64,000 bases of DNA from a virus, in the IMG/VR virus record IMGVR_UViG_3300045988_118736. One strand, given 5' to 3'. Both the position numbers and the translations under genes were made by a program. The notes under the pieces are model-generated. The model saw only the letters and a list, made by a program, of their open reading frames with translations. It made no database searches and had not been told where the DNA came from. Shown one piece after another: positions 1 to 64,000 of the stretch (the stretch's first letter is position 1; the number at the start of each line of letters is the position of its first letter).

Positions 1-55
1 AAAATGTTTATGTGATGGGAGAGATATGAGAAAAATGTTTATGTGATGGGAGAGA
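1..55. repeat. perfect 24-bp direct repeat x2 (AAAATGTTTATGTGATGGGAGAGA at 1-24 and 32-55)
   Basis: read directly; period 31 bp; followed by G-rich GAGAGGGGG. Confidence 0.9.
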
Positions 56-85
56 GGGGGTACCTATCACGAACCTCCCGCCCCC

Positions 86-138
86 GAAACGCGTTTTCTC
101 CCCACACCCCCTTCGCTGGAAAACCGGAAACGCGTTTT
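86..138. repeat. two copies of palindrome-containing motif GAAACGCGTTTT (86-98 and 127-138; AAACGCGTTT dyad)
   Basis: read directly; C-rich spacer between copies. Confidence 0.85.
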
Positions 139-542
139 TACCTCAAACCTACAAACTCGCTGATTATCAATCACTTATTTAAATTATTAATAATCAATGT
201 GTTATTATAACATATTGATTATAAGTAACTTAAGCAAACATATATCCCACATATTAATGTACGCGTGTAATACCGCTCCTGTATGTTTTTATAACTTGCT
301 GATAATCAGATAATATAATCGAAATTAATACAAATTAACAAAAAAAAGATAGCATATATATATGTAATACCGAAAAAGGTTGTATATTTGCACCGTATTC
401 AAGCGAGAATATTGGCGTTACATAATGAAGCTATATATATACTCCCGTTGGGTGTATTGTATGGCGATACCTTTTGCCTCTTTGCGTTGTAGAGAGGTGA
501 TATATTGAGGTGATATTGTTTAACAAATAAATACATATTGAT

Positions 543-1082
543 ATGATTACAAAGAAAAATGTTAACAAGCTACAGAACGCTGTTATTAAAGAGAATGCCT
601 CTAACCTGGTGGGTGCTGTAAAGTTGTATAATGCTTTATTTGCAAATGGTGCTGACCTGAAAGCAATTTGTAAGACGTTGGAAATACCAGCCGAATATGC
701 TGTAAAGGTTGCAGCACTCGCAAAGGACAAAAAACGGCTGGTTGCCGTGTGTAGCCAAATGTTGCCTAAAGTGGGTGATACCTTTGTTAAATTTTCTCTA
801 TACTCTAAAGTATATAAGGATAACAAGGTAGACAAGGAAAAAGGAATCGAGGCAAAAACGGCTGATTGGTGCGCGGAAAATGTGATTTATGGCGGGGAGT
901 ATAAATCTTTCGGTTTTTCAACCGCTGAAACGTTGGAGACTAAAAAAAGCGCAAAGTGGCTTGTTAAAGAAACGGATGAGTATAAAGCTACTTATGTAGC
1001 CGTTAAGATTAAATCTTATTCAATCCGTACCATTGCAAAGTGCGTGAGTGAGTATTTAACACATGAAAGCAACCAGCAGTAA
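543..1082 (+). CDS. hypothetical protein (179 aa)
   Basis: first ORF after leader; ATG start; no motif recognised. Confidence 0.5.
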   Translation: MITKKNVNKLQNAVIKENASNLVGAVKLYNALFANGADLKAICKTLEIPAEYAVKVAALAKDKKRLVAVCSQMLPKVGDTFVKFSLYSKVYKDNKVDKEKGIEAKTADWCAENVIYGGEYKSFGFSTAETLETKKSAKWLVKETDEYKATYVAVKIKSYSIRTIAKCVSEYLTHESNQQ

Positions 1083-1593
1083 AAAAAAAGGTTAGGCGCG
1101 TACCGTTAAACGCGCTTGTACGCCGTTGTCAGTGGGTGCACGTCCCGCGTATGCTTTAGACTGAAGCTGACAAAACAGAGAGTTATTTTACATATTGGAG
1201 ATAGATATACCGGTATCGAAGCCGTTGGCAATTAAAAATACGGTATTGCTGCATGAACTGCACTAAATAAGTGTGGTTTATGTTAGGTATGTTAGTACAG
1301 TTTGGAAAACATACCGTTGTACGCGGTTTATCTCCAGACCGAAACGTGTCTTACTTGCCTACACGTAAAATAGGACAAGGCTGTAGATTAAATTACAGGG
1401 TATAAACATGTAGCCTACCATGTAGGAGCGTGATATATCAAAGCGCAAGGACACAATCGCCTTTATTTGTGGCTAAGTTGTGTAGCAGACGGAAAATATA
1501 ATAACAACATAGTACGGGCCTGTACACAAGAACTACGTACTAATTACGGGCTGTTGGTTGTAGCATAAAATTCGTATAGAATAGGAATGCGTG

Positions 1594-1610
1594 TTCGGTT
1601 CGATTCCGGA
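1594..1610 (+). promoter_or_regulatory. T-arm-like hairpin TTCGG-TTCGATT-CCGGA, 34 nt upstream of ATG 1642
   Basis: 5-bp stem with tRNA T-loop sequence; one of three copies with compensatory stem changes. Confidence 0.6.
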
Positions 1611-1641
1611 GCAACCTCTAAATTATAAACAATATAATAAC

Positions 1642-1812
1642 ATGGGAAAGAAAGCAATGATCAACGCTTTAACTGAAGCGTTCAATAAATCTAAAAACAG
1701 TTGCGTAAAAATAACATTGCGTAACTATATCGAGACGGTTGAAGCACTAAGCGAAAGTGAGTACAAAGAGGCGGAAGGTTTCTATATTGAAGCACTTAAC
1801 CGCTGGGGTTAA
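1642..1812 (+). CDS. hypothetical small protein (56 aa; track ORF 1591 trimmed to ATG 1642)
   Basis: upstream extension overlaps the T-arm hairpin, so the internal ATG is the likely start. Confidence 0.4.
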   Translation: MGKKAMINALTEAFNKSKNSCVKITLRNYIETVEALSESEYKEAEGFYIEALNRWG

Positions 1813-1834
1813 TCATAATTAAAGCATAAAGAAA

Positions 1835-2041
1835 ATGGAAAGGAAATTTAAATCTCACATGGTAGACGTTCGCGGTCTGTCCAGGAAAGAAGCTAAAGAA
1901 AAGCGGAAAAGAGCGTATCGTGAATTTATGTTGTATCGTGATCTCAAAGAAGCGTATCATGCCGATACAGGAAAGGACAAATGCAAGCGTAAAGTTCATA
2001 CATCACGAACATACGTCAAGGAAAACATAAACAGCATTTAA
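1835..2041 (+). CDS. small basic protein (68 aa), possible nucleic-acid binding
   Basis: K/R-rich; followed by clear terminator. Confidence 0.5.
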   Translation: MERKFKSHMVDVRGLSRKEAKEKRKRAYREFMLYRDLKEAYHADTGKDKCKRKVHTSRTYVKENINSI

Positions 2042-2048
2042 ATAGGAG

Positions 2049-2084
2049 TAGGGTTGTTCCGAACGTCGGAGCAGCCCTATTTTC
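2049..2084 (+). terminator. rho-independent terminator after 1835..2041
   Basis: 8-bp stem TAGGGTTG/CAGCCCTA enclosing inner TCCGA-ACG-TCGGA hairpin, then TATTTT. Confidence 0.7.
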
Positions 2085-2145
2085 GTATCCTACTCTTTCT
2101 ATTTACGGGTAGGTATTCTGAGAGTGAACGGCGGATGTGTGCCAT

Positions 2146-2238
2146 ATTGGTCTAAAACGAAACTAAAATAGGATAGTTTGGATATAATGCCGGTATTTTG
2201 TCTATATATTGTCGTTAAAATTGGTCTAAAACGAAACT
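2146..2238. repeat. 19-mer ATTGGTCTAAAACGAAACT repeated at 2146-2164 and 2220-2238
   Basis: exact direct repeat, period 74 bp, in non-coding DNA. Confidence 0.85.
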
Positions 2239-2393
2239 TTAGGCGGTTTTCTGACCCAAAATAGGGCGTCGGATGCCGCCTTTTTCGTCTCTATGGATTG
2301 AAAGTTGGGCTTATTGTATTTTTCTTAAAAATAATGTATTCCTGATTATCAATTAGTTAGGTTTTATAATACCCGTATTTTCGGACATACTTA

Positions 2394-2579
2394 TTGTATT
2401 TTTTTTGTTTTATGTGGTGGTTTTTATTAGTTGCTGACTTGTATTTTTTATCGGTTGGTATCCGTTCTATGTTGGAGTATGGAGCAGATCAGTATAATGT
2501 TGTAATGGTCTTTTGCTTTTCGTTTTTGGCTTTGATTATAGGCTTAAATATCTATATTGATAGGAGGAGCAGACGGTAG
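2394..2579 (+). CDS. small hydrophobic protein (61 aa), doubtful
   Basis: ORF in T-rich non-coding-looking region; two hydrophobic segments. Confidence 0.2.
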   Translation: MYFFCFMWWFLLVADLYFLSVGIRSMLEYGADQYNVVMVFCFSFLALIIGLNIYIDRRSRR

Positions 2580-2732
2580 GGCGTGGGCTGAAGACTCTCT
2601 ATTCTCTCTATGGAATGATATTATCTCTAAACACCCCACACTTCATGCCAGAGTATAAGCTTGTAGCGCTCTCCGTATGCCTGTAGTGAGGCCGAGAGCG
2701 CAGTTTCTATGCAGAAAGTCGGAGGATCAGCC

Positions 2733-2758
2733 GGGGTTGGGGAGAGGGAGAGGGAGGG
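2733..2758 (+). other. G-rich purine tract GGGGTTGGGGAGAGGGAGAGGGAGGG (potential G-quadruplex)
   Basis: five or more G-runs of at least 3 with 1-3 nt loops, immediately upstream of tandem array. Confidence 0.5.
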
Positions 2759-2765
2759 CACTCTC

Positions 2766-2967
2766 TTCCAACAAAATTAAGACTTACAGCGTTTTTAAAA
2801 CAGCATTTTGTAGTTTCTTCCAACAAAATTAAGACTTACAGCGTTTTAAAACAGCATTTTGTAGTTTCTTCCAACAAAATTAAGACTTACAGCGTTTTAA
2901 AACAGCATTATATAGGATTTTCCAACAAAATTAAGACTTACAGCGTTTTTAAAACAGTATTCTGTAG
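2766..2967. repeat. tandem array of four 51-60 bp units with 40-bp conserved core TTCCAACAAAATTAAGACTTACAGCGTTTT(T)AAAACAGCAT (iteron-like)
   Basis: units start 2766, 2818, 2869, 2929; core contains palindrome GTTTTAAAAC (perfect in units 2 and 3); variable 11-20 bp spacers. Confidence 0.9.
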
Positions 2968-3040
2968 GTAAGAGTTAAGGACTGTATTATGTGAGTATTT
3001 TTTTTCAATCGGAATGTATAACAATTAAAACATAAACAAC

Positions 3041-3205
3041 ATGAACGTATATGACTTTGCGCCTGACTTAGATTTGAGTAAGGAGGTAGAAGGTTCTATT
3101 TTTGGGGTGAAAGGAATAGAAGGTAGTGATGGTATAGTATATGCTAAGGTAGTTAGCTGTGAAGAAGTTAAGGATTACAGTTGTGATAGGTGTATTTTTT
3201 TATGA
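3041..3205 (+). CDS. small Cys-motif protein (54 aa), paralog of 5128..5376 and 24185..24382
   Basis: not in ORF track (<60 aa); shares FAPDLDLSKEVEGSIF and CDRCIF motifs with paralogs. Confidence 0.45.
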   Translation: MNVYDFAPDLDLSKEVEGSIFGVKGIEGSDGIVYAKVVSCEEVKDYSCDRCIFL

Positions 3206-3393
3206 TTGTTATAAGGATAAATGTTTGTTATCGCGTAGTGTTAGTTGTGTAGATGGAGACTGGCTTTGTAGGTACGAACAGGCTGCCATAGAGGGGGAGT
3301 AGGCGGCGCCTTGGGCTAAGGCCTGCGGTTGTAGGTGGAACGTAGGTCGGAGCAGAGCCGGGACAGTTTATTGTGGAACGTAAAAAGAAAAAA

Positions 3394-3658
3394 GATGGAA
3401 AGAACAATACATTATATTTGGATAAATTGGATATCTTATACAGGTTCGAAAAGTAGTAGACTAATAAGCAACAGGTTTATGCCGGTATCAGATGCCAAAG
3501 AGATGATATTAAGAACGAGTGCTAAAGAATTGCTTAAACACAGACCGAGTTGGTTAAAGGACTGTGTTCGTATTAGTGTAAGCGCACAGGATATTACGAC
3601 CGGAGAGATCCTGTATAGAAGAACTATAAACATAAAGAAGAAGGAGGAAATAATATGA
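3394..3658 (+). CDS. hypothetical protein (88 aa; track 3335 trimmed to ATG 3394)
   Basis: upstream part is GC-rich hairpin DNA; ATG 3394 follows an A-rich stretch. Confidence 0.4.
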
Positions 3659-3735
3659 AAAAGGCATTTAAGATATTTTCTATTATGTTTGTCATAGAAA
3701 TAGTGCTGATAGCTATTTTAGATGATATGGCGTAA
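3655..3735 (+). CDS. tiny hydrophobic peptide (26 aa), speculative
   Basis: ATGA overlap with preceding stop; single TM-like segment; below track cutoff. Confidence 0.2.
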   Translation: MKKAFKIFSIMFVIEIVLIAILDDMA

Positions 3736-3778
3736 GTGAGAAAAATTTCTTCATTAATTTTCTTATGCTTTAGACAGA

Positions 3779-3814
3779 ATGCTCCCGTCTGAGAAGATCG
3801 GAGCATTTGCTTTA
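3779..3814 (+). terminator. intrinsic terminator, GNRA-capped (ATGCTCC / loop with TCT-GAGA-AGA / GGAGCAT then TTGCTTTA)
   Basis: 7-bp stem plus T-rich tail after 3655..3735. Confidence 0.65.
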
Positions 3815-3834
3815 TGGGATTCATGGTGCGGTAG

Positions 3835-3851
3835 GCTGGTTCGATTCCGGC
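3835..3851 (+). promoter_or_regulatory. T-arm-like hairpin GCTGG-TTCGATT-CCGGC, 34 nt upstream of ATG 3883
   Basis: same motif as 1594 and 5083; stem differs but stays complementary. Confidence 0.6.
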
Positions 3852-3882
3852 GATCTCACACAACATTAAAATAGGGAAGAAC

Positions 3883-4287
3883 ATGTTAAAAGAAGAATTT
3901 GAAGAACTGATTAAAAGGGAGGTAAACGAAAATCAGTATAAAAACATAGAAACGGCATACGAGGCTTTGCCGGAGTATATGGATAAGATGTATTTAGCAA
4001 GTGCTATTTCAAATGATATTGGGAAAGCTATTAATGTCTTATCGTTTTTAGGATCGTATATAAGCGAGTTAATGGGTTCGATAATAATCGAAAGGCAAAA
4101 GGTGGAATCATGTGCCTATGATTTAATAAATAAATCGCATGAGGAGGATGACTTGAAAGCAAGAGAGATTGCCGTGCGATTAATAGGAGAGGGGGAAACA
4201 GTGGCATACACAGTAAAAGAAGGGCTGCCATTGTGGGAACAAGATAAAAAGTTTATAATAGAATTAATGAAGGAGGAAAGAAAATGA
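3883..4287 (+). CDS. hypothetical protein (134 aa)
   Basis: ATG 34 nt after T-arm hairpin; overlaps next gene start (ATGA). Confidence 0.55.
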   Translation: MLKEEFEELIKREVNENQYKNIETAYEALPEYMDKMYLASAISNDIGKAINVLSFLGSYISELMGSIIIERQKVESCAYDLINKSHEEDDLKAREIAVRLIGEGETVAYTVKEGLPLWEQDKKFIIELMKEERK

Positions 4288-4625
4288 AAGACGGTATTGT
4301 ATTGCATCCAGAGCATGGGTTGAATCCATCCATAGAACTATGCATAGTATGTGGCGAAGAGATGGGGATTGCTTTATTAGGGAATAACATCAAAGGGCAG
4401 GCGCCGCATCATATATGCACGGGAGAAATATGTGACAATTGCAAAAAGATAATAGATGACGGAGGTTGTTTTATTATCGAAGTCGAGGATGGATCAGATC
4501 AAAAGAATCCGTATCGTACAGGGAGATATTGCGCGATAAAGAAAGAAGCAGCAAAGAAAATACTTGGACAGGAACATAGTGTTGTGTACATGGAAAAGTC
4601 TGCATACAGTCAAATAATACCATAA
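4284..4625 (+). CDS. zinc-ribbon protein (113 aa)
   Basis: CIVCGEE...CTGEICDNC paired CxxC motifs. Confidence 0.55.
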   Translation: MKDGIVLHPEHGLNPSIELCIVCGEEMGIALLGNNIKGQAPHHICTGEICDNCKKIIDDGGCFIIEVEDGSDQKNPYRTGRYCAIKKEAAKKILGQEHSVVYMEKSAYSQIIP

Positions 4626-4639
4626 AAATAAAGAAAGAT

Positions 4640-4954
4640 ATGTTTACAAAAGAAGAGCGATTATTCATTTGGAAAAAGGTATATGAGATGATTGATTGGC
4701 AAGAGGATGGGGAATACATATGTGTTGCGTTAAGAAATGTAGTGTTTATGTATTTCAAAAAACATAAAAATATTTATGAGTTTCGTTCAGACGAAATGGT
4801 GAGAATATATTTCCCGGAATTGGAGGAAAAGAAAAGTATGGCTACAGAACCAGAAGAAGAATGGAGGATATATGGATGGTTTGGCAGTATTAGTCCAGAA
4901 ACGAAGGAGGTGAGGCTAAATATCGTAAAAGACATTATAAAAGAATTAGAATAG
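4640..4954 (+). CDS. hypothetical protein (104 aa)
   Basis: ORF followed by terminator 5001-5038. Confidence 0.5.
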   Translation: MFTKEERLFIWKKVYEMIDWQEDGEYICVALRNVVFMYFKKHKNIYEFRSDEMVRIYFPELEEKKSMATEPEEEWRIYGWFGSISPETKEVRLNIVKDIIKELE

Positions 4955-5000
4955 TATTTTTGTTAATCTATTTTATTCATCAAATTAAGTTTTGGGTTTT

Positions 5001-5038
5001 GGCATGTCGGTTCGTGAGAATAGGCATGCCTATTTCTG
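5001..5038 (+). terminator. intrinsic terminator GGCATG...(TTC-GTGA-GAA)ATAGG...CATGCC then TATTTCTG
   Basis: 6-bp GC stem, GNRA tetraloop on 3-bp upper stem, T-rich tail; follows 4640..4954. Confidence 0.65.
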
Positions 5039-5082
5039 TATCATAGAGGGATGGCGCGGCGTGCCGGTATGTATGTGTCGGT

Positions 5083-5099
5083 TCTGGTTCGATTCCAGG
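5083..5099 (+). promoter_or_regulatory. T-arm-like hairpin TCTGG-TTCGATT-CCAGG, 31 nt upstream of ATG 5128
   Basis: third copy of GGTTCGATTCC motif. Confidence 0.6.
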
Positions 5100-5127
5100 A
5101 ATCTCACAAACAATAAATCATAATCAT

Positions 5128-5376
5128 ATGGAAGTAATAACATTCAGTCCGGACATGGATTTATCTTCTAAAGAAGCAGGAGATGTATTTAGATTAAAAT
5201 TGTATGGCATAGAGTATGATGTCAAAGTAGTTGGTGATGACGAAGATCCTCTTATGTTCTGCAAAGATTGTATATTTTTTAACAACTCCGAACGGTGTTC
5301 ACTCTCAGAATCGCAAGACTGGTGCTTAAAAAAGCAAGTTGTTTACTGTAAAATAAGACATGATGGGGGAATTTAA
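5128..5376 (+). CDS. small Cys-motif protein (82 aa), paralog family CKDCIFF
   Basis: FSPDMDLSSKEAGDVF and CKDCIFF match 3041 ORF. Confidence 0.5.
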   Translation: MEVITFSPDMDLSSKEAGDVFRLKLYGIEYDVKVVGDDEDPLMFCKDCIFFNNSERCSLSESQDWCLKKQVVYCKIRHDGGI

Positions 5377-5557
5377 TGCGAAAGACGCCAATTTCTTATG
5401 GCGTCAAATTGGTAGGATTGATGGGGTGATAGAAACTCTGAACCGTACCGAAGGAGAGATGCCGGAAATTATAGCCGGAGTGCTAAAAAGAATAAGAGAC
5501 GATATAGATAAGTTTGTAGATAATAAAACAAAAGATTATGAGAATATACAAGAATGA
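5360..5557 (+). CDS. hypothetical protein (65 aa)
   Basis: short overlapping ORF in operon. Confidence 0.35.
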   Translation: MMGEFNAKDANFLWRQIGRIDGVIETLNRTEGEMPEIIAGVLKRIRDDIDKFVDNKTKDYENIQE

Positions 5558-5768
5558 TATTATAAAGGCGTCAGCGATAAGCACCGGCGCAGACAGAGGT
5601 GTGTTACTGTGTTCAATAACAGATTCGGGATTCACGTCTATAGCGGGCGTAATATCGGCTGTTAAGGATAAGTTACCAGGCAAAGATCATAAGAAGATGA
5701 TTTTTGAAATACGGAATGATGGAAGAAACGAATATGGCAGATATAATAATTGTGGAGGAAAAATATGA
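5538..5768 (+). CDS. hypothetical protein (76 aa)
   Basis: short ORF; ATGA overlap with next gene. Confidence 0.35.
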   Translation: MRIYKNDIIKASAISTGADRGVLLCSITDSGFTSIAGVISAVKDKLPGKDHKKMIFEIRNDGRNEYGRYNNCGGKI

Positions 5769-5977
5769 AATACAGAGGTCTGTTGCTCCCTATGATATTA
5801 GCTGCAATGTGCGGAGATGATGCCTTTGTGCTAAATACTAAAAGGGGAAAAGGAATGCAATCTACATATAGAAGAGAAAAGATTGTCAGAACAGAAAAAG
5901 AATTTGATATTAATGGCACTAAAGTAATGGCATACTCAAGAAAGGATGCCATTAAAAGATTAAAACATAAGAAGTAG
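5765..5977 (+). CDS. small secreted or lipoprotein-like protein (70 aa)
   Basis: GGAGG RBS before ATG 5765; N-terminus MKYRGLLLPMILAAMCG looks like a signal peptide. Confidence 0.45.
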   Translation: MKYRGLLLPMILAAMCGDDAFVLNTKRGKGMQSTYRREKIVRTEKEFDINGTKVMAYSRKDAIKRLKHKK

Positions 5978-6143
5978 AAAACGGATTTTTATGTTAATGT
6001 TAGTTTTTTCATTTTTATTGAAAGGAGCGCCGGCCTGTGAAGGTATGCGCTCTTTGTATTTGTATAATGCTTGACATACTCCCATCGCTAAAGCAAACGG
6101 GATTCTTGGATACAAACGTACGGAACCCCCCGGTTTTACAATC

Positions 6144-6187
6144 GTTGGAATCACCCGCACTTTCCAACTCGGAAATGCCCTTCCGAG
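6144..6187 (+). other. twin hairpins sharing arms (GTTGGAA/TTCCAAC and CTCGGAA/TTCCGAG) in 300-bp intergenic region
   Basis: two 7-bp stems read directly; candidate structured RNA. Confidence 0.4.
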
Positions 6188-6278
6188 GTCGCAAGACAGG
6201 GCAAATATAATGTTTAATTATCATCTGACACATAAATGGGATCAGTATTACCATTAAATAACATAAAACAATAATAAT

Positions 6279-6533
6279 ATGACAGATAATAACATAGACG
6301 TGAATATCGTACCTGTAAAGAATGGCGCGAAACGTGTTGTGGTATCATATTACCATTATTCACGCAAGGACAAAAATCACATGAGTTCCCAAACGGATTA
6401 CGTGTGGGAAACAAAGAATGAAGAAATGTTTAAATACTTTGAGGCCAGGAGGACAAAAGTATTTTATAGTCAGATTCGTGCCATGTGTAGATTCTATGGC
6501 AAGAAAAATGTACGTAAATACAAAAAGCTATGA
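6279..6533 (+). CDS. hypothetical protein (84 aa)
   Basis: ORF; overlaps next start. Confidence 0.5.
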   Translation: MTDNNIDVNIVPVKNGAKRVVVSYYHYSRKDKNHMSSQTDYVWETKNEEMFKYFEARRTKVFYSQIRAMCRFYGKKNVRKYKKL

Positions 6534-7339
6534 TATTAAAAACAACAACCAACGAATTTTGTTTCATTAACGTAAGTTTTTATGAAACAATAGCAGACCC
6601 GCGTCATTTCTTTTCACAGGAATATGATGAGATGCCGGAATATGAAGAAGAATCGGATTTTGATTTTGATTCTTATTGCAATAAGTTTGTTCCTTTTGTA
6701 CAGGAATGGGCGAATGAGGTGGGTGAACGCCTTTATGAATATGGTGTGAATAACATAAAGGTAATATCGGTAGGACATCCAAAAGAGTACAATTATGATA
6801 CTGATTGGATGGATGTAAGGATAGAGTTTTGTGATGAATGGAGGCAAAAGATGTTATCTAACATTGGTAAGATTGTTAATGATGATAAATGCAAGAAGTA
6901 TGCGGAGGCTAATTATCGGTCGGTACCAGGATACATCTTTTTAAGGCCTGAAGATTTAAAGGAATTTGAAAAGAAAATAATAGAAAGAAAGTCGGATTCT
7001 GGATATGATGTAACAATATTATTAAACATGTATCTAACTTTGGCTTTTGTAAAAGAATTTGGATTTAAAGCCGGAGAAGCATGGAGTGAAATAACAGAAT
7101 ATGCTTACGGATGTTTGTCGTATTCTGATTTTGCAACAACAGAGATGCTTATACCAGAAGGTTCGGAGCATTTATTCAAAGACATTTACACGGCAAAGGC
7201 CGACGAATTATATCATCATGTCCTGGATAAATTCGGATGGGCGTGGCGTGATCCGAAATATAAGTCAGAAACAGAATTATGCGCAATGTTAAAATGGGCA
7301 AAAGAAAAAGGCTTGACCATTGAAGAGTTAAGTATTTAA
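6530..7339 (+). CDS. hypothetical protein (269 aa)
   Basis: long ORF; acidic N-region; no motif recognised. Confidence 0.55.
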   Translation: MILKTTTNEFCFINVSFYETIADPRHFFSQEYDEMPEYEEESDFDFDSYCNKFVPFVQEWANEVGERLYEYGVNNIKVISVGHPKEYNYDTDWMDVRIEFCDEWRQKMLSNIGKIVNDDKCKKYAEANYRSVPGYIFLRPEDLKEFEKKIIERKSDSGYDVTILLNMYLTLAFVKEFGFKAGEAWSEITEYAYGCLSYSDFATTEMLIPEGSEHLFKDIYTAKADELYHHVLDKFGWAWRDPKYKSETELCAMLKWAKEKGLTIEELSI

Positions 7340-7352
7340 TTGTTAAACATAA

Positions 7353-7384
7353 GGCAGTAGTGGTGCGTGAGTATAGGTGCTGCC
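7353..7384 (+). terminator. hairpin GGCAG...(TGC-GTGA-GTA)TAGG...CTGCC after 6530..7339 (weak T-tail)
   Basis: same GNRA-capped architecture; AT-rich tail only. Confidence 0.4.
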
Positions 7385-7402
7385 GTTAAAATATTTTATA
7401 AG

Positions 7403-7651
7403 ATGAAAAAAGAAGAGATTCAAACTATTTTATACACAATCAAAGAAGGAGACAGTATTAAGATCAAAGTACAAGACAAAAGTGAAGAGATAAGACTGCG
7501 GGATCATGTAAGAAGAGTACAGAAATACGGATACAGGTTTTGTTTGTCTCATTTACATGATGGAATTTTCTATCTGGAGAAGTTGAAAGAAGGGGACAAG
7601 GATAAATACTATAGAGTAATAAACAGAGGAAATGGAAAGACCGGAGTATAA
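7403..7651 (+). CDS. hypothetical protein (83 aa; trimmed from 7367)
   Basis: track start lies inside terminator hairpin; ATG 7403 in frame. Confidence 0.45.
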   Translation: MKKEEIQTILYTIKEGDSIKIKVQDKSEEIRLRDHVRRVQKYGYRFCLSHLHDGIFYLEKLKEGDKDKYYRVINRGNGKTGV

Positions 7652-7925
7652 TAAGCTACGCAAAATGGCTAAGACTACTCCAGGTCTGATAGTGGACGAG
7701 GTGCAAAACATGATGCGTGTATCGCTATACGATAATGGGGAACTTAAGAAGGTGGTAGTAGTAATGAAATGCGATTCTTTTTTACAGTCAAAAAGTAACA
7801 TAGAAAAGATAATGTTATTATCATCTTCTATAGAAGACAGAAAAAACAAAGAAAAAAATAAAACAAAATCAGAAAATGAACAGAATAACAAAAATAAGAG
7901 AAGAAATAGGAGGAAAACAGGTTGA
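7632..7925 (+). CDS. hypothetical protein (97 aa) with K/N/E-rich low-complexity tail
   Basis: ORF; basic C-terminus. Confidence 0.45.
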   Translation: MERPEYNKLRKMAKTTPGLIVDEVQNMMRVSLYDNGELKKVVVVMKCDSFLQSKSNIEKIMLLSSSIEDRKNKEKNKTKSENEQNNKNKRRNRRKTG

Positions 7926-8259
7926 TTTGACCTTTTACGGGCGCTTTTGCAGCCTTATCGAAGGTGATAGAAAGATAATACTAAGGGCGATAAAAAACGG
8001 TCGTAAAAAAGGCGTAATCGGAGCCATTCAGCCTGGGAGACATGATAGAATTTGGGCCACATGGTCTATTGCTTTTGATGATCTGAAGGTAGGGGATACG
8101 GTAGAGTTCAGTACATCTGGAAAATACAATCCCGGATTTCATGCTACGGAAAAGTATGTAGGGTGTGTAGAATGGATAAAAGGGTCGGAATGTGCGATAA
8201 AAACCGGTAAGGGAATAGCAGTAGTATTAATTAAACACATAGAAAGGGTGGTAAAATGA
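7876..8259 (+). CDS. hypothetical protein (127 aa)
   Basis: ORF in operon. Confidence 0.5.
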   Translation: MNRITKIREEIGGKQVDLTFYGRFCSLIEGDRKIILRAIKNGRKKGVIGAIQPGRHDRIWATWSIAFDDLKVGDTVEFSTSGKYNPGFHATEKYVGCVEWIKGSECAIKTGKGIAVVLIKHIERVVK

Positions 8260-8540
8260 TGGGGTTGAGAGAATTTGTAGAACTTTTTGACAAGAATGAA
8301 GTAAAGAATTTGTTTAATGCATTGTCTTTATGTATAGAATACGTAAGGATAGATTTGCATGTATTTAATATAGGTGCCTATGTTACGTGCCTGTACAGTA
8401 ATGATCTTGAATCGCTTTCACAGACAGAAGGTTGTAATGTGAATATGATAATAGAGGTACCACACTTATTCGAAGCATTCATGGAATACGCTTCACCGGA
8501 AATGAAGTTGTATTACGAAAAACTAACAGAGACAGTATAA
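8256..8540 (+). CDS. hypothetical protein (94 aa)
   Basis: ATGA overlap. Confidence 0.5.
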   Translation: MMGLREFVELFDKNEVKNLFNALSLCIEYVRIDLHVFNIGAYVTCLYSNDLESLSQTEGCNVNMIIEVPHLFEAFMEYASPEMKLYYEKLTETV

Positions 8541-8541
8541 T

Positions 8542-9015
8542 ATGAAAGAGGAAGTAGAACGGATAAAGAAGTTGGTTGGCATAGATCATAATAGATGGGA
8601 GCAGCCTTGTACATGTGATAAATGCAAGAACATGTGTGAGGTTCCTTGTATTGGTACGCCAAAAGACATAGAGGCTATCATAGATGCAGGATATGCTGAC
8701 AGGCTAAAAGAGACAATGTGGATGGTGGGGTTTCTTGCAGTGAAAGAAAAACCAATAGCGATGATCCAGCCAACAGAGAAAGACGGGTGGTGCGCATTCC
8801 GCCGGCCGGACGGTCTATGCGAGCTGCATGACCGTGGACTAAAGCCGACTGAAGGAGTTCTGGCTTCTTGTAAGGTGGTTGAAGAAGACAATGTCCCAAC
8901 ATATGAAACATCTGTACTTAGAGCAGTAGCTCATGAGTGGGTTAAGGTGGAGAACTTCGCAACTATAATGAGAGTCGTTTTTAAATACTTGCATGAAAAT
9001 GAACGTGGAAAATAA
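8542..9015 (+). CDS. Cys-rich protein (157 aa)
   Basis: CTCDKCKNMCEVPC plus additional Cys; probable metal-binding. Confidence 0.5.
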   Translation: MKEEVERIKKLVGIDHNRWEQPCTCDKCKNMCEVPCIGTPKDIEAIIDAGYADRLKETMWMVGFLAVKEKPIAMIQPTEKDGWCAFRRPDGLCELHDRGLKPTEGVLASCKVVEEDNVPTYETSVLRAVAHEWVKVENFATIMRVVFKYLHENERGK

Positions 9016-9403
9016 ATTAGACAAAGTGGTTAAGATCCTAAAAGAAAAAGGATTTGTAGTATATAGAAAGGGCGGGAAGGAGCCAGGTGTGTTTTACGCC
9101 AAAGAAGGTGACAGTCGAATAGGATTCGTTTATCCTAACAACGGATATATATACGACAGGATAAAAATATGGTCTTTTTCAAGAATGTACAAACCACATA
9201 AGAAAACCGGATCTTCGTGCTTAATGTGTGTCAGCGACGAATTTACGATAGAAAATGCGATTAAGAACATAGAGGATAGACTGTGGGTGAATTACATAAA
9301 AGACGGTAACAGAAAACGACCAGAAGAATATAAAAATATAAGAGAATTTGTTGGTAGCTTCACTAAATTCTACAGCTCTGTAGAATTAGTTGAAGTAAAA
9401 TAG
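8993..9403 (+). CDS. hypothetical protein (136 aa)
   Basis: ORF followed by strong terminator. Confidence 0.5.
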   Translation: MKMNVENKLDKVVKILKEKGFVVYRKGGKEPGVFYAKEGDSRIGFVYPNNGYIYDRIKIWSFSRMYKPHKKTGSSCLMCVSDEFTIENAIKNIEDRLWVNYIKDGNRKRPEEYKNIREFVGSFTKFYSSVELVEVK

Positions 9404-9424
9404 TTTTCCATGTAAGTTAGTTAC

Positions 9425-9461
9425 CGGCACTGGTCTGCGAAGATAGGTGCCGTTTTTTTTA
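9425..9461 (+). terminator. rho-independent terminator CGGCAC...(TCT-GCGA-AGA)TAGG...GTGCCG then T8
   Basis: 6-bp stem plus T8 run after 8993..9403. Confidence 0.8.
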
Positions 9462-9481
9462 TTCAAGAAAAGAGGACAAAT

Positions 9482-9733
9482 ATGGAGAAAAGAGACAAGA
9501 AGATGCCTTACGAGGTAGTCATACAGGAAAGAAAAAGAGTGGATTTGTACGGTAACGTAGTGTATTATATCCATTGGTTTGATAAATATGGGTACAATAT
9601 CACAAACGAATGGAAATTCTGGAGCAAGGGTCCGAAAAAGAAATACGATAGAGTTAATCGTTATCTAACGGATAGTTGGTTGAAGGAATACTGTGGGAAT
9701 AACGATTTAAAGATAAGGAGAATAAAGGAATGA
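9482..9733 (+). CDS. hypothetical protein (83 aa)
   Basis: ORF after terminator. Confidence 0.5.
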   Translation: MEKRDKKMPYEVVIQERKRVDLYGNVVYYIHWFDKYGYNITNEWKFWSKGPKKKYDRVNRYLTDSWLKEYCGNNDLKIRRIKE

Positions 9734-10245
9734 AAAAGATAAAAGTAGACAAAGTGATATTATATTACATGGATCGGGTAGACCCTGACGGGAACCTATA
9801 CTGGTTCTATGTATATAAAGACATGGCATCTGAAATAGAATACTTTTGCACGGAAGAGACAGGTAATATGACTATACCAATCGGAGAAGGAGAGTATGTC
9901 AAGATCGTACCAAAAAAAATAGAGAAAATACCGGTAAGGGGATATAGGAAGCTTACTGGAATATGGAATCGTGAAACATGTAACGGGAAGGGATGGTACA
10001 GGCTTTTTAATTATTTCAAATACAAGCCGACCCTATGTTATTTTAAAAAAGCGGGACATGATGAAAATGGGAACACAAGATACGAAATATCATTATTTAA
10101 TAACATTATAAATGTGACAAGGTATTTCAATCTGTGGAGAATGAAGCCAGGAAAGTATGTTATGGTAACAAACGAGTGTGGTGCCTTGGATGTTATAAAA
10201 GAAAAATTCGATAACATAAATATAGTGGAATATGGATCTGAATGA
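9730..10245 (+). CDS. hypothetical protein (171 aa)
   Basis: ATGA overlap. Confidence 0.5.
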   Translation: MKKIKVDKVILYYMDRVDPDGNLYWFYVYKDMASEIEYFCTEETGNMTIPIGEGEYVKIVPKKIEKIPVRGYRKLTGIWNRETCNGKGWYRLFNYFKYKPTLCYFKKAGHDENGNTRYEISLFNNIINVTRYFNLWRMKPGKYVMVTNECGALDVIKEKFDNINIVEYGSE

Positions 10246-10600
10246 ATTGTACAAAGAAATAGAAAAAGCAGAGGTTGATCTGAATGCAAAAAGATTAAAG
10301 TACATCAAAGAGGCATTAGTGGAGAACGGTGGAAGTATAAAGCTAAAATTCAAAGAATTTAAAGAGTTTAAAGAAACTAATGATGCGTTTGACTTCGATG
10401 ATCAGTTTCCGGTGATAATAGAAATTGCTGGGATTCCTATGTATTTAACGGAAGTGTATGTCAAAAAAAACGATTTTCGTATAGTTCTGCTGGATTATGA
10501 TGATATGACTTTAGGTGATTATGATAATACAGGGGAAAATGAACAGGTTGCTTATTTTATTAACTATTGTTTAAATCAAGACAAAGATGGGAAAGAGTAG
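10232..10600 (+). CDS. hypothetical acidic protein (122 aa)
   Basis: ORF. Confidence 0.5.
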   Translation: MDLNELYKEIEKAEVDLNAKRLKYIKEALVENGGSIKLKFKEFKEFKETNDAFDFDDQFPVIIEIAGIPMYLTEVYVKKNDFRIVLLDYDDMTLGDYDNTGENEQVAYFINYCLNQDKDGKE

Positions 10601-10775
10601 AAAAGATTATGAGAAGTTTCTTAACTCCATATCTCCAGATAGAGACGATGAAACATGGATCATTGGAGGAAAGAACAGGTATTGCGGTAGAGAGAATTAC
10701 GGCACTATGATCAAAAGGTATGATCCTATTGGTTTTAACGTAGGGTACAGGGAGTGGGCAGAACAGCCAGGGTAA
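10587..10775 (+). CDS. hypothetical protein (62 aa)
   Basis: ORF; followed by GC-rich hairpin 10804-10823. Confidence 0.4.
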   Translation: MGKSRKDYEKFLNSISPDRDDETWIIGGKNRYCGRENYGTMIKRYDPIGFNVGYREWAEQPG

Positions 10776-11123
10776 GGTGGAGCCTGCCCTGCCATGAGGT
10801 CGGCCTGGCTGTCTGTGGCCAGGGTCGTATATTAGTCAGATAGTGAACAATGAAAACGATACAAATATTATGAATTTAGGCAATCATATACCTAAAATAA
10901 TAGCTTATGACATTTAAAGAATTTATGAAAGAAGTAGGCTATGACCCAATGACTACCTTTTGGGAAGATTTCAGCATAGCCGACAAGTATGGTATAGGTC
11001 CAGTACCGAGAGCAGCCCGAGCGTCGCGTGGTACGTGGACTTCTCCATTGGTAGCGCGTACTACAGTGACAAGTACAACAGTAGCAGGGTTCGGGCGGTA
11101 ATTGATTTTTAAAAAGGATTACA

Positions 11124-11930
11124 ATGATAACATCAGTAAAAATAAAAGACAATACGAAAACTCCATTTGAATATGCTTCTGACATAGAAGCATTTGAAAA
11201 TGGCAGAGAATTTATTTTCAAGCCAGGAGTGAATGTGATTGTAGGTAAAAACGGTAGTGGAAAATCAACTTTGCTTAACATCATATCAATGTATGCGTTA
11301 TGTGAGAAATCCATGTGCTCTGAAATACCGATCGAGGCACTGGATTTTCCACCTATATTTGATGATGATGATGATGATGACAAGGTTCTTGATGGGATTG
11401 ACATATCATCCGATTATGCAGGGAAAGTATTCCGTTTATTGCCATCGGCGGAGATGAATCGAGATAGTGTATTAAAAAACATCAGCAACTTAGATTTGTA
11501 TGTGAATAATATTCGAAGATCTTATGGAGAGAAAGTGGTGTTATCATTGGAATCACTTTTCAATTTAATGTTCGGTCAAAAGGATTATACATTTCCAATA
11601 CAAGATCTTGTAGAATACAAGAAAAAATCAAATGCGTTTTGGATTAAAAGAATTGATAACCTGTTGAAGTATTATGAAAGAAACCGCATAACATTAACAG
11701 AAAGCAGTTTTGAATACACGGTTCTCATGGATGAGCCAGATAGGAATCTTGACATTGACAACATAATGCAAATTTATAATGTATTGTCATTCCATAAACC
11801 ACAAACACAAATTATAGCCATAGTACACAATCCGGCATTGATTTACAAGTTAAGCAAATTAGATTGTGTGAATTTCATAGAGATGACAGAAGGGTATCTT
11901 AATAAAACTTGTACATTTGTGTCCAATTGA
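11124..11930 (+). CDS. minimal ABC-type ATPase (AAA_21/AAA_15-like), 268 aa
   Basis: Walker A GKNGSGKST, signature-like SYGEK, Walker B VLMDEPD, H-loop IVHNPAL in canonical order. Confidence 0.7.
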   Translation: MITSVKIKDNTKTPFEYASDIEAFENGREFIFKPGVNVIVGKNGSGKSTLLNIISMYALCEKSMCSEIPIEALDFPPIFDDDDDDDKVLDGIDISSDYAGKVFRLLPSAEMNRDSVLKNISNLDLYVNNIRRSYGEKVVLSLESLFNLMFGQKDYTFPIQDLVEYKKKSNAFWIKRIDNLLKYYERNRITLTESSFEYTVLMDEPDRNLDIDNIMQIYNVLSFHKPQTQIIAIVHNPALIYKLSKLDCVNFIEMTEGYLNKTCTFVSN

Positions 11931-12240
11931 TCAAGGCATTTATATGTCATTTTAACACATTTTTTATAAATCAATTAATTATTCATTTTTAAGTTACAGT
12001 CATGAAAACATTAAAAGAAAAAGACAAACAATCTTTTTTTAGCAAGAAAAGAAGAAGTTTATTCCTTAATAATGGAAATGGGATCATTATTGGCAGATTA
12101 TGATCATCAATGGTCTAATGAACTAAGAAGAAAATTTGAAAGAGCTACTTCTTTTCTTTCCTCTATGAATTAGAATATTTTCTATCATCGGGGAACTTGT
12201 TGGTAGGATTATAGAATACAAAGTAAAACAACTTATTGCA

Positions 12241-12624
12241 ATGGCTTATTTCATATTAATGGGAAGAAGAATCCCCAAACAAGCTATAACAGGCTTCAAA
12301 TTTCAAAATGAAACAGATAACATTCGTCCTTTTCTGTCAATCAGGATAAGGGGAAAGGACGAAATTATACCTTTCAAAGATAAAAAGGAGATACAGTCCG
12401 TAAAAGCGCATCTGTGTTCTATCTTCTCCGGATTTGTAAAAATAGGCGACTGGTATCTCAAGATGTCGGAAGTTAAGGAATATAAGCCGGTGACCGCCGA
12501 AGACATGAACCCCTACATCTTGTTTAAGACATCTAAGTTCGGAAACATAAAAGTTCGTTTCCCGAAAGATGAAGATATGGATGCAGAATTATTGGTGTTA
12601 GATCAACTTTTTGATGTAGAATGA
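12241..12624 (+). CDS. hypothetical protein (127 aa)
   Basis: ORF after 310-bp gap. Confidence 0.45.
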   Translation: MAYFILMGRRIPKQAITGFKFQNETDNIRPFLSIRIRGKDEIIPFKDKKEIQSVKAHLCSIFSGFVKIGDWYLKMSEVKEYKPVTAEDMNPYILFKTSKFGNIKVRFPKDEDMDAELLVLDQLFDVE

Positions 12625-12648
12625 ATTATTGATCATATTTTAGAAATC

Positions 12649-12900
12649 ATGACCTGGAAAGAATTAAAAGACAAAATATCCCTTATGACAGAAGAAGAGC
12701 AACGACAAGAAGTTGCAGTATGGGGAGAAAATATGAATCTAATGAAAGATTGTTCCTTGGAGAAAACAGACGAGGATTTGTACTATAATACTGAATGGGA
12801 TTATACTTGTGAAGAGAGTGAATTGGAACCGGAAGACAAGAATGACCCTGATGTACATAAGGTATATGAAGCAGGAATGCATTATATTTATTCAAATTGA
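12649..12900 (+). CDS. small acidic protein (83 aa)
   Basis: D/E-rich. Confidence 0.45.
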   Translation: MTWKELKDKISLMTEEEQRQEVAVWGENMNLMKDCSLEKTDEDLYYNTEWDYTCEESELEPEDKNDPDVHKVYEAGMHYIYSN

Positions 12901-12918
12901 TTTAAAAAAGATCTGATT

Positions 12919-13665
12919 ATGGCAGCATTAACAACACTAAATATAACGGAAAAGAACGCTAATAACAGTTTGTCTGTAACTGTTAAAGTGAATGTCACCA
13001 AAGAAGGAGTGTTTACCACTACCTTGTCAAAAGAAGGTGTGGATAAGATTCATTCTTATGGGATCAAATTACCTACAAACAGATTAGGCAACGAAGGATA
13101 TTTCAATAGTATAGCACTTTCTGATTTGGAAAGTCAAATCAGGGAAGTTCTGAAGAGATGTTTGAGTTATAAAATAGTAGAAGAAGTGCCTGTTATTAAG
13201 TATCAACTGGAAACGAATTGCCTGTTTTCATATGACAAAAACGGAAATATTGTCCCTAACCCCTCTAAGGAATGGACAGGAGGCGATGAAAATGGAGAAT
13301 GGAGGGATGGAACTTCCCGTTTAGATGCCTTAAACGCCCAACCTTTCGGTTTTAGTGTTTATGCAAAACCATTTCTAAAAAGAGTAATTGAATATGGAAA
13401 TGGAGAGACAAAAGTAGAATACAGCAGGTTAAATACAGAAAAAGGAACCTATGCGCACTGGCTGAATTGTGTAACGAGCATATCATACAATAGACATAAA
13501 CAGGTAATGGAAGTGGAGTGTAACGAATGTACCTCGAAATTATTCGTTGATATGATCAAGTCCATTTGTAATATAAGCGAACAAGTTAAGAGTTTTATCA
13601 ATCCAGAACAAATAAAAGCAATTGCGGAGTCAAATGAACCGATTTTGCTTTTATCTAACAACTAA
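12919..13665 (+). CDS. hypothetical protein (248 aa)
   Basis: ORF. Confidence 0.5.
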   Translation: MAALTTLNITEKNANNSLSVTVKVNVTKEGVFTTTLSKEGVDKIHSYGIKLPTNRLGNEGYFNSIALSDLESQIREVLKRCLSYKIVEEVPVIKYQLETNCLFSYDKNGNIVPNPSKEWTGGDENGEWRDGTSRLDALNAQPFGFSVYAKPFLKRVIEYGNGETKVEYSRLNTEKGTYAHWLNCVTSISYNRHKQVMEVECNECTSKLFVDMIKSICNISEQVKSFINPEQIKAIAESNEPILLLSNN

Positions 13666-13824
13666 AAAATCATGAGGTATGTATGTGTTTTTATCTGCTT
13701 TCTGTTATGACTTATTTTTACGTTGTTATTATCATTCACTGTCATAGGATTGGTTATAAGCGTGAGTGATGAATGGCAGGAAATGGGTGACAAAATAATA
13801 GATAAACTTTAAAAATAATTGAGC

Positions 13825-14103
13825 ATGAGTAAATATACAGCAAAACAAATTGCCGAGTCCGATGATCTGTTTGATAAGCAAATACATAAAGTCAGAAAGT
13901 TTTATTTGAGTCGTAATCCTGATAAAATGATGATGCTCGAAGAAAGAAAAGCTGTTATCAAAGAACGAAATAAAGGTCTTTCCCTAGAATATGATAAGGA
14001 ATATTATTGCGGAACCTGCGGAGCTAAAGACGGTGCGGAGCATCCTAAAACCGGATATTGCTTTCACTGTGATACGGATAACTGGATTCCAAAAAATGAC
14101 TAA
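13825..14103 (+). CDS. zinc-ribbon protein (92 aa; ATG 13825, track start 13819 is TTG)
   Basis: CGTCG...CFHCD paired CxxC. Confidence 0.45.
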   Translation: MSKYTAKQIAESDDLFDKQIHKVRKFYLSRNPDKMMMLEERKAVIKERNKGLSLEYDKEYYCGTCGAKDGAEHPKTGYCFHCDTDNWIPKND

Positions 14104-14122
14104 CAGCTAAAATAATCGAATT

Positions 14123-14374
14123 ATGACAGCCGAGAAGTTTAAATCTATTTGTGAATATAAAGGAATAACTTGGAATGATCTTGTCCGTATTAGGATTATC
14201 AGGCCAAAGAAATTTTTAGGATTCTTTAGGCAATTAACGGGTATAACAATCGAAGGTGCATTCAATAGATGTTCTGCTTGTGTTGAAATAATGGCTAATG
14301 ATGACAACGGTGTTTCAATGATGCACTATATTGATTACGAAGATATTATAGGAGTTGAATTAATTAAAAATTAA
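14123..14374 (+). CDS. hypothetical protein (83 aa)
   Basis: ORF. Confidence 0.45.
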   Translation: MTAEKFKSICEYKGITWNDLVRIRIIRPKKFLGFFRQLTGITIEGAFNRCSACVEIMANDDNGVSMMHYIDYEDIIGVELIKN

Positions 14375-14560
14375 AAATAATTGAGTGAACAGTTTGCAAA
14401 AATCAGTACGAATGCGTTGTTAGGATTATCAACATCCGCCACATAAGAACCATATAATCCCGTAAATATCGTGATGCGTTGGTAGTACGTGTACAGATAA
14501 CAAACAGGCGTTGGGATAAAGCATTTGGCAAACATTCACTCTAAATAAGAAATAGTAGAT

Positions 14561-15016
14561 ATGAATACAAAATTTGAAAACATGGCTTTGCTGAATATAG
14601 AAGACTACAATGAGCTTAAAGCTAAAGCCGAAGCAACAGATGAGCAGATAAAGAAACAAGCCGAAGAAATGGCTAAGCCTGAAGTTGTCACATTGAAAGT
14701 GTGCTTTGATACATACGGATTATTATACAGGCCAAATACTTGTGTTGATGTTGAAATACCATTCTATGATGATGAAAAAATCAGAGATATGCTTAACAAA
14801 GCAAGTGCTGATATAATGAAATGGTGTGACAAAAATATGATAAAATACAACAAAGAACTCAAAGAATCCAGGTCTACAAAAAAACATTGCGAAGGACTAA
14901 GAAAGCATATCGCAAATCTCGAAAGACGCCTTTTAAGGCATACATTGGCAAATGTTATTTTATCTATTATATCAGTTGCGGCTATAATTGCTCTTTTCAC
15001 ATTAATTCAAAACTAA
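14561..15016 (+). CDS. coiled-coil protein with C-terminal membrane anchor (151 aa)
   Basis: C-terminal hydrophobic ANVILSIISVAAIIALFTLI. Confidence 0.5.
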   Translation: MNTKFENMALLNIEDYNELKAKAEATDEQIKKQAEEMAKPEVVTLKVCFDTYGLLYRPNTCVDVEIPFYDDEKIRDMLNKASADIMKWCDKNMIKYNKELKESRSTKKHCEGLRKHIANLERRLLRHTLANVILSIISVAAIIALFTLIQN

Positions 15017-15022
15017 ATAGAC

Positions 15023-15283
15023 ATGGAACAAGAATATGCTATTCCTCTTTTTAAAGCTGGTGCAGAGTGGCGCATTAACAGCGTGTGGCATTCTATAACA
15101 GTAATTCCAGATTGCCACCGTTTTATTGTGTTTCTCCCTAAGAAATCAACAATAGGATCAAAGAATCCAATTATGGGTATATTGGAAGAGAACAAAACTT
15201 TTATATCCAGCCGTCCAGGATGTATTTTATACAGATTAGATGAAATGGAATCATGGGCTTATTTAGATGATCTATTACCTTAG
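15023..15283 (+). CDS. hypothetical protein (86 aa)
   Basis: ORF. Confidence 0.45.
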   Translation: MEQEYAIPLFKAGAEWRINSVWHSITVIPDCHRFIVFLPKKSTIGSKNPIMGILEENKTFISSRPGCILYRLDEMESWAYLDDLLP

Positions 15284-15316
15284 GTAATTATATACTCAAT
15301 TTTAAAAGTTAGAATT

Positions 15317-15565
15317 ATGAAAAAAGATTTAACAGACAAAGAAAAAGAGGAAAGAATGAATTACCTTACCATTCATAAATGTAAAAACGAGGATGAACGT
15401 AAAGAGTTAAAAGAATTATGTGATTGGTATTTTAAGGATACTCCTACATTAACTATGTCTTTTTCTTTAACAGAAGAAGATTTTCGGGTAACAATGGAAA
15501 GGGACGTGGAGTTGTCGGAGGTAGCCAGAGCGGTAAAGAATCAACACCATAAGAAGAAAATTTGA
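15317..15565 (+). CDS. hypothetical protein (82 aa)
   Basis: ORF. Confidence 0.45.
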   Translation: MKKDLTDKEKEERMNYLTIHKCKNEDERKELKELCDWYFKDTPTLTMSFSLTEEDFRVTMERDVELSEVARAVKNQHHKKKI

Positions 15566-15571
15566 AAGGTT

Positions 15572-15775
15572 ATGACCGACAGAGAACTTCTTGAAGAAAA
15601 CAATAAGATGTTAAAGGAAATTCTAAGTTTTGTGAGAAAAGTTGATTCTGCTGAATACAGGGATCATCAAGACTTTATGGAATTTCTTAGAAATGTGGCA
15701 GCCGATATATGGGTGGAATATACGGAGCCTGAACAAAGAGGTAGATTGTTTAATTTAATAAATAAAAAGAAATGA
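15572..15775 (+). CDS. hypothetical protein (67 aa)
   Basis: ORF; ATGA overlap. Confidence 0.4.
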   Translation: MTDRELLEENNKMLKEILSFVRKVDSAEYRDHQDFMEFLRNVAADIWVEYTEPEQRGRLFNLINKKK

Positions 15776-16440
15776 AAACAGTTTTTGATTTAAGCAGAGA
15801 TGAGATTGTGTCATTGACAGACGAAGAGATAAGTCTGTATATAGACAAAGAGCTTGTTGGTAAGGGTATTCCAATTGAAGCTAAAAATTGGAATATAAAG
15901 AACGAAAAAGAAGTCGTGTACCCGGATTGCGGGGTTCCGATATTTGTCATTAAAGACATAGGTGTAGGATTTAGAAAGATAGAGGACGCTACAGAGGTGG
16001 CGAATTTACTGGTCAGGTCCAGGGCTTTTAAGGTGGATTCAAAGTATTTAAACCGATCTTATGAGAGGTTAAACGTCATAAACGAGGGCGTCGTGCCGGC
16101 AGTAGAGGGTTGCGTAGGATACACCAATGAAGAATTTGAAAGAGTTGACAAAGAAAACAATGATCCTGAATCAGCAAAAATAGGATCATTTAATAAGACG
16201 GTAGAGGAAGCCAACAATATAAGAAGCCGAGTGTTGAAATACGTGAACAAGATAAAACGGGAGCGTGCGTACAACATCGACCTTTGCATGACTTTCGAGA
16301 GATATGTTGAGATAGCAGATAAAGATGCGGAGCGGGCTATGGCTTTCTTGAAAGAAGCCTGCCCGTTTAATGAAGAAACAGAAGTCTTTATCAGGAAAAG
16401 ATACAATATGTCTATCGCTGTTGACCCGGAAGAAAATTAA
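15772..16440 (+). CDS. hypothetical protein (222 aa)
   Basis: ORF. Confidence 0.55.
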   Translation: MKTVFDLSRDEIVSLTDEEISLYIDKELVGKGIPIEAKNWNIKNEKEVVYPDCGVPIFVIKDIGVGFRKIEDATEVANLLVRSRAFKVDSKYLNRSYERLNVINEGVVPAVEGCVGYTNEEFERVDKENNDPESAKIGSFNKTVEEANNIRSRVLKYVNKIKRERAYNIDLCMTFERYVEIADKDAERAMAFLKEACPFNEETEVFIRKRYNMSIAVDPEEN

Positions 16441-16507
16441 TTCACATTAAATTATTTTGTTTCTTATTAAGCAACAAAAGACATATCTTTGTCCGAAAAA
16501 AAACAGA

Positions 16508-16762
16508 ATGGAAGAAAAAGAGATAAAAGAAGCTATGATTGAAGCCCTAACGCACTTAGAGGGGTGTAAGTATTTCGTAGCCACGATAGTAAATGAAGAG
16601 GAAAGAAGATTTGATATGAGCCTAAGAATGTCACAGCATCAATTGGCGTTAATTATAAAAGGCATCTTATCTAATAATGAGATGATGATGATGGATGTTT
16701 TGCAGTGGTGTTCTGAAAGATTTAAAAATAGTATAGAGAAAGGAAAGAAATCAACTAATTAA
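16508..16762 (+). CDS. hypothetical protein (84 aa; trimmed to ATG 16508)
   Basis: internal ATG in frame with 16457. Confidence 0.45.
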   Translation: MEEKEIKEAMIEALTHLEGCKYFVATIVNEEERRFDMSLRMSQHQLALIIKGILSNNEMMMMDVLQWCSERFKNSIEKGKKSTN

Positions 16763-16773
16763 ATATTAATACA

Positions 16774-17244
16774 ATGAATCGCTGGTTTGAAATTACGGTA
16801 AAAGCCGAGATTGATAATATCGAGAACGGCAAAAAAAAGAAAGTAACTGAAAAGTATTTGGTAGATGCCTTGTCTTATACAGAGGCAGAATCAAGATCTT
16901 TAGAGATTTTCAAGGATTTATTTAACGAGTTCGATATTGTTAAAATAAATCCTATTAAAGTGTCGGAAATCTTCTTCAACGGAGAAGCTGAGTACTGGTA
17001 TAAGTGTAAGGTAAATTACATTACACTGGATGAAAAGAAAGGTAAAGAAAAGAAAACTCCATGCTATATGTATGTCCAGGCCGGCAATCCTAAGGATGCC
17101 GAAGCTGTGTTGACTAAAGGCATGCAGGGTACGTTGGGCGACTGGAATTGCGAAGCTATTGCTGAAACGAAGATCATTGACGTATTCAAATACGATCTTC
17201 AGAAGGGAGCTGAAAAATTAGGCGAGAAGAAGAGTGAAGAGTAA
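16774..17244 (+). CDS. hypothetical protein (156 aa)
   Basis: ORF. Confidence 0.55.
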   Translation: MNRWFEITVKAEIDNIENGKKKKVTEKYLVDALSYTEAESRSLEIFKDLFNEFDIVKINPIKVSEIFFNGEAEYWYKCKVNYITLDEKKGKEKKTPCYMYVQAGNPKDAEAVLTKGMQGTLGDWNCEAIAETKIIDVFKYDLQKGAEKLGEKKSEE

Positions 17245-17473
17245 GGCTGATGTGGTTTCCAACATAGCGCTTGTTGTGGCGATAATATCATTGCTTTCAG
17301 CAGGCGCTTTCCTTCTGATAGTGATTAAGACAGACGAGGTATCTAAATTATTAATGAACGTACCTTATCTACTGGTTTCAGCGGGATTGTTCTTTTCAAT
17401 AATATCATTATTATTCGAATGGAAAGCAAGGAAAAGAAGCTATACGTCTGCGAACGATGTGGACGAAAAGTGA
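17234..17473 (+). CDS. small membrane protein (79 aa, two TM)
   Basis: two hydrophobic helices. Confidence 0.45.
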   Translation: MKSKADVVSNIALVVAIISLLSAGAFLLIVIKTDEVSKLLMNVPYLLVSAGLFFSIISLLFEWKARKRSYTSANDVDEK

Positions 17474-17943
17474 TGATAAGAAGTCATGGCTTATGCCAGG
17501 CTTGCAGGAGCAAAGAGTTGACTCCGAAGAAAAAAAACAGAATTACATCCATTAAAAACAGCAGCAAGAAGAAAAAGTTAGAGAACCCGGATTTATCCGG
17601 GTTTTTTCGTCTTATGTTGGAGGAGTTGAGTACTATTCGAATGTCTATGACTGGTAAAGCTATTCATTTTCCTACAGTATGTAACGTCTGTCACATACTT
17701 CCGAAAAGGTTATATAAGTCGGTTGCCACTTGCAGGGATAATATAGTTTTCCTTCATGAATCAGAGCATACGGTATTCGACATGTATCTTGACCGGATGG
17801 AATTTGATAAACTTGAAACAGAATTTCCTTTTGTGTGGAAGTATGCGGTAAAGAAGGTGCTGGATATGGAAAGCAGGGGAATGATTAAAGAAAGAGGTAG
17901 ATTAATTATTGAAATAATTGACAGATATGAGAAAACTTTATAA
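17419..17943 (+). CDS. zinc-ribbon protein with HNH-like nuclease motif (174 aa)
   Basis: CERCG...CQAC ribbon; CNVCHILPK...NIVFLHESEH resembles HNH core. Confidence 0.4.
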   Translation: MESKEKKLYVCERCGRKVMIRSHGLCQACRSKELTPKKKNRITSIKNSSKKKKLENPDLSGFFRLMLEELSTIRMSMTGKAIHFPTVCNVCHILPKRLYKSVATCRDNIVFLHESEHTVFDMYLDRMEFDKLETEFPFVWKYAVKKVLDMESRGMIKERGRLIIEIIDRYEKTL

Positions 17944-18103
17944 AATAAGAATAGAAGCTGACGATGAAACTATCTTTTATGCTCACATACAGAGAGAAAG
18001 TTATGGTAAGGATATAGCTATCGCAGTGAAAGATAGAGATAAAGATGAAGTGGAAACAGTGTTACATTGTATTAAAGAAGAATTGATTAGAGGAAGATCA
18101 TGA
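17918..18103 (+). CDS. hypothetical protein (61 aa)
   Basis: short ORF. Confidence 0.35.
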   Translation: MTDMRKLYKIRIEADDETIFYAHIQRESYGKDIAIAVKDRDKDEVETVLHCIKEELIRGRS

Positions 18104-19416
18104 AAGAGAAAATAAAAATATTGACAGATTTAGGATTTGTCCCTATGGTGGAAGGAGAAGGAAATACGTTGTTTAGAATGAACGATGTTGTGATGTCGGT
18201 GTCAGATCCTAACCAAACACCAGAGCAGTTGAAGAAGGAGGTTATGTCTTTAATAAAGAACAGAGACATAGCAGAAAGAGGCGGACAGGTTCCAGTAGTT
18301 GAAGAGCCGGCGCCTGAGCCAGAGCAGGCCCAGAAGGAGGAACCGGAAGCTCAGGCGGAGGAAGCCGCTCCTAACCCTGGAGAAGAAGATTCGAATCCGT
18401 TTACAGAAAATCAGGAAACGTTAGAGCCGTTTTATATCTGTGATGAGTTAAAGAAGATCGAGACTCCCAAATTCGTAAGATTGACATTAGACGGTAATCG
18501 TTTTTATGTAAGAAAGATGGACGATGGGACAGCCAAGATATACGCCTCGGTAACAACCATGATCAGAGACGGATTCGTAGATGACAAGACGGCTCTTCAA
18601 GAATGGAGACAGGAGATGAGGATGATTGGTCGCAATCCGGAAGAAGTATCAGAATATGATGCAGATAAAGGAACGATCATGCACTACCTATACGGATTGT
18701 ACTTGACAGGTAGAGATATGGTCTTAAATCGAAGTTTTATAGTTAAGACAGTGCAAGAAGGCAAGCTTAAAATATCAAAAAAGAATCTTGACAAATTCTT
18801 TGGTAGCATAGATGATCTTGACGATATGATTGTCAGAGTTATGAAGTTTGCTAAGTTTTGTTCGGAGTATAAGGTTAAGCCGATGATGATTGAAAGAATA
18901 TTGTCATTAGAGGACTATTTGGTAGCTACGCCGATAGATGCGATGGTTGAAATGACATTCAAATACAAAGAAGAAGGTTATTTTGGAGCCGTGTATCAAA
19001 GGGCCACAGGGCAGTTCAAAAAAGGTGATCCGAAGAAGGAAGTGAGAGAAGTGGAGAAAGAAGAGATTGTTATCTTAGATTTTAAATCAGGTGACATACG
19101 AAATGAACACGCTTTTCAATTGGAGGCTGAAAGAAGAATGGTTAAAAACTGGTACGGAATTGATGCACGTATTATGAATTTTTCTCCAAAAAGCACGAAC
19201 AGTAAAGGTTATACGCTAAAAGAATGGTCTGATAAAAATGCTGCTATGGAGAAAGCGGACTGCGTGTTCCAACAAGGTATGTTGAATCACCTTAGAAAAG
19301 ATAAGAAGTTCAAAGTGAGAAAAGGAGTGCTGAATATCAATAAGCCGTACAATGAAGAGGATCATACGGTCGTGTATGATATTGCAGAGGAAATGTCTAA
19401 AAGATTCATAATATGA
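18100..19416 (+). CDS. putative PD-(D/E)XK exonuclease (YqaJ/lambda-Exo-like), 438 aa
   Basis: acidic linker then ATPID...EMTFK...ILDFKSG motifs; assignment tentative. Confidence 0.4.
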   Translation: MKEKIKILTDLGFVPMVEGEGNTLFRMNDVVMSVSDPNQTPEQLKKEVMSLIKNRDIAERGGQVPVVEEPAPEPEQAQKEEPEAQAEEAAPNPGEEDSNPFTENQETLEPFYICDELKKIETPKFVRLTLDGNRFYVRKMDDGTAKIYASVTTMIRDGFVDDKTALQEWRQEMRMIGRNPEEVSEYDADKGTIMHYLYGLYLTGRDMVLNRSFIVKTVQEGKLKISKKNLDKFFGSIDDLDDMIVRVMKFAKFCSEYKVKPMMIERILSLEDYLVATPIDAMVEMTFKYKEEGYFGAVYQRATGQFKKGDPKKEVREVEKEEIVILDFKSGDIRNEHAFQLEAERRMVKNWYGIDARIMNFSPKSTNSKGYTLKEWSDKNAAMEKADCVFQQGMLNHLRKDKKFKVRKGVLNINKPYNEEDHTVVYDIAEEMSKRFII

Positions 19417-19646
19417 ACGATATTGTTATTCCTGAAGGAGATTATATAGAAATCGTAAAACCGATATGCATCAATCCTTTTGGTTATTATTTTATTAACA
19501 TCAAAAGGGGTTCGAGATTAAGATTATCGAAAGATTTGAAAATAGGAGATAAATATGCAATATGTGTACTTGCATCTCATAAGAAATATGGCAAGACCAT
19601 CGAAATAATAATGCCTATATTGGTCAGAAATACAAGAAGAGTATGA
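19413..19646 (+). CDS. hypothetical protein (77 aa)
   Basis: ATGA overlap. Confidence 0.45.
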   Translation: MNDIVIPEGDYIEIVKPICINPFGYYFINIKRGSRLRLSKDLKIGDKYAICVLASHKKYGKTIEIIMPILVRNTRRV

Positions 19647-19993
19647 AAAGAAAAATTAGAAGAACAGGAGAGATAATAGACGTAATCACTTTCAGTAGCT
19701 CAACTACAAGAAGCGACCATGACAGAATACAGTTCTATGGTGATAATGGGAATGTGATAAGTGAGAGTTTAAATTTTTATCTCGATACCCTTCCTGTAAA
19801 TGACGAAAACAAAGATGTAGACTGGGAGCAACGTAGATTCGATCTTATCAAGGCTTATTCTATTGAGTTTGTTAAAGCACAAAATAGAAAAGGTGAAATA
19901 GATTGCGGAGTATATGTACCAGATGTGGTGTCATGGTCTATAACTATAGCAGATAGAATCATAGAGGCGATGAGAGGAGTTAAAAATGCTTGA
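19643..19993 (+). CDS. hypothetical protein (116 aa)
   Basis: ATGA overlap. Confidence 0.5.
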   Translation: MKRKIRRTGEIIDVITFSSSTTRSDHDRIQFYGDNGNVISESLNFYLDTLPVNDENKDVDWEQRRFDLIKAYSIEFVKAQNRKGEIDCGVYVPDVVSWSITIADRIIEAMRGVKNA

Positions 19994-20999
19994 TTTTAGA
20001 AAATACGAAAACGTACCTCGGTTTCAACTTGACCGCAGGCCGGGCAGGAGCCGACTGAAGCTAACCTGCCCGGCTTGCGGAAAAAGCCGGTGCCTCACTC
20101 CTTATATTGATGTGGCAACAGGTCAGGTTGTTGGAAACGAGTTCGGAAGATGTGATCATGAACGGACTTGCGGTTATGACAAACGGCCTACCGGCAAGGA
20201 TGTGGGCGACAAAGATCTTTGGATTTCTGGGAATAAGTGTATAAGAGCTTATCGCCCTCCTGTAAATCCTGATGTTGTAAATTACATACCTTTTAGCGAG
20301 TTTGAGAGGACTGTGGTTCCAGATGATAGAAATACTGTGTTTAGGTTTTTATCGTCTCTATGGGGAAAAGAAAGGGTATCTGACGTGTTTAGAAGATATC
20401 ATGTCGGAACAATGGACTTATGGGGATGGAAAGGGTGTTGTATATTCTGGCAGATAGATAAGGATTTTGTATGTAGAACTGGCAAAATCATGGACTTTTA
20501 TATAAAGACCGACAGCCAGGGTAATGAGATTGATGTAAAAAGAGTGAAGGAAAAAGAAGGTGACAATGAACGACCTCATGTTATGTTTTATCACTCGTTG
20601 CATGCAAGAGACTTCTTGTTTAGACAATGCCTGTTCGGAGAGCATCTTCTAAGCCAGTATCCGGATAAGGTGGTTAATCTGGTGGAATCAGAAAAGACGG
20701 CTATTATATGCGCTGTGAATAAACCAGATGAATTATTTGTGGCCACCGGAGGGTTGCAGAATCTAAGGCCGGAAGTGATAGATGTTTTAAAAGATAGAAA
20801 GACTGTAGCTTTTCCGGACAAAGGACAAGCATTTGAGACATGGAGTAAAAAGATAGATGGGATGATGATGAAGTCAAGGATAAAAGTATCAGACTATCTT
20901 CAAAATGTTGAAAATGTAGGAGACGGAGATGATGTGGCAGATTTGATAATTAATAACAAGGTAAAAGAGAAATATCATGAGCCTGGATGTTTATATTAA
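19986..20999 (+). CDS. DNA primase-like protein (N-terminal Zn finger, C-terminal TOPRIM-like), 337 aa
   Basis: CPACG...CDHERTC; VESEKTAI...ATGG...FPDKG acidic motifs. Confidence 0.5.
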   Translation: MLDFRKYENVPRFQLDRRPGRSRLKLTCPACGKSRCLTPYIDVATGQVVGNEFGRCDHERTCGYDKRPTGKDVGDKDLWISGNKCIRAYRPPVNPDVVNYIPFSEFERTVVPDDRNTVFRFLSSLWGKERVSDVFRRYHVGTMDLWGWKGCCIFWQIDKDFVCRTGKIMDFYIKTDSQGNEIDVKRVKEKEGDNERPHVMFYHSLHARDFLFRQCLFGEHLLSQYPDKVVNLVESEKTAIICAVNKPDELFVATGGLQNLRPEVIDVLKDRKTVAFPDKGQAFETWSKKIDGMMMKSRIKVSDYLQNVENVGDGDDVADLIINNKVKEKYHEPGCLY

Positions 21000-21327
21000 G
21001 AACAAGAAGAAAGAAGATCGTGAATGGGTTGCAAACATCACCCACAACATGAACAAGATGGCACAAAGAATATTCGTATCGGAAAATAAAGAAACGCTGT
21101 ACGATTATGTTTGGAGACCAGAAGAATTGTATAAAGAAATATATACCAATGAGATGAAGAATGTACTTACAAAAGGTATATGTATTATGATCTCTAAGAG
21201 AAAAAGTCTTTTGAGATACGAGCCGGAAAACGGATGGGGGTCTTATGATTCATTTCTTAAGTTTCTTATCGAATATAAAGAGGCGTGTGAAGATAATCCA
21301 GGTTATATAATTGAAGCAAGCAGATAA
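20977..21327 (+). CDS. hypothetical protein (116 aa)
   Basis: ORF. Confidence 0.5.
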   Translation: MSLDVYIKNKKKEDREWVANITHNMNKMAQRIFVSENKETLYDYVWRPEELYKEIYTNEMKNVLTKGICIMISKRKSLLRYEPENGWGSYDSFLKFLIEYKEACEDNPGYIIEASR

Positions 21328-21586
21328 TATGGAAAATTACAAAAACACTTTAAACGAGGTAGTGGTGATCGAATCGTCACCAGAAACGTATTTTGTTTAC
21401 GCTATTCGTAATGCTATTCGTATCTCTAAATGCGCGTATCCGACAGCCAAGAAAGTAATTTTCAAAAGAGAGGACGTAGAGGTAGAGATCTCAGAAATGG
21501 AAACTGAAAGCAGTTTGTATGAAAAGTTTAAAGAAAAACAAAAGAATAGGGTATGGAACTTAATGAGCGCCAACAACGGGTTTTAA
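21311..21586 (+). CDS. hypothetical protein (91 aa)
   Basis: ORF. Confidence 0.45.
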   Translation: MKQADNMENYKNTLNEVVVIESSPETYFVYAIRNAIRISKCAYPTAKKVIFKREDVEVEISEMETESSLYEKFKEKQKNRVWNLMSANNGF

Positions 21587-22119
21587 GAGGCGAAATTTGT
21601 CCTTATTGCGGAAGAGAAACTGAGCTGGTAAATGCCGATAAAATATATAGCAGAAAAGGCTTAGGGATGGTTATGATGTGCAAACCATGCAACGCTTATG
21701 TCGGTGTTCATGAATCAGGGCCGAATAAGGGAAAAGCTAAAGGCCGGCTTGCGGGGCCATCACTGAGATCTCTTAAGATAAGAGTCCATGCCGAACTTGA
21801 CAGACTATGGTCTACGCCGGAGGAACGGAAAAGGATGTATAAAGATTTATCTGAATTTCTCTCTATACCGGAAGAATACACACATATAGGTATGTTCGGC
21901 GAGAAGACGATGGGAAAAATCTTTCAGTTCTGTCATGTAAACAAAGAACGATCAGGTTCGAGAATAGAATGGCATAAACCTGGAGATAAGTGCCCTAATA
22001 AAAACAATCAAATAGTGTCAGGCAGTAGCGCATGTAGAGGATGTCCTGAGTATCTTCATGATGAGAAAGACGGATATGTCTGGTGTGATCCTGATATGAG
22101 CTACGGCAGGTTGAAATAG
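21553..22119 (+). CDS. zinc-ribbon protein (188 aa)
   Basis: CPYCG...CKPC and CRGCPEY Cys pairs. Confidence 0.5.
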   Translation: MELNERQQRVLRGEICPYCGRETELVNADKIYSRKGLGMVMMCKPCNAYVGVHESGPNKGKAKGRLAGPSLRSLKIRVHAELDRLWSTPEERKRMYKDLSEFLSIPEEYTHIGMFGEKTMGKIFQFCHVNKERSGSRIEWHKPGDKCPNKNNQIVSGSSACRGCPEYLHDEKDGYVWCDPDMSYGRLK

Positions 22120-22145
22120 GGCGCGAATTGCCTATCTTTGTGCTA
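22105..22145 (+). promoter_or_regulatory. candidate Bacteroidota-type promoter (-7 box TATCTTTG at 22133-22140)
   Basis: matches TAnnTTTG consensus about 30 nt upstream of ATG 22171; -33 TTTG not clear. Confidence 0.25.
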
Positions 22146-22170
22146 TTATTAATCAAAAAAATATAAGCAT

Positions 22171-22449
22171 ATGGGCAGATCAACAGAGTACTACAGGACT
22201 CATCCCGAAGCCAGGAAGAAAAAGGCTAAAAAGGACAAGGAGATAAATGCCAGACCGGAACAGAAAGCCAAACGCCGAGAGCTTGGTCGTAAAAACTACG
22301 AAACGGACAAGAAGAAGGGTAAGGGCTGGAGAAAAGGAAAGGATTGTTCTCATACCAAGAACGGTCTTAGGTATAAATCAGTAAAAGCTAATAGGGGATC
22401 CAAATCGGATACGAAAGGTGACAAAAATGCAAGAGGATCTGAAAAATAA
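22171..22449 (+). CDS. highly basic protein (92 aa)
   Basis: K/R about 40 percent; candidate promoter upstream. Confidence 0.45.
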   Translation: MGRSTEYYRTHPEARKKKAKKDKEINARPEQKAKRRELGRKNYETDKKKGKGWRKGKDCSHTKNGLRYKSVKANRGSKSDTKGDKNARGSEK

Positions 22450-23551
22450 AATAGATATAAGAAGGATATTCAAAACCTCTAAACAGGTTATGGAAGAGGC
22501 GTATGAGAATATCTTGAAATACAGGCGGGGAGAGCTTATCCCCGCTAAAACCGGATACGATTATATTGATGAGGCTTTGCTTGGAGGTATTTTTCCTCAG
22601 CACGCTATTGCCATAGGAGCCCGGCCATCTGTAGGTAAATCGTATGTGGCCCAAAAGATATTGGAAAATGTGATGAATCCGATGATCAACCCGCAAGCAG
22701 AAGATTATTTTCTTGTTAATTGCGAGTTCGAAATGAATCCTCAAGATCTTCTTCTTCGCAGAATGAGCCAGGATATGAAAAAGCGAGCTCCTGAAATATT
22801 AAGAAGGCAAGATTCTAATACAGTAGAAGAGATGAGGATGTTTGAAATCCTTCAAGGTGAAATCAGGAATAATATAATATACATCGATGCTCCGTGTACG
22901 GTAAAAGAGTTTGAGGCGGCTGTGTATCATATAGCTACCAAGCACAAAGACAAACGTCTTATAATATTTAAAGTCGATCATATTGCTTTGATAAAAAGAA
23001 TGGGGTTAGATCCTAAGTCGGCTATAGATGATTTGGTGGCGGTTATGAACGAGGCTAAATTAGTATATAAAAACATATTTTTCCTCATCATATCCCAATT
23101 CAACAGAGAGATAGAAGGAAGGATAAAAAGCCCACAAGAACAGCCTCCGCGTCTTTCTGATTTTTACCAGTCTGATACGCTGGGTCAGTTATGTACGTTA
23201 ATGATAGGTTTGCACAATCCTCGTAGGTACGGGCTGGATAAGTATATGATATTTGGGAAAGATTGGTATCAGACTCTTGATAGGTTTAAAACTGAAAACA
23301 AAACATCATTCAGGACAGCCGGACTGGTGTTTCATCATATACTGAAGGTAAGGCAAGTTAGTATGGAAGAGCTTACTAATACAATCCACCCAGAGATACT
23401 GCCGGGACATGGATGGATGTACGGGGAGGGAGGGACGAAGTTCGTGAACCCCAACCAGCCGCCGACGCCGCCCAAGCTCTATACTGTGGAAGATGTTACG
23501 GACAATCAGGAACAAGAACAAGAGACAAGAGAAGAACAGTCATTGTATTAA
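22418..23551 (+). CDS. DnaB-like replicative helicase (RecA-fold C-terminal domain only), 377 aa
   Basis: Walker A GARPSVGKS, Walker B IIFKVDHIALI, ISQFNREIEGR and LSDFYQSD motifs typical of DnaB C-domain. Confidence 0.8.
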   Translation: MTKMQEDLKNKIDIRRIFKTSKQVMEEAYENILKYRRGELIPAKTGYDYIDEALLGGIFPQHAIAIGARPSVGKSYVAQKILENVMNPMINPQAEDYFLVNCEFEMNPQDLLLRRMSQDMKKRAPEILRRQDSNTVEEMRMFEILQGEIRNNIIYIDAPCTVKEFEAAVYHIATKHKDKRLIIFKVDHIALIKRMGLDPKSAIDDLVAVMNEAKLVYKNIFFLIISQFNREIEGRIKSPQEQPPRLSDFYQSDTLGQLCTLMIGLHNPRRYGLDKYMIFGKDWYQTLDRFKTENKTSFRTAGLVFHHILKVRQVSMEELTNTIHPEILPGHGWMYGEGGTKFVNPNQPPTPPKLYTVEDVTDNQEQEQETREEQSLY

Positions 23552-23566
23552 AAAAAAATAAGAACC

Positions 23567-24169
23567 ATGAGACTAACAGTAGAAGAAAACGAATACCTGA
23601 TAAGTAAGTTCCTTTTGGTTCTTACTGAGTTTGCAGGAGATGAAAGAGAGATGTTTTTAATCAACTCCATACATGATAAGGCGGTGGCGGATATGAATTA
23701 TCGTCTTCCGTCTTTAATAAGCAGAGAACGTAAAAGACGAGTCATTGAGCTCCTTAAAGAAGGAACCAGAATAATCAAGGACTTTTCCGGCTATGCAGGT
23801 GATATGGGTATGATTAACGAATACGATCGCCTAAAGAAAGAAATAGGAACCGTCCAAGACCAGCTTGGTGACGTAGAAGGTCAACTTCGGGCAGCAGGAG
23901 AAGTTATTAAAAAAGAACTTGATATGATTGCTGACCGAATCAAAGAAGATCTTCTTGACCGAGAGCTGGCCAAAAGTAATGCCGAGGCCGAAAGAAAAGC
24001 CAAAGTAGATCCGAGATACGAAGTAGCTTTAGGTGATTACAAGGAGATGCTGGAAGTGATTTTTACAACCAGAAACAAGTATTCTACGGTAGATTCTGTA
24101 CATGACGATCTTCGACAGTCGGTATCTACCGGTAGAAATTCGATTATTAAAGAAGGGTACAACAGTTAA
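23567..24169 (+). CDS. hypothetical coiled-coil protein (200 aa)
   Basis: ORF. Confidence 0.5.
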   Translation: MRLTVEENEYLISKFLLVLTEFAGDEREMFLINSIHDKAVADMNYRLPSLISRERKRRVIELLKEGTRIIKDFSGYAGDMGMINEYDRLKKEIGTVQDQLGDVEGQLRAAGEVIKKELDMIADRIKEDLLDRELAKSNAEAERKAKVDPRYEVALGDYKEMLEVIFTTRNKYSTVDSVHDDLRQSVSTGRNSIIKEGYNS

Positions 24170-24184
24170 AAACAAGGAGGAAAT

Positions 24185-24382
24185 ATGGAAAAGAAGGAAT
24201 TTAAAGTAGGAGAAGTATTTACTGCCGGACTTGTAAGATTAAAATGTGTGGAAGGTGATACATGCGATAGGTGTATATTCGAAGATTACGATTCTTGTTC
24301 ATGTACAGACATAATTATTGGTCCATGTGGACATGTTGATAGACAAGATAACAAGAATGTTATTTTTATTAAAGCTGATTAG
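24185..24382 (+). CDS. small Cys-motif protein (65 aa), paralog family CDRCIF
   Basis: TCDRCIFEDYDSCSC matches 3041 and 5128 ORFs. Confidence 0.5.
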   Translation: MEKKEFKVGEVFTAGLVRLKCVEGDTCDRCIFEDYDSCSCTDIIIGPCGHVDRQDNKNVIFIKAD

Positions 24383-24384
24383 GC

Positions 24385-25098
24385 ATGTACATCAATTTCA
24401 GACAACTTGCAGCATCAGACATGACTCCTAATGATCTTGCTAATCTTCTTGCCATAAGACAGAAGGATTCGGTTATGATCGAAGCCATGCCGGAAGAAGA
24501 TGCTGGGAGGTATATAGAGCTTGGCCTGGTTGAGAAATTAAAATCAGGCGTGATGAGATTGACCAACAAGGGAACGTCTTTTGTGAATTATATAGAGACA
24601 CCGGAAATGACAGACGAGGTTCTGGAAACGTTGAAGATTATGATAGGGATGTACGAATCATATTCAAAAGACATAGGTGTCAGCAGAAAAGAAGCGGAAT
24701 CCAGATTGTGTTGGTTTATGAGTAACACCTCATTCAAGAAAGAGGTCATACTTCAGGTAACGGAATCTTATATAGCAGAGTCAGGAGATTATACAATGAG
24801 CTTATGTAACTTCATATGGAAACCGCCTTCTCAGGCCTTTTCGGTCCATATGAACCTTAAAAATTCAAAGCTCTTTGACTTAATAGCTGAAAAATTTAAG
24901 ATCGCTACCGAGCCTTATTTGGAGTCTAAGAAGAATAAGGAAATGGATTGGTTGTTTGCCGTATCTAAATTGCCTACGCCGCCGGCTAAAGGCAATCCGG
25001 ATTATTTGTTTACCGGAAGTTCTGAAACAGACAAAGAGCGATTGAAAAACATAAAAACGTATTTATTTAACAAAATTAGAAAGCAATGGAAAAAGTAA
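24385..25098 (+). CDS. hypothetical protein (237 aa)
   Basis: ORF directly upstream of ACP-like gene. Confidence 0.55.
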   Translation: MYINFRQLAASDMTPNDLANLLAIRQKDSVMIEAMPEEDAGRYIELGLVEKLKSGVMRLTNKGTSFVNYIETPEMTDEVLETLKIMIGMYESYSKDIGVSRKEAESRLCWFMSNTSFKKEVILQVTESYIAESGDYTMSLCNFIWKPPSQAFSVHMNLKNSKLFDLIAEKFKIATEPYLESKKNKEMDWLFAVSKLPTPPAKGNPDYLFTGSSETDKERLKNIKTYLFNKIRKQWKK

Positions 25099-25337
25099 GA
25101 ATCAGAAAGATAATAGAGGATATAATTATTACTCAGTTTCTTAATTCGGAAATAGATATAGTTCATGAAGAAGATGTGACGTTTAAAGAACTTGGATTAG
25201 ATTCTGTTGATCAAATTGAACTGGAAGTGATGGTGGAACAAAAATTCAATATTGTTATTATTGATTATGATATGGAGACCATCAAAGATATGACTGATCT
25301 TGTTTACAAAATAATAACAGAAGGGTATGGGAAGTGA
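25086..25337 (+). CDS. acyl carrier protein-like (83 aa)
   Basis: LGLDSVDQIELEVMVEQKFNI matches ACP helix-II DS(L/V)D..EL motif; acidic. Confidence 0.65.
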   Translation: MEKVRIRKIIEDIIITQFLNSEIDIVHEEDVTFKELGLDSVDQIELEVMVEQKFNIVIIDYDMETIKDMTDLVYKIITEGYGK

Positions 25338-25821
25338 CATAATTTTATGCATGGCTTTAATAGCGTCATTTGCTTTTGTTATACAGTTTTTGTTGTCGAT
25401 ATTAGGATCTGATCTGGATACGGATATTGACATTGACAGTGCTTCTGATTTAAGCATGTCTTTGTCGGACATCATATCATTCAAGGGCATAACACATTTT
25501 ATTCTTGGATATAGCTGGACTACCTACTTTTCGGGTTCCCATTTAGTAGGGATCGTAATAGGGTCGTTTTTCTTTATCGTTTTGTTTTATGTATATAAGT
25601 TACTTCTTAAGTTAAAGCAAGAAATGGTGTACGAATGTCCGGAAGATTTAAATGGCAGAGAGGTGGAGATAGTGTTTAGATCAGGGAAGAATCATTATAT
25701 GGTAAATATTTCGAAAAATGGAAGACAGGAGCAAATGAGAGTAAGATGCTTGTCTGGAAAAACTTACAAAAACGGTGACAAGGTGAATATAAAATACGAA
25801 GAAGGAGAACTAAGTATCTAA
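25327..25821 (+). CDS. NfeD-like membrane protein (164 aa)
   Basis: N-terminal TM helices plus C-terminal beta-rich segment; directly precedes flotillin as in yuaF-floT. Confidence 0.55.
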   Translation: MGSDIILCMALIASFAFVIQFLLSILGSDLDTDIDIDSASDLSMSLSDIISFKGITHFILGYSWTTYFSGSHLVGIVIGSFFFIVLFYVYKLLLKLKQEMVYECPEDLNGREVEIVFRSGKNHYMVNISKNGRQEQMRVRCLSGKTYKNGDKVNIKYEEGELSI

Positions 25822-25853
25822 TTTTTTTTATCAACAATTAAATTTTAAAAGTT

Positions 25854-27554
25854 ATGACAACAATCATGTACGTGTCAGCTATCTTAGCTGTAGTGATTAT
25901 TTTAACAATCATCGGAGTCTTATCAAGGTATCGTAGATGTAAGCCTAATCAGGTCTTGGTTGTTTACGGTAAGACAGGTGGGGAAAAGAAGTCGGCGAAA
26001 TTATATCATGGTGGAGCGGCATTTGTCTTGCCTATTATTCAAAGCTATGATGTTTTGTCAATGGAGCCTATGCAAATAGATTGCAAGCTTACCGGTGCTT
26101 TGTCATCTCAGAATATTAGAGTAGATGTACCTACAACCATTACAGTAGCTATCAGTACAAATCCCGAAATCATGCAAAATGCGGCAGAAAGACTTTTGGG
26201 AATGGATACCGAATCTACTGAAAATCTTATTACGGACATCGTTTACGGTCAGATGCGTTTGATTATTGCCGAAATGACGATCGAAAAACTTAATTCTGAC
26301 AGGGATGAGTTTTTAGATAAGGCAAGAAAGAACATTGATAACGAGCTTAATAAGTTAGGTCTTTACCTCCTGAACATCAACATCAGTGACATTAGAGACG
26401 AAGCCGGTTATATTATGAACCTTGGTAAGGAAGCTGAAAGTAGGGCTCTGAACGAAGCACAGGCTAATATCGAAGAACAGGAGAAGCTGGGTGCTATTAA
26501 GATTGCTGTACAGCAGAAGGAGAAAGAAACGGCTGTAGCTAATACCAAAAAAGAACAAGAGATTCAAATTGCTTGTACTGAAAAAGAAAAGGAAACGATA
26601 GTAGCTGAAACGAAGAAAGAAAAAGAAATAGCTTTAGCTTTAACCGATAAAGAGAAACAGATCGGTGTAGCTCAAGCAGATAGAGACAGGGCTGCGGTTA
26701 TCGCAAAAACTTTAACCGACAAGGAATCGGCGATCGTAAGATCTAAGGCAGAACTTGAAGTAAATAAAGCCGAGGCTGAAAGGATGGAAGAAGTCGGAAA
26801 GAATAAGGCTGAAGCTGACAAGGAAGCAGCTATAGCAATACAAGACTCTGAAGCTCAGATTAAGAAGGCTGAGGCTGAGAAAAATGCGTCTATAGGATAC
26901 AACAATGCCCAGAAGGAGGTTGCTGTGTCAGTATCAGAACTACAGATCATCAAAGCTCAATCAGAGAAGAAGGCCGGAGAAGAAAAAGTTAAATCGGAAG
27001 CGGCTGTAAAAACAGCAAAAGAGCTTGCTGATAAAGAAGTGGAAGAAGCTAAAGCTAAGAAGGTTCAGGCTGCGCTTAAGGCTGAAAAGATTGTGCCGGC
27101 TGAAACCCAGAAGGAAGAGGCTATCTTGCAAGCTGATGCCGAGGCCGAGAAGATCAAACGCCGGGCTGAGGCTGAGGCCGCAGCACATTTGGCAAAAGCC
27201 GAGGCAGAGGCAAAAGCTATTCAGATGAAGCTGGAGGCAGAAGCCGAAGGTAAGAAAAAGTCGTTAATGGCAGAAGCCGACGGATTTAAGGCTATGGTGG
27301 AAGCAGCAGAATCCAATCCTCAGATCGCCATCCAGTACAAGATGGTTAATCAGTGGAAAGAAATTGCTGGAGAACAGGTTAAGGCATTTGAGCACATTAA
27401 CCTCGGAAATATCACGGTATTTGACGGCGGTCAGAACAGTACCGGTAATTTCCTTAACAATGTTGTCAAGACCGTCGCTCCGGCATTGGGAGTCATTGAT
27501 CAGCTTCCGATTGCAGATACTTTAAAGAAGCTAAAAGGAGATGACAAAAAATAA
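25854..27554 (+). CDS. flotillin-like SPFH/band-7 protein (566 aa)
   Basis: N-terminal TM, YRRCKPNQVLVVYGKTGG...GGAAFVLPIIQ SPFH core, long EA-repeat coiled coil as in FloT. Confidence 0.85.
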   Translation: MTTIMYVSAILAVVIILTIIGVLSRYRRCKPNQVLVVYGKTGGEKKSAKLYHGGAAFVLPIIQSYDVLSMEPMQIDCKLTGALSSQNIRVDVPTTITVAISTNPEIMQNAAERLLGMDTESTENLITDIVYGQMRLIIAEMTIEKLNSDRDEFLDKARKNIDNELNKLGLYLLNINISDIRDEAGYIMNLGKEAESRALNEAQANIEEQEKLGAIKIAVQQKEKETAVANTKKEQEIQIACTEKEKETIVAETKKEKEIALALTDKEKQIGVAQADRDRAAVIAKTLTDKESAIVRSKAELEVNKAEAERMEEVGKNKAEADKEAAIAIQDSEAQIKKAEAEKNASIGYNNAQKEVAVSVSELQIIKAQSEKKAGEEKVKSEAAVKTAKELADKEVEEAKAKKVQAALKAEKIVPAETQKEEAILQADAEAEKIKRRAEAEAAAHLAKAEAEAKAIQMKLEAEAEGKKKSLMAEADGFKAMVEAAESNPQIAIQYKMVNQWKEIAGEQVKAFEHINLGNITVFDGGQNSTGNFLNNVVKTVAPALGVIDQLPIADTLKKLKGDDKK

Positions 27555-27762
27555 ATACAATGGCCCAAGGTTACACTTGGGCCTAATTGAAGAAATAAAA
27601 GCAGCATTCATAGATTTCCTGCCGGCAGGGACAGTGATTTTAAGTGCTTTACTAATTACGATATTTTTAACATGGATTTTGGACAAGATTTAGAACCAGA
27701 AGAACTGAACAAGCATTATGATCAGTGTTATGGAATTGATTTTGAAACAGAAGAAGAGGAGG

Positions 27763-28077
27763 ATGAAGAGTATGACTGACGAGGAATTTGTATTGGATAA
27801 TAAGAAAAAGGTTGTTGTAAGAAAAAGAATATCTTATTTAAACAAAGGAGATAAAGTATGGATTGTGTCTTCCGACGGGTATCTGCTGCACACGGACGTA
27901 GTTAGAGCCGAACGCGGACGGTCTTATGTGGATATAGACGGGATTCTGTATTGGAAGCGAGGATTAGATGGTAAGCATCGTAATCGTAATAACTACATGC
28001 AGTTTGCCATGACACCAGAAGACGGTAAGAAGTATGTCGTATATTACCCGGAAGGATTTAAAGACAATGACTTATGA
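27763..28077 (+). CDS. hypothetical protein (104 aa; trimmed to ATG 27763)
   Basis: GAGGAGG RBS before ATG 27763. Confidence 0.5.
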   Translation: MKSMTDEEFVLDNKKKVVVRKRISYLNKGDKVWIVSSDGYLLHTDVVRAERGRSYVDIDGILYWKRGLDGKHRNRNNYMQFAMTPEDGKKYVVYYPEGFKDNDL

Positions 28078-29093
28078 TGGTCCCGGAAACACATTTGCTA
28101 TATAAGGAGTTTAATGGTGTGAAACGTCTTGCCATATCTTATTCCCAGATAGATACGTTTCTTACTTGTCCAATGAAATGGTATAAGACTTACGTAGAGG
28201 GTAAAAGGTCTACAGAAAAACAAGAAGCTACATCTTATGGTACGGTTATCCATAAAACACTGGAATACTTCTTTAAGAACGGAAGACAGCCTTCTGGTAA
28301 AGACCTTGGAGAAGCGATAAGTTACTATTCCTATCAAGAAGACATACCTTGGCAATCACCGGAAAATATGATGATAGCCATGAAACAATCTGGAGAACTT
28401 CTTGCTTGGATTGTGGATCTGTTTAAAAAAGACGGGAATAGGTTTATGATAGCTGATAGTGATCTTAATCCCTGCGAGAAACTTATCAGACACGGCGCCA
28501 TAGTTGGAGTCGAAGAAGATTTTGTGCTGCCGTACCGTCTTCCTAAGCCTGTTGATATAAATGGGACCGTTCATACTCATGTGTACATAGTAGGATCGGT
28601 AGACCTTCATCTGGCTATAAAAAGCAAGAACGTAGTTCACCATTATGTCATAGATTGGAAATCAGGGAATAAGGTTTTTGATTCTAAGAAGTTGGAAACG
28701 AATTTACAGCATCCTATATATTCATTTTACATCTATAGAAAATATGGTGGAGTTCTGCCAGATATGAACATCTATTTCTTTACCAGAACCAGGCAGTACC
28801 AAAAGGTTAAGGTAGATGAAGAGCGTAAAACAAAATCTATAGAAATGCTAAATGACACTTTGTCTAAAATGTATGATTTTGAAGATAATAGTGTAAAATC
28901 ATTTCAAGCGTACATCCAGGGAGCAGAAGGATCCAGGTATAGCAAGCGGCGTGCCACCCTAAGCCAGCCTGTTTCGCAAAACAAGCTACCCTGCCCGTCG
29001 GCGCTGTGTTATTATTGTGACTTTGGATTACATAACAAAAACGAATGCCCTTTCTCTTCAGATTGGGATCCGTCTAAAAAGATAAAACGATGA
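28074..29093 (+). CDS. Cas4/RecB-like PD-(D/E)XK nuclease with Fe-S cysteines (339 aa)
   Basis: N-terminal LTCPMKWY Cys plus C-terminal CPSALCYYC...ECPF; VIDWKSG (D.K) motif. Confidence 0.6.
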   Translation: MMVPETHLLYKEFNGVKRLAISYSQIDTFLTCPMKWYKTYVEGKRSTEKQEATSYGTVIHKTLEYFFKNGRQPSGKDLGEAISYYSYQEDIPWQSPENMMIAMKQSGELLAWIVDLFKKDGNRFMIADSDLNPCEKLIRHGAIVGVEEDFVLPYRLPKPVDINGTVHTHVYIVGSVDLHLAIKSKNVVHHYVIDWKSGNKVFDSKKLETNLQHPIYSFYIYRKYGGVLPDMNIYFFTRTRQYQKVKVDEERKTKSIEMLNDTLSKMYDFEDNSVKSFQAYIQGAEGSRYSKRRATLSQPVSQNKLPCPSALCYYCDFGLHNKNECPFSSDWDPSKKIKR

Positions 29094-29263
29094 AATACGA
29101 GGATGTTCAAAAGTTAAGAACGAAATACCGGCAAGATCCGGAAGTTATAAACGTAGAATACATGAGAGACGTTGCTGTAAGAAGCGGGAATTTTAAGAAA
29201 GCATTTGAGCTTCAGGAAAGACTGGAGGATATATGGTTTAACTACTTAAAGGGAGTCCAATGA
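29090..29263 (+). CDS. hypothetical protein (57 aa), missed by ORF track
   Basis: ATGA overlaps at both ends, no internal stops. Confidence 0.4.
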   Translation: MKYEDVQKLRTKYRQDPEVINVEYMRDVAVRSGNFKKAFELQERLEDIWFNYLKGVQ

Positions 29264-29583
29264 AAGAAGATCTAACATGTGGAGTGATGCTCCTTTTGTA
29301 TTTAGTTTTATTATACTTGCTCATGACAACTTTCATAAAAACATGTAGAGCAGTAGATCGTTATAAGATGAAGAAGAAAACTGACAAAATAAAAGTCGGT
29401 CAAAGATACGAATACGAAGGCTACTTCATGGATCCATTTGAAAGAGGCAAGCATGTGATTAAGATATTAGGCATAAAGGAAGGGTTCGCTCTGTACGAGT
29501 ACGAAAAAAGCCCAAGTTTATTATTTTCTATGGAGCTTGAAGATATTGTTGAAAAATATATTTTAATTACTGATATAAAATAA
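29260..29583 (+). CDS. hypothetical protein with N-terminal TM (107 aa)
   Basis: hydrophobic N-terminus. Confidence 0.45.
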   Translation: MKEDLTCGVMLLLYLVLLYLLMTTFIKTCRAVDRYKMKKKTDKIKVGQRYEYEGYFMDPFERGKHVIKILGIKEGFALYEYEKSPSLLFSMELEDIVEKYILITDIK

Positions 29584-29589
29584 GGGGTT

Positions 29590-29976
29590 ATGGAAAAGAA
29601 AGTCACAATCAAAGAAGGGATGGGTATTTTTTACAAAAATGCAGGGAAAGATATATGGGTCTATATTGGACTTTTTGGAAATAAAGTGCTATCCATTTTA
29701 AAAAACAAAGGTGTTATTGCATGCGAAAACGATGCTGAATATTGCGTGTTGATGGATGGAGAAGATCATTTTATAAGTATAGCAAAAGACATGAGTCACG
29801 ACTATTGTTGTGAGTACGTTGTAGAAAGAGCAGAAGCCTACAGAGACTACCCCTCCAAAGGTGCTACATGCAGTGTATGCCTGTTTGAAGATAATGAGAA
29901 TAAAGCAAGGGAGATGTTGAAAGAGGCGATAATAGAACTTTCAAAAAATAATATAATAGATTGTGATGGGCTTTGA
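29590..29976 (+). CDS. hypothetical protein (128 aa)
   Basis: ORF. Confidence 0.5.
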   Translation: MEKKVTIKEGMGIFYKNAGKDIWVYIGLFGNKVLSILKNKGVIACENDAEYCVLMDGEDHFISIAKDMSHDYCCEYVVERAEAYRDYPSKGATCSVCLFEDNENKAREMLKEAIIELSKNNIIDCDGL

Positions 29977-31387
29977 ACTTAGACCTTACCAGAAAGAGGC
30001 AGTAGATGCCGGGCTTAAGTTTCTTACAGGAAGATCTAAGAAGCCTGGCATAATCGTAGCTCCATGCGGATGTGGAAAGAGCCTTCTGATATCCAAGATA
30101 GCACATGAAATAAATAGACCGACATTAGTATTACAGCCCTCAAAAGAGATTCTGGAGCAGAATTATGCAAAGGCCGTATCATTCGGTTCTAAACCTACTA
30201 TATATTCTGCTTCATGTGGTATAAAGGAACTGTCGGCTATGACTTATGCTACACTTAAAAGCATAAAGAAAGACGTAGCAAGGTTGAAAGATATAGGGAT
30301 AGACACCTTATTGGTGGACGAATGCCACTCGGGGTATTCCCCGGAGGAAGGTTCTGAATTTATGGAGTTTATGAACGGGTTTCCAGAGGCGAAGGTGCTG
30401 GGCTTCACCGCCACTCCCTGCCGCCTCCGAACCTACAGTTCCATGCTGGAAGGGAACTATAGCAAGCTCAATATGCTGACGAAAGACGAGCATAACTTCT
30501 TCAAGAAAATAGTTCATGTGACTCAAATACAAGAACTAACTTCTCAAGGGTTTTGGTGTCCACTTAAGTACGAACGATGGTCGTTTGATGAATCGGCTCT
30601 GATGTTAAACAGTACCGGAGCCGAATACACCAACGAATCTATTAAAGAAAGTATTGTACGAAACGGCTTAAATAACTCTATCTACAAGCGCCTTCTTCAA
30701 CTTATGAACGAACGTAAAGCCATTTTGGTCTGTATGGATTCTATCGAATCATGTAATAGAATATCAGAGTTTATGAATGCCAGGATGGGAGCCATAACTG
30801 GTGTCGTAACATCGCTAACAACCAAAAAGAAAAGAGAGCAAATCATATCCGATTTCAAAGAAGGTAAGTTGAAGGTGGTTTTTAATTATTCAACGCTTGC
30901 TACCGGATTTGACTTTCCTGAACTTGATTGTGTGATGTTTGGTCGCCCAACGTTCTCATATTCAACATATTACCAAATATTAGGCCGAGCCGTCCGCATC
31001 CATCCTGACAAGAAAGAGGCGTTAATAGTTGATTGCTGCGACAACATGAGGCGTTTCGGTCGGATAGAAGACCTGACAATCGAGCAATTCCCTTCTAAGG
31101 GCTGGTGTATGTTTGCCGGCAATCAGCTTCTATCCAATATAAGGATGGGGGATATTATTACCAAAGACGAGATCCTTCGCCGGGCAGCCTCGCTTAAATC
31201 TGTGAATGGAGATGGTAGGAGAGAAGACGATCTTGACAGTATAATAATGTGGTTTGGAAAATATGAAGGAATTAGATTCAAGGACATACCGGTGTCGTAT
31301 TTTAGGTTCTTGGCTGAGAATATGACAGTAAAACCGGGAGATAGGAAAGAAAAGATTATCGAATATTATAATAGGATAAAGGCATGA
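29963..31387 (+). CDS. SF2 DNA helicase (DEAD/DEAH, type III restriction res-like), 474 aa
   Basis: motif I APCGCGKS, II DECH, III GFTATP, VI GRAVR. Confidence 0.85.
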   Translation: MMGFELRPYQKEAVDAGLKFLTGRSKKPGIIVAPCGCGKSLLISKIAHEINRPTLVLQPSKEILEQNYAKAVSFGSKPTIYSASCGIKELSAMTYATLKSIKKDVARLKDIGIDTLLVDECHSGYSPEEGSEFMEFMNGFPEAKVLGFTATPCRLRTYSSMLEGNYSKLNMLTKDEHNFFKKIVHVTQIQELTSQGFWCPLKYERWSFDESALMLNSTGAEYTNESIKESIVRNGLNNSIYKRLLQLMNERKAILVCMDSIESCNRISEFMNARMGAITGVVTSLTTKKKREQIISDFKEGKLKVVFNYSTLATGFDFPELDCVMFGRPTFSYSTYYQILGRAVRIHPDKKEALIVDCCDNMRRFGRIEDLTIEQFPSKGWCMFAGNQLLSNIRMGDIITKDEILRRAASLKSVNGDGRREDDLDSIIMWFGKYEGIRFKDIPVSYFRFLAENMTVKPGDRKEKIIEYYNRIKA

Positions 31388-31740
31388 ACAACAAGAGAAG
31401 AAAAAGAATATTAGATGTTATTAACAATGTAAATAAGTATAAAACAGATTTTGAATACATCAAATCAAAGTTATCGGAGTTAAAGCACAACATAAATTCA
31501 GCCAAAGATGATATTGATATGATTTTAGATGAAGAGACGGAGGCGAGAGATAATATACCGGAATCGTTACAAGACTCAGAAAGATATTGGGAATCAGATC
31601 GGGCTGTAACTGATATGGAGGAGGTGGTTGATGACATGGAAGGCATTATAAATGATATAGATGATGTGATTTCAACCATAGATGGGAGCATTAAAACCAT
31701 AAATGGTTCTATTAAAGTAAATTTGGAAGGAATAATATGA
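31384..31740 (+). CDS. highly acidic protein (118 aa), possible DNA mimic
   Basis: D/E-rich throughout; ATGA overlap with helicase. Confidence 0.45.
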   Translation: MNNKRRKRILDVINNVNKYKTDFEYIKSKLSELKHNINSAKDDIDMILDEETEARDNIPESLQDSERYWESDRAVTDMEEVVDDMEGIINDIDDVISTIDGSIKTINGSIKVNLEGII

Positions 31741-31774
31741 ACACATAAAAACACTATAAGTAAAATTTAACATA

Positions 31775-31838
31775 ATGCGCTTGTATTAAAGTTGCACAAT
31801 CTATATTTTTACGTCGTGTAATTTTAATACAAGCGTAT
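31775..31838. promoter_or_regulatory. long inverted repeat (23-bp arms, 13-bp perfect core CGCTTGTATTAAA / TTTAATACAAGCG, 18-bp spacer)
   Basis: read directly between 31384..31740 and 31861..32577; operator or large hairpin. Confidence 0.6.
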
Positions 31839-31860
31839 TTTATTAAATAATTTAAAAGGT

Positions 31861-32577
31861 ATGATTTCTAAAGACAGGTTATTGTATGGAGTGGTAATCA
31901 GACAGGACATTAAAACTTCCTTTATGTCATTAACTGGATTACAAGAGGCATATACAAGAAAAAGAGTGGAGATGGGGTGGAATGATAAGAGAATAGAAAA
32001 TATTCTTTCGAACAAGGAGAGTGCAGAAAGGATATTTTATATTCTTAAAAAACAGAAATACATAAAAAGTGAAACCTTGAAAGAGTTTATGGATATAGTG
32101 GAAAACAACTCTTTGATAAAAGTAATGAAGTGGTATAATGCCTATAAGACTACAGGAAGAGGAACAAACAGGAATGTCATGTGTGATCCCTACATATGGG
32201 TATTAGTCGCTATAGAATTAAATCCTATGCTGTATGCAGAAGTTACTGGATGGTTAAATGATAAACTTATTTTGGATAGAATAGAGATAGGAGATAAATA
32301 CAATACTCTTTCAAGGTCTGTATCAAAATTTGAAGATGTTGATTACATAGAAATGGCTGATAAATTAAACTGGATTGTATTCAATAAACATAAATATGTT
32401 TTAGATAACAGAGCAACCCAAGAGCAGTTAAAAGAACTTGAAACGCTTCAATCTAATCTTGCATTTTGTATAGAAATGGGAACCATATCCTCTTTTTCCG
32501 ATTTAATGAACATGATGAGATCTATATATGTAAAGAAATGGGGAGAAGAGACTGTAACCTCTAAAAAAGTAAAATAA
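31861..32577 (+). CDS. hypothetical protein, possible KilA-N-type DNA-binding N-terminus (238 aa)
   Basis: weak resemblance only (LYGVVIRQD...); preceded by long inverted repeat. Confidence 0.3.
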   Translation: MISKDRLLYGVVIRQDIKTSFMSLTGLQEAYTRKRVEMGWNDKRIENILSNKESAERIFYILKKQKYIKSETLKEFMDIVENNSLIKVMKWYNAYKTTGRGTNRNVMCDPYIWVLVAIELNPMLYAEVTGWLNDKLILDRIEIGDKYNTLSRSVSKFEDVDYIEMADKLNWIVFNKHKYVLDNRATQEQLKELETLQSNLAFCIEMGTISSFSDLMNMMRSIYVKKWGEETVTSKKVK

Positions 32578-32578
32578 T

Positions 32579-32866
32579 ATGGGAGTAAAAGAAATAAGAG
32601 AACTACTTAGACTCTACAATCTCGAACATAGTGTCGTCCAGAACAAAAGCTCTGGGCGCTATTCTATTATTCTTCACAATAACATCATAGGAACGAACGT
32701 AGATGGAGAGAAGGTAGTTGTATTCAGGACCATTCCGGAAGGAAGCAACACGTTCTCTATGGAACGAAATAGATTCTATGAGGAATTTGTAGAGGTTTTT
32801 GATGACGATAAGGCGATTGAAGCCGTAAGACAATATTTTGAGAATAACAGGAATGATAGAGTGTAA
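32579..32866 (+). CDS. hypothetical protein (95 aa)
   Basis: ORF. Confidence 0.5.
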   Translation: MGVKEIRELLRLYNLEHSVVQNKSSGRYSIILHNNIIGTNVDGEKVVVFRTIPEGSNTFSMERNRFYEEFVEVFDDDKAIEAVRQYFENNRNDRV

Positions 32867-32918
32867 GACGAAGATGGATTATATTACTATAGAAATGAGG
32901 TAAAACAACGATAAAACA

Positions 32919-33476
32919 ATGGAAAAGATGGATGATAACACTAAAAACGTCCTTTATCCAAAAGGATCTATTTTTCGCATATTAAAAGATGATATAATCA
33001 GTGCCGAATTTAAAATAGCCAAAGGAGCTATAGCGGAGGCAGTATCAGACATAGAAGTAAATGATAAATATGCTGAGGTTTGTTGTAATGGGGAGACGTT
33101 CGTCATAGAAACGGATATTATGGATATTATTCTTACCAAAGACCCCATAGGAAACAAATCGGTGAAAAATGACATCATTGATGATAAACTACGATGGGAT
33201 TTGCTTCCGATGGAAGAGATTGAGGATATTGTAAGAGTCTATCATGCCGGAGCCAAGAAGTACGGACCTAACAATTGGCAGAATCTTGACAATGGGTTTG
33301 AACGGTATAGATCGGCGATGTTTAGACACCTAATGGAATACATGAAAGGAGAAAGAATAGACTCAGATACAGGAGCTTTTCATCTTGCACAATGTGCATG
33401 GAATTGTATAGCTATGCTGTGGTATGATAAGCACGGGAAAGGATTAATACCATTAAATAAGGAGGAAAAGAAATGA
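32919..33476 (+). CDS. dATP/dGTP pyrophosphohydrolase-like domain protein (185 aa)
   Basis: YGPNNWQN...RHL...DSDTGAFHLAQCAWNCIAMLWY resembles phage dNTP diphosphohydrolase N-domain. Confidence 0.45.
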   Translation: MEKMDDNTKNVLYPKGSIFRILKDDIISAEFKIAKGAIAEAVSDIEVNDKYAEVCCNGETFVIETDIMDIILTKDPIGNKSVKNDIIDDKLRWDLLPMEEIEDIVRVYHAGAKKYGPNNWQNLDNGFERYRSAMFRHLMEYMKGERIDSDTGAFHLAQCAWNCIAMLWYDKHGKGLIPLNKEEKK

Positions 33477-33781
33477 CAAAAGAACAAATGATTCAACTGT
33501 TAGACACAGAGCTTGATGCAATGAACAAACATAGAAGTAATATTGAAAGAATTAAAAAGGAATATTTCGATTCTGTTTATGGATTCAAGAAGGGAGATAA
33601 AGTGAACGTTCTTTACAAACGTTCGAAAGTACCTCTTGTTGGTTTCTTCAAGAGCGTTCAAATCATGAGTACTGGAACAGTTATATTTACAATCCAGGAA
33701 GTTAATAAAGAAGGAAGACCTGGAAGAGGATCTTATTTGGTGTATGAAGGCGATTTGAGTGAAATCAAAAAAGTAGAATAA
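33473..33781 (+). CDS. hypothetical protein (102 aa)
   Basis: ATGA overlap. Confidence 0.5.
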   Translation: MTKEQMIQLLDTELDAMNKHRSNIERIKKEYFDSVYGFKKGDKVNVLYKRSKVPLVGFFKSVQIMSTGTVIFTIQEVNKEGRPGRGSYLVYEGDLSEIKKVE

Positions 33782-33782
33782 C

Positions 33783-34313
33783 ATGATCAGAGCAAGATTT
33801 TATATTAGAAAAGACGACTGTGACAATGATTACCGTCCAGTCAAATGGCCCATAAAATATCCGTATTGGTGTAGTGCAGAATCCAGTAATTCATTTGTAT
33901 TGGTGGCGTATGCTGAAGATGAAGACAGCATAAAAGAACTGTGGCCGGAAGCATATGATATTAATGTCTTAGAGAAAGATACCGAAATTAGATTCACATT
34001 AAGATTTCCTAAGCCGGAATGGTATGAATTGTACGAAAGGGAATTAGAAGAATGCGATAGATTTATATGGGTTACGGATGCGTGCCTGAGAGACGGTATA
34101 ATAAGAAAAGTAAAAGCTAAAATAGAAGAGTATGGTGGTCTTTTGTTAGCTGACATTCCTGACAGGTTCACTCCTTATGAAATAGGAAGGGATGCTTTTG
34201 AGAGCAAAGAAGAAGCTTTAAAACATGCAGAGGAACGGAGAGCGCACCTGATCGAATCTATTAAGAAACAATTGAATAAACTTGAAAATCTAAAATTTGA
34301 ATGCGATGATTAA
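33783..34313 (+). CDS. hypothetical protein (176 aa)
   Basis: ORF. Confidence 0.5.
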   Translation: MIRARFYIRKDDCDNDYRPVKWPIKYPYWCSAESSNSFVLVAYAEDEDSIKELWPEAYDINVLEKDTEIRFTLRFPKPEWYELYERELEECDRFIWVTDACLRDGIIRKVKAKIEEYGGLLLADIPDRFTPYEIGRDAFESKEEALKHAEERRAHLIESIKKQLNKLENLKFECDD

Positions 34314-35019
34314 TTACGCAGCAAAAGCCAGAAAAGCTTATTTGATAAATAATTTCGATAAGATTCTTAACAGTCTTAACACGCTTCATTCAACGGTTGA
34401 GACCATGACATTGTTCGTAAACGACCAGGCTTATAATTACATTCTTAAGCTAAAGGAGGTAATTAAAACCAGTCCTATGTATAAGCACAATATCAAGCGT
34501 CTTTTAAATGACATGGACAAAGAGATAAAGAGGTACAATGCTTCTATCTACTACATAAATAAAGAGCGTAGTGAGGTTATAGCTGATATAACACAAGCGA
34601 TGGAAGATTGCCTCATGCCATACATAGACGACCTGGCCGGCGCTATAAGGGCAGCCGTGTGGTCGAAGGGCGTGTCCGAGGAGCGGACGGAGGTGGCGGT
34701 ACTGTCCCTAATCGTATCCTCCTTGGCCACGACATCAGGCAGACTTATTTCAGGTGGATATCAGATTATGAAAGAAATGGGTGGAGGCTGGGGTGGTAAT
34801 CCATTTACGTTTATGAGCATTGATAAGATAAGACACTTATCTACATCATTATCTGATGCTATTACCGGTGGAGAGATTGCTCTTGAAGAAAAAGAAGCCA
34901 ATGACATAACTAAGGCAATGGATGTTTTTATTGAGAAAATGTCTGATTCGGATATTGTTGACAAGGTGATCAGCATACTCGAAGAAGCAGAATCTAAAAA
35001 CAAGGAGGAGCGATCATGA
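34297..35019 (+). CDS. hypothetical protein (240 aa)
   Basis: ORF; internal GC-rich codon patch. Confidence 0.5.
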   Translation: MNAMINYAAKARKAYLINNFDKILNSLNTLHSTVETMTLFVNDQAYNYILKLKEVIKTSPMYKHNIKRLLNDMDKEIKRYNASIYYINKERSEVIADITQAMEDCLMPYIDDLAGAIRAAVWSKGVSEERTEVAVLSLIVSSLATTSGRLISGGYQIMKEMGGGWGGNPFTFMSIDKIRHLSTSLSDAITGGEIALEEKEANDITKAMDVFIEKMSDSDIVDKVISILEEAESKNKEERS

Positions 35020-35207
35020 ATTATTTGGATGGGTATGTAGAGGAGATTCTTTCTGAGCCGTACTATGATGATTATGGCTCTGGGATTTTTAGGTGGTGGG
35101 TGAAAGTATCTTACGTTTGTTATGGCATAGGAGCTGTCACTACCTTAATGTTTGATACGAGAGAAGAAGCTGAGGCTGTAAAACCAGGTTACAAATTTTT
35201 ATGTTGA
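35016..35207 (+). CDS. hypothetical protein (63 aa)
   Basis: ATGA overlap. Confidence 0.4.
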   Translation: MNYLDGYVEEILSEPYYDDYGSGIFRWWVKVSYVCYGIGAVTTLMFDTREEAEAVKPGYKFLC

Positions 35208-36592
35208 AAATAATAGATTCTATTCTGTAATACAAATGTAATTCGTATCTTAGATATATGATTCATAGACAATATTTATAGTATTAAAAATCATGAGATT
35301 AGCATACAAGTTCAACATAGGAAACAATGAAAATATATCATCTCTGTGCAAGATTAGCAATAACTTGTACAATCAGGCATTATATATTTTCAGAGAAACA
35401 CTTTCTAAAGAAGATAAGTGGTTATCCTATTTTAAACTTGATGATATCATGAAGAATACCAAGAACTTAGATGGAGACATTAATTACAGATTACTAAAGG
35501 CTCAATGTTCTCAACAAGTTCTTCGTATTCTTGATAAGAATATAAAAAGCTATTACAAATCGGTCCAAGATTACAAAAAACATCCTAATAAGTATAAGAA
35601 AAAACCAGGTCTTCCTAATTACAGGAAGAGAGGTTCTGAGTTTAATTTGTATTACACGAGTCAGAGTTGCAGAATAAAAGATGGGAAAATAATCCTATCA
35701 AAAAATCTTTCAATAGATATTCCTCAATATGAAAAGTATTCTGATTTGATTAAAGATTTTAAACAGATTAGAATAGAACCATTAGCGTGTGGATATAAGA
35801 TAGAAATCATTTATGAGGTAAAAGATACTGAAGTATCTAAAGGTAGGGAAGAAAAAGTTGCTTCTATTGATTTAGGAATAGACAATCTTGTAACATTAGT
35901 TAGTGAAGATTTTACCTATCTTTTTAGCGGTAATTTTGTTAAATCATATAATCAGAGATTTAATAAAACACTTGCTAAATTAAATAGCATAAAGGATTTA
36001 CAAAAGATAAAAGGAACAACAAAACGAATAAAGAAATTATATTATGATAGAGAACAGTACATAGAAGATGTCTTTCATAAAATCAGTAGAAAGATAGTTA
36101 ATTTACTTATCGATTCTAAGATAACAAAATTAGTTGTAGGCTATAACAAGGGATGGAAAACTGGAGTAAACATGGGAAAAAGAAACAACCAAAAGTTTAC
36201 CCAAATCCCTTTTGCGAGATTAGTAAGTTATTTAGAATATAAATGTGAATTATCTGGTATTGAAATAGTTATTCACGAAGAATCATATACTTCAAAATGT
36301 GATTCATTGGCATTTGAGAAGATAGGAAAACATGATAGCTATTTAGGAAGAAGGAAGAAACGAGGATTGTTTCAATCTTCAGTAGGAAAACTCATAAATG
36401 CTGATGTAAATGGGGCATTAAACATTATGAGAAAAGTAGTCGGTGATTCCTGTGAATCCATTCAAAGGATAATTGATAGAGGGTTATTGTTTAACCCGGT
36501 AAGGATTACGAATGTATTTTGTTAAGAAGGTGCATTCCGAAACTTATAAAGAAATGTAATAGATTTTTATTTAATTTAATATTTTTCATAAC
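35208..36592 (+). mobile_element. IS605-family TnpB-only (IS1341-like) element, ends approximate
   Basis: contains tnpB ORF; both flanks carry AATAGATT and AAATGTAAT motifs (35213-35243 and 36552-36566); no tnpA. Confidence 0.5.
35293..36525 (+). CDS. tnpB: TnpB (IS200/IS605 OrfB-family RNA-guided nuclease homolog), 410 aa
   Basis: RuvC-I IDLGIDNL, RuvC-II IHEESYTSK, RuvC-III NADVNGALNIMRK; Zn-finger cysteines largely replaced. Confidence 0.85.
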   Translation: MRLAYKFNIGNNENISSLCKISNNLYNQALYIFRETLSKEDKWLSYFKLDDIMKNTKNLDGDINYRLLKAQCSQQVLRILDKNIKSYYKSVQDYKKHPNKYKKKPGLPNYRKRGSEFNLYYTSQSCRIKDGKIILSKNLSIDIPQYEKYSDLIKDFKQIRIEPLACGYKIEIIYEVKDTEVSKGREEKVASIDLGIDNLVTLVSEDFTYLFSGNFVKSYNQRFNKTLAKLNSIKDLQKIKGTTKRIKKLYYDREQYIEDVFHKISRKIVNLLIDSKITKLVVGYNKGWKTGVNMGKRNNQKFTQIPFARLVSYLEYKCELSGIEIVIHEESYTSKCDSLAFEKIGKHDSYLGRRKKRGLFQSSVGKLINADVNGALNIMRKVVGDSCESIQRIIDRGLLFNPVRITNVFC

Positions 36593-37081
36593 ATGGAAAA
36601 GAATTTAAAACTCGTATGTCCAAAATGTGGCACCCCTCACCAGCCTCATTCTCCGCACACGATGGATGCAGATGGATTTGAAAGGTGTGAGATAAGAACT
36701 GTCATGGAAGACAGGGGGTGGTGCTACGAATGCTCTTTTTGGCAAAATATGTACGACAAACACAAAGACGATCCGGGATGGGTTAGGATAGACGGTGTAA
36801 GCTGGGTGCTTAAGCCTATGGTGGAAAACGTACCGAGCGGATGGAACAGCCTTGGATGTGGTGGAAGAAAAATGTATATCAATATCGAAGGGAAAGGCAT
36901 TGTTGTATCAAATAACTGCTGGTGTCAAGGTGATGTTTCGGATGCATTCAAGGATCTTATGCCTGATAATGCTACTTGGGCTACGAAGGAGGAATTTGAC
37001 AAAGCTCCTGTAGTAGGATATATTATAGAAGGTGTTGGTTTGGTTTTCACAGATAGGGGAGGTCATGAAGTTAATGCTTAG
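36593..37081 (+). CDS. Cys-rich hypothetical protein (162 aa)
   Basis: CPKCG...CEIR...CYEC; last plus-strand gene before terminators. Confidence 0.5.
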   Translation: MEKNLKLVCPKCGTPHQPHSPHTMDADGFERCEIRTVMEDRGWCYECSFWQNMYDKHKDDPGWVRIDGVSWVLKPMVENVPSGWNSLGCGGRKMYINIEGKGIVVSNNCWCQGDVSDAFKDLMPDNATWATKEEFDKAPVVGYIIEGVGLVFTDRGGHEVNA

Positions 37082-37087
37082 AAACTT

Positions 37088-37110
37088 AGGTAATTATATA
37101 CCTTTTTTTT
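37088..37110 (+). terminator. terminator AGGTA-ATTATA-TACCT then T8 for plus-strand block
   Basis: 5-bp stem plus T8 right after 36593..37081. Confidence 0.65.
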
Positions 37111-37156
37111 CATAACAAAAGAAACCGGTTCTCTATCATCTCTGACTGAGGACCGG
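37111..37156 (-). terminator. terminator for minus-strand giant gene (stem CCGGTTCTC / GAGGACCGG, T-rich on minus)
   Basis: 9-bp stem with one GU, 14-nt loop; convergent with 37088 terminator. Confidence 0.55.
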
Positions 37157-37294
37157 CAAGAAAACAATTTCAGAAAAAATTTAACCTACATAATCTTTCA
37201 AGTAAGAACAAAAAAACGTACAATCTACTCTTTGACGATGCTAATATAACATATTGGAATCATACAAAAACAATTCAAGTCCGATATTCTTCGT

Positions 37295-40200
37295 CTATTT
37301 ATAACTTACATCATCGTCCCCTTCCGAATCAGGAGTAGCGCCGATGAAGAACATCATTGACTTGTTGTTCGTCTGCTGCCACCAATTATAGGCGCGCGCT
37401 ACGTCTTCCGGCGTCTTGATATTATACCATTGTTTGATAAACGTCTGTTTGGCGAGTTGCCTAAATAACTTAGACTCTCCCTTGTATGTACCGGATGTTA
37501 CTTTATCAAGTGAATAATTCCTAAGATCGGTAAGATCCTTCAGTTTTCGCCCCATAACAAACGGGTCGTTAATGATATCTACCACATTAAGCTCCATAAT
37601 AAACGGCATCTGTGAAGCTATTTCGTTTATGGTTCTGAATCCTACGTAGGATCCGAATTGAGTAAGCCAACTTTCCTCGTTTTCATCATCATCACGCCAC
37701 CCGGCAAGAAGCATAGATACGGCTTGCATGATAAGGAACGTGCCGGCATAGACACTGAGACGTTTTAGATTGGTTTTCTCTACCTCATTCATATTGTCTT
37801 TATTTTCATTCCAGGCATCTATGATGTTTTTCATACCAGACTCGGAAGCCAGGCTAAATGTTTTGGCTATCATATTCTTTAACGTAATTGACAACCCTTC
37901 CTCTTCTTGCATTGTCTGGAAATTGAAGCCACGTCTTTTCCACAGACGTTGAGCCGCCAGCACCAACCATCCTCGGTGGGCGGTCATGAACCTCGCTATC
38001 CAGTTGCGTGATGCGGCAGTCCGGTTTTCTTCATTCAAAGATCCGTTACATATCTGAGACAAGCTACGAACTTGATTACGGGTTATAGCCATTTGGGTTT
38101 CAACTTCCTCGGCAGTAACACCCGATCCAGGTTTTACGACCACCTTTCCATCCACGACGTCTACCATACTCCATAAAGTACGATCTTTTAATGCATTCCA
38201 TTCTCTTTTTATAGTACTCTGTTCTTTATTGCGTTCTTTTTCCATCTTGAAATCCTGGAACGTGTAGAACCGACCTTTGTAATAACGAACATTGTCCATA
38301 GTAGCAATCATGACCTGCGGATCAAGAGGGTAGTTCAGGATTTCCATAAAAGCATACATAGGTGAACGCATTAAGGTCCTGGCCACTCTATTGTATCCGG
38401 CACCATACATACGATTTCGGATATTGAATATCCCCATTCTCTCACCTATGACATATAATTTGCTTTTCCTATCTATGTCTCCGGTTTCTGCTATACAAGA
38501 TGGAGCAAGGCGTGAAAACTCAGCCGATGCGTATTTAAGGGAATCTTTGCTTATATACTGTCCTACGGCAGATTCCATGATGAGGTTGATATGACCTGTT
38601 AAGGCGCCGGTAGCTGCCACAAACGGAGACAGTGCCAAGTTCATGACCGACATAAATCTTTCAACAGCCATCATAATTCTTGTAAGGTCTACCGTATATC
38701 CTCCGATGTTCACCGTAAGTTTTTTGGTGTTCATCCTAATGCCATAATAATGATCGTTGAAGAAGTCTCTAAACATCTGATATGCTTGAGTCGCTTCAGC
38801 TTTCTTCCCGCCTTCAAATTGCTTATTCAGTAACATCTGCTCCAGTCCCTGAGCGAGCTCTATAGACTTCTGCTTTTCGTTGTATAACGATGACTGCATC
38901 ATAAGCATCGAATAAGAGTAGCCAAAATCGTGAGATACGTCATCTTGGTTCTCTAATTCATATATGTAGTATTTAGGTATGGACCGAACCCTATCTTCCG
39001 GATCATATACCTCACCCTGGCGTGTTTTACCATACAGGGAGTCATCTACGCGGTCAAGACATAAGTCGGATACGAAGTTCCTGACCGTACTTTTAAGGCT
39101 GATACCTAACCCTTCTATACGTTCTATATCTTGTTTGGATATCTGTGGAATAGCATACAGATTAGGGCTCTGCTCTTTATATAGATCAAGGGATTGTCTT
39201 TTTATTTCCTTGAGTTTTTGAATCATATTCCATTGCTCTACGTTTTTAGTAGCGACCTCATTACCATCAGCATCATACTTAATGCCGAAGTCGTTGAAAT
39301 ACGATTCATCACGATACAGGCTCTTCTTGGGCATACGATGACCATACCCATGATCTTTTACATAATCAGGGTTACGACCGCTATTTTCGGCCTCAGATTC
39401 AGCCACCCACGCTCTTGCAGGGTCGAAAGACAGGTATGATATATCCATACCATAATCTTGTGTGGAAGTCCCATTCTGTACGTCCTTAACCATCTGCGCC
39501 ACATCTATCTCACCTCGACCTATTTTGTCGATCATAGCCGCATATCCGGTAGGCGCCATGCGTTTATAGTACGAAAAGACTTGGCTCCTGGCAAATTCAT
39601 TAACGATATCGTTCACTTCAGCTACTCCGTTATCGTGTCCAAATATGTCAGACATCTTAGCTCTAACCGCATTCCTAAAATCTCTACGATCTAGCTTTTT
39701 ATCTATTCCCAATTTTTCTGACAAGTAGTTGGTTTCAGAGACGGTAAACATATACCTGTTATCTTGAGCCATGAATAACTTATCTCTAAGAGCCTGAATC
39801 CTTTTGGCTTTTTTGGCAGTAGTATGACGCTGTGCAAACTGCCATTCAATTTCCTTAGAGTCAGCAAGAGCATTTAAATAAGACTGATTGACTTCGTTTT
39901 CAGCTTTACTGCTTTTAGTAAGGTACTTATCAATATCTTCAAGACCCACCATCTTAGCATAATCTATTAAGATAGCGTAATCGGCTTCAATAGCTTCAGA
40001 TGCAGCCCTAAAAGCATCTCTTTCAGATGAGGTAAATGTCGCTTCGTTAATCTCTCCGATATCAGCCACATCTCGGTTGTTTCCGATTATTTCCTTGATA
40101 ATGGCCTTATTTTTTTCTATATCTTTTACAATAGAATCCACGTCAGTCGCATCTCTATCACTTGTCGTAGAACTAATGATATCATGCGCCATTTTAAGAT

Positions 40201-43200
40201 ACGAAGCCTTGTTATTTGATTCGGTACGCGCCGACTGTTCCGATTCTACGTCATTCCAAAACCGATCGTTGAATGACAGGTGACCCCCCAACATAAGCGT
40301 CTTCAGCGCAGCTTCTCCTCCAGACTCGCTCTGAATCGTTCTTAATTTTTGCAAAAACGATTCTGATACGGCATTAGTGGCATTATTTGATTCTTTTCTC
40401 CAAACTTCATTTATGGCTTGTATTTCTTTGGCCATCTTAAGTTGGTCGCCGGTTTTTTCCACTCTCCTGGTTCCTACATATATGTATTCTGAAGCTGCTT
40501 CCTTACGTTGTTTACGAAGCAGTCCTTCTTCTTCGTAATTGCTGCTTTTAAAATAGGCAACCTCATCAAAATTACCACCGCTATCAATAAAAGGCTGCCT
40601 CAATATCCGTTTTTGCCGGGATAGGGCATTAAGGTATTCTTTGGTTGTTTGAGAAACCGGATACCCTAATTCTTCTTCAGCCTTTTTGTATATGGATTCC
40701 ATTCTTGTGGCATAACTTTCGCTAAATTCCAGTTCCGAATTTTCAGCATCCCACTTTTCCATCTTTTCCGTATAGATCTTTTCCTGCTCGATGGTAAAAA
40801 TATCGGTATTAACTCTATCAGACGATGGTTTGAATTTAGCGTTTTCAGTAACCGTATTTCCATCCTTGTCAACTACTTCTCTTTTAAATACATAATTACG
40901 GTTATTGTCAACCACATCATTGATTTCTTCTTCTGATATCTCTATGTTCATGGCAGCCGCAAACGCTCGCATCTGCGCCAGCTTCTTATTACGATCGTAT
41001 TTAGCCATATCAAGAGCACTACGAAGGTAATTAGAAGTTTTGCCGTCTACTTTCTGAAGCAGTTTTTCAAATTCAGATTTGTTAAAACCATGCTTTTTCG
41101 CATATGCCAGGAAATCGGATATGGCGGGCTGGGCATTCACCATCGCATTGTAATTGTCTTTGGCAATCATAGCTCCAAGAGCGTTATTGAACGGGCTGGA
41201 AGAATGCTCTAATATACCAAACCACCTACTTATCCAAGAAACATCGTGTTGAACCTTGTCAAAAAATTCTTTTACTCTCTTTACCTTATCTGCCGGCACA
41301 TGAAGTTCGTTCATTAACTTATCAAGCAACGTACTTTCATCAAGGTCTTGTACTGATTCAATATCAGACTGAATACCATTGATGTCGGCAATGACGGTAT
41401 TGATCCTATTTGTATAATCCTGCTTTTCACGTTCATCAAATTCGGTACTTCTGTTACGGATATATCCTCGAAGATCGTTCATGATCGGAAGAACCTGATT
41501 GTTGATAATATCTACGTTCTTTCGATCATTGGTATTGAAGTGAAGCTTACCGTCTTTGGTATCACCATGAAGGATGGTGTTCACCACATTACTTAAGTAT
41601 CTAACCTGAGCTTCGGCTGTGGAGATCATGCTGTTCATGGCAGCCGCCATCTCATTCTTGTCTATTTCGGTCTCTACCTTATTTATCTTATCTTCTATGG
41701 TCTTAAGCTGAGCAAGGGTCATAGACGTAGTTACAGCCCTATCAGAGCTTATCTGACGTAAGTCTCTTAATGTTTTTCTTAGTGATCTGATCTTAGACTC
41801 AAGAAACTTGTTCTTGTTCATAGAAGAAAGGGAGTATAATGTAAAGTCATTATCCTTTAACAGAGAAGTGTCAAATCCTTTATCTATGTCAGTAATGGCA
41901 AGATCACGAATGTTTTTAATAACGTTATTCAAATCTTGTCTTTGGGTTGATAAAGCTGATTTAAGCCAGCTTACGATTCCAGAGAGAAGCTGCCGGACGC
42001 GCCCCAGGAAGGAGGTGGGCTCTACCGGCGCCTGTGCTGTGCCGGTCTGCATCTCCCTGGCGAGGATCTTTCCAAGAATTTCCCTCCTAACAGCATTATC
42101 AAGCTCGGCTCCTTCATATACTTTACCGTATGTATTATAATACTGACCTGCATACTGGTTCCACTCTTCTGTGCCTTCTACATCTTGCAGAACAGCCTCA
42201 ACAGCATTCTGATCTCTGTATGCCTCTACAAGGAAGTGGGCTGTTTCTTCTACTAAATCAGATAAAGTAGCATCTTCACCAACTGCTATTACGTTATTGG
42301 CAATATCCGCCAATGCCTTAGCAGAAGGTTCGTGCCCGTATTTGGTTTGATACTTCTCTATATAATCGGTCATACCTATGACACTAACGCCCAACGTTTT
42401 CAGTATCTCGACAATAGAATTTCGTTGATCACGTTCCTGCCTGCTATAATCTGATACGATCTTAGCTTTAGTATCAGCATAAAGATCGTTGTCTTCTAAT
42501 ATGAATGAAACTACAAGCGCATCAAAATGATCGTACTTGGCGTCCAATTCATTGTATCTTCCTGACTTAAGATCGTTCTTTATCTGCTCTTTGCTAACCC
42601 TTTCCGTTCCTCCGGTGGCGAGCCTCATAGTTACCTTACTATTATCCAACGAGCTTATGGTTATCATACCTTGGTCGTTCATGGAAACATCTGAACCAAA
42701 ATGATTACGGAGCTCGGTGTAGGATAAGGCTGAATTGAAAAGTCTAATTTGTCCTGTATGACCTTCTCCTGTAAGATAATAGCTTCTTGTTTCAGGATCG
42801 AATATCTTAGATCCGGACAAAAGACCTTTCTTTATAAGGTAGTTAATTATACCACCTTTTGTTGATAAAGAAGTAGAAGCAGAAGCGGTCATGACCGGTA
42901 TAAAAGATTTGGGATTATTAAGAACATACTTTCCAGCCTTGTAAGTAATGTCTGCCACGCCATCCACGGTAGATTCTTGAACGGTGCCTGATAAGAATCC
43001 TATTCTAATATCATTTCCGCCAGAGCGAAGAGCTTCTCCGTAATCTTCAAATAATTGATTACGATCGTTTATGAAAAACAAACGAGGCTCTCCGGTCTGA
43101 TACGTTACACCCACAGGATTAGAATCTGTCTGTGGTAACTCTTCTGGGCTAAATATCTTAAGACCGTCTTTTATAACCATATAATTAACACCCTTATCCT

Positions 43201-43708
43201 GTACCATAGATACGGGAGTGAAGTCCGAAGATATAGCATCTTGTAAATACTGCCCGGCGTCTATTCCCGGTCCTTCCGGTACGGAAATACTTGACGGGAC
43301 CATAGCATCTACCAACATAATATTATCACCCAGATCTTGGCTGTAAAATCCAAAGCCCGATTCTCGGATTTCATAAGGTGCATCTGATTTTGATACAAGA
43401 ACAGGATTACTCATCTTAGAAGCCTTATCCAGCACCCTTTCTCTATAAGCTTCCGGAATAAGATCGATGTTGGATTTCACCTTATTGTAGGCCTGTTTAT
43501 TAACAGGTACTTTCTTTCTCCAGTCGCCAAAAGCCTTTAAGAACTTATTAGAAAATACGGTTTTAAAAACAGTAGTAGCCCGTTCCCTGTTCTCCATAAG
43601 AGGAATAGATGCTATTTTATCAAATAACATAGACCTGTCCCCCGATCTGGTAGAGACAGAAACAACTTTCTTTTTATTATCTCTTTTAATAATACACGTT
43701 GATACCAT
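37295..43708 (-). CDS. giant virion-associated protein (2137 aa), function unknown
   Basis: uninterrupted 6.4-kb ORF, mostly helical; no polymerase or lysozyme motif seen. Confidence 0.8.
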   Translation of the reverse strand: MVSTCIIKRDNKKKVVSVSTRSGDRSMLFDKIASIPLMENRERATTVFKTVFSNKFLKAFGDWRKKVPVNKQAYNKVKSNIDLIPEAYRERVLDKASKMSNPVLVSKSDAPYEIRESGFGFYSQDLGDNIMLVDAMVPSSISVPEGPGIDAGQYLQDAISSDFTPVSMVQDKGVNYMVIKDGLKIFSPEELPQTDSNPVGVTYQTGEPRLFFINDRNQLFEDYGEALRSGGNDIRIGFLSGTVQESTVDGVADITYKAGKYVLNNPKSFIPVMTASASTSLSTKGGIINYLIKKGLLSGSKIFDPETRSYYLTGEGHTGQIRLFNSALSYTELRNHFGSDVSMNDQGMITISSLDNSKVTMRLATGGTERVSKEQIKNDLKSGRYNELDAKYDHFDALVVSFILEDNDLYADTKAKIVSDYSRQERDQRNSIVEILKTLGVSVIGMTDYIEKYQTKYGHEPSAKALADIANNVIAVGEDATLSDLVEETAHFLVEAYRDQNAVEAVLQDVEGTEEWNQYAGQYYNTYGKVYEGAELDNAVRREILGKILAREMQTGTAQAPVEPTSFLGRVRQLLSGIVSWLKSALSTQRQDLNNVIKNIRDLAITDIDKGFDTSLLKDNDFTLYSLSSMNKNKFLESKIRSLRKTLRDLRQISSDRAVTTSMTLAQLKTIEDKINKVETEIDKNEMAAAMNSMISTAEAQVRYLSNVVNTILHGDTKDGKLHFNTNDRKNVDIINNQVLPIMNDLRGYIRNRSTEFDEREKQDYTNRINTVIADINGIQSDIESVQDLDESTLLDKLMNELHVPADKVKRVKEFFDKVQHDVSWISRWFGILEHSSSPFNNALGAMIAKDNYNAMVNAQPAISDFLAYAKKHGFNKSEFEKLLQKVDGKTSNYLRSALDMAKYDRNKKLAQMRAFAAAMNIEISEEEINDVVDNNRNYVFKREVVDKDGNTVTENAKFKPSSDRVNTDIFTIEQEKIYTEKMEKWDAENSELEFSESYATRMESIYKKAEEELGYPVSQTTKEYLNALSRQKRILRQPFIDSGGNFDEVAYFKSSNYEEEGLLRKQRKEAASEYIYVGTRRVEKTGDQLKMAKEIQAINEVWRKESNNATNAVSESFLQKLRTIQSESGGEAALKTLMLGGHLSFNDRFWNDVESEQSARTESNNKASYLKMAHDIISSTTSDRDATDVDSIVKDIEKNKAIIKEIIGNNRDVADIGEINEATFTSSERDAFRAASEAIEADYAILIDYAKMVGLEDIDKYLTKSSKAENEVNQSYLNALADSKEIEWQFAQRHTTAKKAKRIQALRDKLFMAQDNRYMFTVSETNYLSEKLGIDKKLDRRDFRNAVRAKMSDIFGHDNGVAEVNDIVNEFARSQVFSYYKRMAPTGYAAMIDKIGRGEIDVAQMVKDVQNGTSTQDYGMDISYLSFDPARAWVAESEAENSGRNPDYVKDHGYGHRMPKKSLYRDESYFNDFGIKYDADGNEVATKNVEQWNMIQKLKEIKRQSLDLYKEQSPNLYAIPQISKQDIERIEGLGISLKSTVRNFVSDLCLDRVDDSLYGKTRQGEVYDPEDRVRSIPKYYIYELENQDDVSHDFGYSYSMLMMQSSLYNEKQKSIELAQGLEQMLLNKQFEGGKKAEATQAYQMFRDFFNDHYYGIRMNTKKLTVNIGGYTVDLTRIMMAVERFMSVMNLALSPFVAATGALTGHINLIMESAVGQYISKDSLKYASAEFSRLAPSCIAETGDIDRKSKLYVIGERMGIFNIRNRMYGAGYNRVARTLMRSPMYAFMEILNYPLDPQVMIATMDNVRYYKGRFYTFQDFKMEKERNKEQSTIKREWNALKDRTLWSMVDVVDGKVVVKPGSGVTAEEVETQMAITRNQVRSLSQICNGSLNEENRTAASRNWIARFMTAHRGWLVLAAQRLWKRRGFNFQTMQEEEGLSITLKNMIAKTFSLASESGMKNIIDAWNENKDNMNEVEKTNLKRLSVYAGTFLIMQAVSMLLAGWRDDDENEESWLTQFGSYVGFRTINEIASQMPFIMELNVVDIINDPFVMGRKLKDLTDLRNYSLDKVTSGTYKGESKLFRQLAKQTFIKQWYNIKTPEDVARAYNWWQQTNNKSMMFFIGATPDSEGDDDVSYK

Positions 43709-43810
43709 GATAAAACATTTTTGTTATGAGACAAAGGTAGTTAAAAATCAAGCATATGATAAAACAAAGCCATCTAACTTCTCAGTCTGATGGCTTAAAA
43801 ATAATATGAA

Positions 43811-43841
43811 AAAAAAATTATAATCTGACGAAAAATCGTCA
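43811..43841 (-). terminator. hairpin TGACGA-AAAA-TCGTCA followed on minus strand by T9
   Basis: directly after stop of 43850..44242. Confidence 0.55.
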
Positions 43842-43849
43842 AGTTCAGC

Positions 43850-44242
43850 TTATATGTAATGCATGTACCCATCTCGGTGTATAAACCTTCCCGATTCAAA
43901 GCGCTCAATATCTTCAGGGCAAATAGAGCCCGAATCCTCTCTCCTGGCTTCAAACCAAAGCCCCGGCTTACGAATTAGGCAAGTTATGATATAATTGAAG
44001 CAATTGTGCGTAAAATGGAAAACAGATCCTACAGGGAAATACCTATCAGCTTGAAATACGATTCTTTTTCGTTTAGTATCAAACGTGATATCTCCTACTA
44101 TCTTAGCCACGTAATAGCTTCTGCCATTTAACGTTTCATCTGTTTGTGGTATCCAATAATAACCTCTTGCCATGCCACAAATATATAAAAAAAATCGGAC
44201 AAGATATATGTCCGACTTTATATTACTTTGATTCGTTTTCAA
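43850..44242 (-). CDS. hypothetical protein (130 aa)
   Basis: ORF with downstream terminator. Confidence 0.45.
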   Translation of the reverse strand: MKTNQSNIKSDIYLVRFFLYICGMARGYYWIPQTDETLNGRSYYVAKIVGDITFDTKRKRIVFQADRYFPVGSVFHFTHNCFNYIITCLIRKPGLWFEARREDSGSICPEDIERFESGRFIHRDGYMHYI

Positions 44243-44382
44243 ACCGCTTTATAATAGAAGCAATATCATCACCACAAATAAACATCATTCGACGTTCTTC
44301 TTTTGGTTTATGAGACACTGGAATGGTTTTGTTTATCTTAATCTGATTCGCCAGACCTCTACCTAAACGAATATCAACTTTT

Positions 44383-44700
44383 TTACCTTTCATGAATTAT
44401 TTGTTTAAACAGACCAATTCCATCTATTATAATATGACCGCTTTGCATACTACCATTATTAGGATTGTAAAGAAAATTGAAACCACTTTCTTTTTCCTGT
44501 CTTTCAAAAGAACTGATATCCTTTCCTCTACGGGCTCTTTCAAAAGCTTTCTTGAACAACTTACCCCTGAAGGTCTTGATGAGGATCTTGGTAGCGTTAT
44601 TGCCGGCTCTTACCATCGCTTTCCTTGCCTGGTCCTCCGAGACAAAACTACTTTGAAAAATATACGATGTTGCTGCTTGTATGTCCTGCTTGGTAATCAT
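44383..44700 (-). CDS. hypothetical basic protein (105 aa)
   Basis: consistent with minus-strand operon; overlapping plus ORF rejected. Confidence 0.45.
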   Translation of the reverse strand: MITKQDIQAATSYIFQSSFVSEDQARKAMVRAGNNATKILIKTFRGKLFKKAFERARRGKDISSFERQEKESGFNFLYNPNNGSMQSGHIIIDGIGLFKQIIHER

Positions 44701-45047
44701 ATGATAAGCATTTCTTTCAAGATACTATTGTGTATACTATATATCATTTTCATCTCATCTCTATCATATACGTCAAAAAAGGATTCACTTAAGTCCTTTG
44801 AATCTGCGCTCAATTGAATTATGCAATTACCAGTATAAACCTTAAGCTTGCAATTATCGGAATATATATCATGCATAGTTTCAAATGTCTCAATTAAATT
44901 TTCAACAAGGGCTCTGTTAAATGAAAAAGGTTCTTTACCATTACCTTCAAATGTGATATGATCTAAATTAATGTTGTCAAATACATACTCTAACTGATTG
45001 CCGTCCATCATATTATAAGTGATTGACTTTTTGATTATAAATCCCAT
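44697..45047 (-). CDS. hypothetical protein (116 aa)
   Basis: 4-nt overlap with next gene. Confidence 0.5.
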   Translation of the reverse strand: MGFIIKKSITYNMMDGNQLEYVFDNINLDHITFEGNGKEPFSFNRALVENLIETFETMHDIYSDNCKLKVYTGNCIIQLSADSKDLSESFFDVYDRDEMKMIYSIHNSILKEMLII

Positions 45048-45067
45048 ATTATTCTGTTTTTTAGTTG

Positions 45068-45373
45068 TTAATATAAATCTTCTGAATACAATTGTTCCCT
45101 AATGGCACTCCTATCTACTACCATTTCCTGATTATTGTTCCTAACAAGTTCAGACGCCTCCTCTCTTGTTAAAAACCGGTTCTTGCTTGTCAAAAATCCT
45201 TGAACACTGCGGTTTTTATGGGCTATACCGTATGCCGCAAGTTGAGATAGTATAGAGGGGTGTCTCAATCCACAGAACACGGTGCCGGATGGTATATTGG
45301 TGGGCTGATAGGGACGTTTCTTGTCGTCCTGTACCCAGATGGCCGCGCATATCACGATTTCTTTATTACACAT
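45068..45373 (-). CDS. hypothetical protein (101 aa)
   Basis: ORF. Confidence 0.45.
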   Translation of the reverse strand: MCNKEIVICAAIWVQDDKKRPYQPTNIPSGTVFCGLRHPSILSQLAAYGIAHKNRSVQGFLTSKNRFLTREEASELVRNNNQEMVVDRSAIREQLYSEDLY

Positions 45374-45375
45374 GA

Positions 45376-45651
45376 CTATAAATTTAATATTCCGTTTTTA
45401 CCAATATGTTTCTTTTCTTCTTCAGTAGGCCATTCTTTCTTGAACTTACCGTGCCACGTTCCAGGAACTACCACCACTTCGCCTCCCTTACTATATTCAA
45501 TAGCGGCACATTCAGAACAAAGAGGCTTGCCTTCATATCCCTTTAGCGACTTATCGTAAATACGATTCTTACAAGGTCTTATAAGAGCCCAGTAATATGA
45601 TGTGGCTGTATTATCTATACAGCCACACTTTGAACAAACAAACAAACTCAT
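45376..45651 (-). CDS. zinc-ribbon protein (91 aa)
   Basis: CSKCGC...CSEC. Confidence 0.5.
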   Translation of the reverse strand: MSLFVCSKCGCIDNTATSYYWALIRPCKNRIYDKSLKGYEGKPLCSECAAIEYSKGGEVVVVPGTWHGKFKKEWPTEEEKKHIGKNGILNL

Positions 45652-46403
45652 CCCGCAATCTCCCAGTCATTAGACATAATATCATGTTCGGTTGGATTCC
45701 AATTTGATGCTACTTTTTGACCTGTATCTACCATCAATATATTTACGTCAGATTCTACAATAAACATACAGATATACTTTTTACCCCAATCGATTCTTTT
45801 TATCTTACGACCTAATTTAAGCTGTTCTAAAGCCTTTTCGAATGTCATGCCACGACGAGGCAGTTTGAGATACTTTTCAAGTCTGTCGGCAGCTTCATTT
45901 GGTGTATGGCCATCGTATTCGAAAGCGGTTTCTCTTTCAGGAACATCAAACAAATCCCAGTATTTGCTTTCATAGTGATTAGATACTTGACCAGTAGGTA
46001 GGATCGCCATCACAATAAACCAATCATCAGAACCGAAGCATTTTTCTCCGTCGCTGTGTCTCCTTGATTTGCAAACTTCAACCTGTCCGTTTCTGGCTAA
46101 TAGATTAAAGAAGGCGGCGTTATACAACATGCGGTACCGATACAATTCATTGAAAGTATGGTATCCATCAGAAACTTCTCCCATGTCTCCTGGTTTTACT
46201 TCAGGTTCAGGATGATTCGGGTAATAGTAGTCCACTGATGCTTCTAACACGGACTTTACGTGTTCCATTACCCTCGTAGCATCATCATGTTTAAAAAAAT
46301 GCTTAATTCCTTCAACGAATTTAATATCTTCGTTGATTGCTGATTCGAACTCTTCTTTTGCCATCACTCTAATTACATCTTTTTTAAAATCGTCTAATCC
46401 CAT
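45648..46403 (-). CDS. hypothetical protein with DUF2829-like C-terminal domain (251 aa)
   Basis: MTFEKALEQLKLGRKIKRIDWGKKYICMF...NDWEI resembles phage DUF2829 family (from memory). Confidence 0.45.
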   Translation of the reverse strand: MGLDDFKKDVIRVMAKEEFESAINEDIKFVEGIKHFFKHDDATRVMEHVKSVLEASVDYYYPNHPEPEVKPGDMGEVSDGYHTFNELYRYRMLYNAAFFNLLARNGQVEVCKSRRHSDGEKCFGSDDWFIVMAILPTGQVSNHYESKYWDLFDVPERETAFEYDGHTPNEAADRLEKYLKLPRRGMTFEKALEQLKLGRKIKRIDWGKKYICMFIVESDVNILMVDTGQKVASNWNPTEHDIMSNDWEIAG

Positions 46404-46458
46404 GATTTATTTTAAATTAGTTGTTATTATACTTTTACATTTAAGATTAATATTTTCA

Positions 46459-46674
46459 TTATTTTGGCAAAATATTCATATAACACGGTACATCCACCAC
46501 ATCTCTTCTACGGATGCGCTTATCAAAATAGGAAACCATATAAGTATTTTTACCTTCGTGATCAGGTCTGGGATCAAAGCATTCAAAAACGAATCTTGTT
46601 CTACCTTCAAGATGACCAAACATGAAAACAAATTCGCCACCGTATCTTTTATTAGCCAATTCTTCTACGGTCAT
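46459..46674 (-). CDS. hypothetical protein (71 aa)
   Basis: ORF. Confidence 0.4.
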   Translation of the reverse strand: MTVEELANKRYGGEFVFMFGHLEGRTRFVFECFDPRPDHEGKNTYMVSYFDKRIRRRDVVDVPCYMNILPK

Positions 46675-46898
46675 AATCTGTCCCCTCCTAATCCTGAATT
46701 GATGCTAACATACTTGACACGGACATCATTTCCACGTCCAAGCTGACCCCAGCCGGGCGATGGCGTTCCCTTAGCCGGAGCAGGGACAGCCCTAAGCCGA
46801 GACCAGTCCTGCTTTTGCCTCATGACTTCAGCCTCTTTGTAATACCGGTTACACAGTTCTTGATCTTCGTAACCAACGTAATCTTCCTTATTTTCCAT
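46671..46898 (-). CDS. hypothetical protein (75 aa)
   Basis: first gene after 470-bp intergenic region. Confidence 0.4.
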   Translation of the reverse strand: MENKEDYVGYEDQELCNRYYKEAEVMRQKQDWSRLRAVPAPAKGTPSPGWGQLGRGNDVRVKYVSINSGLGGDRL

Positions 46899-47291
46899 AA
46901 AAAATACTTTTTCAACAAAAGTACGACATTCATAAATTAATTAGATTTAAAATAAAACAATATGAATTAAAATAAAAACCCGATACGTTAAAATCGCATC
47001 GGGCCTGGTATTGGGAAAAATAGGTTCAGATCTTGGGTAAAGATTCGAGCCAATTTTTAACATCTTTATATTTAGGGTCTTTGTCTATTCTATCTTTCAG
47101 TTCATGCAATGCTGAGTCCATAACCGTATTCGGTACGCCAATCAACTCTCCTATTAAATACAATGGGGTTTTATTCGATTTAGATTCGTGTGCTATATTC
47201 ATGTCAAAAAAAAGTTATGTGAAACAAACCGGCCACGGGTATTCTATTGCCCGCCGACCGGTATAATATTTTTATTCCTTTTTTTTCCAAA

Positions 47292-47315
47292 CGGGAAAAA
47301 CGGGAATGCGGGAAT
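47292..47315. promoter_or_regulatory. three tandem CGGGAA motifs (period 9) in 470-bp intergenic region
   Basis: ACGGGAAAA ACGGGAATG CGGGAATC read directly; upstream of minus-strand gene 46671..46898. Confidence 0.4.
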
Positions 47316-47366
47316 CATATTTTTTACTATGGCTCCCGCACCACCGGAAGGACCTGGGTCTGGATC

Positions 47367-47660
47367 TCAGGTCAGATCCTTCCAGTTTATTTTTTCGCCG
47401 AGGTAATCTTGCACGGCAAGCCATCTTATAAAGGCTACTCCTTCGGGAGCATCCGGATCATCCAAATACATTAACGTAGCTTTCACCAACTCGTTCTCAC
47501 ATTTGAAGACCTTCGGAAAACCATCCGAATAGTACATTGCAAAGACATATTGGACATCGCCCCATGTCGCTTTATCCGGCTTCTTCGCTCCGCACTTTTC
47601 AAAAATATCTTTTATTTCCGGCTGCTTCCAGATCCTCTTGGATCCATCGACGTTGACCAT
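47367..47660 (-). CDS. hypothetical protein (97 aa)
   Basis: ORF. Confidence 0.45.
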   Translation of the reverse strand: MVNVDGSKRIWKQPEIKDIFEKCGAKKPDKATWGDVQYVFAMYYSDGFPKVFKCENELVKATLMYLDDPDAPEGVAFIRWLAVQDYLGEKINWKDLT

Positions 47661-47753
47661 CTTCTTTACCGCCTCATCAGCGAGAGCATTAGAAAAATGG
47701 TAGCCGTAAGTATCTACATATTTCTGATAAGCTGGATCCTCTGCGTCTGCTCC

Positions 47754-48122
47754 TCAATAAGAACGACCTCTGCCACGTCCGCGACCTCTACGCATCTGAG
47801 GTCCGTCACCGTAGTATCTGTCGTCTCCATAGTAATCGGTCGGGTAGGATTCGTAACCCATCCTCCGGTATTCCCGGTCCTCCATTTCATGACGACGTTC
47901 GCGCTCTTCGAGCCTTCTTTCCCTTTCTTCCAGCTCGTTTTCGCGCTCTTCCATTTCTTTCATCTTCTCATGCATACCGTAATGGTCGTAAATACCACCA
48001 CCATACCCCATGTACGTCCCATCAGAACGCCGGCTTCTGCCTCTGCCTCCACCTCGTCTGTCTTCTATCTCGTCATATCCAGGATATTCTCTGTGTCCTG
48101 AATTTAAATCATATACTATCAT
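47754..48122 (-). CDS. RG/RGG-repeat, Tyr-rich low-complexity protein with ERE-rich central helix (122 aa)
   Basis: GRGRGRGR at both ends, ERERRLEERERR centre, many GY/YG. Confidence 0.5.
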   Translation of the reverse strand: MIVYDLNSGHREYPGYDEIEDRRGGGRGRSRRSDGTYMGYGGGIYDHYGMHEKMKEMEERENELEERERRLEERERRHEMEDREYRRMGYESYPTDYYGDDRYYGDGPQMRRGRGRGRGRSY

Positions 48123-48129
48123 ATTATAC

Positions 48130-48624
48130 TTATTTCAAACGTTCTACAATTAACTTCTTTAAATCTTCGAATGAATCAGTAAGGTCATTCACCTTATTTT
48201 CTATACCAGCTATTTTACGATCCTGCTCTCTCGTTTGCTTGAATGCCGGATTGATATCTTCTAATATAGATTCACAAGCCTCTATCTTGGCACGATGGGC
48301 ATCTACGCTGTCTATTATTTCCTGACTGGTGCTTTTTATGGCATTCAGCTCGTTCATAATCGGATCTATGCTGGTAGATAATGTTATGCCCATAGCCTTA
48401 GCCACATTCTGGGATTCCGGGACCGTATAGGTCTTGGTTTCGCCAGTGAGCTCTACCGTCAGATCCACCACGCGGGTCTGCATCGCCTGATACTGACCTG
48501 GCTGAGGAGGAAGATACCTGGGTTCGGATACGGCTACTACCTTTCCCAATTCGTATTTAGGTACTGTATTAGTATCAAGGGTATGTACCTGAAACCCTTT
48601 CTTCAAATCTGAAAACATGATCAA
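48130..48624 (-). CDS. coiled-coil protein (164 aa)
   Basis: heptad-like C-terminal half. Confidence 0.5.
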   Translation of the reverse strand: MIMFSDLKKGFQVHTLDTNTVPKYELGKVVAVSEPRYLPPQPGQYQAMQTRVVDLTVELTGETKTYTVPESQNVAKAMGITLSTSIDPIMNELNAIKSTSQEIIDSVDAHRAKIEACESILEDINPAFKQTREQDRKIAGIENKVNDLTDSFEDLKKLIVERLK

Positions 48625-48674
48625 AATATTAGTTAGGTGAAAATAGGGTGATGATCTCCATCACCCTACTGAAA

Positions 48675-49088
48675 TCATTTACCTGCTTTAACTTCAGACG
48701 CCTGGGCTGTTGTTGTCGGAACACAACAATCCATTAATCTTAACACGCCACGAACTTTATTGAAGTACAGAAGGCGTTCTGTGCCATTTACCATAGCAGC
48801 ACCCGTGACAGCTACGTTAATAGGGTTCACGACATTCACTCCCGTAACCGGGCAACAGGTGTCGGCTCCTACTGTTGAAACTGTACTGTTTGCCGGGACC
48901 GCAATCTGTACCGGTAGAGCACTTCCGGCTGTGGGGACTACTTGCCTTATCTTAAGAAGGATAAGACCCTCACACGGAAGGGCGATCCAAGCCCGTGGGT
49001 TAATACCGAAGACTGTATTTGTCGTACTGACAATAACATTCTTCGTAACCATCTCATACAACGATCCTATTTTAGAAACACAAGCCAT
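48675..49088 (-). CDS. small V/T-rich beta protein (137 aa)
   Basis: minus ORF fits operon spacing; antisense plus ORF rejected. Confidence 0.45.
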   Translation of the reverse strand: MACVSKIGSLYEMVTKNVIVSTTNTVFGINPRAWIALPCEGLILLKIRQVVPTAGSALPVQIAVPANSTVSTVGADTCCPVTGVNVVNPINVAVTGAAMVNGTERLLYFNKVRGVLRLMDCCVPTTTAQASEVKAGK

Positions 49089-49111
49089 ATTAGCCTCCTT
49101 TCTTAATAAAA

Positions 49112-50119
49112 TCAGACAGCAGCGTTGTTATTGCAACATCCGTTGTTACATCCGCATCCGTTATTACAGCAACCTCCTCCGAATACCTGTCCCCAAGTAT
49201 AAGCCTGGTAAGGAGAACAAGAGGGGTAGGCCGGGACGGCCGTCGGGCGTAATTGACCAACGATATTCTGGGTTTGTTGCTGAGATAATGCCGAAGCTGT
49301 CAAAGCCGCTTTTTCTTCACGAAGTTGAGCAATAGTGTTCTGCATCTCCCTCATTTCCAACTGACAGAATTTGTCGTTGATCATAACGGTTTGGGCGTCA
49401 AGTTTCGCAGACAAGATATTGAATTGGCTTGTAGCTTGCTCACGATTGTTAGCCAGACCTTGGTTGAGACCATTCTGTAAGATATTGGTTTGTTCCAACG
49501 TGCGAAGCTGGTTATCAAAACCTTGCTGAGTAATCATTCCCTGAGTCTGGCAAGTGCTTTGATTGATCAACGAACTCAGATTGCAGCAGCAAGAGCTGAT
49601 TTGATTTCCTATTTCACAACCTTGTTGTTGAACTGCGTTGATAACAGCCTGAGAAGTCATACCTACCTGACCAGCTACTTTATCAATAGCACCCTGTACG
49701 TTGCAGATAGCGTTCTGGAGTTGAGTAGTAGAACAGTTCAAAGCAGAAGCAATCTGATCTATGGCGCTACGATTACCTTGAATTGCCTGCATCAAAAGTT
49801 CACGACCGTAATCGTTATTCAACTGAGCCGGCAAACCATTGGCGCAACAATCACCGCCATTTCCAAAACCGTTACCGAAGCCGCGTCCACCCCACAGCCA
49901 GAACAAAACAATTATCCAGAGCCACCAACCGTTAGCCCCACCGAAACCGTCCTGGTTGTTACGACCGTTCATCAAAGCCGCCACCAGATTCGGATCCATT
50001 TTATTACCACCTATCAAATTAGCAAACATGCCGGGAATCATTGAAAGAAGACCGTTAGTGGCTGCACCACCACCGTTAGCCCCGGCTCCATCTAAAAGGA
50101 CGATTTTATCACCACCCAT
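49112..50119 (-). CDS. Q/N/G-rich membrane protein with Cys/Asn/Gly C-terminal tail (335 aa; trimmed to MGGDKI)
   Basis: Gly-rich N-region, TM WWLWIIVLFWLW, Q/N-rich coiled region, tail GGGCCNNGCGCNNGCCNNN. Confidence 0.45.
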   Translation of the reverse strand: MGGDKIVLLDGAGANGGGAATNGLLSMIPGMFANLIGGNKMDPNLVAALMNGRNNQDGFGGANGWWLWIIVLFWLWGGRGFGNGFGNGGDCCANGLPAQLNNDYGRELLMQAIQGNRSAIDQIASALNCSTTQLQNAICNVQGAIDKVAGQVGMTSQAVINAVQQQGCEIGNQISSCCCNLSSLINQSTCQTQGMITQQGFDNQLRTLEQTNILQNGLNQGLANNREQATSQFNILSAKLDAQTVMINDKFCQLEMREMQNTIAQLREEKAALTASALSQQQTQNIVGQLRPTAVPAYPSCSPYQAYTWGQVFGGGCCNNGCGCNNGCCNNNAAV

Positions 50120-50536
50120 AATTTTATAGTATTTAATTGTTAAACATATGTGCATGAAGCACGTAACAAAGATCATGATTGCAGGGTGGAATATGGGTGT
50201 GTTTATTTCCTATAGAAGAGAAGTATTTTCAGAAAAATAAGAAGAGATGAGTAAATATCACCATAGACTCATCTCTTAATCACTTTTTATTGTAATAAAA
50301 TTCAAGCCATGTCACACAACTTGAATTTATATTTATCAATTATATCATTCAAATCGCAATCTGATAAGTTGAACCATTCTCTGTATATCCCTTTGATATC
50401 AAATCTTGCATGAAGCTCGCTCTCTATATCTTTATTCACATAAGCTATTAATGTTAAGTTATCTTCTACAATAGACAACCCAGATAGCCTTCTTTTTACA
50501 TCAGAGCTTTTACCTATTTTATAAAAACCATTATTA

Positions 50537-50956
50537 TTATTTCTTATTATATATGTAAAATATTTTATACATTTTTTTATTATACCTATCGATAGATCTA
50601 TGTATTATATCTAATACCCGATCGTCATTTTTAATATTACAACAATCAAATATATCATAAATAAAATCTTTAAATAAAGATCTATCACACTTCATATAGA
50701 TGATACACAGAATCGATTTGGGGAATAAATAATAGTCATGCCTAAATACATGACTATTATTATCTATTATTTGTTCTCCATTATTATCATATCTATATGA
50801 TATATAATCTATTCCATCCTTAAAATTAAAAGATGATATTACATCCTTAATCCAATGTTTAAAATCATACTTACATTCTAACAATTTATGAACATGTTTT
50901 GCGTCAATCATTTTTCTGTCGTTTATTAACACAAAAGGAATACAAGTATTATCCAT
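50537..50956 (-). CDS. hypothetical protein (139 aa) in AT-rich island
   Basis: only sizeable ORF in 1.5-kb AT-rich gap. Confidence 0.4.
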   Translation of the reverse strand: MDNTCIPFVLINDRKMIDAKHVHKLLECKYDFKHWIKDVISSFNFKDGIDYISYRYDNNGEQIIDNNSHVFRHDYYLFPKSILCIIYMKCDRSLFKDFIYDIFDCCNIKNDDRVLDIIHRSIDRYNKKMYKIFYIYNKK

Positions 50957-51665
50957 AATAAAAAAAATAGGCCCAAAAGAGAATGTCAGATCCCACTATG
51001 ACAAACCCTAATGAGCCAAAAATATCTTTCAACATCAAACAACCAGAGGTGGGATCTCGTTGTTCATTGTTTCTGGAACAAAGATAGGAACAGGATTTTA
51101 AATAACAAATATTTTAATACTTTTTAAAACAAACCAGGGCCCGCATCACTGCGAACCCTGATCTACACTAATCTAAACTAATACCATGAAAAACTTAAAT
51201 CTAAAAACTAAAGAACACACAAATGTATGAAAATGTATGGTTTTCACAAAGAATCTGTATCCTGTTCTTTTGTGTGATTCAAGACATGGGATATAGTTCT
51301 GATACTTAATCCGGTTTGATTTTGTATCAGATTATAAATATAGGATTTTGAAACTACAGTTCTTAATTGACCTAAATCATTCATAATGTTTTTATACATA
51401 AGATGAATGCTGTTGTTACGTTTGATGGTACTGATTCTCATTTCCTACTGTTATTAGTTACGTCCGGTTCTTACTTTTTCCTATTTCTATAATCCCTTCC
51501 TGAAACTAATATTGCAAACTTAATAAAAATAATTCATAAACAATGAAAATCTAACTTTTCTTGTATGTTATTGATATACGTGCATATATGAGAAAAGTGA
51601 GACTTTCACAAGCCTCACTTTCCAAATCGTAATTATGAAAAAACTATATTATATGTATACAAAAA

Positions 51666-53921
51666 TTACCTGCATTCCAATTTATTAAGATCATCCAATT
51701 CAGACTTGCTTACGGTCATATCTTGCGTCAAGCCAGATTTGTTTTGGTATGGAGCGTAATCGGTTTCTACCGTCTTAGCCTTCTGAGTAGAATCGTATTT
51801 CACCTCCGATTCGGTTCCTGTTAGATTTTGGTAGATAGAGCCGGAACTACTTTCGCCAACTTTAGTGAACACCATGTCTCCTATTCTGATAAAATTATCA
51901 TACAAACCTTCTACGATAACATTATCATCCTGCTTAGTTATGTTATGATCCCGAACCTCATTTAAGAGATTAGGATGTTTCGTAAAAAGATCGTGATAGA
52001 AATCAGAACCGGCATATAACATATCATAATAATCCAAATAGAACAGATCTGTAAAAGAAGGATCGGTGCTGCTCATGCTATACTCAAATAACTGCTCACG
52101 ATCATTACCTGCCAAAGATAGTTCAATTTGTTTTAACGTATCCGGATCTGAAACGGTAAGACCCAGTAAATGATCTGGTTTAAAGTCAAGATACTTGTAT
52201 GCCCCTTCGTACACTTCCGTATTATGAAGCTTATTTTCAAGATAAGATTGGTATAAATCGAATAAGAGTAAAGGATTCTCTTTGTCCTGCTTTCTGTTTA
52301 TGTATCGGCTAAACTCCCGTTCTTCATTAACATACGGGCTTCCAGGAACAACAAGATGACCGAACGCCAATCTGGTAGCATTCATCTCTTCCGTATTCTG
52401 AGAATCGGTATAAGACAGGACGTATTTTTTAATAGAATCAGCAAGGGCCTTACTATCTACGTTTTTCACGCGGAGCTTATCTAAAACACCATCCTTAAAA
52501 CAATATTCAGGATAGATACCAGGTGGGAAATAAGTTAGACTCCGCTTGGCAAGCTCGGCAGCTATATCGTACAAATCACCTAAATTATCTCTTTCTACCT
52601 TATGATATAGGTTTCCACCAAGATAAAGCAGAGAATGATTTTCAAATGCCGATACCGGATCTATGTCAGATTCCATATAAACGATATTCATATTATCCAT
52701 ATACTCTGGCAGAAACATAACACGGCGATCCTGGCTATCTCCAAGAACGTCATCGATAGCAGAAGCTAAGGTAGGAGCATAAGTATCATCGTTGCGCCTT
52801 GCTACATAAATATCAAGATCCAGCATCAAGCTATCAATTTTATTCAGCGATTCTTCTGTTCCGTCATATGCCTTAGACACGCCTACGATATCTATACCAA
52901 GACCTACACAAGCCTCTTCTACATCCCATATCATACTTCTAAGGTCTTCTTCTGTATCAGCATTAACCCTGTTTAGAAAGGCTGATATACGAGCTCGTAA
53001 TGACTCAGATCCAATAGGGCTGTAATAAGCATAATCTTGCAACTTTGATAATGACCGTCTCTTCCCTTCTACGATATTATTATCTTCTAAAGCCACAACC
53101 GGAACGATGTTCATATTCGAAAATTCGTTGAACAGCGACAAGGCAAAACTCTTATCCGACTGATATCTTTCAACTAACTCCGGATATGAATCAGATAAAG
53201 ATTCGAAAGCAGCATCAAACTCTGAAGCAACACTAATACCTCCTACTGTATTTTTTATAACCTCGTAAACTTCAGCCGGATTATATGATGCTCTCTTTCC
53301 TAATTTATTGAAGACACCATTTTTATACACAACAGGACCGTATGGTTTTTCTACGGTTGTGAAGTAAGACTCTTTCCCGAGATCGTGTTCGTTATTGGAA
53401 TAATCTAATAATAACCTCATAAAAGAGCTGACCTCATTAAGTACAGAAGGATTATCTAATATCCTACTTATCTCTGTCTCATTGTACAAGCCGGATCTCC
53501 TTAGATTTTCTTCATTTAGGATAAGATTACCATCCACATAAAAAGAGCTTCTAACTCTATTAATAAGAGATCGTATGCTATATATGGAATTGGATATCAT
53601 AACATCTCTTACATCCTTAACATCCTGAGCCGTTAAAGGATCAGCAAAATAAGTCTGACGCTTCATATACGACAGCACATCTTCTAAAAGAGGTTCGCCA
53701 TTGGAATCGGTGTTAAACATCTCCCCTGGAGCCGGGTTATTCCAATGACCGTAATACGACAAAAAACCAGGAGTGTAAGCCTTAGCCCATACCTGAAGGG
53801 CCCGCTCGCTGTTTCCTAATACTTTTAAAGCACTTTCGTAAAGAACGGAAGGCTCCCCGTTAGGAGCCTTAACCCGTTTTATTTCATTTTCCTTTTTTTC
53901 TATCTGACATTTGACACCCAT
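51666..53921 (-). CDS. large virion or tail-associated protein (751 aa), function unknown
   Basis: long ORF in structural block. Confidence 0.7.
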   Translation of the reverse strand: MGVKCQIEKKENEIKRVKAPNGEPSVLYESALKVLGNSERALQVWAKAYTPGFLSYYGHWNNPAPGEMFNTDSNGEPLLEDVLSYMKRQTYFADPLTAQDVKDVRDVMISNSIYSIRSLINRVRSSFYVDGNLILNEENLRRSGLYNETEISRILDNPSVLNEVSSFMRLLLDYSNNEHDLGKESYFTTVEKPYGPVVYKNGVFNKLGKRASYNPAEVYEVIKNTVGGISVASEFDAAFESLSDSYPELVERYQSDKSFALSLFNEFSNMNIVPVVALEDNNIVEGKRRSLSKLQDYAYYSPIGSESLRARISAFLNRVNADTEEDLRSMIWDVEEACVGLGIDIVGVSKAYDGTEESLNKIDSLMLDLDIYVARRNDDTYAPTLASAIDDVLGDSQDRRVMFLPEYMDNMNIVYMESDIDPVSAFENHSLLYLGGNLYHKVERDNLGDLYDIAAELAKRSLTYFPPGIYPEYCFKDGVLDKLRVKNVDSKALADSIKKYVLSYTDSQNTEEMNATRLAFGHLVVPGSPYVNEEREFSRYINRKQDKENPLLLFDLYQSYLENKLHNTEVYEGAYKYLDFKPDHLLGLTVSDPDTLKQIELSLAGNDREQLFEYSMSSTDPSFTDLFYLDYYDMLYAGSDFYHDLFTKHPNLLNEVRDHNITKQDDNVIVEGLYDNFIRIGDMVFTKVGESSSGSIYQNLTGTESEVKYDSTQKAKTVETDYAPYQNKSGLTQDMTVSKSELDDLNKLECR

Positions 53922-53947
53922 TGTAATTAACTTTTTTGCAAAGTTAA

Positions 53948-54487
53948 TTATAAAACCGACTTATACAATGACGGATCCCAAATTCCTTCTATATAAATCT
54001 CCGGAAAACTCAAACTGCCATCACGAAGAGTGGTGACTTCCAAGCTGGGAATGTTGAAAACAGTACTGGTATCACCAAACCCACCATTCAACTTGATAGC
54101 ATTTCCGCTGTTATTAGCCTCATAATAAAAATAACAATAATTTTCATTAATGCTTGGATCATATTCGTACCAATATGTTAGATCTTGTATATGATCTTCT
54201 ATGTTACCAATTTTGTTTCCACCTAATATAAAAATACCATTATTGCTATGATTATAAACCATAGATTCATAACCACCATAATTCCAATTACTATTAAACA
54301 TTATGTAACTAACATCAGAATCATGATCTTTTAATACAGGTCCTATATGTATATGAATTTTATTAAACTGACATACATAAGGTCTTTTTCCTCCAAGCCT
54401 TTTTATATCTTCATTGGATAACTTATTATAACATCCTCCCACAAAATTATCCGCAGCATTAAAAAATCTCCTTCTCATACTTAACAC
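53948..54487 (-). CDS. hypothetical protein (179 aa), N/Y/G-rich
   Basis: overlaps giant gene start by 7 nt. Confidence 0.5.
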   Translation of the reverse strand: MLSMRRRFFNAADNFVGGCYNKLSNEDIKRLGGKRPYVCQFNKIHIHIGPVLKDHDSDVSYIMFNSNWNYGGYESMVYNHSNNGIFILGGNKIGNIEDHIQDLTYWYEYDPSINENYCYFYYEANNSGNAIKLNGGFGDTSTVFNIPSLEVTTLRDGSLSFPEIYIEGIWDPSLYKSVL

Positions 54488-57400
54488 TCCTTATTTAACT
54501 CATTTATCGAATCCGAATTATCAGAGCCTTCTACAAGATTCTTATTCCTATCTATCTCTTCCTGGCTCATATTACTAATCATATTTTGTATTTTCCTACC
54601 AGATTGAGATAAAGAACGGATGAATGCGCTGGAACTTATCTTAACTCCAAGATCCGGTTTTGCCCTAAACGCTTCACCGGTACTGATATTATACAAATCA
54701 TACACACCTGAGTTCATATAGAATTTATATATCCAGTTTCCACCAGCTTTTTTGTACCCTAATTTGGTTAACTCGACTACACTCATACCAAATTTAATGC
54801 CATTACGACCCATTATCTTCTCCGGTATAGGTTCTACCTTAGCCGGAACAGATGTATATGCTTCATCGCCGCCGTACAGGAAATAAGGGGTTGTCACCCT
54901 TGATATGTGAGTAAGCGACTCTTCGGATATACGAGGTTCGTCTTTCGCAGCCTTAGATCCTTTCCTTAGATTGGATATTCTAATAAAAGGATCGTATGTC
55001 AAAAAGGTTAAGCCGTATTCTACTTTATAACCTGATACGCCGTTAAGGTCCCTTATAGCCTTAGTCGTATGCGAGTGATTGATGGTGTCTATACCATACC
55101 TTGATTCCATATCGGTCATAATACTATTAACCTCATCTCCCTCTACATAAACCTCTTCTCCTTCCGGGATAGAGGTTATGCCGGCAGCCCTTCTAAGTAA
55201 CCATAAAGTAACTTCAGCAATGTCAGAGAACTTATCTCCGTTCTTCCTATAGTTATCTACTCTTCCTTCTTCAGATCCAGGTAATTCGACATTTCTTTCA
55301 ACTTCGACATTTGTTCTGGATTGTCCTTTGCCTTCTCCATCTCCCTTTTTATCGCCATCTTCCTCAGTGCGTACTGCACCGCCTTCTGCACTTCCTTCTT
55401 TTCCATCATTTAAAATATTATATGATTCTGACTCTATAGACTCCACAACAGCATCATACTCTGGTATGCCGCTAAGGAAATCTGCTACGTTATTCAAAAA
55501 CTCTATTTTTTCCTCGTTTGTCATATCAAGGCTTTCCACGGGCCTCCATATGGCAGGCAAGTTGTTTGATTTTATTGCAGTAGAAACATCTTCTACAGTT
55601 TTATTATCCACCGTAGGCAAAACTTTAGAAACCAAATTATTGATGTCAGATTCCATTTTTTCTACTTCCTCTTTTGTGCCATATTCCTTTAGGGTGTCCA
55701 TGCCATTGACTCTAAGAGAATAATTCAAAGCCTTACTTGGAACAAAATTAATATATTTCAAAAAGTTTTTCAACTCTGATATAATTTGTTCGTCAGATCT
55801 TGGCCCAACATAATCAACCACCACCTGATCTGTTTGAGAACGAAGCCAAGAAACGTATTCATCTAAGGTCTTACCACCTTTCTTGGAAGGAGTGGATATC
55901 TTATCACCTACTGTTCCTTTAGGTTCTAATCCCATTTCCTCCTTAAGACTTTTAGGATTACCCCTCTCACGAAGAAACCTTAAGTCGCCTCCTACAATCT
56001 TCCTTGCTATAAAATCAAAAATATTAGCATAAGGCGGCAATCCTTCTTTTTCTATATGAGATTCTATTTCGTTTAACATAAGAGAGAAGTTTTTCCTGGA
56101 GGTACGCTTCTTGCCAGGTAAAGACTGTGCAGCTTGTGCCGCAGGAGCCGGCTGAGCTAATGGCGCCGGCTGAGTCCCCCGGACAGCCCCTTCCTCTGGC
56201 ATTTCCTCTTCATAAACATCCACGTATTCTTTAGAAGTAACGGTCTTACCCTCATCAGAGAAAGGAAGAACATCCTCTATAAGTGATTTAGGTCTTGAAG
56301 ATGATTTACCAAACTGAATCCTGATCTTAGGAGCAACAAACATCTCACCTTCGAAATCTATTCCAGATTCTACTTCAGACGTCACAATGTCTTTCACGCT
56401 CCTACTTCCATCTTCTACCCACTTAACAACATCAGGAACTGTAGATAATTCTTCTATAGCCTCACGAGCTTTTCTAAGACCTGAAATAGGATTCAAATAC
56501 GATACTTGATACGAAGCCGGATCAAGACCTAACTTGGTTAGATACGCATTAAGATCTTGTATGTCATCTTGACCCATCTGCAACAATTCAGAGTCACCGG
56601 ATTCAAACAGCATATCTATAAAAGAAATCCATTTCTGCCCTTCCTCTGATTCCACCGAACGTAGACTAACCGGGAAAAGATAATTAAGACCGTTTTTACC
56701 CTTGATAACAACTACCGGAACTCTTACATTTTTGTAATTATTTCCCTTGTCATTTAATATAGAATAAGCAAATGGGAAGCCTGTGTATTTAGATCCGTTC
56801 TTAAGCACGACTTTGCCATTTAATACATATCCTACATCAGATACTTTTTCAGCACCTTTTTCGGTAATAGGGAGATTTTCTACCTGGCCATATCCTTGAC
56901 CGTTTACCTTCATGTTAAACACCGGTCTTCCGGGAAGAGTCTGGGCAACAACATGCGTGCCGACGCTGATGGTAGCCGACCGGCCAGCATCTTTCTTCCA
57001 CTTGTTAAATGCCGTTCTTCTTATTTTACTTATACCGTCTATGCCTCCCGTATCAGCTTTTACAACAGAAACGAATCTGTTCCCACTCATGACCTTGATA
57101 ACCATATTGGACACCAGTTTATTCTCAGCAGATTCTATTCTTTTTTTATCGCCGGACTGAACAGCATCATTGTATTCGGCAAAAAGAGACTGATTATAGG
57201 TATCATTTACATCTATTTCGAGATTAACCTTATCTCCTTTTTTCAAAGAAGATAATGCTTCCTGATCTATTTTATCTACCTCATTCTCTCCGAATCCAAC
57301 ACCCGTTCTGTATGGAACCAACTCATCTGAATCAAGACGCTTATAAACCAAAGAATATGAATTACCCACATCCTGAATAGACACATCTGTGTAAAGATTA

Positions 57401-60400
57401 AGAACACGAGCCGATTCTTTGTCTATAGACCATCTCGCATGATAAGGCAGTTCAATTATAGTAGCCGTTTCACCACCTATGTTAAGAGAATACCTTTTAG
57501 TGCCATTAGCGTTCGTTTCAGAGCTTATTTGAATAGGAACCAATGATTTTATGGAAGATATAAATTTATCGGCTCTAAGACCCGCAATTTCATACCTTTC
57601 ATTGCCATCATTGGATATTCTTCTTACCATCAACGTCTCTGGATTCTGGGCGCTATCTATGTTGGCTCCCGGCGTATTGTCGGATTCATCTAACTCATTT
57701 ACAAGAGAATCTATATTGGTATCATCCTCCCCGAAATTACTTAACGTAGATTCAGAGATACGACCTTTATCAATAATCCTGTTTTGCTCGATATAAGGAA
57801 GGAGGTCAGTGATATTTCCAACTTGGCCAAGATCTTCTATGGTAAATACCGAATCGGCAAGCTTATCTTCGTCAACTTTCTCCCCTTTGTCCCGTCTGTT
57901 CATTATATCAACATACGAAGAAATAGCATCATCAAGTTCCTTCCTTTGATCTGGTTCTAAATTGGATTTAGCCATATCAATAATAGCTTTATTATCCTCA
58001 TACACAGATCGATGTTCAGTAAGTCTCTTAACTTTATCTGATAAATCTTTTATCATCTTAGCCGGACTGTCTCCAAGAAATGATATGTAATCATCAATAT
58101 CCTGCTTGTATTTATCATATATCTCCTTCTCTCTTGGAGATAAAAGATCTTGATTACCTGTATATATCTTGTCTACTATACGCTCTCTAACCTCTATAGG
58201 TGCAGACGAAAGATCTTCCATAGCCAACTCATAATCAAAATCAGACAATATATCCTCTTTCGGTTTCTGAGTTATACCATCATTTAAATGACCAAATACT
58301 TTCATTGTAAATGCCTCATCTGAATCTATTTCACCATTGTTCAGGAGTTCATTTATTTTTTCATCTAAACTGATATTGTCTCCTTCCTGGTTCTGATAAA
58401 AACGATCACTTTCTATAGGCTTGGTATCGGATGACACCATATCATTTAAGAACTTAGAGAATAAAGAAAAATCGTGTCTCATAAATTTCTTATCCTGCAT
58501 AGAGTTCATGAATGACCGTAGAACCTTATATTGGGTAATAGCTTGCTGGTATTTTACCACCATCTTTCTTAAATCCTCTGCTTCTTTCTTCCCCTTATTG
58601 TTCTCGATATAAGTGCTTAAAGAAGCAACAGAATCATAAGCTTTTAATATATCTTCAGCAGTTATCGTTTCAGATTTAAACAACTCAAGAGCTGATACTC
58701 CAGGATCAAAAGAATAAAATACTTCTTTATAACTACTAAGAAGATCTTCTGACAACCTTCTATATTCCTTATTAAGATTATCGTATTTAATAGTTTTTTG
58801 TTTTATAGCCTCTGCTTCGGTATCATTACCGTCCTCTACTCTTCTCGGAGTTGTAGCCAACCTCTCTATTTCAGCATTCAGATCATTGATCTCATTACGC
58901 AATTCCCTTAACTGATTAGCTGTATCAAAAGCTTGACTTGATAATGAATAAAACGTATTTATATCATCAAACAAATTATTGTCATTTACATAATCAGCAA
59001 TATCATTTGATGTTTCCATTGCTATATCCTCTGCATCCAAGCCTTTAAATACAGCATTAGCAACATTAGACCGGTAAAGATCGGATGATGTTTCAGCAGT
59101 AACAGCCTCAGCGAAAGAAGAAGCTTTTTTATAATTGGCTAACTTCTTATCAAAATCTTTTATAATATCTTCCTTGTATTTTTTAACAGTTTCTTCATCT
59201 ACTTTCATTTCAGAAGCCAACTCACTTTCGTCAAGGCTTTTAACCATTGACCTGAAATTGTTAGCCGTATCCTCTAACATTCCCATTCTGTCAGATAATT
59301 CAAATTTAGAATAATAATCTGATTCAGGATCATTCATTTGAGCATTAAATTCGGCTAAATTTCGCATAGAGTCTTTTACAGATTGAGAAGTAAAAGCATT
59401 ATTACTATTAAATTTCTCAACATCAGTATTAATAGTACGCTCTTTATTTCTCCTTTCATATAAACCAAAAGCACCATTTCTGGCTCCAAATAAACCACCA
59501 ATCAGGGCTCCTATGCCAATCTCTTTCAATCCTTCTTTGGTTGTAAATTGTTCAGCTATGGCCTTAGAAAAAGAATCAACTATAGAAGACGTAGCATCAA
59601 GATACGTCTTATCATATCTTGATCTAATAAAATCTTCCCCCATGCGCTGAGCAACACCTTGCATGCCTTCCTCCCATACACCTTCAGATATGGGTCTTTT
59701 AGATACATTCCAAACAGTAGCTAAGGATTTCTGGAATAAATTTGCTTTTACCGTCTGTAATCTTCCAGCATCACCCGCCACCTTCTTAGTTCCTAATCCA
59801 AACAAATAACGATCTACAAAACTCTTTGATCCCCTATATGTGTTTGATACACCCTTTAATCCAGGTATGTATTTAGAAGCAAAACCAGTGTCTACTCCAA
59901 GATATTTTCCCAGAAGAAGATAATTGGATAATCCAACTATACCCATATTAGCTAAGAATATGCTGTTTGCCGTATCGGAAATAGAACTCTTAAATTCAGC
60001 CATCTCAGACTGATTAGGATTCCGACCATACATATTTTTAAAATATTCCTTGTATTTACTTTCAGAGTCTTTCATGAAGGACTGAGCTTCCACGGCAGAC
60101 TCCCAGCCGGCGCCCACAAACGTATTTACTCCTACCTTGGCCACATTGCCTATGGCCCTGCCGTACATCGCTCCTGCTCTATACGCTCCAAAAGCGGATT
60201 TTACAGCACTTGCCGCAATCTTAGACGCTGCCATCTTTCCGGCCACTCTCATCCCTACTTTAGCGCCAACAGCTCCAAGACTTGACACACCCATCCCACC
60301 TGTAAGGTAGGCAGACAGAATAGCGCCTGTCGTAAACGATAGACCATTTCCAATAACATCATTAAAAATAAAATTTGCAGTTCCAAGACTCTGCAAAAAT

Positions 60401-61200
60401 CCCATATCACGCTCTTCTCTTGTATAATAATGAGGAAGAGAGTGGTTTATTCTTTCATCTATATCATTTATGGTCCGTGTAAAATCATTGTCAAATGCTG
60501 AAGATAACGTACCAGTCTTTATAAGATTATACGCAGCCGGGATAATACCTACTACTCCTGATACACCATATAATGCTGTTTTTGTGACAAGCTTCCCTAT
60601 GCCATTAACAGCCTTATTCCAAGTAGTTTGCCTTCTTCCGTAATAATCTTCATTATCCCTTCCTGGCATATAACTTTTAAACTTTGCAAGACCGATGTTC
60701 CCATCGGATAAAAAGTCATATGCTTCATCTAACTTAATAGTTCTTCCTTTACCAAATACACCAAAATCAGCAGCAGATGACTGTTGATTACCAGCTATAA
60801 CCTCACCATAAGACGTTTGTTTACCAGAATAAGTATTCCTTGATTTATCTTGAATAGATTTTATCATGGAATTTAACTTATTATAAGACTCCTCTTTCTT
60901 CTTTCTTGGATCATCTCCACCATTCAGAGCCGATTTTAGTCCAGAAAAAGATGTGTCTACATCAAAAGAAGTATCTATTCCGCTAATATCAGACCCTTTT
61001 TCTGAATCATCATCAGGATTTATGGCTGATACCGGGGGAGTATATGAACCTACTTTCATCCTCTCCATCTCTCTTTTTGCTCCCTCAATAAGAGAAGATT
61101 CTTCTTCATATCGCGTAGGAACTCCGGCATTATACCCTCTTAATCCAGTAGATGGTAAGAAACCTGATTTCTCTACCAATGTCTGTTCCTTATTTTCCAT
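54481..61200 (-). CDS. giant virion-associated protein (2239 aa), function unknown
   Basis: 6.7-kb ORF; glycine/alanine-rich amphipathic segment (GAKVGMRVAGKMAASKIAAS...) and long coiled regions. Confidence 0.8.
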   Translation of the reverse strand: MENKEQTLVEKSGFLPSTGLRGYNAGVPTRYEEESSLIEGAKREMERMKVGSYTPPVSAINPDDDSEKGSDISGIDTSFDVDTSFSGLKSALNGGDDPRKKKEESYNKLNSMIKSIQDKSRNTYSGKQTSYGEVIAGNQQSSAADFGVFGKGRTIKLDEAYDFLSDGNIGLAKFKSYMPGRDNEDYYGRRQTTWNKAVNGIGKLVTKTALYGVSGVVGIIPAAYNLIKTGTLSSAFDNDFTRTINDIDERINHSLPHYYTREERDMGFLQSLGTANFIFNDVIGNGLSFTTGAILSAYLTGGMGVSSLGAVGAKVGMRVAGKMAASKIAASAVKSAFGAYRAGAMYGRAIGNVAKVGVNTFVGAGWESAVEAQSFMKDSESKYKEYFKNMYGRNPNQSEMAEFKSSISDTANSIFLANMGIVGLSNYLLLGKYLGVDTGFASKYIPGLKGVSNTYRGSKSFVDRYLFGLGTKKVAGDAGRLQTVKANLFQKSLATVWNVSKRPISEGVWEEGMQGVAQRMGEDFIRSRYDKTYLDATSSIVDSFSKAIAEQFTTKEGLKEIGIGALIGGLFGARNGAFGLYERRNKERTINTDVEKFNSNNAFTSQSVKDSMRNLAEFNAQMNDPESDYYSKFELSDRMGMLEDTANNFRSMVKSLDESELASEMKVDEETVKKYKEDIIKDFDKKLANYKKASSFAEAVTAETSSDLYRSNVANAVFKGLDAEDIAMETSNDIADYVNDNNLFDDINTFYSLSSQAFDTANQLRELRNEINDLNAEIERLATTPRRVEDGNDTEAEAIKQKTIKYDNLNKEYRRLSEDLLSSYKEVFYSFDPGVSALELFKSETITAEDILKAYDSVASLSTYIENNKGKKEAEDLRKMVVKYQQAITQYKVLRSFMNSMQDKKFMRHDFSLFSKFLNDMVSSDTKPIESDRFYQNQEGDNISLDEKINELLNNGEIDSDEAFTMKVFGHLNDGITQKPKEDILSDFDYELAMEDLSSAPIEVRERIVDKIYTGNQDLLSPREKEIYDKYKQDIDDYISFLGDSPAKMIKDLSDKVKRLTEHRSVYEDNKAIIDMAKSNLEPDQRKELDDAISSYVDIMNRRDKGEKVDEDKLADSVFTIEDLGQVGNITDLLPYIEQNRIIDKGRISESTLSNFGEDDTNIDSLVNELDESDNTPGANIDSAQNPETLMVRRISNDGNERYEIAGLRADKFISSIKSLVPIQISSETNANGTKRYSLNIGGETATIIELPYHARWSIDKESARVLNLYTDVSIQDVGNSYSLVYKRLDSDELVPYRTGVGFGENEVDKIDQEALSSLKKGDKVNLEIDVNDTYNQSLFAEYNDAVQSGDKKRIESAENKLVSNMVIKVMSGNRFVSVVKADTGGIDGISKIRRTAFNKWKKDAGRSATISVGTHVVAQTLPGRPVFNMKVNGQGYGQVENLPITEKGAEKVSDVGYVLNGKVVLKNGSKYTGFPFAYSILNDKGNNYKNVRVPVVVIKGKNGLNYLFPVSLRSVESEEGQKWISFIDMLFESGDSELLQMGQDDIQDLNAYLTKLGLDPASYQVSYLNPISGLRKAREAIEELSTVPDVVKWVEDGSRSVKDIVTSEVESGIDFEGEMFVAPKIRIQFGKSSSRPKSLIEDVLPFSDEGKTVTSKEYVDVYEEEMPEEGAVRGTQPAPLAQPAPAAQAAQSLPGKKRTSRKNFSLMLNEIESHIEKEGLPPYANIFDFIARKIVGGDLRFLRERGNPKSLKEEMGLEPKGTVGDKISTPSKKGGKTLDEYVSWLRSQTDQVVVDYVGPRSDEQIISELKNFLKYINFVPSKALNYSLRVNGMDTLKEYGTKEEVEKMESDINNLVSKVLPTVDNKTVEDVSTAIKSNNLPAIWRPVESLDMTNEEKIEFLNNVADFLSGIPEYDAVVESIESESYNILNDGKEGSAEGGAVRTEEDGDKKGDGEGKGQSRTNVEVERNVELPGSEEGRVDNYRKNGDKFSDIAEVTLWLLRRAAGITSIPEGEEVYVEGDEVNSIMTDMESRYGIDTINHSHTTKAIRDLNGVSGYKVEYGLTFLTYDPFIRISNLRKGSKAAKDEPRISEESLTHISRVTTPYFLYGGDEAYTSVPAKVEPIPEKIMGRNGIKFGMSVVELTKLGYKKAGGNWIYKFYMNSGVYDLYNISTGEAFRAKPDLGVKISSSAFIRSLSQSGRKIQNMISNMSQEEIDRNKNLVEGSDNSDSINELNKEC

Positions 61201-61203
61201 ATA

Positions 61204-63990
61204 TTATTCCCTATTTACACTATTCAACAACTTCATCAACTTGCCGTTTTTATTCAAAGACGTAGGCAAATTACCTCCTTCTTTTGCTGTCACCATATCC
61301 TTAATCTCTTCTGTTATGGCTGCCACAACAAAATCAACTATTTTTTTCTGAGGCGCAACAGCAAGTTCTTTAGACACATTATCCGCAAACCATACATTAG
61401 GAGTATCAAACGAATCTATTAACTCAGGTTTACCATTCTCCATAAGATAAAGCCTTGTCTCATATCCATAACCGTAACTTGTCTTAGGATCATAACCTTC
61501 AACCTTTACACCAAGCTTTCCACTGTTATCCAATATATCTTTAGCTGCATTAAGAAGCCAAATCTTTTGTTCTGGCATATCATCTAAATTATTACCAAAT
61601 TTATTTATCATATCTGATAATACTTTCATCATTGAAGATACCGAAGCATAAGCAGGTGATATATCTGAATTTTCAAGCATCTTCGGATACCACATATTAG
61701 TATCACTTCCAAATGTGGGTCTTATAATACCACTTTCGTATCCACCTATATCGACAGAAGGAGTATTAATGCCAGGATCTATTCCACCTTTTATCAACTC
61801 CGTTTCAGACACCTCAACAATATCTATCTCTGTTCTTTCACCGGTATGATTAGCAACCAAACTATAAATCTTTTCTCCATTGTCGGCTATTCCAGATTCT
61901 GTCAAAGAAAATGATTCAATAGTTGCCGATGATGATTTAGATTTACCAACAGGATGCTCTGCCATTTTTTCAGTAAATAGATCCCTGAGAACGCCCATCT
62001 CTCTATAACCAGCCTCCTTGGAGGTTAATTTGGTTGAATACGTTACTGTGTTAGGTGAATACAGTTCGAGATATTCTTTACGTATCTCATTTATACCATC
62101 ATCTTGAACCTTAGTTATTTGATCAGCTATATTAATATCACTTACTGCATAGTTTCCAACGCCCTCCATTCCACTAATAGAATACAGTGCATTAAAAAAC
62201 ACCTTTTCTTCACCATCCGAGAAACTATTTTTTACATCATCGTATTTTTTTAAGAAATACCTGCCACTTTTGCTATCCCTCTCAAATACTTTAGATAAAT
62301 CAATGCCATCATTTTTCACCCTCTTTCTTATAGTAGCTATATCAGCAGGCGAGAATCCTTTTTCATAATATCTTACTCCAGATTCTACATCGCCGACTGT
62401 ACCTCTATTTTTTCTTAAAATATCATTAAGGGATAACGCTGTAGCATAGGCTATATATTCTTCGGGTTTACCTCCTTCCTTCTGCGCGATCGCATTTGCT
62501 ATTTCAGATACAATATTATCATAAATCTTATTCTCCTTCTTAATTCTATCATTCTCTATATCCATCTTGTCTACAGCGCTATTAAGCTGCATATAAGCAT
62601 CTGTGGCAGCTTTTCTCTCTGCCATAGGTAGCTTATCAAACATATCATTAGAAAGACCTCCATTGTCCTTTATATACTTAAGAAGTTTTTCTTCATCCAT
62701 AAGATACTTGTATCCTGATGTTTCATCCGTCATATTTCTTGATATGGCAGCTTGAATATTTTTCATGTTTTCAGCACCAAGGGCCGTAGATAGTCTACTT
62801 CCGGATGTTACAAGATCTGTATATGCCTTATTAAACTTCTTATGAGTTTCTTCTGATATGCTAATATTTTTAGTTTCGATAGGATTAGCTGAAATAGTTC
62901 CACCAGAGTTTGTGCCAACGCCCACCTGCATGGCTCGGCTTCCAGCTCTGCCGCCTGCCGCTCCTGCACCAGAGGACATAAGTTTTGCTATTCTGGCTTC
63001 ATTAAGCCTATTCTGCATCTTCAGACGTTCTTCGTCTAATCCAAATCTGGCTTCATCCTTATTCTTACCATATTCAAACTCTGCAATATCCCTATTTCTT
63101 TCATATTCAAATTCTATCTTCCATTTTTCGAAATTCAAATTAGCTAATCTTTCCCTCTGATTATATTCTTTGGTTTTCCAGTAAAGCTCGTCGGCTTTGA
63201 TTATGAAAGACGAATTATCATAAGCATATGAAGCAGCAGCATTATTAATAAAATTATTTTCAATAACCTTCATCGCTCCAAGATACGGATCGTAAGTCCT
63301 TTCATCCATTCTGCTAAATTCAGATTTCATAGAAGCTATTTCAGATTTGGCTCTCTTTATTTCATTTTCAACCATTTCTTTCTTTGCAGGATCAGAACCC
63401 AAACCGGAAAGATCGGCAGTAAGAGCATCAACATACCTCTGCTTATCACTTATCTGCTTATTCATAAAACCAAGAACAGAATCATACGAATATAAAGAGG
63501 GATTAGAGTCTACCATGTAAATAGCCTCCACCTGCATCTGCTGCCTTGCTTTATCTGATAACCCTGACAATGCAAAAGAAGCTATCTGTTCAGGAGTAAG
63601 CATATCCTTAGTTACTTCTTGTACTGCCCCGGTAGGATGACCATCCTTGTCAAGAATAGGAATCTGAACTTTAGCTCCTTTATGAAGCTTGCTTATAAAA
63701 TCTATCCTATCTTTTAATTCCTTATTATAATCAGTATAAGGAGTATATTGAAGAGGAGCAAGACGGGAACCAGCCTTTCCATCATTCACCCATTCATTAT
63801 ACGGCTTTAAAGCCGCATAAGCATTCGCAGCAGAATAAAGTTCTGGATTATTTATTTGTAAATCAGATAGCATTTTATGCATTCTCCTGCCTTCTTTTGT
63901 GCCAGCAATCGCGTTAATGACCGTATCATCCAACACCGAACTGATCTCTCCTTGTATAGCTCTCGTAACACCATCAGAAGAAAGATCCAC
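61204..63990 (-). CDS. giant virion-associated protein, N-terminally truncated by window edge (more than 928 aa)
   Basis: ORF open to the right window edge; 3-nt gap to next gene. Confidence 0.75.
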   Translation of the reverse strand: MDLSSDGVTRAIQGEISSVLDDTVINAIAGTKEGRRMHKMLSDLQINNPELYSAANAYAALKPYNEWVNDGKAGSRLAPLQYTPYTDYNKELKDRIDFISKLHKGAKVQIPILDKDGHPTGAVQEVTKDMLTPEQIASFALSGLSDKARQQMQVEAIYMVDSNPSLYSYDSVLGFMNKQISDKQRYVDALTADLSGLGSDPAKKEMVENEIKRAKSEIASMKSEFSRMDERTYDPYLGAMKVIENNFINNAAASYAYDNSSFIIKADELYWKTKEYNQRERLANLNFEKWKIEFEYERNRDIAEFEYGKNKDEARFGLDEERLKMQNRLNEARIAKLMSSGAGAAGGRAGSRAMQVGVGTNSGGTISANPIETKNISISEETHKKFNKAYTDLVTSGSRLSTALGAENMKNIQAAISRNMTDETSGYKYLMDEEKLLKYIKDNGGLSNDMFDKLPMAERKAATDAYMQLNSAVDKMDIENDRIKKENKIYDNIVSEIANAIAQKEGGKPEEYIAYATALSLNDILRKNRGTVGDVESGVRYYEKGFSPADIATIRKRVKNDGIDLSKVFERDSKSGRYFLKKYDDVKNSFSDGEEKVFFNALYSISGMEGVGNYAVSDINIADQITKVQDDGINEIRKEYLELYSPNTVTYSTKLTSKEAGYREMGVLRDLFTEKMAEHPVGKSKSSSATIESFSLTESGIADNGEKIYSLVANHTGERTEIDIVEVSETELIKGGIDPGINTPSVDIGGYESGIIRPTFGSDTNMWYPKMLENSDISPAYASVSSMMKVLSDMINKFGNNLDDMPEQKIWLLNAAKDILDNSGKLGVKVEGYDPKTSYGYGYETRLYLMENGKPELIDSFDTPNVWFADNVSKELAVAPQKKIVDFVVAAITEEIKDMVTAKEGGNLPTSLNKNGKLMKLLNSVNRE

Positions 63991-64000
63991 GCCTTTGAAT

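What the first reader, a model, noticed from the sequence alone, without database searches (positions are those of the whole stretch)
1594..5130. Recurrent T-arm-like hairpins (GGTTCGATTCC) at a fixed distance upstream of three start codons
Three hairpins at 1594-1610, 3835-3851 and 5083-5099 carry the tRNA T-loop heptamer TTCGATT on 5-6 bp stems. The stem sequences differ (TTCGG/CCGGA, GCTGG/CCGGC, TCTGG/CCAGG) but stay complementary, which points to selection on structure. Each lies 31-34 nt upstream of an ATG (1642, 3883, 5128). The following 25 nt are also similar (ATCTCACA.AACA.TAAA in two copies). Two sit just downstream of terminators. I could not close an acceptor stem or find D and anticodon arms, so these are not canonical tRNA genes. 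They may be tRNA-like processing or punctuation sites (RNase P or RNase Z), 5-prime UTR stability or translation elements, or recognition sites for a phage factor.
Basis: seen in the sequence. Interest (0 to 1): 0.7.

Follow-up and report, generated by a model that had tools for sequence, protein, structure and literature searches.

The report
Truncated tRNA-like punctuation modules in phage
The three hairpins are the T arms of shortened, non-decoding tRNA look-alikes that sit between genes of a gut Bacteroidales phage, each behind a conserved hairpin, and they most likely serve as cutting signals that the host's tRNA-processing enzymes use to divide a long phage transcript into separate messages.

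Summary
GGTTCGATTCC occurs exactly three times, all on the + strand (0.01 expected), each 28-31 nt before an ATG. No tRNA or Rfam family is called.

First, each T arm is followed directly by 5-7 nt that pair with an upstream stretch. This gives an acceptor-like stem stacked on the T arm, so each element is a tRNA-like minihelix without a decoding anticodon arm. Second, c2 and c3 are preceded by a hairpin with a variable stem and a conserved GNRA apex (GGUUC-GUGA-GAAUA); c1 has a diverged version.

The same hairpin lies 2-11 nt upstream of genuine tRNA genes, other tRNA-like minihelices and a hammerhead ribozyme in many Bacteroidales phages, including cultured crAss001. Covariation supports the hairpin and the T stems. 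The T loop is almost invariant.

A cut after the discriminator base would leave leaders of 23, 23 and 20 nt; the commonest Bacteroides 5' UTR is 23 nt.

Best reading: degenerate tRNA genes kept as RNase P / RNase Z punctuation signals. Their tRNA origin is well supported. Cleavage is inferred, not shown. I found no published description.

The parts
1511..1541 (+). c1 upstream hairpin, a diverged member of the hairpin family: stem AGTACG (1511-1516) / CGTACT (1536-1541) with a 19-nt loop.
   Evidence: Read from the sequence. In L035 the stem reads ATCACG/CGTGGT, so one pair changes U-A to C-G and stays paired. Some relatives carry a GCAA tetraloop at the apex. Model R1 does not detect it.
1556..1561 (+). 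c1 acceptor-like 5' strand, GGTTGT. It pairs with 1611-1616.
   Evidence: Present in the single-sequence minimum-energy fold and in the RNAalifold consensus of 10 variants. The fold test reproduces it.
1563..1590 (+). c1 central arm: GCAT/ATGC enclosing ATTC-gtata-GAAT. The loop has 5 nt. There is no anticodon loop and no D arm.
   Evidence: RNAalifold. At the inner pairs U-A, C-G and U-G alternate and pairing is kept.
1594..1610 (+). c1 T arm: TTCGG-TTCGATT-CCGGA.
   Evidence: Orthologues read TCCGG/CCGGA and TCTGG/CCAGA, which is a compensatory change.
1611..1618 (+). c1 acceptor-like 3' strand GCAACC (1611-1616), directly abutting the T stem, followed by T1617 and C1618 at the discriminator position.
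1619..1641 (+). c1 A-rich leader of 23 nt, ending at the ATG at 1642.
   Evidence: Read from the sequence; ORF listed. The commonest B. thetaiotaomicron 5' UTR is 23 nt (PMC7366714).
3778..3807 (+). c2 upstream hairpin: stem AATGCTCC/GGAGCATT, apex CGUCU-GAGA-AGAUC (GNRA loop), followed by ATTTGCTTTAT.
   Evidence: Model R1 scores it 27 bits, E = 3e-4. Relatives have GCGA in the loop.
3815..3821 (+). c2 acceptor-like 5' strand, TGGGATT. It pairs 7 of 7 with 3852-3858, including a G3.U70-type wobble.
   Evidence: All cells pair in 7 variants. One variant changes A-U to G-U. The stem is not chosen by the minimum-energy fold or by RNAalifold.
3835..3851 (+). c2 T arm: GCTGG-TTCGATT-CCGGC. Only 13 nt (3822-3834) separate it from the acceptor 5' strand.
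   Evidence: Orthologues have GTCGG, GTTGG, CCGGT and CCGAC, and all keep pairing.
3852..3859 (+). c2 acceptor-like 3' strand GATCTCA plus C3859 at the discriminator position.
3860..3882 (+). c2 A-rich leader of 23 nt, ending at the ATG at 3883. In relatives the downstream gene changes just after ...ACATTAAAA.
5001..5030 (+). c3 upstream hairpin, the canonical form: stem GGCATGTC/GGCATGCC, apex GGUUC-GUGA-GAAUA, followed by TATTTCTGTAT.
   Evidence: Model R1 scores it 38.7 bits, E = 1e-7.
5048..5053 (+). c3 acceptor-like 5' strand, GGGATG. In this window 5048-5052 pair with 5101-5105. G5053 faces A5100 here but forms G-C or G-U in most relatives.
   Evidence: RNAalifold on 12 variants. The diverged copy in L078 (AGGAATG/CATTCAA) keeps the stem through a G-C to A-U change.
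5063..5082 (+). c3 inserted arm: an 8-bp stem with a 4-nt loop, occupying the place of an anticodon or variable arm. It is absent from L012 and L150.
5083..5099 (+). c3 T arm: TCTGG-TTCGATT-CCAGG.
5100..5107 (+). c3 acceptor-like 3' strand AATCTCA plus C5107 at the discriminator position.
5108..5127 (+). c3 A-rich leader of 20 nt, ending at the ATG at 5128.
7354..7383 (+). A further, weaker hairpin of the same family (apex GGUGC-GUGA-GUAUA). It lies between the stop at 7339 and the next ATG. No tRNA-like element follows.
   Evidence: Model R1 scores it 19.6 bits, E = 0.03. Sequence.
9424..9453 (+). A further hairpin of the same family (apex GGUCU-GCGA-AGAUA), followed by T8 and then an ATG at 9483. 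It looks like an intrinsic terminator. No tRNA-like element follows.
   Evidence: Model R1 scores it 33.3 bits, E = 4e-6. Sequence.

Best explanation
What it is. Each T-arm-like hairpin is the T arm of a degenerate tRNA gene that has been reduced to the part tRNA-end-processing enzymes recognise. That part is a 5-7 bp acceptor-like stem stacked directly on a 5-bp T stem, with a canonical T loop. The D arm and anticodon arm are lost or replaced. The body between the acceptor 5' strand and the T arm is 32 nt in c1, 13 nt in c2 and 29 nt in c3.

The module. Each element sits between cistrons on the sense strand, in this order: stop codon; hairpin with a variable stem and a conserved GNRA apex; 6-17 nt; tRNA-like minihelix; discriminator base; a 20-23 nt A-rich leader; ATG.

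Proposed mechanism (inferred, not shown). The region is transcribed as a long polycistronic RNA. Host RNase P cuts at the 5' end of the minihelix, so the upstream RNA ends in the stable hairpin. Host RNase Z cuts after the discriminator base, because no CCA is encoded. This releases the downstream mRNA with a 20-23 nt Bacteroidetes-type leader. The module therefore punctuates the operon, as genuine tRNAs in the same phages necessarily do.

Side effect. Because the modules are repeated, they also act as crossover points where downstream gene cassettes are swapped or lost.
For: Shown:
1. Three exact copies of the motif, with 0.01 expected by chance.
2. Closing stems abut the T arm. RNAalifold predicts them for c1, c3 and two further families. 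The c4 family has 7 pairs with changes on both sides. In 13 of 17 representatives the minimum-energy fold has the T arm plus a closing stem, against 4.4 expected when the upstream part is shuffled.
3. In 153 orthologues located by anchors outside the T arm, the stems vary and stay paired through G.U intermediates. The loop changes in 5 copies only: 4 at tRNA positions 57 or 60, and 1 at T54. Nucleotide diversity is 0-0.014 in the T loop and 0.013-0.18 in the stem strands.
4. The same hairpin lies 2-11 nt (most often 4) upstream of 33 of 34 distinct genuine tRNA genes; the last gap is 48 nt. It also precedes 72 distinct modules that ARAGORN does not call as tRNAs, falling into about a dozen tRNA-like families, and a hammerhead ribozyme in L130. 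In cultured crAss001 it lies 6 nt before tRNA-Glu.
5. Hairpin covariation over 43 distinct stems: 94% of cells paired against 62% in shuffles; covariation score 0.90 against 0.23.
6. G.U outnumbers A.C 25 to 2 in the stems, so the structure forms on the sense strand.
7. None of the genuine tRNAs in these modules encodes CCA. In the annotated relative, tRNA-Cys ends 17 nt before a CDS start on the same strand.
8. The leaders left by a cut after the discriminator would be 23, 23 and 20 nt. The commonest B. thetaiotaomicron 5' UTR is 23 nt, and A enrichment at -3, -6 and -11 to -15 is reported (PMC7366714).

From established knowledge: an acceptor/T-arm minihelix is sufficient as a substrate for bacterial RNase P and for RNase Z.
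Against: - No RNA-end data exist, so cleavage is inference only.
- For c2, the minimum-energy fold and RNAalifold prefer another pairing for the acceptor 5' strand. Its acceptor pairs almost never vary, so they are uninformative.
- The c3 copy in this window has only 5 acceptor pairs, and its single-sequence minimum-energy fold lacks the closing stem.
- Position 1:72 is mismatched in c1 and c3, and +1 is not G. This is not ideal for RNase P.
- A per-element test that shuffled the acceptor strand was not significant.
- In an unbiased sample, 39 of 50 distinct hairpins are not followed by any T arm. The hairpin therefore has a role of its own, and the tRNA-like part is optional.
Confidence: 0.5

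Rival explanations
1. The minihelices are the product. They would be released as abundant small non-decoding tRNA mimics that act in trans. Possible roles are decoys or sponges for host factors that bind tRNA acceptor/T-arm ends (defence toxins that modify or cut the 3' end, the CCA-adding enzyme, EF-Tu), or substrates for aminoacylation, since c2 and c3 carry a G3.U70-type pair like tmRNA and tRNA-Ala.
For: - Selection keeps exactly the acceptor/T-arm half.
- At least about ten independent families of such elements exist in Bacteroidales phages.
- The G.U pair at the third acceptor position is invariant in the c2 and c3 families.
- The relative crAssE-Sib encodes Ro60/Rsr with a weak YrlA-like hit, Pnkp and a putative nucleotidyltransferase, as annotated in its record.
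Against: - G3.U70 is lost in the diverged c3 copy of L078 and is absent from c1, c4 and the other families.
- The elements are nearly always followed by an ATG within 24-41 nt, which a purely trans-acting RNA would not need.
- This window has no orthologue of the nucleotidyltransferase found in the relative.
Confidence: 0.15
2. The element stays attached to the mRNA as a 5' UTR element. It would be a structured cap that protects the message from 5'-end-dependent decay. It might also insulate the A-rich initiation region from upstream sequence, or recruit ribosomes through tRNA mimicry.
For: - The distance to the ATG is constant and short, and the leaders are A-rich.
- The element lies on the sense strand only, and G.U wobbles show an RNA-level structure.
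Against: - Genuine tRNAs occupy the same position in these phages and must be cut out in order to function.
- Conservation of T-loop positions 54-56 and 58 is not needed for a simple protective hairpin.
- No promoter motif lies at a fixed distance upstream that would place the element at a primary 5' end.
Confidence: 0.12
3. The elements are decaying tRNA pseudogenes and recombination scars with no present function. They would persist only because they hitch-hike with the gene cassettes.
For: - There is a continuum from intact tRNAs through 5'-truncated and anticodon-less forms to minihelices.
- Downstream cassettes differ between relatives right after the modules.
- Overall divergence among the close relatives is low.
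Against: - Stem changes preserve pairing, and almost all loop changes fall at positions that vary in real tRNAs.
- The same half of the tRNA is retained in about a dozen unrelated families.
- Three paralogous copies in one genome keep an identical 11-mer while their stems and bodies have diverged.
Confidence: 0.1
4. The element works at the DNA level as a hairpin-type promoter for a phage RNA polymerase, as in coliphage N4 early promoters, or as an internal B-box-like promoter.
For: - Early promoters of the crAss-like virion RNA polymerase are unknown, and the enzyme is active on denatured DNA (bioRxiv 10.1101/2020.03.07.982082).
- The hairpins sit immediately upstream of tRNAs and genes, and no host-type promoter is visible.
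Against: - G.U outnumbers A.C 25 to 2, so the structure is on the sense strand, not the template strand used by N4.
- About half of an unbiased sample of the hairpins is followed by a U tract, like terminators.
- The invariant G.U pair and the GNRA loop are RNA-type features.
- Yutin et al. report that the epsilon group lacks the usual transcription gene block (PMC7886860).
Confidence: 0.05

Closest known systems
tRNA punctuation of polycistronic transcripts (animal mitochondria), and bacterial or phage tRNA-mRNA co-transcripts cut by RNase P and RNase Z/E
   Same: tRNA-shaped units sit between cistrons on the sense strand. Cleavage at their two ends would define the ends of the neighbouring mRNAs. 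Genuine tRNAs occupy the same positions in related phages.
   Different: The units here cannot decode, because there is no anticodon loop. They are reduced to acceptor plus T arm and are coupled to a conserved GNRA-capped hairpin. Cleavage has not been demonstrated.
mascRNA / MALAT1-type tRNA-like 3'-end processing signals, and minimal acceptor/T-arm minihelix substrates of RNase P
   Same: A non-decoding tRNA-like fold lies just downstream of a stabilising RNA structure. An RNase P cut would leave the upstream RNA with a protected 3' end.
   Different: The setting is bacterial and phage. The protecting structure is a hairpin, not a triple helix. A coding region follows within 20-23 nt.
tmRNA tRNA-like domain and bacterial Y RNA (YrlA) tRNA-like modules
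   Same: Acceptor stem plus T arm without an anticodon arm. c2 and c3 have a G.U pair at the third acceptor position, as tmRNA does. The only Rfam match, which is weak, is to a tmRNA T arm.
   Different: There is no tag reading frame, no pseudoknots and no Ro-binding stem. ARAGORN calls no tmRNA, and there is no YrlA hit in the window. The elements are 45-65 nt long and embedded in operons.
T4-type PeSL cassettes (promoter-early stem-loop repeats that mediate modular gene shuffling; recalled from my own knowledge, not checked in a paper)
   Same: Repeated intergenic regulatory cassettes containing a stem-loop flank small variable ORFs. Relatives differ by which ORF follows the cassette.
   Different: No promoter was found in the cassette, and it contains a tRNA-like element.
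Rho-independent terminators of Bacteroides, for example the terminator of sRNA BTnc231
   Same: The upstream hairpin shares its apex (UUC-GUGA-GAA) with the Rfam consensus of the BTnc231 terminator hairpin. In an unbiased sample about half of such hairpins are followed by a U tract.
   Different: The apex, including an invariant G.U pair and U-A pair, is conserved across very different phages while the stems differ. Many copies have no U tract and abut a tRNA instead.

Membership tests
Canonical tRNA gene | Cloverleaf with a D arm and an anticodon arm carrying a 7-nt loop; detected by tRNA finders. | tested here: not met
   ARAGORN finds 0 genes in the window. The Rfam tRNA model gives no hit at gathering score or at E <= 10. 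The bodies are 32, 13 and 29 nt, with 5-nt or 4-nt loops or none.
Canonical tRNA gene | T arm: 5-bp stem, 7-nt loop with G53, T54, T55, C56, R57, A58 and C61. | tested here: met
   All three copies match. In 153 orthologues, 4 of the 5 loop changes fall at positions 57 or 60 and 1 falls at T54.
tRNA-like minihelix substrate of RNase P / RNase Z (punctuation element) | Acceptor-like stem stacked with no gap on the T stem, about 11-12 bp in all. | tested here: met
   c1 has 6+5 bp. c2 has 7+5 bp. c3 has 5-6+5 bp. Across families, 13 of 17 minimum-energy folds show it against 4.4 expected.
tRNA-like minihelix substrate of RNase P / RNase Z (punctuation element) | No encoded CCA after the discriminator base, which RNase Z requires. 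| tested here: met
   The discriminator C is followed by TAA in c1, ACA in c2 and AAA in c3. Genuine tRNAs in these modules also lack CCA.
tRNA-like minihelix substrate of RNase P / RNase Z (punctuation element) | Intercistronic position, on the sense strand of an operon. | tested here: met
   All three lie between a stop codon and the next ATG on the + strand.
tRNA-like minihelix substrate of RNase P / RNase Z (punctuation element) | Actual cleavage at both ends in vivo or in vitro. | not testable with these tools
   No transcript-end data are available.
tmRNA | tRNA-like domain plus a tag reading frame and pseudoknots. | tested here: not met
   ARAGORN, which also searches for tmRNA, finds none. 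Rfam gives only a 17-nt T-arm match at 9.8 bits.
Y RNA-like (YrlA) | Match to the Rfam YrlA model; location next to rsr. | tested here: not met
   No hit in the window. A weak YrlA hit next to rsr exists elsewhere in the relative's genome, outside this window.
Intrinsic (Rho-independent) terminator, for the upstream hairpins | G+C-rich hairpin followed directly by a U tract. | tested here: inconclusive
   9424-9453 is followed by T8. The c2 and c3 hairpins are followed by interrupted T-rich runs. Most copies that precede tRNAs have no U tract. About half of an unbiased sample has at least 5 T in the next 8 nt.
N4-type hairpin promoter | Hairpin formed on the template strand upstream of +1. | tested here: not met
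   Wobble pairs are G.T on the sense strand, 25 against 2 A.C, so they would be mismatches on the template strand.
Phage attP carrying the 3' end of a tRNA gene | Only the 3' part of a tRNA, with an integrase nearby. | tested here: not met
   The 5' acceptor strand is present, so the minihelix is complete. There are three different copies. The authors of the relative's genome found no integrase (PMC11054128).

The most novel reading that the evidence does not exclude
The GNRA-apex hairpin together with the tRNA, tRNA-like element or ribozyme could form a dedicated RNA-end-formation system of Bacteroidales phages. In this reading the conserved apex (invariant G.U pair, U-A pair, G-N-R-A loop) is the binding site of a still unknown host or phage factor, for example a regulated termination, antitermination or stabilisation protein. 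The released anticodon-less minihelices, some with a G3.U70-type pair, would be functional tRNA mimics that titrate host factors or defence toxins acting on tRNA 3' ends.
Probability: 0.15. Interest if true: 0.85.

Novelty: new variant of a known kind. Interest (0 to 1): 0.6.

Why it matters
- Gene expression in crAss-like and other Bacteroidales phages, the dominant viruses of the human gut, is poorly understood. Promoters, terminators and RNA processing signals are largely unmapped.
- If correct, this gives a concrete and testable rule for how their long operons are divided into messages: a conserved hairpin followed by a tRNA, a tRNA remnant or a ribozyme.
- It explains many 'tRNA pseudogenes' and unannotated intergenic repeats in these genomes.
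- It provides two searchable RNA motifs that the Rfam 15 searches run here did not match.
- It also points to portable parts for engineering Bacteroides: processing insulators that yield the native 23-nt leader.
- The hairpin is present in cultured crAss001, so experiments are feasible.

Tried and rejected
- tRNA and Rfam searches. ARAGORN and Rfam at gathering and permissive thresholds found no tRNA, tmRNA, Y RNA or other family at the three sites.
- Host promoters. The sigma-70 promoter scan is no better than shuffles (75 found against 72.7 expected), and its terminator scan misses these hairpins because their loops exceed 8 nt. I looked by eye for Bacteroides -33 TTTG and -7 TAnnTTTG elements and found none. 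A position-frequency profile of the 60 nt upstream of 48 distinct hairpins shows only T-richness, with at most 0.24 bits per position.
- N4-like template-strand hairpin promoter: rejected on wobble asymmetry.
- attP remnant: rejected, because the minihelix is complete and no integrase is known.
- Coding explanation. ORFs 1591-1812 (GTG start) and 4992-5123 (TTG start) overlap c1 and c3. I rejected them as the explanation because the variation pattern is structural.
- Phage nucleotidyltransferase. The relative's record annotates a 'polyA polymerase / CCA-adding enzyme', but it has no orthologue in this window. The ORF I first suspected, 15772-16440, has no supporting Pfam, PHROG or PDB match.
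- Underpowered test. A per-element test that shuffled the acceptor 3' strand was not significant, because G+T-rich 7-mers find 6 of 7 partners easily. I replaced it with the fold-based test.
- Literature. Searches for the hairpin sequence, for crAss hairpin promoters and for tRNA-like elements in crAss phages found no description.
- Y RNA resemblance. The GGUCCG similarity to the Ro-binding helix of Y RNA is a resemblance from memory only, and I dropped it.

Full report
**Context.** The window comes from an epsilon-group crAss-like phage of the human gut. Bases 2123-8000 are 93.8% identical to phage crAssE-Sib (OR575929, 151 kb). Genes run on the + strand up to about 37 kb, and large virion genes follow on the - strand. 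The starting point that PhageTerm predicted for crAssE-Sib maps to about window position 2122, between the first and second element.

**Observation.**
- GGTTCGATTCC occurs exactly three times, at 1597, 3838 and 5086, all on the + strand. Shuffles give a mean of 0.01.
- The hairpins are at 1594-1610, 3835-3851 and 5083-5099. Each has a 5-bp stem, with one G.U pair, around TTCGATT.
- No other G+C-containing hairpin of this type exists in the 64 kb.
- Each lies 31, 31 or 28 nt before a real ORF start.
- ARAGORN and Rfam call nothing.

**The elements are tRNA-like minihelices.** The bases that follow each T stem pair with a stretch upstream:
- c1: GGTTGT (1556-1561) with GCAACC (1611-1616).
- c2: TGGGATT (3815-3821) with GATCTCA (3852-3858).
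- c3: GGGAT (5048-5052) with ATCTC (5101-5105); one more pair forms in most relatives.

The 3' strand abuts the T stem with no gap, as the acceptor stem does in tRNA. RNAalifold recovers this closing stem without guidance for c1 and c3. It also recovers it for two further families from other phages: the c4 family, with 7 pairs changed on both sides, and the D family. The bodies cannot decode:
- c1 has one arm with a 5-nt loop.
- c2 has 13 unpaired nt.
- c3 has an 8-bp arm with a 4-nt loop, and this arm is simply absent in L012 and L150.

In 13 of 17 representatives of about a dozen families, the minimum-energy fold contains the T arm plus a closing stem. Shuffling the upstream part gives 4.4 expected. 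There are caveats. The c2 stem is 7 of 7 pairs but is not the fold the programs prefer, and its pairs hardly vary. The c3 copy in this window is weak on its own.

**Selection.** I located 153 orthologous copies in IMG/VR relatives using anchors outside the T arm.
- The T stems are polymorphic and stay paired. Examples are TCCGG/CCGGA against TCTGG/CCAGA, GCTGG against GTCGG with CCGGC, and CCTGG/CTGGG against TCTGG/CCAGG.
- The loop changes in only five copies: four at tRNA positions 57 or 60, which also vary in real tRNAs, and one at T54.
- Nucleotide diversity is 0-0.014 in the T loop, 0.013-0.18 in the stem strands and 0.08-0.10 in the bodies.

**The upstream hairpin.** The 'terminators' before c2 and c3 belong to one family.
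- It has a variable 5-9 bp stem, one unpaired position on each side, an invariant G.U pair and U-A pair, two covarying pairs, and a GNRA loop. The commonest apex is GGUUC-GUGA-GAAUA.
- On 43 distinct stems, 94% of cells pair against 62% in shuffles. The covariation score is 0.90 against 0.23, and 0.13-0.18 when the partners are slid. I had selected the copies for at least 4 pairs next to the loop. The outer columns and the two apical pairs were not part of that filter, and they covary cleanly (UA 28 / CG 10 / UG 5, and CG 37 / UA 6; no unpaired cells).
- G.U outnumbers A.C 25 to 2, so the structure forms on the sense strand.
- A covariance model (R1) finds copies in the window at 5001-5030, 9424-9453, 3778-3807 and, weakly, 7354-7383.
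- c1 has a diverged hairpin at 1511-1541 whose stem covaries in one relative.

**Distribution.**
- A scan for hairpin apex plus T arm returned many large gut-phage contigs.
- In 33 of 34 distinct cases the hairpin ends 2-11 nt (most often 4) before a genuine tRNA; the remaining gap is 48 nt. L062 has seven copies in 2.2 kb of a tRNA array.
- 72 further distinct modules carry T-arm elements that ARAGORN rejects. They fall into about a dozen families.
- In L130 one hairpin is followed by a type I hammerhead ribozyme (Rfam Hammerhead_3, 28.5 bits, below its gathering score) and the next by tRNA-Gln.
- Cultured Bacteroides phage crAss001 has the hairpin 6 nt before tRNA-Glu.
- In bacterial genomes the hairpin-plus-T-arm pattern occurs only in Bacteroidales bins and isolates, apart from four chance matches that lack a stem.
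- In an unbiased sample of the 14-mer, 71 of 99 occurrences have a flanking stem of at least 5 bp. Of 50 distinct hairpins, 6 precede tRNAs, 5 precede tRNA-like elements, and 39 precede neither. About half are followed by a U tract.
- The Rfam consensus of the terminator hairpin of the validated B. thetaiotaomicron sRNA BTnc231 has the same apex core (PMC7366714).

The hairpin is therefore a general, terminator-like intercistronic element, and the tRNA-like unit is an optional partner.

**Mechanism.** Genuine tRNAs in these phages lie inside operons, lack encoded CCA, and are followed closely by ORFs. In the annotated relative, tRNA-Cys ends 17 nt before a CDS. crAss001 interleaves tRNAs and CDSs. 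Releasing these tRNAs necessarily creates the ends of the neighbouring mRNAs. The tRNA-like elements keep only what RNase P and RNase Z need. A cut after the discriminator base would leave leaders of 23, 23 and 20 nt. The commonest B. thetaiotaomicron 5' UTR is 23 nt, and the leaders carry A at most of the positions reported to favour translation. A cut by RNase P would leave the upstream RNA ending in the hairpin. This chain is inference; no RNA-end data were available.

**Cassette shuffling.** In relatives, c2 is followed by three different downstream genes and c3 by two. L007 carries a c2/c3 hybrid. This fits recombination between the repeated modules.

**Rivals.**
- Trans-acting tRNA mimics. 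The G.U pair at the third acceptor position is invariant in c2 and c3 but lost in L078.
- An attached 5' UTR element.
- Neutral pseudogenes. The pattern of variation argues against this.
- DNA-level promoters. The strand asymmetry, the U tracts and the lack of any upstream motif argue against this.

**Literature.** Searches found no description of either motif. The phi14:2 study reports no common motif for early promoters. Yutin et al. state that the epsilon group lacks the usual transcription gene block, whereas the crAssE-Sib authors report a weak virion RNA polymerase match.

**Verdict.** The feature is real. It is a new variant of tRNA-based punctuation, coupled to a hairpin motif for which the Rfam and literature searches run here found no description. 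That the elements derive from tRNA is well supported. Processing is the most likely function but is unproven.

Noticed in passing
window 2045-3040: A non-coding stretch of about 1 kb lies between the c1 and c2 operons. It holds four tandem copies of a 51-bp unit at 2764-2967 (93% matches). It also holds a 19-nt direct repeat, ATTGGTCTAAAACGAAACT, at 2146-2164 and 2220-2238, and a terminator-like hairpin at 2263-2282. The PhageTerm-predicted start of the related crAssE-Sib genome maps to about 2122. This may be a packaging or replication origin region.
   Followed up: partly
window 3041-3205 and 5128-5376: Two small ORFs are paralogues (40% identity over 55 aa, E = 2e-7). Only the second is preceded by a tRNA-like module. 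The first follows the tandem repeats.
   Followed up: partly
L130 6981-7200: The order is: conserved hairpin, type I hammerhead ribozyme (CUGAUGA...GAAAC; Rfam Hammerhead_3, 28.5 bits, E = 4e-4, below its gathering score), a second conserved hairpin, then tRNA-Gln. A self-cleaving ribozyme occupies the slot that a tRNA or tRNA-like element takes elsewhere.
   Followed up: partly
L042 22601-22705 (OR575929 72601-72705): A weak YrlA (Y RNA-like) match (28.5 bits, E = 0.002) lies just upstream of tRNA-Tyr, tRNA-Lys and a gene annotated as Ro sixty-related protein in the related phage. This is outside the present window.
   Followed up: partly
L062 8268-8324: A tRNA-like gene scores 47 bits with the Rfam tRNA model, but its whole anticodon arm is replaced by 1 nt. 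Similar anticodon-less forms with tetraloops appear in L171 and L173.
   Followed up: no
L090 1027-1101, L114 5823-5897 and relatives: ARAGORN reports tRNAs with a four-base anticodon (gatg or gagg) directly after the conserved hairpin. They may be tRNAs with 8-nt anticodon loops, or miscalls.
   Followed up: no
L062 8403-8432 and Rfam RF04180: The terminator hairpin in the Rfam model of B. thetaiotaomicron sRNA BTnc231 has the apex CUUCGUGAGAAG, the same core as the phage hairpin. Whether this apex is common in Bacteroides terminators could not be checked.
   Followed up: partly
L265 1683-5807 (Bacteroides phage crAss001): At least 23 annotated tRNA genes are interleaved with small CDSs on one strand, with gaps of a few nt to about 20 nt. 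Only one strong copy of the conserved hairpin was found in the first 50 kb. The rest of the genome was not scanned.
   Followed up: partly
L160 3906-4100: The conserved hairpin is followed by a tRNA-like gene whose 5' and 3' halves are separated by an insert of about 100 nt. This may be an intron.
   Followed up: no

What the first reader, a model, noticed from the sequence alone, without database searches (positions are those of the whole stretch)
2733..2967. Iteron-like tandem array with palindromic GTTTTAAAAC core preceded by a G-quadruplex-capable tract
Four direct repeats (51-60 bp) share a 40-bp core TTCCAACAAAATTAAGACTTACAGCGTTTT(T)AAAACAGCAT. The core contains a perfect 10-bp palindrome GTTTTAAAAC in units 2 and 3 and GTTTTTAAAAC in units 1 and 4. 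Units are separated by short variable segments. Immediately upstream lies GGGGTTGGGGAGAGGGAGAGGGAGGG. The array sits in a 2.2-kb gene-poor stretch. The architecture fits a replication origin with initiator-binding iterons, or a packaging or regulator-binding array.
Basis: seen in the sequence. Interest (0 to 1): 0.65.

Follow-up and report, generated by a model that had tools for sequence, protein, structure and literature searches.

The report
Variable 51-bp repeat near phage genome end
A real head-to-tail array of four 51-52-bp repeats sits about 0.64 kb inside the mapped genome end of an uncultured human-gut epsilon crAss-like phage; its copy number changes from strain to strain, it breaks metagenome assemblies, and it looks more like a protein-binding control array than a classical replication origin.

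Summary
Four head-to-tail units of 51-52 bp lie at 2764-2969, unique in the window, preceded by its only G-quadruplex-capable homopurine tract (2733-2758). The window is an epsilon crAss-like phage, about 92% identical over this region to crAssE-Sib (OR575929).

In 76 distinct relatives the array is always present but holds 1-9 units, plus amplified partial units. The conserved feature is a two-block motif, TTCC.ACAAAATT.A / 7-8 variable nt / CAG.G.TTTAAAACAG.AT..TGTAG. The palindrome is not conserved.

The gene-proximal unit is never part of a recent duplication. The motif occurs nowhere else in the 151-kb sister genome and shows no RNA fold.

Whole-genome GC skew turns at the gene-strand switch points, not at the array, and no initiator or partition gene was found. 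The published PhageTerm-set genome start of crAssE-Sib maps to window 2122|2123, 0.64 kb left of the array. A second variable array (27-31-bp units) lies 2.07 kb on the other side.

Best reading, confidence about 0.35: a multi-copy DNA-protein binding platform heading the rightward early operon. Origin, packaging, neutral-minisatellite and leader-RNA readings are not excluded. Function is unproven.

The parts
2733..2758 (+). G-rich homopurine tract GGGGTTGGGGAGAGGGAGAGGGAGGG directly abutting the array. Its length is polymorphic in relatives through GGGAGA-type expansions.
   Evidence: only canonical G4 motif in the window, containing the only homopurine run of 20 nt or more; length variants, for example in L077, L113 and L126.
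2764..2815 (+). Unit 1 (52 bp; GTTTTTAAAAC core at 2789-2799)
2816..2866 (+). Unit 2 (51 bp; GTTTTAAAAC core)
2867..2917 (+). Unit 3 (51 bp; tail ATTATATAGGAT)
2918..2969 (+). Unit 4 (52 bp), the gene-proximal 'anchor' unit. The same unit ends the array in 17 distinct relatives, and a last unit is never part of a recent duplication.
   Evidence: 0 of 24 near-identical neighbour pairs involve the last pair.
2970..2994 (+). Likely decayed unit remnant (AAGAGTTAAGGACTGTATTATGTGAG) that has lost the TTTAAAAC core.
   Evidence: Read directly. This is inference.
2115..2129 (+). ATTCTGAG|AGTGAAC. The start/end junction of the crAssE-Sib GenBank record, set with PhageTerm by its authors, falls at 2122|2123.
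   Evidence: PMC11054128.
5297..5311 (-). Exact inverted copy of the 15-mer that spans the mapped genome start. It lies inside ORF 5128-5376.
   Evidence: (I18).
1..55 (+). Last two units of a second variable tandem array (27-31-bp unit ...ATGTTTATGTGATGGGAGAGA...), cut by the window start. Relatives carry 2-13 copies.
   Evidence: (D10).
2263..2290 (+). Intrinsic-terminator-like hairpin plus T run that closes the upstream transcription unit.
2290..2410 (+). AT-rich non-coding stretch, 93-95% conserved even where neighbouring ORFs are 75-89% identical. It contains the IHF-consensus site TATCAATTAGTTA (2347-2359) and a TATAAT hexamer, and is the likely promoter region of the unit that contains the array.
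   Evidence: The promoter role is inferred.
2412..2579 (+). Conserved small ORF (55 aa, hydrophobic).
   Evidence: Annotated as a CDS in OR575929.
2635..2745 (+). Conserved non-coding segment with a predicted helix GCGCUCUC/GAGAGCGC, and a C-rich segment pairing with the start of the G tract. A few G-U or compensatory changes are seen.
   Evidence: Support is weak because the alignment is shallow.
3041..3302 (+). First ORF downstream of the array (74 nt after unit 4). It is split in this window by a T7 versus T6 run. It heads a block of about 34 kb of rightward genes: small ORFs first, then primase, helicases and exonucleases.

Best explanation
The array is a variable-number tandem repeat of a two-block DNA motif of about 45 bp. 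It most likely serves as a multi-copy binding platform for a sequence-specific, phage-lineage-specific DNA-binding protein or polymerase. It sits at the head of the rightward early/replication gene block, about 0.64 kb inside the genome end.

**Proposed mechanism.** After DNA entry, the factor binds the gene-proximal anchor unit. The upstream duplicate units add further binding sites. This sets or boosts transcription entry into the early operon. In position the array is analogous to the T7 A1-A3 or N4 P1-P3 early promoter clusters. The adjoining purine/G-rich tract stalls polymerases and drives slippage, which makes the copy number unstable.

**Shown:** existence, uniqueness, the conservation pattern, copy-number variability, polarity, position relative to genes, and position relative to the published genome start.

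**Inferred:** that the motif is bound by a protein, that the effect is on early transcription, that the downstream genes are early genes, and that the G tract causes the instability.
For: 1. **Constraint pattern.** Across 74 distinct units, two blocks are almost invariant (TTCC.ACAAAATT.A and CAG.G.TTTAAAACAG.AT..TGTAG). They are separated by 7-8 nt with almost no information content. Neutral repeats do not show this.
2. **Always present.** All 76 distinct relatives carry the array, and 75 have two or more units. This includes lineages whose flanks have diverged to 45-76%.
3. **Polarity.** All units point the same way as the downstream genes. Recent duplications (24 near-identical neighbour pairs) are all in the first or middle part. 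None involves the gene-proximal pair, although about a third would be expected there.
4. **Position.** A terminator-like hairpin at 2263-2290 closes the upstream unit. The array ends 74 nt before the first ORF of a block of about 34 kb of same-strand genes: small unknown ORFs, then replication genes.
5. **Genome end.** The PhageTerm-set start of the sister genome (p = 1.5e-22, PMC11054128) maps to window 2122|2123.
6. **Single-locus, lineage-specific element.** The motif has no other copy in the 151-kb genome.
7. **No RNA fold.** Folding is no better than shuffles on either strand, z = -1.7 and -0.7, which favours a DNA-level role.
Against: - No promoter consensus is present. There is no Bacteroidetes TTTG/TAnnTTTG and no sigma-70 pair in the units.
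- Early promoters of the one studied crAss-like virion RNA polymerase have no known motif (bioRxiv 10.1101/2020.03.07.982082), so the promoter idea cannot be tested by sequence.
- A better conserved promoter-like AT-rich region lies upstream at 2290-2410. The array may therefore be inside a transcribed leader rather than being the promoter.
- The distance from the last unit to the ATG varies from about 45 to 92 nt between haplotypes.
- No binding protein was identified.
- The class of terminus (pac, cos or DTR) and its polarity are not stated in the paper. That record position 1 equals the PhageTerm start is my inference.
- Copy numbers come from short-read assemblies, which cannot resolve identical units reliably.
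Confidence: 0.35

Rival explanations
1. **Replication origin.** The units are long iterons for an unidentified initiator. Alternatively, the G-rich tract forms a persistent R-loop whose RNA primes synthesis in the AT-rich array, which then acts as the DNA-unwinding element, as at ColE1 or phage T4 ori(uvsY)/ori(34).
For: - Direct repeats with about 30% GC lie next to a G-rich tract on the non-template strand.
- IHF-consensus sites are nearby: 4 of the window's 10 lie within 1-2400.
- A second array plus an AT-rich palindrome lies 2.7 kb away, flanking a 179-aa gene of unknown function. This resembles P1 incC-repA-incA or P4 ori/crr.
- The array is unique in the genome.
- A preprint predicts two origins about 2.6 kb apart near the DTR region of the prototypical crAssphage (PMC10983915).
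Against: - The skew extremes are at 17.7 and 110.7 kb, not at the array, and there is no sign change across it.
- Units are 51 bp.
- The two arrays have unrelated units.
- No Rep, initiator or DnaA-box signal was found.
- The structure model of the 179-aa protein was unusable, pLDDT 38.6.
- Primase and helicase genes lie 15-20 kb away.
- Copy number varies 1-9.
Confidence: 0.2
2. **Terminus or packaging element.** The two variable arrays bracket the packaging cut or terminal repeat. They would act as terminase-small-subunit or IHF-assisted recognition or processing sites, or would simply be terminal reiterations like T7 SRL/SRR or the herpesvirus 'a'-sequence repeats.
For: - The two strongest tandem repeats of the whole 151-kb sister genome lie 2,066 bp and 642 bp on either side of the PhageTerm-set start.
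- Exact IHF-consensus sites accompany both arrays.
- The 15-mer spanning the start has an exact inverted copy 3.18 kb to the right. This is compatible with staggered nicks bounding a terminal repeat that would contain the array.
- All crAss-like phages encode an IHF-like protein in the structural module (PMC7886860).
Against: - Known pac and cos recognition sites lie within about 200 bp of the cut, not 0.64 and 2.07 kb away (own knowledge of lambda cosB, SPP1 pac and P1 pac).
- The terminus class is not reported.
- No contig end maps to 2100-2199.
- The orientation and polarity of the units relative to downstream genes has no explanation under this model.
Confidence: 0.15
3. **Neutral minisatellite.** Replication slippage or unequal exchange next to a polymerase-stalling purine/G4 tract near a recombinogenic DNA end generates and keeps turning over a repeat that has no sequence-specific function.
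For: - Copy-number variation is extreme.
- Partial units of 17, 21, 22 and 24 nt show irregular 'stutter' amplification, concentrated next to the G tract.
- The G tract is itself length-polymorphic.
- Duplications are polarised towards the G-tract side.
Against: - The strong position-specific conservation across 74 distinct units, with a single free 7-8-nt window, is not expected without selection.
- The array is retained in every relative, including the most diverged ones.
- The last unit is stable.
Confidence: 0.15
4. **RNA-level element.** The array is transcribed within the leader of the early operon, and the repeated A-rich motif acts in the RNA as a protein sponge, a processing site or a translation or antitermination signal.
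For: - A conserved promoter-like region (2290-2410) and a small ORF lie upstream on the same strand with no terminator in between.
- The segment just upstream may be structured RNA.
- In the crAss-like phage phi14:2, long intergenic regions near the left end are the most highly transcribed early RNAs, of unknown function.
Against: - Folding is not significant on either strand.
- Rfam gives no hit.
- phi14:2 and crAss001 have no comparable array.
Confidence: 0.08
5. **Partition site or CRISPR mimic.** The array would be a centromere-like partition site (sopC or EBV FR type) for an episomal carrier state, or a CRISPR-repeat mimic (RNA anti-CRISPR).
For: - Tandem units of 43-51 bp with a short near-palindromic core resemble F sopC (own knowledge).
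- A phage-plasmid lifestyle has been proposed for crAssphage (PMC10983915).
Against: - No ParA/ParB-like protein was found in the window or in the 17 kb upstream in the sister genome.
- The palindrome is broken in 23 of 74 units.
- There are no spacers between units, and Rfam gives no CRISPR-DR hit.
- No multi-copy match to the block-B pattern appeared in the first 120 stretches from 185,579 species genomes. That scan was truncated.
Confidence: 0.05

Closest known systems
Early promoter clusters at the leading genome end of phages with transcription-assisted DNA entry (T7 A1/A2/A3; N4 P1-P3 for the virion RNA polymerase)
   Same: Several similar elements in the same orientation lie a few hundred bp inside a genome end, directly upstream of the early genes. 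The phage carries giant virion-RNA-polymerase-type genes (2137- and 2239-aa ORFs on the minus strand).
   Different: The units are identical-length head-to-tail copies with variable number. There is no recognisable promoter consensus and no N4-type stable hairpin. The promoter function is untested.
Iteron-type origins (lambda ori, P1 incC/incA, R6K gamma, P4 ori/crr)
   Same: Direct repeats in an AT-rich, unique, non-coding locus. IHF-consensus sites are nearby. A second repeat cluster lies a few kb away.
   Different: - Units are 51-52 bp rather than 17-22 bp.
- The two clusters share no motif.
- No initiator gene is recognised.
- There is no skew change.
- Copy number is very unstable between near-identical strains.
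Tandem centromere or maintenance repeats (F sopC 12 x 43 bp; EBV oriP family of repeats 20 x 30 bp)
   Same: Long tandem units, each with a short A/T-rich near-palindrome. Copy-number variation is tolerated.
   Different: No partition ATPase or ParB-like gene was found. The palindrome is not conserved. The conserved part of the unit is asymmetric.
Terminus-flanking reiterations (T7 SRL/SRR heptamer arrays; herpesvirus 'a'-sequence DR arrays)
   Same: Repeat arrays bracket the mapped genome end and vary in number between strains.
   Different: The arrays lie 0.64 and 2.07 kb from the mapped end. The units are much longer than the T7 heptamers. No terminal repeat has been demonstrated here.
Bacterial VNTR/minisatellite loci used for strain typing
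   Same: Copy number differs between strains that are otherwise 90-100% identical. The array breaks short-read assemblies.
   Different: The unit shows strong position-specific sequence constraint and a fixed gene-proximal anchor unit.

Membership tests
Iteron-type replication origin | Several direct repeats of about 17-22 bp, usually phased at about 21-22 bp | tested here: not met
   Units are 51-52 bp. Only occasional partial-unit amplifications of 17-22 nt are seen in some relatives.
Iteron-type replication origin | Cognate initiator gene adjacent to or containing the repeats | tested here: inconclusive
   Pfam and PHROGs give no Rep or initiator hit for neighbouring ORFs. The 179-aa protein between the two arrays has no annotation, and its AlphaFold model is unusable at pLDDT 38.6.
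Iteron-type replication origin | Strand-compositional (GC skew) switch at the locus | tested here: not met
   The cumulative skew extremes of the complete sister genome are at 17,716 and 110,658. The array is at about 150.5 kb, and skew is positive on both sides. Caveat: skew follows gene orientation here.
Iteron-type replication origin | Adjacent AT-rich unwinding element and host-factor sites (DnaA boxes, IHF) | tested here: inconclusive
   The array itself is 27-34% GC. An exact IHF-consensus site lies at 2347-2359. There is no DnaA-box cluster nearby.
Replication origin (functional definition) | Replication initiates there (marker frequency, 2-D gels, autonomous replication) | not testable with these tools
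   No read data or experiments are available.
CRISPR array, mini-array or RNA anti-CRISPR | Repeats separated by unique spacers, and similarity to a CRISPR repeat family | tested here: not met
   Units abut without spacers. Rfam at E<=5 gives no CRISPR-DR hit. No multi-copy match appeared in the species genomes sampled; that scan was truncated.
Centromere-like parS/sopC array | Conserved inverted-repeat core in each unit and linked parA/parB genes | tested here: not met
   The palindrome is broken in 23 of 74 distinct units. No ParA/ParB Pfam hits.
Bacteroidetes sigma-A or sigma-70 promoter | TTTG at -33 plus TAnnTTTG at -7, or TTGACA-17-TATAAT | tested here: not met
   Neither consensus matches within the units.
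Promoter for the crAss-type virion RNA polymerase | Transcription start in or at the unit, dependent on the phage polymerase | not testable with these tools
   No consensus is known for this polymerase class, and no transcript data are available.
pac/cos packaging signal | Repeated terminase-binding sites within about 200 bp of the cut site | tested here: not met
   The array starts 642 bp from the PhageTerm-set start, and the other array is 2,066 bp away. The distance criterion comes from my own knowledge of lambda, SPP1 and P1.
G-quadruplex-forming tract | Four or more G runs of at least 3 with loops of 7 or less, conserved in relatives | tested here: inconclusive
   The motif is present in the window, at 2733-2754. 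It is canonical in 35 of 76 relatives and absent at this position in crAssE-Sib. Folding in vivo is not testable.
Structured RNA repeat | Stable fold relative to shuffles, or covariation | tested here: not met
   z = -1.7 on the plus strand and -0.7 on the minus strand.

The most novel reading that the evidence does not exclude
The exact 15-mer ATTCTGAG|AGTGAAC at the mapped genome start (2115-2129) and its inverted copy at 5297-5311 may be two staggered nick sites. Together they would generate a direct terminal repeat of about 3.18 kb (2123-5303) carrying the 51-bp array, the first early genes and two tRNA-like RNAs.

The array would then be present twice per virion, at both ends. It would act as the loading zone for the injected virion RNA polymerase, and its copy number would tune early expression. 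This would give a first defined cis-element for early transcription or DNA entry in a crAss-like phage.
Probability: 0.08. Interest if true: 0.75.

Novelty: new variant of a known kind. Interest (0 to 1): 0.42.

Why it matters
- **No cis-element is defined for crAss-like phages.** They are among the most abundant human-gut viruses, yet no replication origin, packaging signal or early promoter has been defined experimentally for them.
- **This locus is a concrete candidate.** It is unique, constrained and close to the mapped genome end, so a probe can be designed directly for binding, transcription-start and deletion tests.
- **Practical effect on assemblies.** The two arrays account for 91 of the mapped contig ends among the 124 truncated loci of this phage lineage. 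They split off a piece of about 2.75 kb in thousands of public assemblies. This affects completeness calls based on terminal repeats.
- **Strain marker.** The array offers a ready VNTR marker for strain tracking, provided long reads confirm the copy numbers.

Tried and rejected
- **tRNA and Rfam searches** of the window and region found nothing.
- **RNA folding of the array** on both strands was not significant.
- **Host promoter consensus scans** found nothing in the units.
- **Genome-wide search for further copies** of the unit or its blocks found none. A genome-wide promoter or 'stoperator' family is therefore rejected.
- **Neighbouring and upstream ORFs** gave no initiator, ParA/ParB, TerS or repressor hit in Pfam or PHROGs.
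- **The 179-aa protein between the arrays.** The homologue search returned only relatives of 88% identity or more among the 120 listed. AlphaFold on that shallow alignment gave pLDDT 38.6, so no fold search was run.
- **Other crAss-like phages.** phi14:2 and crAss001 have no comparable tandem array. The prototypical crAssphage record is not in the collection.
- **More distant epsilon relatives.** A primase tblastn against INPHARED found only crAssE-Sib as a close relative. The other seven hits were 34% identity or less, in five short unannotated contigs and two Parabacteroides phage genomes. Three flank-protein scans of IMG/VR returned only the same species-level cluster, so the second proposed epsilon genus could not be examined.
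- **Genome-collection scan for block B** gave chance single hits plus one dispersed repeat in a Bacteroidaceae MAG that shares only the 20-nt pattern. A host CRISPR or host-repeat origin is therefore not supported.
- **Contig-end mapping as evidence for physical ends** was rejected. The ends coincide with the repeats, as expected from assembly breaks, and not with the PhageTerm position.
- **Copy-number correlation between the two arrays** was absent (rho 0.16, p 0.2).
- **Literature searches** found no description of these arrays.

Full report
**1. What is in the sequence.**

The region 2733-2969 contains a G-rich homopurine tract (2733-2758). Five bases later come four head-to-tail repeats: 2764-2815, 2816-2866, 2867-2917 and 2918-2969.

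- TRF reports period 51, 4.0 copies, 93% matches and score 345. No other tandem repeat in the window scores above 50.
- The 26-nt 5' part of the unit occurs exactly four times, with zero expected.
- The 20-nt 3' block occurs four times in the array.
- The G tract is the only canonical G4 motif on either strand of the 64-kb window. It also contains the only homopurine run of 20 nt or more.

**2. What the window is.**

Plus-strand genes run to about 37 kb and include primase-like, DnaB-like, helicase and exonuclease genes. Minus-strand giant ORFs of 2137 and 2239 aa follow.

The only phage record with DNA similarity is crAssE-Sib (OR575929, 151,256 bp, human gut), at 92% identity. It is an epsilon crAss-like phage described in PMC11054128. 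Its annotation shows a minus-strand block that wraps around the record ends, and a plus-strand structural block from 17.4 to 110.8 kb. The array lies in the middle of the long replication/early block, not at a strand switch.

**3. Relatives.**

Three protein-anchored scans of IMG/VR returned more than 230 loci, all from one species-level cluster. I extracted the stretch between conserved anchors from 146 loci and obtained 76 distinct versions.

- All versions contain the repeat.
- A profile search counts 1 unit in 1 version, 2 in 37, 3 in 19, 4 in 10, 5 in 3, 6 in 3, 8 in 2 and 9 in 1.
- Many versions also carry irregular amplifications of partial units. Examples are CTCCCTACCAACAAAATTCAA x7 in L024 and L026, and a 22-nt piece x7 in L135.
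- The purine tract also changes length.

The flanks are 90% identical or more in most columns. The array is thus a hot spot in an otherwise stable region.

*Caveat.* These are short-read assemblies, and runs of identical units cannot be counted reliably. The mosaics of distinguishable unit types are trustworthy.

**4. What is conserved.**

Aligning 74 distinct full-length units gives two nearly invariant blocks: TTCC.ACAAAATT.A and CAG.G.TTTAAAACAG.AT..TGTAG. They are separated by 7-8 nt with essentially no information.

The array has polarity. Of 24 near-identical neighbour pairs in arrays of three or more units, 10 are the first pair, 14 are internal and none is the gene-proximal pair. About a third would be expected there. 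The last unit also comes in fewer types. Unit 4 of this window is the commonest such anchor unit.

The blocks are kept in the most diverged relatives (L101, L073). In those relatives the spacer between the array and the ATG is only 45-62% identical, and ORF 3883-4287 is 75-86% identical. I read this as purifying selection on a sequence-specific element.

**5. DNA or RNA.**

The array folds no better than shuffled sequence on either strand, with z = -1.7 and -0.7. Rfam finds nothing.

The 160 nt upstream may be structured. It has a GCGCUCUC/GAGAGCGC helix, and a C-rich segment pairs with the start of the G tract, with a few wobble or compensatory changes. The alignment is too shallow to be convincing.

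**6. Tests of the origin idea.**

- The cumulative GC skew of the complete sister genome has its minimum at 17,716 and its maximum at 110,658, exactly where gene orientation flips. The array is at 150.46-150.61 kb, and the skew keeps the same sign on both sides.
- No neighbouring ORF matches an initiator, a partition protein or any DNA-binding family.
- DnaA boxes do not cluster here.
- The 179-aa protein encoded between the two arrays has only near-identical homologues among those listed, and its model is unusable.

Skew is confounded with transcription, however, so it is not excluded.

**7. The genome end.**

The crAssE-Sib authors state that the start of their pseudo-circular genome was set with PhageTerm, at p = 1.5e-22. 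The record's end and start join at window 2122|2123, inside ATTCTGAG|AGTGAAC.

I infer that a physical DNA end or packaging cut lies 642 bp to the left of the array. From there, reading rightward, come:

- a terminator-like hairpin at 2263-2290;
- a very conserved AT-rich stretch with an exact IHF-consensus site and a TATAAT hexamer, at 2290-2410;
- a conserved 55-aa ORF;
- the possibly structured segment, the G tract and the array;
- 74 nt later, the first of many small ORFs.

This is the layout of the leading end of phages whose early region enters first. The paper does not give the terminus class or its polarity.

**8. A second array.**

The window begins inside another variable array with a 27-31-bp unit...ATGTTTATGTGATGGGAGAGA.... 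Relatives carry 2-13 copies. It lies just after the terminator of the upstream operon.

In crAssE-Sib these two arrays are the two highest-scoring tandem repeats of the whole genome. They lie 2,066 bp and 642 bp on either side of the record junction. Their copy numbers do not correlate.

Of the ends of truncated loci that map to the window, 91 fall in one array or the other, and none falls at 2100-2199. Logan assemblies repeatedly yield the inter-array piece as a separate contig of about 2.75 kb. These are assembly breaks at repeats and are not evidence of physical ends.

**9. Specificity.**

- The unit profile finds no further copy in the 151-kb genome.
The multi-copy hits I checked or recognised from earlier loci were from this lineage. 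L405, from a 172.9-kb contig, was confirmed by BLAST.
- A scan of species genomes gave only single chance hits, plus an unrelated dispersed repeat in one MAG.
- phi14:2 and crAss001 have no comparable array.
- In phi14:2 the long intergenic regions near the left end are abundantly transcribed early, and early promoters have no recognisable motif.

**10. Interpretation.**

The evidence comprises a constrained two-block motif, a single locus, the same orientation as the downstream genes, a stable gene-proximal unit with dispensable upstream copies, a position at the head of the early block 0.64 kb from the mapped end, and no RNA fold.

This fits best with a multi-copy DNA-protein binding platform that controls entry into the early operon. 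I give it about 0.35. The rivals are:

- replication origin, iteron or R-loop type: 0.20;
- terminus or packaging element: 0.15;
- neutral minisatellite driven by the G tract: 0.15;
- leader-RNA element: 0.08;
- partition site or CRISPR mimic: 0.05.

None of these is demonstrated. The decisive data are read-start and coverage profiles, long reads, 5'-end RNA mapping and binding assays.

**11. Novelty and score.**

I found no description of these arrays in the searchable literature. Tandem cis-acting repeats near phage genome ends are a known kind of feature. This one is an undescribed variant, with long units, strong instability and a fixed anchor unit, in an important but uncultured phage group.

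Interest is moderate at 0.42. The locus is a useful, testable handle and an assembly and strain-typing caveat, but there is no surprising mechanism yet.

Noticed in passing
window 1-55 (continues left of the window; e.g. L030, L092, L132): A second variable tandem array with a 27-31-bp unit, ...ATGTTTATGTGATGGGAGAGA(GGGT/TATGAG). Relatives carry 2-13 copies. It lies right after the terminator of the upstream operon, and the window itself starts inside it.
   Followed up: partly
window 2115-2129 and 5297-5311: The 15-mer spanning the PhageTerm-set genome start of crAssE-Sib (ATTCTGAG|AGTGAAC) has one exact inverted copy 3.18 kb downstream, inside ORF 5128-5376. Both copies are conserved in relatives. 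They may mark the boundaries of a terminal repeat.
   Followed up: partly
window ~1595-1628, 3836-3869, 5084-5117: Three copies of a tRNA-like T-arm (GGTTCGATTCC). In two of them a GUGAGA...UCUCAC closing helix is also present. Each ends a non-coding stretch of 110-550 nt just before an ORF. ARAGORN and Rfam are negative. The sister genome encodes a Ro60/TROVE-like protein and a CCA-adding enzyme, so these could be Y-RNA-like or processing elements.
   Followed up: partly
window 165-177, 192-204, 208-220 (-), 2347-2359: Four of the ten exact matches to the E. coli IHF consensus WATCAANNNNTTR in the 64-kb window cluster in the two AT-rich regions next to the two arrays. Three of them lie in and around a 27-nt inverted repeat at 179-233.
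   Followed up: no
window 87-96 and 128-137: Two copies of the perfect 10-bp palindrome AAACGCGTTT, 41 bp apart, in a C-rich stretch between array 1 and the AT-rich region. They look like operator sites.
   Followed up: no
window 2146-2164 and 2220-2238: An exact 19-nt direct repeat, ATTGGTCTAAAACGAAACT, spaced 74 bp apart just to the right of the mapped genome start.
   Followed up: no
window 2412-2579: A conserved 55-aa hydrophobic ORF (MWWFLLVADLYF...) inside the 'gene-poor' stretch. The substitution pattern (28 third-position, 14 first-position and 6 second-position variable columns) supports coding.
   Followed up: yes
window 3041-3302 (T run at ~3193-3199): The first ORF after the array is split in this window by a T7 run where crAssE-Sib has T6 and an intact 86-aa CDS. 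This is either a sequencing or assembly error or a homopolymer frameshift. The protein is a paralogue of ORF 5128-5376 (38% identity, E = 9e-8).
   Followed up: partly
window 2290-2410 and 3206-3394: Two non-coding stretches are as conserved as, or more conserved than, neighbouring coding regions (93-95% and 87-93% against 75-89% in the most diverged relatives). The second is GC-rich and may be a structured RNA.
   Followed up: no
L256, L263, L296, L297, L298, L302, L309, L310 (MAG JAQVXN01, Bacteroidaceae): A dispersed intergenic repeat of about 150 bp, present on at least eight contigs of one Bacteroidaceae MAG, contains TTTAAAACAGCATTTTATAG. It shows no other similarity to the phage unit, so the match is probably coincidental.
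   Followed up: partly
Logan contigs such as L160 (2,766 bp); IMG/VR contigs 119050, 132585, 133813: The segment of about 2.75 kb between the two arrays is assembled as a separate contig in very many public runs. Several IMG/VR contigs of 141-152 kb run from one array to the other and lack this segment. Completeness and 'DTR' calls for this lineage may therefore be unreliable.
   Followed up: partly
window 35293-36525: A TnpB/IS605-OrfB-like transposase ORF (PHROG 506, E = 7e-43) lies at the end of the plus-strand block. The sister genome has two such genes and a complete DGR elsewhere.
   Followed up: no

Follow-up and report, generated by a model that had tools for sequence, protein, structure and literature searches.

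Known flotillin/NfeD pairs and phage-borne relatives

Membrane NfeD proteins encoded next to SPFH scaffolds are known from several bacteria. In the YuaF-FloT system of B. subtilis, as in the YbbJ-QmcA and YqiJ-YqiK systems of E. coli, the gene directly upstream of the scaffold gene encodes an NfeD protein that sits in the membrane and has an OB domain at its C terminus. This is also the case at the phage locus described here, although the proteins of these systems are distant relatives, and not orthologs, of the phage pair. What bacterial flotillin/NfeD pairs do is poorly understood, above all in Bacteroidota: a literature search found nothing joining Bacteroides, flotillin and NfeD, and the Bacteroidota operon appears to be unstudied.

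SPFH genes have also been listed as accessory or moron scaffold genes of phages, for instance in Vibrio phage KIT04 ("flotillin family protein"), in the T4-like phages 44RR, Aeh1 and RB43, and in Stenotrophomonas phage DLP5 (moron). Those inspected here (KIT04, MT835492) encode flotillins 26-31% identical to the one under study and, unlike it, have no recognisable NfeD-like partner and no acyl carrier protein (ACP) gene as a neighbour. Phage ACPs are known as well; members of PHROG 5934, such as g153 of the Yersinia jumbo phage fHe-Yen9-04, are likewise small, acidic PP-binding proteins with a DS motif, are annotated as ACPs, and belong to the PHROGs class "moron, auxiliary metabolic gene and host takeover".

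The closest described locus is that of phage crAssE-Sib (OR575929.1), an epsilon crAss-like phage in which the same four genes are annotated, in order, as hypothetical, acyl carrier protein, transmembrane protein and flotillin family protein. Annotation of these genes in a close relative thus exists already, but it does not present them as an operon with a known role. The words flotillin, acyl carrier, ACP, NfeD, transmembrane and lipid have no occurrence in the text of the corresponding paper (Babkin et al. 2024, Viruses 16:513, PMC11054128), and it contains no account of the NfeD-like nature of the 164-aa protein, of a bacterial origin or of polymorphic deletions, which are all reported below. 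The locus is no new kind of system, its genes being already annotated in GenBank and phage SPFH and ACP genes having been listed before. Of note, the human gut harbours epsilon crAss-like phages in abundance, and the locus is found on hundreds of contigs.

Organization of the locus

The window, i.e., the whole stretch of 64,000 nucleotides that was analysed (IMG/VR record IMGVR_UViG_3300045988_118736), is 97.7% identical to crAssE-Sib at the nucleotide level over the region. Four consecutive ORFs reported by a first-pass annotation were all recovered on the + strand: ORF237, a conserved phage protein (24385..25098); an 83-aa acidic ACP-like protein with a PP-binding domain (25086..25337); a 164-aa NfeD-like membrane protein (25327..25821); and a 566-aa flotillin (25854..27554). 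The peptides LGLDSVDQIELEVMVEQKFNI and GGAAFVLPIIQ, quoted in that annotation, were both found in the translations. A further ORF of 50 aa, orf50 (27541..27693, +), overlaps the flotillin stop.

The surrounding genes encode a DnaB-like helicase, a DUF6371 primase and a PD-(D/E)XK nuclease, as determined by profile searches and the annotation of the relative, which confirms the replication-gene context noted at first. ORF237 overlaps the start of the ACP gene by 13 nt (25086-25098) and the ACP gene overlaps that of the NfeD-like protein by 11 nt (25327-25337), while a 32-nt gap precedes the flotillin gene at 25854. These overlaps are as originally described, but about 12 such junctions exist between 20 and 32 kb; since stop/start overlap is a general style of this gene block, it is no specific sign that these genes form a unit. 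A sigma-70 promoter and terminator scan was set aside as uninformative for a Bacteroidota phage.

In the sister lineage L006, the only divergent one available, both the order ORF237-ACP-NfeD-like-flotillin and the overlaps are conserved. Identity to L006 reaches 76% for ORF237, 61% for the NfeD-like protein and 82% for flotillin, versus 35% for the ACP, whose neighbours range from 61 to 84%. When viral contigs were scanned with the nuclease, its L006 counterpart, the flotillin or the NfeD-like protein, only the same abundant species came up, and no other epsilon-type genome was found among GenBank phages.

Identity of the flotillin and of its NfeD-like partner

The 566-aa protein matches both PF01145 Band_7 (E 7.6e-26, 91.7 bits, cutoff 23.6) and PF15975 Flot (E 2.1e-9, 38 bits, cutoff 27), as well as human flotillin-2 (9bq2; E 6.8e-23), in agreement with its initial identification as a flotillin. 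A hydrophobic segment at residues ~4-24, the putative N-terminal anchor, and an Ala/Glu/Lys-rich stretch at ~200-450, the putative coiled coil, can be read directly off the translation; they flank the SPFH/Band_7 region, and the Flot domain is C-terminal. Against the FloT equivalog NF058507 of NCBIfam the protein scores 144.5 bits, for a cutoff of 700. By its sequence, it is a member of the Bacteroidota-type family and no FloT ortholog. Just 11 of 50,697 GenBank phage records match the flotillin at all.

The NfeD-like label of the 164-aa protein holds for its predicted fold, its membrane helices and its operon with an SPFH gene, but not at the level of the Pfam domain. No match to Pfam NfeD (PF01957) was obtained even at E<1, nor any usable match in Pfam, NCBIfam, PHROGs or PADLOC, and in its family 1 of 82 members reaches PF01957, at 6e-5. 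Because the Pfam model misses the protein, structural evidence was needed to back the label. A profile of the 82-sequence family has YuaF (2k14) as its best PDB match, over the whole C-terminal domain and at an E of only 0.01. In structure and profile comparisons, the B. subtilis and E. coli pairs named above (PDB 2k14, 8z5g) come out closest to the 164-aa protein. The C-terminal part is modelled as an OB-type beta-barrel resembling solved NfeD domains, preceded by three predicted TM helices (residues 2-25, 52-69 and 72-100) and accompanied by an acidic DTDIDID loop. A viral homolog, 34% identical, bears the UniProt name "NfeD-like C-terminal domain-containing protein". The family comprises 418 representatives at 50% clustering, and its named members belong to Bacteroidia.

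A Bacteroidota-type operon carried by a phage

As in the phage, the NfeD-like gene lies directly upstream of the flotillin gene in 78 of 80 Bacteroidota loci carrying a homologous flotillin, in line with the earlier statement that NfeD-flotillin pairs form a bacterial operon. An ACP-like ORF was found within ±4 kb of none of these 80 bacterial flotillin loci. The pair was present in all four bacterial contigs inspected, with unrelated flanks. NfeD-like plus flotillin is therefore an ordinary Bacteroidota operon, and, for example, in Bacteroides thetaiotaomicron, B. xylanisolvens, B. faecichinchillae and Leyella stercorea it consists of the same two genes as in the phage, with the same order, orientation, lengths and domain layout.

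The flotillins closest to that of the phage are those of Bacteroides and Leyella (65-66% local, ~70% global identity), with NfeD-like partners ~40% identical. Both partners diverge proportionally: flotillin and NfeD-like identities are 70 and 40% between phage and Bacteroides, and 84 and 47% between B. thetaiotaomicron and Leyella. The pair was most likely copied into the phage from Bacteroides-type bacteria. Unlike the bacterial operon, the phage copy is embedded in a replication-gene block, preceded by an ACP gene, has behind it a phage-specific ORF for a 50-aa membrane protein, and is polymorphic in its presence.

Presence/absence polymorphism and selection

Of 104 distinct haplotypes, de-duplicated from a sample in which one IMG/VR dataset (3300045988) predominates, 69 have an intact flotillin gene, while the ACP is present in 100 and the NfeD-like gene in 99. 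Flotillin is likewise absent from 24 of 74 loci in a nuclease-anchored sample, and the flotillin-minus contigs are drawn from several metagenome datasets. At least nine different deletions, defined by their blastn junctions, removed flotillin. The commonest spans 25825..27665 (1841 nt; junction 25824/25826->27663/27666) and takes away flotillin and most of orf50; the others join 25848->27664, 25990->27575, 26543->27559, 25621->27141, 25598->27182, 25348->27194, 25932->27729 and 25700->27729. In wild haplotypes flotillin is often deleted while ORF237 and the ACP remain, the NfeD-like gene being retained along with the latter; rarer deletions remove ACP and NfeD-like and leave flotillin. Moreover, ACP alleles are independent of flotillin presence, with 9 protein alleles common to flotillin-plus and flotillin-minus genomes.

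With pS of ~0.15-0.21 and pN/pS of 0.044 (flotillin) and 0.073 (NfeD-like), both genes are under strong purifying selection. In flotillin-minus genomes, the NfeD-like gene is full length in 21 of 22 distinct variants, with a pN/pS of 0.09.

The indel-prone stretch around the pair also takes a mobile HEARO RNA insertion. This insertion was considered as a cause of the flotillin deletions and rejected: it is carried by 14 of 69 flotillin-plus and 10 of 32 flotillin-minus haplotypes.

The explanation that we favour, and regard as probable, is that NfeD-like and flotillin are a captured two-gene scaffold cassette lying beside an independent phage ACP that evolves fast. The pair would come from a Bacteroidaceae-type bacterium and have entered an ancestor of these epsilon crAss-like phages. 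By homology with solved flotillin and QmcA-YbbJ complexes, flotillin would be anchored in the inner membrane via its N-terminal hydrophobic segment, and its coiled coil and Flot domain would mediate oligomerisation into a cage at the cytoplasmic side, onto which the 3-TM NfeD-like partner would dock through its cytoplasmic OB-fold domain. During infection, the pair may then supplement or re-shape host flotillin microdomains, the most likely effect being an inner membrane that is kept organised and intact through the infection cycle. This last step is weak, because bacterial flotillin/NfeD pairs themselves lack a clearly defined physiological role. The pair would be an accessory gene set: its strong constraint when present points to a benefit under some conditions, and its loss from about a third of wild haplotypes marks it as dispensable. 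The NfeD-like protein stays intact and constrained after flotillin loss and therefore probably is also able to work with the ~70%-identical host flotillin.

Many independent deletions and presence/absence polymorphism are also typical of conditionally useful conflict genes, and the pair could accordingly block superinfecting phages at the membrane, or protect the cell against membrane-disrupting abortive-infection effectors. Its position in an indel-prone stretch hosting a mobile HEARO RNA, and the listing of SPFH genes as morons in other phages, would fit such a role. However, neither protein matches a PADLOC-DB defence model (the marginal matches, at E ~0.01, concern ORF237 and orf119 only), both are highly conserved and not diversifying (pN/pS 0.04-0.07), and the pair is near-universal in Bacteroidota chromosomes, where it has unrelated flanks and lies outside defence islands. 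A role in conflict is thus unlikely, if worth bearing in mind.

A fast-evolving phage acyl carrier protein

The 83-aa protein matches PF00550 PP-binding (E 6.8e-6, 26.7 bits) above the curated cutoff of 20.8, with 32.7 bits for the L006 copy, and phrog_5934 "acyl carrier protein" at 2.1e-8. In phmmer alignments with solved ACPs (~1e-5, residues ~6-78), its LGLDSVD segment, which contains the candidate phosphopantetheine serine Ser40, lines up with their LGLDSLD or LGADSLD, DSV over the DSL serine; L006 has LGLDSLD. Both the ACP-like identity first proposed and the conserved serine are hence in place. Ser40 is kept in 224 of 226 population copies, and the DS(L/V/I)D motif is retained in the window phage and in L006. 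All 16 NCBIfam ACP equivalog models stay far below cutoff (best 30.3 bits versus 71), and on these scores the protein is of ACP type with no orthology to any named ACP. The nearest GenBank phage ACP is 41% identical over just 59% of the length, a word-index search gave near-identical copies only among the best 120 matches listed, and no PADLOC-DB defence model matched. No lipid or polyketide enzyme is encoded beside this ACP. The lack of a visible phosphopantetheinyl transferase (PPTase) or acyltransferase, reported at first for the window, extends to the complete 151-kb annotation of the near-identical relative, which lists no fatty-acid gene either. With no PPTase among the annotated phage genes, modification of the serine would have to rely on a host PPTase.

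The ACP has a pN/pS of 0.44, about 10 times above flotillin and NfeD-like, a value based on an 83-codon gene in which many replacements are conservative (V/I/L, E/D, T/S). Variable sites cluster just past Ser40 (41, 43, 47 and 48) and at 58-65. Helix II of ACPs has a partner-recognition role, and positions 41, 43, 47 and 48 fall in the corresponding segment.

Such rapid change at these positions could point to a decoy in place of a functional carrier, i.e., an acidic ACP mimic whose targets would be ACP-dependent host enzymes or further ACP partners and which would thereby redirect host lipid metabolism during takeover. The lack of annotated cognate enzymes in the genome, the PHROGs class that includes host takeover and the low equivalog scores go in the same direction. 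Nevertheless, the serine is almost invariant and DS(L/V/I)D is found in both lineages, which suggests that the prosthetic group matters, and most replacements are conservative; we consider a decoy quite unlikely.

Relationship between the ACP and the scaffold pair

Nothing beyond adjacency ties the ACP to the flotillin pair. The first-pass annotation had suggested that the ACP, NfeD-like and flotillin, perhaps with ORF237, may be one membrane-remodelling or lipid-linked system. Spelled out, acyl groups carried by the ACP would be delivered at a flotillin/NfeD platform to remodel membrane for replication or assembly compartments. Tight packing with stop/start overlaps at the ORF237/ACP and ACP/NfeD-like junctions, their maintenance with gene order in L006 despite 35% ACP identity, and the near-invariant serine are all compatible with this proposal. 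Several findings nonetheless speak against it: an ACP is near none of 80 bacterial operons and none of the other phage flotillins inspected; the phage ACP stays, with shared alleles, where flotillin is gone in about a third of haplotypes; the selection regimes are ~ten-fold apart; no acyl-loading or acyl-transfer enzyme is annotated genome-wide; and overlapping junctions are the rule in this gene block. A single module of three or four genes is accordingly very improbable.

A narrower version would retain the ACP and NfeD-like as a real functional pair, with a host-modified holo-ACP docked at the 3-TM NfeD-like protein and hijacking host flotillin microdomains, e.g., to transfer acyl groups or remodel lipids locally where replication or assembly takes place at a membrane. 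Their joint retention after flotillin loss, the ORF overlap and the arrangement kept in L006 may be cited in its favour. If true, this would be a virus-specific membrane-tethered acyl-carrier system without bacterial counterpart, but we hold it to be highly doubtful. Finally, that the cassette is a functionless passenger of illegitimate recombination, now being lost through frequent, heterogeneous deletions, has next to no likelihood given the strong purifying selection on both genes and the retention of the pair in L006.

A flotillin that is constrained when present yet repeatedly deleted amounts to a natural genetic experiment: strains with and without it, compared over different hosts and samples, could reveal when the scaffold pays off in infection. 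The NfeD-like gene, being retained, gives a way into the partnering of NfeD and flotillin.

Flanking ORFs

ORF237 is probably outside the flotillin cassette. It is present in all sampled haplotypes, with a pN/pS of 0.051, and among GenBank phages is found in crAssE-Sib only. It has no match in Pfam, PHROGs or NCBIfam and a marginal one in PADLOC (E ~0.01), and its single-sequence AF2 model was unusable (pLDDT 33.8). Its length would make a PPTase-like or acyl-transfer enzyme worth considering, but no finding speaks for one.

On the other side of the pair, orf50 ends in a hydrophobic helix and is annotated as hypothetical in OR575929. It was rejected as part of the bacterial cassette, a comparable small ORF following flotillin in 1 of 70 bacterial loci, and is phage-specific. 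Its pN/pS is 0.35; it is lost together with flotillin in the major deletion allele, and L006 carries a 52-aa counterpart.

The Gene Set and Its Annotation

Four co-directional genes follow one another here: ORF237 (24385-25098; 237 aa), an ACP-like gene (25086-25337; 83 aa, PP-binding), an NfeD-like gene (25327-25821; 164 aa), and a flotillin gene (25854-27554; 566 aa, Band_7 and Flot). The four ORFs, the peptides quoted in the first-pass annotation and the overlapping junctions were all confirmed on the window sequence; overlapping junctions are the norm across this gene block. GenBank OR575929.1 (submitted under the name 'phage csAssE-Sib', but crAssE-Sib in the corresponding paper) matches the region at 97.7% identity. 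This epsilon crAss-like phage of human stool has a genome of 151 kb, in which the four genes are labeled hypothetical, acyl carrier protein, transmembrane protein, and flotillin family protein, respectively. The description of crAssE-Sib (Babkin et al., 2024; PMC11054128) covers taxonomy, a DGR and repressors; the words flotillin, ACP, NfeD, transmembrane and lipid are nowhere in its text. At this locus a phage has its own copy of a bacterial operon of known type. GenBank already has these genes annotated, and the adjoining ACP belongs to a catalogued kind, PHROG 5934. The contributions of this analysis are to assign the 164-aa protein as NfeD-like, to trace the pair that it forms with flotillin to a Bacteroidaceae-type origin, to show that flotillin is lost repeatedly although constraint is otherwise strong, and to decouple the ACP from the pair.

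The flotillin (SPFH) identity of the 566-aa protein was borne out by Pfam matches to Band_7 (E 7.6e-26) and Flot (E 2.1e-9), and a search of solved structures matched it to the human flotillin-1/2 cryo-EM chains. Neither the 164-aa nor the 237-aa protein matches Pfam. A word-index search with the 164-aa protein found the phage clade only; an exhaustive profile search with its family retrieved 418 cluster representatives, most of 160-180 aa, the named members coming from Bacteroidia. The AF2 model (pLDDT 73.5) has three TM helices, an acidic loop that is disordered, and a C-terminal beta domain of six strands (pLDDT ~85). Its top Foldseek match in the PDB is YbbJ, from the E. coli QmcA-YbbJ SPFH-NfeD complex, the top PDB sequence match of the family profile is YuaF (weak, E 0.01), and a viral homolog 34% identical to it bears the UniProt name NfeD-like. 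Since generic OB folds score almost as high, the name is limited to fold, topology and synteny: on these three grounds the proposed NfeD-like character stands, but the protein is not filed as a member of Pfam NfeD, which only one of 82 family members reaches.

Probable Bacterial Origin of the Pair

Four bacterial contigs, with unrelated flanks, carry a member of the 164-aa family followed at once by a 517-545-aa Band_7 protein; none of the four has a PP-binding gene beside the pair. Scanning the flotillin alignment against one genome per bacterial species returned 80 loci, the closest flotillins being those of Bacteroides spp. and Leyella (65-66% identity). In 78 of these 80 loci flotillin is immediately preceded, in the same orientation, by a gene of the NfeD-like family; an ACP-like ORF within ±4 kb occurs in none. 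Phage and Bacteroides proteins are ~70% (flotillin) and ~40% (NfeD-like) identical, to be compared with 84% and 47% between B. thetaiotaomicron and Leyella. This proportional divergence of both partners fits capture of the two genes together from a donor resembling Bacteroidaceae. That the pair is wide in bacteria and narrow in phages argues for transfer from bacterium to phage.

SPFH genes have been on lists of phage genome content since 2006; a flotillin match of any kind occurs in only 11 of 50,697 GenBank phage records, with no NfeD-like or ACP neighbor in the records inspected. A different phage-like contig (L174:1-14462, Logan ERR11472868) encodes an NfeD-like (40% identity) and a Band_7 protein (35% identity), surrounded by at least 10 arrayed tRNA genes and lacking an ACP; here a mobile genome seems to have the pair independently.

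Recurrent Loss of Flotillin and a Proposed Role of the Pair

Locus sampling was anchored on the flanking PD-(D/E)XK nuclease, to avoid bias toward the genes under study. All four genes are present in 46 of 74 evaluable IMG/VR loci; 24 lack flotillin yet retain ORF237, ACP and NfeD-like, and four have other deletions. After de-duplication of two such samples, 104 distinct haplotypes remained, with intact flotillin in 69, ACP in 100 and NfeD-like in 99; two have lost ACP and NfeD-like and kept flotillin. Junction mapping revealed at least nine different deletions at the flotillin locus, the commonest (25825-27665) removing flotillin and most of a 50-aa ORF that overlaps its stop codon (27541-27693, +). 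As flotillin occupies this position in the sister lineage L006 too, its absence is a loss and not the ancestral state. In some deletions the N-terminus of NfeD-like ends up fused to the C-terminus of flotillin. Of note, the resulting chimeric ORFs (L010:6001-6639, also contigs L249 and L209), e.g., one of 212 aa combining the NfeD-like N-terminal TM region with the flotillin C-terminal Flot domain, are reported by gene callers as Flot-domain proteins.

Pairwise pN/pS is 0.044 for flotillin, 0.073 for NfeD-like, 0.051 for ORF237, and 0.054 for the nuclease. In flotillin-minus genomes NfeD-like is full-length in 21 of 22 distinct variants and still constrained (pN/pS 0.09), with ACP and ORF237 likewise unchanged. 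The cassette is probably functional wherever it occurs, and about a third of wild genomes can dispense with it. That NfeD-like is kept once flotillin has gone suggests an ability to work with the host's own flotillin (~70% identity).

Most likely the pair is a host operon that the phage captured and that would serve as an accessory membrane scaffold. By analogy with homologs, flotillin would build a cage against the inner membrane, on its cytoplasmic side, to which NfeD would dock through its OB domain; the benefit may lie in keeping the membrane organised or intact while infection proceeds, a guess that we favor. The main rival is that the pair acts in phage-phage or phage-defence conflict.

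The Acyl Carrier Protein

An ACP with a conserved Ser had been proposed, and the 83-aa protein does belong, judged from its sequence, to the PP-binding proteins and has the serine: it scores 26.7 bits against the Pfam curated cutoff of 20.8, PHROGs labels it acyl carrier protein, and in a phmmer search of solved structures its LGLDSVD aligns to the LGLDSLD/LGADSLD phosphopantetheine site of many ACPs. Ser40 is kept in 224 of 226 copies, Tyr replacing it in two. The L006 ACP is only 35% identical, its neighbor genes being 61-84% identical, and despite this divergence it keeps LGLDSLD and passes the PP-binding cutoff. Within the population pN/pS reaches 0.44, with numerous conservative changes; variable sites group just after Ser40 (V/I/L at 41, Q/R/K at 43, E/D at 47, V/M/A at 48) and at 58-65.

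The first-pass annotation had further suggested that the ACP and the pair may form one membrane-remodelling or lipid-linked module. Nothing beyond adjacency ties them, in a block where overlaps are general: nine ACP protein alleles are common to flotillin-plus and flotillin-minus genomes, identity between these groups equals that within them, and the bacterial loci speak against the module as well. The full-genome annotation of OR575929.1 lists no PPTase, acyltransferase or fatty-acid enzyme.

Other Features of the Region

By far the least constrained gene of the block is a 65-aa Cys-rich ORF (24185-24382; pN/pS 0.85), with two allele classes, ~62% and ~95-100% identical to the window copy; its neighbor orf200 (23567-24169) is almost invariant (pN/pS 0.007). 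The putative primase (19986-20999) is a Zn_ribbon_16 and DUF6371 protein (E 1.5e-41); the crAssE-Sib paper sets epsilon-group primases apart from the clade that all other crAss-like primases form (PMC11054128). Near 37-38 kb (~37000-38000) the sign of both GC skew and AT skew flips, coinciding with a + to - strand gene switch that, per the relative's annotation, separates the replication/early block from structural genes.

An insertion of ~365 nt at 27720/27729, just upstream of a 119-aa ORF (27718-28077), is present in about one haplotype in four and matches the Rfam HEARO RNA (RF02033), the IscB-associated omega-RNA type (full model, 96.1 bits, gathering score 83, E 8.6e-19; L178:5289-5533, +). 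The insertion has no adjoining ORF, occurs neither in the window nor in the crAssE-Sib stretches examined, and is not linked to flotillin loss (14/69 flotillin-plus versus 10/32 flotillin-minus haplotypes); a few contigs have the element at other positions. OR575929.1 also carries, outside the window, two divergent TnpB genes and a DGR cassette (58986-60125 and 64190-65413), which together with the orphan HEARO RNA suggest that this phage population has active mobile elements of the OMEGA type.
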